From: Bdellovibrionota bacterium
Lineage (GTDB): Bacteria > Bdellovibrionota_C > UBA2361
Assembly: GCA_044352465.1 (NCBI GenBank)
Contig: JBILDU010000099.1
Location: 1-10,632, forward strand
Reading direction: 5' to 3'
Length of the DNA stretch: 10,632 bases
The first letter of the stretch is position 1; every line of letters starts with the position of its first letter. The notes under the pieces were generated by a model. The model ran no database searches and was not told the DNA's origin. It was given only the letters and a program-made list of their open reading frames with translations. A program made the translations under genes and the position numbers. Shown piece after piece: positions 1-10,632 of this stretch.

Positions 1-91
1 GGGGAGTTCCCGCTGCCGGAAACTCAAGCAGAATCGGCAACCACCAATCGCATCAATGAGATCCCTGGTTGCCATGCACCAGTATTGGGGC
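1..91 (-). ncRNA. Putative bridge/seek RNA fragment (target-binding loop) from the IS1111 right non-coding end
   Basis: ATACTGGTGCA (85-75) matches the element's left junction ATCCTGGTG|CA (776-766) at 10/11 positions. It is followed by an 8-bp stem (73-66/43-36), then GATTCTG (ending in the reverse complement of the CA core), and a second hairpin at 4-25. Confidence 0.55.
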
Positions 92-668
92 GTCATCGTA
101 GTAGCGGAGCTCCTCCTGTAATCCGAGGAGCACGTTCACCGTTAGCGTTGAGAGCTGCTCCTCCAGTCGCGGAAGGAGTTCAGGGAGCGCGCTTCGGAGC
201 TTTGTGACCCCTTCCAGGAATAACCACCCCGTACTCCGCTAAAAGCCCCCGGATCTGATTCACCACCGCGGTACGGTTCCCGATAAGCCGCTCCCGCACC
301 CGGTGAAGGTTCTGAATATCCTGCTGCGCTTCTGCCTTTACCGGTACAAAACGCATCCCGGGGCGAAGCGCCGCCTCCGCTATCGCCTCAGCGTCGTTGC
401 GGTCGTTCTTTTGCGACTTTAGATACGGTTTTACAAAAAATACCGGAATTAGAAGTACTTCGTGCCCCAACCCTTTGAGCGTACGACCCAAAAAATGAGC
501 CCCCGAGCCGACCTCCAGCGCTACCTTTGCACCGGGATAACCCGTCAAAACTCGGATAACTTGGCTCCGGTTCACTTTTCGCGCAAACGTTTTTCGTCCG
601 TCACGGGTCACCCCGCATACTTGAAAGTTGTGCTTGGATGTATCGACACCAATAAGGTACGTTTCCAT
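53..668 (-). pseudogene. IS110-family (IS1111-group) transposase, frameshifted and C-terminally truncated
   Basis: ATG at 668 follows AGGAGG (675-680). DEDD/RuvC-like motifs IGVDTSK, ALEVG, KNDRNDAEAIAEA, MRFVPVK and RTAVVNQIRGLLAEYG are present. The frame stops at 180, but skipping one G at 214/215 continues an IS110-like helix (PEGVTKLRSALPELLPRLEEQLS...LQEELRYYDD). Similarity ends near 92, with a stop at 55-53; there is no C-terminal Tnp (serine) domain. Confidence 0.9.
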
Positions 669-761
669 TCGGTCCCTCCTCTCTTTTTTCAGTTTGTCAC
701 TGCTAACTACAGACAAACTTTGGCACTTCGATGCCGTTATAAAAAGGAGGACGGGACCATT

Positions 762-1109
762 CTATTGCACCAGGATGAGAGCCCCGGCTTCATTAGAGCT
801 CCCCATTTCTTTTTTTTCTGCGACTAGCTCCTCAACGAGCTTAGACATCACGGAGTCTTTGCGCTTGAGCTTCGCCTCAAGCGCATCCACCTTCACTCGG
901 AGCTGCTTCGACTCCTGCTGCTCGTCAGACTCGAATGCTCTCACCCCGTTCTCGAAGAATCGACGCTGCCACTCGTAGAACACGGTCGGATGGAGCTTCA
1001 TCTCATCACAGATCGCCGAGATATCCTCCCGCTCAATCAGGTGCCGCTTCAAGAGCGCCACCTTCTCCGCCGCCGTGTAACGCTGCCGCTTCTTTCGACC
1101 TCTGCTCAT
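762..1109 (-). pseudogene. IS3-family transposase OrfA (HTH); orfB absent from the window
   Basis: ATG at 1109 follows AGGAGG. RQRYTAAEKVALLKRHL...ISAICDEMKLHPTVFYEWQRRFFENG resembles an OrfA HTH, followed by a coiled coil. It ends at an A8G slippery run (817-809). Confidence 0.85.
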
Positions 1110-1189
1110 CGCTATCCTCCTGTTAAAAAACACGAGAATAGTAAGTTACCTCAACAGGTCAGATGTTCGTTTTCCGGGGAAGCGGTACA
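768..1189 (-). mobile_element. IS3-family element, left part (IRL + orfA + frameshift window)
   Basis: Candidate 5'-TG terminus TGTACCGCTTCCCCGGAAAACGAACA starts at 1189, 80 bp upstream of orfA. The element is interrupted at 767/768 by the IS1111 left end. Confidence 0.7.
777..817 (-). promoter_or_regulatory. Programmed -1 frameshift signal of the IS3 element (A AAA AAG plus downstream stem-loop)
   Basis: The - strand reads AAAAAAAAG-AAATG-GGGAGCTC-TAATGAAGCCG-GGGCTCTC: an 8-bp stem with 2 G-U pairs, 5 nt after the slippery site. Confidence 0.6.
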
Positions 1190-1530
1190 GAGGCTTTAAA
1201 GCCCCCGATTTTTTAGTAGTCATGTTTATTCACCGCCCCTATTCTCACCCACTGAGAGCCACGGGAAACCGTGATGGTGTATATCGCTCTGTAACTTCTT
1301 CTCAGATGAATAGATCGCTGGCCCCTATGAACCGTTAGGCCACCGCGATATGCACAGGCACTCGTCGCAGCTTCTCACGAGCCCCTTTTGAGAGCTCAAC
1401 GTTGCACCACCTCACTCACTCCATTACTGGACACCCATGAGGTGTACATATCAAGTTCACACCTCCCCCTCCCCAAACGAAGAACGAAACGGCGAAACGG
1501 CCATCTCGCAGCCTTATCCGTTTGAAGCGT

Positions 1531-2355
1531 CTAGAAACCCTCGCCGTAGCGCGCGGCCGAAACCGCCCCCTTCGAGGCGTCCCCAAGCAACTTCACCACC
1601 ACCTCAGCAACCCCCGTCGCCGACGCGGGATTCTGGCCCGTCACGAGCCGTTCACTAACCGCCACCATCTTCTCAAAATTCGGTGCCTCAACGAACCTAG
1701 CCCCCCGCGCGCGGAGCGCCGCTTCGAGCGCGAACGGCACCACCCGCTCGAGCTTCACGGAGATCTCCTCCTCATCGGTAAACGCCGAGACCTCCTTCCC
1801 CGCGACCAAGTACTCCCCGTTCGAAAGTCTCACGTTCACAAGAGCCGCCGGCCCGTGACACACCGCCGCCACCACACCGCCCCGCTCGTACACCGCACGG
1901 ACTATCTTCTGTACCCCCGGATCATCGGGAAGATCCCACATCGTACCGTGCCCGCCAGCAAAGAAGATCGCATCATACTGGGCGGGATCGACCGCCTGGA
2001 GCGCCGCCGTCGTTCGGGTAAGCTCAACAAGCGCCGGGTCATCCAGGAACGCTGCGTTCATCGGATCGCTCCGGTCAACCCCGTCCATCGGCGCCACCCC
2101 GCCCCGCGGAGACAAGAAATCGATAGAGTACCCAGCAGCTCTAAACACCTCGTACGGATGGGTCACCTCAGAGAGAAAAAACCCGGTCGACCGCCCGGTA
2201 TCACCAAGCTGCCCGTGGTTCGTAAGGACAATCGCAACCCGCTTCGGCTCCCCTGCCGAACCGGGCCCCATCCTAGACCCCACACACCCTACGAGCGCCA
2301 TACAGAGACCACAAATGAGCGCCGCCCAAAAAACACCCCGATTACCACTGCTCAT
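1531..2355 (-). CDS. DJ-1/PfpI (type 1 glutamine amidotransferase-like, Hsp31/glyoxalase III-like) protein with lipoprotein signal peptide
   Basis: Motifs TGFFLSEVTHPY, YDAIFFAGGHGTMWDL, AVCHGPAAL (nucleophile Cys-His) and LVTGQNPASA. The N-terminal hydrophobic stretch ends in lipobox-like LVGC. Confidence 0.93.
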   Translation of the reverse strand: MSSGNRGVFWAALICGLCMALVGCVGSRMGPGSAGEPKRVAIVLTNHGQLGDTGRSTGFFLSEVTHPYEVFRAAGYSIDFLSPRGGVAPMDGVDRSDPMNAAFLDDPALVELTRTTAALQAVDPAQYDAIFFAGGHGTMWDLPDDPGVQKIVRAVYERGGVVAAVCHGPAALVNVRLSNGEYLVAGKEVSAFTDEEEISVKLERVVPFALEAALRARGARFVEAPNFEKMVAVSERLVTGQNPASATGVAEVVVKLLGDASKGAVSAARYGEGF

Positions 2356-2684
2356 AGTATGCGCCCCCTACGCCCTGCACATTTCAAACTGCACCTTTTT
2401 CACTGCATCTCTGCCACTATGTAGATCGCTGTCGCACCAAGAGCGTATGCCCGAGATTCGACCGAATCAAGGTCGTAATCATCTCCATCGCATGAAGCCC
2501 CCTACCCGTTTGGTGCGTGGCACCCCGAACGCCATCATCCAAAAGCTTTTTTTCATCGCGCACCTCGGCACGAGCCTAAATCCCGACGCCGTCGTTGCCT
2601 ATACCCGACACTCACACCGACGAAAACCACAGTAACGGAGAAAACCATTGTCGACCTAAACGTCAAGATGATAACCTTAGGTTT

Positions 2685-3317
2685 GTGAAACGCTTCATTC
2701 CGGCCCTTGCGATCTCTATCGCCACGAGCTTTCTCCCCCAGCCGTTCGTTGGCGTTAAAACCGCCGCGGCAGCCCCGTACACATTCACTGAGAGCGATTA
2801 CCTCGAATACGGCATCTACTTCTCTGAAGGTCGTGGAGCCCCCGCCTCAAAGTTACTCACCCTTCGTTACGGCGATATCGACACCTACTACGCCGAAAAA
2901 CTCCCGTGGGTAAAAACCGTACCAACCGCGCGGCAAGAGCTCCGCTTAACAACGAGGCGCGGATCTATCAGAGTACTTAGAAACGACAACACCGGAGTCA
3001 CCGTCACCCGCGACACCTACAACGAGAAAAAGAGAACCGGCACCAAGCGACTTGAAATCCGCTTCGACAACGGACGGTGTACCGACAAGGCCGGAGTACG
3101 GTCGCCCTGCTCAGTGGAACTCTCCCTTCGAACGAACGAGCCCGATAGAGCTGTTATTCGTCAACGCCGCATCCTCCGCATCACCACCTCAAGCGGCCTC
3201 CGCTTTACCTATCGATCCCTCCGCTCAGACGGGAGCAAACCGCTCAGCCCAGCGCTTCGCCTCGCCCCGGCGATTAATAATTACGCTTGGGAGTGGCGCC
3301 CACTGGTTGCGAAATGA
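2685..3317 (+). CDS. Hypothetical secreted, Arg/Lys/Thr-rich protein (~210 aa)
   Basis: The in-frame GTG at 2685 gives a signal-peptide-like N-terminus (MKRFIPALAISIATSFLPQPFVGVKTAAA|APY). The ORF is long with natural-looking composition and has a hairpin at its stop. Confidence 0.7.
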   Translation: MKRFIPALAISIATSFLPQPFVGVKTAAAAPYTFTESDYLEYGIYFSEGRGAPASKLLTLRYGDIDTYYAEKLPWVKTVPTARQELRLTTRRGSIRVLRNDNTGVTVTRDTYNEKKRTGTKRLEIRFDNGRCTDKAGVRSPCSVELSLRTNEPDRAVIRQRRILRITTSSGLRFTYRSLRSDGSKPLSPALRLAPAINNYAWEWRPLVAK

Positions 3318-3339
3318 TCGTAACTTCGGCGATCGTTTC
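3311..3339 (+). terminator. Stem-loop overlapping the stop codon, possible terminator
   Basis: GAAATGATCGT-AACTTCG-GCGATCGTTTC forms an 11-bp stem with G-U pairs; there is no clear U-tract. Confidence 0.35.
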
Positions 3340-3391
3340 CGATTACGGCGATTTTAACGAGCGGGCCTAGGGAGCATCGCACCCCTCTCTC

Positions 3392-3594
3392 TGGTACGCC
3401 CCAACTCCTCAATCACGATGTCTCCATTGGCGACAGAAGCCCTAACATGTGGATTACTCCTGAATAATTCCGCCGCTATTGTTTAATGGGTTTATATATA
3501 AAACGGGAATCGAATCGGTGTCCGAGGATGACTCTGGCCCCCAAAAACCTCCCCACGCGCACCGAAAATGGACGCGTAAAGTTGGGGCGTACCA
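3392..3594. repeat. Perfect 15-bp inverted repeat pair bounding a 203-bp segment
   Basis: TGGTACGCCCCAACT (3392-3406) and AGTTGGGGCGTACCA (3580-3594) are exact reverse complements. Confidence 0.85.
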
Positions 3595-3916
3595 ACCAAC
3601 CCCGGCCAGCGGCAGACGATAACTATCACCGCAAGCGGGGAACGGTTCATCACCTTGAGAGAGGCGCGTAGCGGCTTTCGCTGCGGGTTCTCTGCCACCA
3701 AATCAGGTTGGTCACCGATACAAACAAATTTGACACTGCGTTAACACCCCATCTCACGGGGCTTCAGTCGGTCTCGGGCCCAAAAAAGTTCCGTGGTCCA
3801 TCTCCTTTCGCCGGTGCGAGGTGAAGTGGCGCATCAACGCGCCAATCAGGGACACGCTCAATCCGCTGAAGAGAGCGCCACAAAAACGGGATCCTCGGTA
3901 GGCCATGGATTGCTGG

Positions 3917-4624
3917 CTACAGCGGATCGTACCGGCAATCAACGACAAGCTCTCGCACCGTCGCCCCCCGACCGAGACTCAGGAGATAGCGCACCGTCTT
4001 CACGATATCGTCGGTTTGGATTCGATCTGCCGCCGCAACATGGGAGTGTCGGGCCATCTGGGTATCGACCCAACTTGGACAGATCGCGGTCACTGAGATT
4101 CCGAGCGGCAGGAGCTCCCGATAGAGACAATCTGAGAGACCTGAAAGGGCAAACTTCGAGGCGGTGTAGCCACCGACGCCGGCGAAGCCGTGTTTACCGC
4201 AGACGGACGAGAGATTGAACAGATATCCGCTACCTTGTTGGCGGAACACCGGGACGACCGCTTTCGCGAAGGAGAAGGCGCCGGTAACGTTGACCGCAAG
4301 CATTCTTTCGAATTCCTCGACCGAAAGATCAAGCGAGCCCTGGGTATTCATTCCAGCGTTATTGAAGAGGATATCGAGACTTCCCCACGCACCGACAAGC
4401 TCCTCCACCACCCGGGGGGCAAGGGTCGCCTCCGCCACATCGCCCACGAAAACTCGCACCCGTGCTGGGTCGAGCTCACCCGAGATCTCTCGCGCCACCT
4501 CCTCTAACTCACCCGCCGACCGAGCGACGAGACCGACTCGATACCCGTCGGTAGCGAGGGCAACCGCCACCGCGCGCCCGATTCCCCGTCCAGCTCCCGT
4601 CACGAGGGCCACTTTATCCGGCAT
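3917..4624 (-). CDS. Classical SDR oxidoreductase, NADP(H)-type; candidate sepiapterin/pterin reductase
   Basis: TGAGRGIG, NNAG, catalytic S (NLSS) and YTASK. Arg in the Gly motif and after beta2 (VARS) suggests NADP(H). Its RBS AGGAGG overlaps the folE2 stop codon. Confidence 0.92.
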   Translation of the reverse strand: MPDKVALVTGAGRGIGRAVAVALATDGYRVGLVARSAGELEEVAREISGELDPARVRVFVGDVAEATLAPRVVEELVGAWGSLDILFNNAGMNTQGSLDLSVEEFERMLAVNVTGAFSFAKAVVPVFRQQGSGYLFNLSSVCGKHGFAGVGGYTASKFALSGLSDCLYRELLPLGISVTAICPSWVDTQMARHSHVAAADRIQTDDIVKTVRYLLSLGRGATVRELVVDCRYDPL

Positions 4625-4632
4625 AGAGCCTC

Positions 4633-5643
4633 CTAACAGATAAGGGCGTTGAAATCGGTGAAATCGGCGCTGAATCCTCCGGGCACCCCTTTGCAGATTA
4701 CCGCTACTGCATCGTGAGAATGCAGCGACTCAAGGTGTGAGCACGCAACTTCAAAATCACGAATCCGCTTATCACGATCGAGCACCCCGAAGAGGAGCCG
4801 GCTCGCGTCTTCAACAAATTTAATGTAAGCCCCATTCATCTCGGCGAAAGCCTGCTCATCATCGCGCTTCACCATCACCTGAGTTTCGGTCTTGAGCGCT
4901 TCGAGACAAAGCTCTTGAAGATCTTCGACCCACAATTTCTTCCCCGGTGCCACCTCTATTCGAATTCGCGCCTTGCTCCGCTGCGAATGCGGTATACCGT
5001 ATCGTCCCCGGGTATCGCGCGCATGCTCGGTCAGCTCGGCCGAGCACGGACACGCCGAAGAGTAAACGAAATCGAAGGTAAGGTAGCGACGCACCCGATT
5101 GGTACGATCGATCGTGGCTTCGTATACCGAGCGATAAAACTGATACCCTTTCAAATTACTGCGGAGGCTCGTCTGAAGGATGGGATACGAAAATTGCACC
5201 TTGAGCCGGGCATCGAGGCTACCCACCTTCTTTCGGTAGGTCTCGAGAATCGTTGTCAACGTATCGAGCGAAAACGTTTCTTCCCGATGGTCATAAAAGC
5301 TCCGCACGATGCGGGACATGTTGATCCCTTTGATATTTGCTTGCAGCGACACCGACCCGGTGACCGCGGCTTCAAGCAGCCACGCCCGCCCGTGTCGCCG
5401 CGCGAAGGAGAGTGGAACCTTAAAATTCGAAACACCCACCTGGTGAATCGGCACGTTAGCTCCCTGAATGGCACGCTCAGCGAGCATCATGTCAGGCAGA
5501 GATGCGTAATACTCTTTGGAGGGGCGGAAACTCGCATCAAAGGTGCGGTCGAGCTTCGGTTTCTCACCTTTGTTGTGATGGTGAAGATAAAGCTCCGGGT
5601 CGCGCGTTGTTTTCTTCTTCCTGGAGTTCTTCTTTGCTACCAT
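4633..5643 (-). CDS. folE2: GTP cyclohydrolase IB (FolE2)
   Basis: Motifs [44 protein letters not shown] and [15 protein letters not shown] at 5643 follows GAGGG; TTG at 5649 is an alternative start. Confidence 0.95.
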
Positions 5644-5761
5644 ACCCAACCCTCTTCATTCTCGCTGTATACTGGCTGAAAGCCCCACCCTCCACAACAA
5701 CGCGACCGGAGCATGGGGTATTGAGGGAAATTCTCCCCCGTTTGCGGCTGACTTAGTCGGG

Positions 5762-6172
5762 CTACCGCGGCCCCCGATATTCGACCCAGTTCCGTTCGGT
5801 TTCGAAGAGCTTCACCGCGACCAGTTTTCCGCGGGGGATCTTGGCTTCAAGTCGGCGCCAAAAGATCATCGCGAGATTCTCAGTTGAGGGGATAACGCCG
5901 CTCAGAAAGGGGACATCAAGATTTAGATTTTTGTGATCGCAGTGCACCACGATCTCTTCCTCTAAGATCTTTTTCAAAACGCCGAGGTCGATCACGTAGC
6001 CGGTCTCAGGATCGATGTCCCCACCCACCGTCACCTCGATTCGATAGTTGTGGCCGTGCCAATTCGGCGAATTGCACAAACCATACGTCTGCCGATTCCA
6101 CTCATCCGACTTGGTTGGGTTATGGAGCCGATGAGCGGCGTTGAAATGAATCTCGCGGGTAACCAGCATCAT
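5762..6172 (-). CDS. 6-pyruvoyl-tetrahydropterin synthase/QueD family (COG0720) protein with PTPS-II-type CX5HGH motif
   Basis: Motifs FNAAHRL, CNSPNWHGHNY, GYVIDL, DHKNLN, PSTENLA and ETERNWVEY. The likely start is ATG 6172 after GAGGT (the ORF track starts at 6202). Confidence 0.93.
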   Translation of the reverse strand: MMLVTREIHFNAAHRLHNPTKSDEWNRQTYGLCNSPNWHGHNYRIEVTVGGDIDPETGYVIDLGVLKKILEEEIVVHCDHKNLNLDVPFLSGVIPSTENLAMIFWRRLEAKIPRGKLVAVKLFETERNWVEYRGPR

Positions 6173-6265
6173 GATGCAACCTCGGGCTAGGTGAATCTCC
6201 ATAGGAGGATAGCACGAGCGCCTTGAATTTGGTACGCGATTCGGCCCAGAGAGGAGAAGGCCCCC

Positions 6266-7057
6266 TTAATGCCCCGCGGCGAGACGGGAAGGCGGGCTCA
6301 CGAGGCCGAGAAACGAGTTCAACTCGTCGAGGATGCCGGTCAGAGTCGGGGACCATGTAGCGGGATCGGCACGCATATCAACGAGGCCTTCAAGGAGAAG
6401 CTCACAAGCAAACGGCGTCGCGCGGTCCGGGTGAGTCACCATAACTGCTCGGCGCGAGACGTCCCACGCACATACCGCGACGGTGCGCCCTGCCGACCCT
6501 CCGGCCGCCACAACAGCGCGGGAGATGAAATCGGTGGTACCGGCCACGATGGTGAGGTCGGGTTGAAACTGGAGCTGGAAGCGCCGCGCGGCGAGAAATG
6601 CTCGCGCCGCTGACAACATAAATCGCCGCAGCACCTGCTCATGTTGCGGGTTGTTTAGATCTGGTCGGCCGACGTTGAAACGATTCTGCCACGAGCCAAG
6701 TGCGAGGTTGAAAAGATTCTGCCCTTCGAATTGGGCCCACGGCAATTCATCCACGGCAAGGTTGGTAACGACTCGACGCGAGAGCTCGACATCTGCCGGC
6801 TCAAGGTGACGGGATAACTCCTCAATCGTTAAACCACCCCACTGCGCGAACTCGCGCTGCTCTGCCATACAACGGAAACAGGTCTGGAAGCTGCGCGACC
6901 ACCCACCCTCTGCATCTCGATCGCAGAGCGAAAAGAGGCCGTTACAACGGAGCTGAACCACATCGGGGAAGGAACGACGCAGATAATTTCCTAACAGGAA
7001 AATCAATCCGCTTTCCTGGCTGAGCACCCCAAACGGCGAAAAGAGTCCAACCCTCAT
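6266..7057 (-). CDS. Hypothetical protein with C-x6-C-x14-C-x2-C motif; resembles the N-terminal Rossmann half of GT-B/capsule-synthesis proteins
   Basis: Starts MRVGLFSP (beta1-like) and has an internal FQPDLTIVAG motif. Cys38/45/60/63. ATGA overlap with the upstream gene. Confidence 0.75.
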   Translation of the reverse strand: MRVGLFSPFGVLSQESGLIFLLGNYLRRSFPDVVQLRCNGLFSLCDRDAEGGWSRSFQTCFRCMAEQREFAQWGGLTIEELSRHLEPADVELSRRVVTNLAVDELPWAQFEGQNLFNLALGSWQNRFNVGRPDLNNPQHEQVLRRFMLSAARAFLAARRFQLQFQPDLTIVAGTTDFISRAVVAAGGSAGRTVAVCAWDVSRRAVMVTHPDRATPFACELLLEGLVDMRADPATWSPTLTGILDELNSFLGLVSPPSRLAAGH

Positions 7058-7803
7058 AAAGCACTCACTGAAACAGCGCGCCGGCTCTCCGGCTCCCGAT
7101 ACACCGCAAAATAGGCGACCCCACGAGGTGGTTCACCGAGCTGAACGGCGCGGGTCACCGACTCGCCCCAACTACACTCTTGGCGCACCCCATCATCCCA
7201 AACCGTGCCGTCAAAGGAGATCTCCTCGATCGAATCGGCCGCCACCGTTGGGGCGGCAAGAGAGGCCTGGACGAGCTCTCCTTCCCACGGTCGGGCCGAG
7301 CTGGGACGCACACCGAGCAACGGGACAAAGGGGTTGCCGCTCCGGTTAATGACGACAAGACTGGTGGTCTGAAATCTATCTTGTTCCGCGATAAGCGGCG
7401 CCAGCGGCGTCCGACTCCGCCCGGGGTGGTCGAGGAGGACCGGACGAAAGCGCACCGCCCCCCCGCCTCCTGGCGTGCTGCGGGATATCTCGATGACGCA
7501 CCCTGAGGCGGAGAGGTCCATCCGTTGCTGGACCCCTTCAAGGTCGATCTGCAGCCCGACCAAACGCCCGTCGAGTACGGTCGCTGTTTCAGGAAAGGCG
7601 TCCTCAAGTCTCAAACCGTCCGGCTGGCCGAGCCGGGCCCCCTCAAGGGTAACGGCCCGGGTCGGTAGCCCCGCCCCAAAAATAGTGAGGCGACACTCGG
7701 TCACGTACGGAGCAGACACGTTGCTCGAGAACGGGAAAAAGTGCACCACAGCGCGCGTCAGGGTACCGGTGGGGAGAAAAGCTAACCACGATACGGTCTG
7801 CAT
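7054..7803 (-). CDS. Hypothetical beta-rich protein
   Basis: ATG at 7803 follows a strong GGAGGAGG. Its stop overlaps the next start (ATGA). No signal peptide or TM helix is evident. Confidence 0.8.
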   Translation of the reverse strand: MQTVSWLAFLPTGTLTRAVVHFFPFSSNVSAPYVTECRLTIFGAGLPTRAVTLEGARLGQPDGLRLEDAFPETATVLDGRLVGLQIDLEGVQQRMDLSASGCVIEISRSTPGGGGAVRFRPVLLDHPGRSRTPLAPLIAEQDRFQTTSLVVINRSGNPFVPLLGVRPSSARPWEGELVQASLAAPTVAADSIEEISFDGTVWDDGVRQECSWGESVTRAVQLGEPPRGVAYFAVYREPESRRAVSVSAL

Positions 7804-7921
7804 AGCTGTTCCTCCTCCCAAAAAATATTCTTATCGCCACCGCGAGTCATCGGGAGTCACCTTGAATTGGGCCATTCAGCCTGGGCCATAAAGAGTACCC
7901 TTAAACACCACCTGAGGTCCG

Positions 7922-8617
7922 CTAACTCACCATCGCGAACGCATCACCCTCACTGCGCTCGTCGCGAGCTCCGACCCGACTCAATATCTGTACCCCGAAG
8001 GTGGGGTCCCCTTTGGTACTGATCCGGAGGTATCCCGGCACGGCTTCGCCGAGCGTCCCCCCCGATACGGTCCCAAACTCAGCCGTAAGGCTCACAAGTC
8101 GTGCCCCGTGCGGCGGGACCTCCACGAAGCATTCAGGGGTCCGCTTGCCGAGGATCAACCGAACTTTCACCACTCCAGCGACATCGCTCCGATTCACCAG
8201 ACACACCACGGAGTCGAGCCCAGCTCCAAAGCTAACCGGCGCGAACATTGAACGGTGGCTCGTCAGTAACGTGGCCTCCGGGTAGGCCACCGCACCCGCG
8301 CGGCTATGTAATCGGCAAAGGTGCCGTGTCCCTGCCGGTGAGGACACCTCGAGGTGCCCGTGCCGAAAGCCGCTCTCGAGCTTACACTCTCCGAGGAACT
8401 GCTCGAGCTCGAGCACCCCTACTCGCCCTGGCTCAACCTCTAGTGAGACCTTATTTACCAGCCCACCATCGGCGTCGAATAAGCTCAGCACGGTGGCACC
8501 ACCCGTGGTCTCGACAAGCGGGGGGGCCACGAAGAGTGTCGTTTCAAAAAACGGGAAGGTCGCCACCCAAAAGTGCGACACGACACCGTCCAACGCTACA
8601 TTTGTCCCGAGGCTCAC
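7922..8617 (-). CDS. Hypothetical beta-rich protein with apparent internal two-domain duplication
   Basis: 231-aa ORF with a GTG start downstream of an AT-rich intergenic region. It has alternating beta-strand patterns and a repeated 'EV.P....L.L..F'-like segment. Confidence 0.8.
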   Translation of the reverse strand: MSLGTNVALDGVVSHFWVATFPFFETTLFVAPPLVETTGGATVLSLFDADGGLVNKVSLEVEPGRVGVLELEQFLGECKLESGFRHGHLEVSSPAGTRHLCRLHSRAGAVAYPEATLLTSHRSMFAPVSFGAGLDSVVCLVNRSDVAGVVKVRLILGKRTPECFVEVPPHGARLVSLTAEFGTVSGGTLGEAVPGYLRISTKGDPTFGVQILSRVGARDERSEGDAFAMVS

Positions 8618-8619
8618 CG

Positions 8620-8710
8620 TTACACCCTGGATTTAAACGATTTTTTTAATGCTCTTCTAAAAAAGAGCGAATAAAAAGCCGTTACTTTAACAAGCTAAAA
8701 GTAAACTACA
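8620..8710 (-). promoter_or_regulatory. AT-rich probable promoter region of the - strand gene run
   Basis: GC drops sharply, with A/T tracts and a dyad GCTCTT...AAGAGC (8651-8669), immediately upstream of 8617. No -35/-10 pair could be assigned. Confidence 0.35.
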
Positions 8711-8871
8711 TCCACTCGTCTCACGCCAGTCTGATTGTCACTCCGGCGCCACGATTGCAGGGTGAAGATATCGGTTCTTACACGGTGGCCGGAGAACGGC
8801 GGTCCGTGGTGGGTGGACGGTACCAAGTTGTTTTTCGCGGAGGCTTCGCTCGATGCAGAGGAAGGCGGGCA

Positions 8872-8899
8872 GGCAGCGGTCCCCTCAAGGGGCCCTGTC
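8872..8899 (-). terminator. GC-rich hairpin downstream of the FlgO-like gene
   Basis: The - strand reads GACAGGGCCCC-TTGA-GGGGACCGCTGCC, about 35 nt after the stop; there is no U-tract. Confidence 0.3.
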
Positions 8900-8934
8900 G
8901 ACAGAATATAAGTACCCCGAGCCCCCTACCCCGA

Positions 8935-9759
8935 CTACTTCAGTGGGGGCGGCGCTGGGCTCTTCGCGCTTTTCTCGGGAGCGGGCAACTTCGGCTCAAC
9001 GGCGAGCTTCGGCGCCGCAGGGGGCACGGTCCAATCTTGAGATTCGAGGGTATCCTCACGCTCCTCAAAGCGACCGAGCGGATAAGTGGAGAAACCAAGC
9101 CGTTTGACCGGAATACGCTCGAGCGATGTCGTCATTCCCCCGCCACGCAGCAAACGGGCTAACTCAGGGGTTTGATCGAGGTCCACTGAACCCGCGGACA
9201 TTACGACCGAGGTGCTTGGATCAAGAAGCCGCGCGTTCACGTACACCCGTATCGGGGAAGCGACGTACGTGCCGACCACAACTCCTCCGAGCGTCCGCTC
9301 TCGACGAACCGAGCCGATATCGCGGGAAAGTCCGAGCTCTCCTGTCGACGACAAGAACTGAAGCGCATCGGCGTGGCGTAACTCAATCACATCGTATCCG
9401 CGCATCGAGAGCTCACTCATCATCTGTTCGGAGAACAGTCGTCCGAACGTCGAGCTTTTGTAGAGATCATCGGCGTTCACAAGGGTCGTCACCCCGATCG
9501 GACCGGGGTTGATACCGCGGTAGTACGCATCGATCTGATCGACGATAACAGCGGTCTTAAATCGACCGCTGGTCCGCGGAGCTTCGGGCTGCACTGCGGC
9601 CGAGGTTAACGTCGGAACCTGTCCGACCGGTCGCTGACACCCGCTGAGCGAAAGGAGCATCGCGACGACGGCGGTGAGGTGGCATACTCTTTGAAGAGTC
9701 TTGCAAGAAAGCGTGGCACCGCAACGAACTGAGCGACAGTGTATGAAAGGCAAGCGCAT
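8935..9759 (-). CDS. FlgO-domain outer-membrane lipoprotein with Pro/Lys-rich tail
   Basis: IGVTTLVNADDL..SSTFGRLFSEQMMSEL..RGYDVIELR, GELGLSRD, VVVGTY and VYVNARLLD match the FlgO-family pattern. Lipobox LSGC. The start codon is uncertain. Confidence 0.85.
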   Translation of the reverse strand: MRLPFIHCRSVRCGATLSCKTLQRVCHLTAVVAMLLSLSGCQRPVGQVPTLTSAAVQPEAPRTSGRFKTAVIVDQIDAYYRGINPGPIGVTTLVNADDLYKSSTFGRLFSEQMMSELSMRGYDVIELRHADALQFLSSTGELGLSRDIGSVRRERTLGGVVVGTYVASPIRVYVNARLLDPSTSVVMSAGSVDLDQTPELARLLRGGGMTTSLERIPVKRLGFSTYPLGRFEEREDTLESQDWTVPPAAPKLAVEPKLPAPEKSAKSPAPPPLK

Positions 9760-9790
9760 AACCAACCCTACGATTTAAAGAGGAATTCCG

Positions 9791-10459
9791 ATGTCCACCA
9801 GCGAATCCCTACGTAACGTCCGTGCCATTTTCTTGACACTTCTCAGTGTCATCGGCACCAGCGGGTGTGCCTCTCTCGAGCCCCGCTTCCAAGTCAACCA
9901 AAACTGCAGCTCGCGAGTCTATGTGAGCGCCCCGATAGGCCAACAGCTCAGCTCCCGCAACGGAGCCGACCATCCGAGCCGCCTCGCCGTGATCCCGTTC
10001 GCGGTCCCCGCGAATCTTGCGGGTTCGAGCAACGAGCTGCCCGGCCTCGGCAACACACTCGCGTGGAGAGTTCACGCCGAAGCGCTCGCTTCGGGGGAAT
10101 TCCCTATCACTGAAGTTTTTAATCGGCAGGACTGGCCCGGAAAAAAAGAGGAGTTTTTTACCGGCAACTTCGGCGCGATATCGCTCGCTCAGGAAGCGGG
10201 CTATGGTCTTGTTTTAACAGGTTTTATTGAGAACTTACGCGACCTCGACTCCCTCACCGCGCACACCAAACTTATCGATGTTTCATCGGGGATTACTCTC
10301 TGGTACGGCAAATCGAGCGTCCGCGCGGTCGAGCACCGCGATCCAACGGTGTTCGATTCGATGTGGCGCAGCACCGATAAACCGGCGGAGATGTACACCG
10401 CCTCGATAGCGGACGATCTGGGGCGATGCATCGTTCAAGGTATCCTCTCGCAACGTTAG
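9791..10459 (+). CDS. Lipoprotein with CsgG/LpoB/TolB-N-like fold
   Basis: RBS AGAGGA and lipobox TSGC. RLAVIPF, LAQEAGYGLVLTGFI and KLIDVSSGITLW follow the CsgG/TolB-N superfamily pattern. Confidence 0.8.
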   Translation: MSTSESLRNVRAIFLTLLSVIGTSGCASLEPRFQVNQNCSSRVYVSAPIGQQLSSRNGADHPSRLAVIPFAVPANLAGSSNELPGLGNTLAWRVHAEALASGEFPITEVFNRQDWPGKKEEFFTGNFGAISLAQEAGYGLVLTGFIENLRDLDSLTAHTKLIDVSSGITLWYGKSSVRAVEHRDPTVFDSMWRSTDKPAEMYTASIADDLGRCIVQGILSQR

Positions 10460-10632
10460 GGCCGGCGATTTGAAGTTTCTGGGGGGTGGTCGACCCACCC
10501 GCCTGACTCGCGCTACGAACTGCCTCTGAAGCCGGACTCGCACCGGGCAGCGCCAATGGTCCGCCCATATTGGCCCGCCCATAACGAGGTGCTAAGATTC
10601 CCGCGGAGCGCTGCGCCGGGGGTCCCGAATCT

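Follow-up and report, generated by a model that had tools for sequence, protein, structure and literature searches.

A candidate tetrahydrobiopterin-type operon with a type IB GTP cyclohydrolase in an uncultured order of Bdellovibrionota

Three adjacent genes in a 10,632-nucleotide stretch of DNA from a Bdellovibrionota bacterium (hereafter the window) encode a PTPS, FolE2 and an SDR. We find it likely, with a probability of roughly 0.6, that they form an operon for the de novo synthesis of a biopterin-type pterin by a tetrahydrobiopterin (BH4)-type pathway. In the scheme that we propose, FolE2, by the function of its family, would convert GTP into dihydroneopterin triphosphate. The PTPS, judged by its motif, similarity and context to be a PTPS-II, would then produce 6-pyruvoyl-tetrahydropterin, and the SDR would carry out two NADPH-dependent reductions of the side-chain carbonyls to give a tetrahydrobiopterin isomer, a role assigned to it from gene context only. 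FolE2 would also supply folate. The SDR would be a resident gene of the order, and the PTPS-folE2 pair, related to Verrucomicrobia pairs, would take the place held by a different PTPS-folE pair in other members of the order.

Table 1. Features of the candidate pterin operon in the window.
Feature	Position	Strand	Family or basis	Length
PTPS	5762..6172	-	PF01242	136 aa
FolE2 (GTP cyclohydrolase IB)	4633..5640	-	PF02649, NF010200	335 aa
Classical SDR, 3nyw-like subfamily, candidate pterin side-chain reductase	3917..4624	-	PF00106	235 aa
Shine-Dalgarno sequence (AGGAGG) before the SDR; overlaps the stop codon of folE2	4625..4635	-	read from sequence	

The window is a complete contig (C126) of an assembly of 3.13 Mb in 170 contigs that is 94.9% complete, which we call G000. 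The order to which it belongs has 91 genomes, and most of our searches took in 61 of these. Relatives of the SDR and of a neighbouring gene that have names carry the labels Bdellovibrionota, Bdellovibrionales or Proteobacteria. As the initial annotation had it, the three genes are adjacent and co-oriented, all on the minus strand and in families PF01242, PF02649 and PF00106 (Table 1). Direct reading of the sequence also agreed with its claim that the ribosome-binding site of the SDR overlaps the end of folE2: the TAG stop codon of folE2 overlaps the AGGAGG before the SDR start, and 8 nt separate the two genes. This arrangement suggests translational coupling of the SDR to folE2. The gap between PTPS and folE2 is 121 nt. 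PTPS could just as well start at 6175, where there is another ATG in frame. No match to a sigma-70-type promoter was obtained at window positions 3300-9000, and none to a terminator downstream of the SDR. Between G000 and G001, a genome of the same genus, dN/dS for the three genes was 0.11, 0.024 and 0.029, rough values given a dS of 1.3-2.1, which is near saturation. On each of the three, selection between these two genomes has been purifying.

The co-oriented gene directly upstream (6266-7057, minus strand) was considered as a further member of the operon and rejected, because it is an order-wide gene, matched in 52 of the 61 genomes, and lies on a different contig from the trio in G001. Its product has no Pfam or NCBIfam family; in an Atlas structure search it resembled capsule-synthesis proteins (PF05159) in part, without reaching the bar. 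Two more co-oriented upstream genes, 7054-7803 and 7922-8617, are likewise without a family match. The rest of the window carries, at the contig end, the N-terminal part of an IS110-type transposase and a gene for an HTH_Tnp_1 transposase (180-716 and 762-1133, minus strand), a DJ-1/PfpI protein with a lipoprotein-like N-terminus (1531-2355, minus strand) and a protein without a family match (2595-3317, plus strand). At the other end, a gene for a FlgO-domain protein (8935-9765, minus strand) is divergent from a gene without a family match (9791-10459, plus strand), with a gap of 25 nt.

The window PTPS resembles the animal enzymes. Matched to the PTPS of rat and human it reaches 141 bits, compared with 40 bits for the E. 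coli QueD structures in the PDB. In the alignment to the rat and human proteins, the histidines that presumably bind zinc and the presumed active residues (the cysteine, the Asp-His and the Glu at the C-terminus) all correspond. Its motif, C-N-S-P-N-W-H-G-H, has the form CX5HGH. In the part of PMC5041015 available to us, PTPS-II is defined by CxxxxxHGH and PTPS-III by ExxHGH. The window protein has neither this ExxHGH nor the QueD-type spacing CxxxHGH. We therefore assign it, from its sequence, to the mammalian-like PTPS-II type, with 6-pyruvoyl-tetrahydropterin as the predicted product. As a separate observation, a PTPS of two domains, the first of them containing SX5HGH, immediately precedes folE2 at three metagenome loci (L131:2265-3104, L143:364-1266 and L145:3044-3895).

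The PTPS could also be the QueD of the queuosine pathway, making 6-carboxy-tetrahydropterin. It is the sole PTPS found in G000, where tgt is present, and elsewhere in the order queE adjoins the operon of G027, a genome in which one PTPS was found. Three long-loop PTPS of the order (G013, G049 and G042) have CX3HGH spacing, which together with the queE gene of G027 counts against an unqualified PTPS-II assignment across the order. Nevertheless, we consider this reading highly improbable for the window. Its PTPS stays under the QueD cut-off (TIGR03367, 66 versus 89 bits) and does not group with QueD in the tree, and a separate QueD-type gene exists in G015, G031 and G046. A scan of the 12 window ORFs agreed with the initial annotation that queC, queE, queF, folK and folP are missing from the window. 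In the whole genome, we obtained weak, partial QueC-family matches, in longer frames, and the QueC, QueE, QueF and QueD of relatives had no tblastn match. The separate queD that the initial annotation had suggested looking for was thus not found in G000. Because queC, queE and queF were not found there either, a queuosine role of the trio is unlikely, and the case that the annotation had named against itself, a PTPS that is the QueD of the genome, gained no ground.

FolE2 is over its NCBIfam cut-off (NF010200, 273 bits versus 215). Compared with the structures 3d2o and 8g6c, it retains the CPC, H, E and E-x-x-H positions, which are presumably metal-site residues. It is the sole GTP cyclohydrolase I found in G000. 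A search of this genome (94.9% complete) found no FolE, so FolE2 would have to feed folate as well. The closest named relatives of FolE2 outside the order come from Opitutaceae and Puniceicoccaceae, with 64-69% identity. A second, divergent PF02649 group of about 310 aa occurs at loci L218-L221 (G069, G015, G014 and G021), with no PTPS neighbours in the fetched loci.

For folate synthesis, G000 has folK, folP and folA, and the genome search gave no match for folB. The gene is absent after ispF, at a place inside a contig (G000:C146, about 10100-10190) where G001 has it, leaving an apparent hole in the folate route. One could propose that the PTPS replaces FolB, giving 6-hydroxymethyl-dihydropterin as PTPS-III does, and that the operon is a folate module; G004, G015 and G028 also lack a folB match. 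We regard this as improbable. The motif of the PTPS is CX5HGH and not ExxHGH, folB is found in 9 of the 13 genomes with the operon, G001 among them, and the SDR would be left unexplained, folA being present. In G000 alone, the PTPS may have a FolB-like side activity. Two candidates for missing or related folate genes were rejected. A FolB tblastn match at window 8805-8945 (E 0.001) was due for the most part to an N-terminal extension of the query that is itself doubtful, and an SDR between folK and folP on C160, considered as FolM, lies outside both SDR clades and is without TGX3RXG.

The description of the window SDR as sepiapterin-reductase-like, given in the initial annotation, did not survive closer comparison. 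S140, Y153 and K157 are invariant across 76 homologues, and the basic residues R13 and R36 presumably point to NADP(H) use. When the PDB was searched with the SDR, with its C-terminal half and with a profile of the 76-sequence family, the best match was each time 3nyw, a putative oxidoreductase. Sepiapterin reductase was absent from the best 60 matches in each of the three, and no animal sepiapterin reductase was among the best 60 for the SDR itself. The structural model of the SDR is confident (pLDDT 97). It matches 2bd0, the sepiapterin reductase of Chlorobium tepidum, with Z 32.3 and 27% identity, at rank 11 of 1000. This comparison does not discriminate, because many SDRs score within a narrow range, the highest of them at 33.7. 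Animal sepiapterin reductase binds the pterin through Asp257. Asp233 of the window SDR is near this C-terminal position, though apparently shifted by one residue, and three of the 12 operon SDRs (G015, G027 and G028) have no C-terminal Asp. Phe99 and Trp196 are named as substrate-site residues of Chlorobium-type sepiapterin reductase in the portion of PMC7520308 that we consulted. Neither residue has an equivalent in the window SDR or in its orthologues; in these proteins a Trp is located six positions before the expected one. TGX3RXG, described as the pteridine-ring-reductase motif in the accessible part of PMC13259868, is also absent, with Gly in place of Arg.

In the best of our quick trees, the window SDR is separate from the Chlorobium-type clade; a joint clade had a p-AU of 0.093 and was not rejected in a test on 28 rows, in which the SDRs of loci L129-L136 were used in place of the Chlorobium enzyme, the Chlorobium sequence itself being left out. 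A search of the genome contigs with the window SDR gave at least 16 loci, two of them close among the matches listed. The window SDR is a member of the 3nyw-like subfamily and, judged by its sequence, is unrecognisable as a sepiapterin reductase, so its role has to be read solely from gene context.

This result bears on a reading in which FolE2 and PTPS-II do make 6-pyruvoyl-tetrahydropterin and the SDR has another role, so that the end product is not BH4. It might reduce the side chain only once, regenerate a cofactor or catalyse something unrelated. The position of the SDR in the trees and the absence of the known substrate-site residues speak for such a reading, as do the solo members of the SDR group and the PTPS-folE2 pairs without an adjacent SDR that are described below. 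We consider it rather unlikely, since 12 of the 15 SDR orthologues keep to the PTPS whatever the cyclohydrolase, one of them stands next to phhA with no cyclohydrolase, and in other operons this slot is taken by a reductase of the Chlorobium type. The joint clade that was not rejected also counts against it.

Synteny of the trio across genomes, a check that the initial annotation had proposed, was found. An SDR orthologue (E < 1e-35) is present in 15 of 61 genomes, and in 12 of these 15 it lies beside a long-loop (PTPS-II-clade) PTPS, with the same gene order in relatives. The gene between the two is FolE in seven genomes (G013, G019, G027, G031, G049, G054 and G058) and FolE2 in four (G000, G001, G028 and G046), and G015 has PTPS and SDR without a cyclohydrolase between them. 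G004, whose contig ends with a PTPS-folE2 pair and the first part of an SDR, is the fifth FolE2 genome and with the 12 above makes up the 13 operon genomes. FolE has no match in any of the five genomes with a FolE2 operon. The long-loop PTPS of G042 is split at contig ends, and the SDR is unmatched there. The co-occurrence table for SDR and PTPS, with G004 counted as SDR-negative, is 12/3/2/44, giving a p of 2e-8 that is overstated by kinship. The SDR stands alone, with no pterin gene nearby, in G014, G052 and G057 and at locus L019. The PTPS-cyclohydrolase-SDR trio is a conserved unit in the order, beyond chance.

The neighborhood of the pair in G015 points to a possible use of the product. 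There, hppD, accompanied by hmgA-like and FAA-hydrolase-like genes that also belong to tyrosine breakdown, is divergent from PTPS-SDR-phhA, so that the pair lies between hppD and phhA, both of which are above their NCBIfam cut-offs. The same PhhA subtype, 59-64% identical to that of G015, occurs in four genomes from three families, and all four have the operon. The other 18 of the 22 matches to aromatic amino acid hydroxylase (AAAH) are 29-37% identical to the G015 PhhA or have no match to it. Taken as a whole, AAAH is found in 7 of 13 operon genomes versus 14 of 48 others, which is not significant (p 0.11); for pterin-4a dehydratase the counts are 11 of 13 and 23 of 48. The product of the operon probably serves phenylalanine hydroxylase in several relatives. 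An FA-hydroxylase gene that adjoins the SDR in G028 was rejected as a candidate user: it matched OlsE only, below the cut-off, and was unrepeated beside the other operons examined. In a different genus of the order (g11: G012, G030, G041, G048, G053, G057 and G060), AAAH and pterin-4a dehydratase are present in 7/7 genomes, PTPS in 0/7 and FolE in 2/7. Reliance of this genus on outside pterin is possible.

The search for BH4 users that the initial annotation had recommended came back empty in G000 (94.9% complete). We found no AAAH there, either by search or with an unfiltered profile of the relatives' enzymes, no NOS (0 of 6 genomes checked) and no FA-hydroxylase or AGMO-like gene. A PruR-like PF00174 protein was also absent from G000 (0 of 5 genomes checked). 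Genes like hppD and hmgA are present in G000, as is pterin-4a dehydratase. The dehydratase gene lies directly before secA in both G000 and G046 (L017:1489-1779 and L016:6038-6352), which makes its place beside the G046 operon weak evidence. In all, 6 of the 13 operon genomes have no match to AAAH, FA-hydroxylase or NOS. Three of the six are G000 and G013, each 95% complete, and G046 (81%); the remaining three are G004 (79%), G001 (78%) and G054 (76%).

We then consider metagenomes. Of the FolE2 loci in metagenomes, 303 in number, we examined the best 80. A PTPS is present at 17 of them and an SDR match at 10, and most have neither. Five of the 80 carry PTPS, folE2 and a full-length SDR in the order seen in the window, and two more have a cut SDR; PTPS-folE2 pairs without an adjacent SDR are found at L131, L139, L145 and L146. 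The SDR of L135, the sole one of the five searched, is 28% identical to the window SDR. Its best PDB match is the Chlorobium sepiapterin reductase 2bd0, and it retains the F99, W196 and C-terminal Asp positions. The five SDRs form one clade, and two of them are on contigs labelled Opitutaceae or Verrucomicrobia. From the L135 match and this clade, we conclude that a Chlorobium-type reductase does occur in operons built on FolE2. In the tree, the window PTPS joins the PTPS of these metagenome loci (support 96) and is separate from those PTPS of its order that are linked to FolE, whereas the window SDR groups with the SDRs of its order (support 99). The simplest reading would be that a PTPS-folE2 pair was swapped in front of a resident SDR.

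The proposal of the initial annotation, a BH4-like pathway that starts from a type IB cyclohydrolase, stands in part. It is supported by synteny, by the exchange of FolE and FolE2 in the same slot, by the linkage to phhA and hppD in one relative and by the Chlorobium-type reductase that holds the SDR slot in Verrucomicrobia-labelled contigs. What fell away is a recognisable sepiapterin reductase and a BH4 user in G000.

The known pathway of Chlorobium tepidum, which gives L-threo-BH4, has the same three enzyme classes as the window trio, and the SDR fold and the Ser-Tyr-Lys triad are common to both. The window differs in that its cyclohydrolase is FolE2 and its SDR is without equivalents of F99 and W196; the Verrucomicrobia-labelled contigs, with their 2bd0-like SDR in the same operon slot, are of the Chlorobium type in this respect. 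The animal pathway (GCH1, PTS and SPR) has a PTPS akin to that of the window, where the cyclohydrolase is type IB instead. The PTPS-III that bypasses FolB and QueD (PTPS-I) share the T-fold family with the window PTPS, and their motifs do not fit. PruA, FolM and PTR1 of the monapterin route are, like the window SDR, SDRs that act on pterin or lie near pterin genes; the window SDR differs in the missing TGX3RXG and in having a PTPS-II as its partner. An operon type of PTPS-II and reductase is already published: in the text of PMC5041015 that we could draw on, PTPS-II of COG0720 clusters with sepiapterin reductase, is predicted in about 50 bacteria and has FolE named for the first step. The window PTPS likewise has CX5HGH, is closest to animal PTPS and is found with a cyclohydrolase and a reductase, whereas its trio uses FolE2 where the published first step is FolE. 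Among literature titles and abstracts, we found no FolE2-based BH4 operon and no such operon in Bdellovibrionota or Opitutus.

The known logic of the pathway is left unchanged by the window operon. If our reading is true, an uncultured order joins the producers of biopterin, which the accessible part of PMC13259868 describes as rare in bacteria, and a type IB cyclohydrolase can feed a BH4 route. It would also provide a candidate function for the SDR subfamily in which 3nyw, labelled no more than 'putative oxidoreductase', is the single structure solved. More speculatively, and we hold this to be rather unlikely, the 3nyw-like SDRs could be a second, independently recruited bacterial sepiapterin reductase, and the six operon genomes without a user could point to an undiscovered pterin-dependent enzyme or a signalling role in the order; possibly these SDRs give a different stereoisomer of biopterin. 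If the operon does make a biopterin, the missing consumer of the cofactor in G000 is a lead to new pterin-dependent chemistry.
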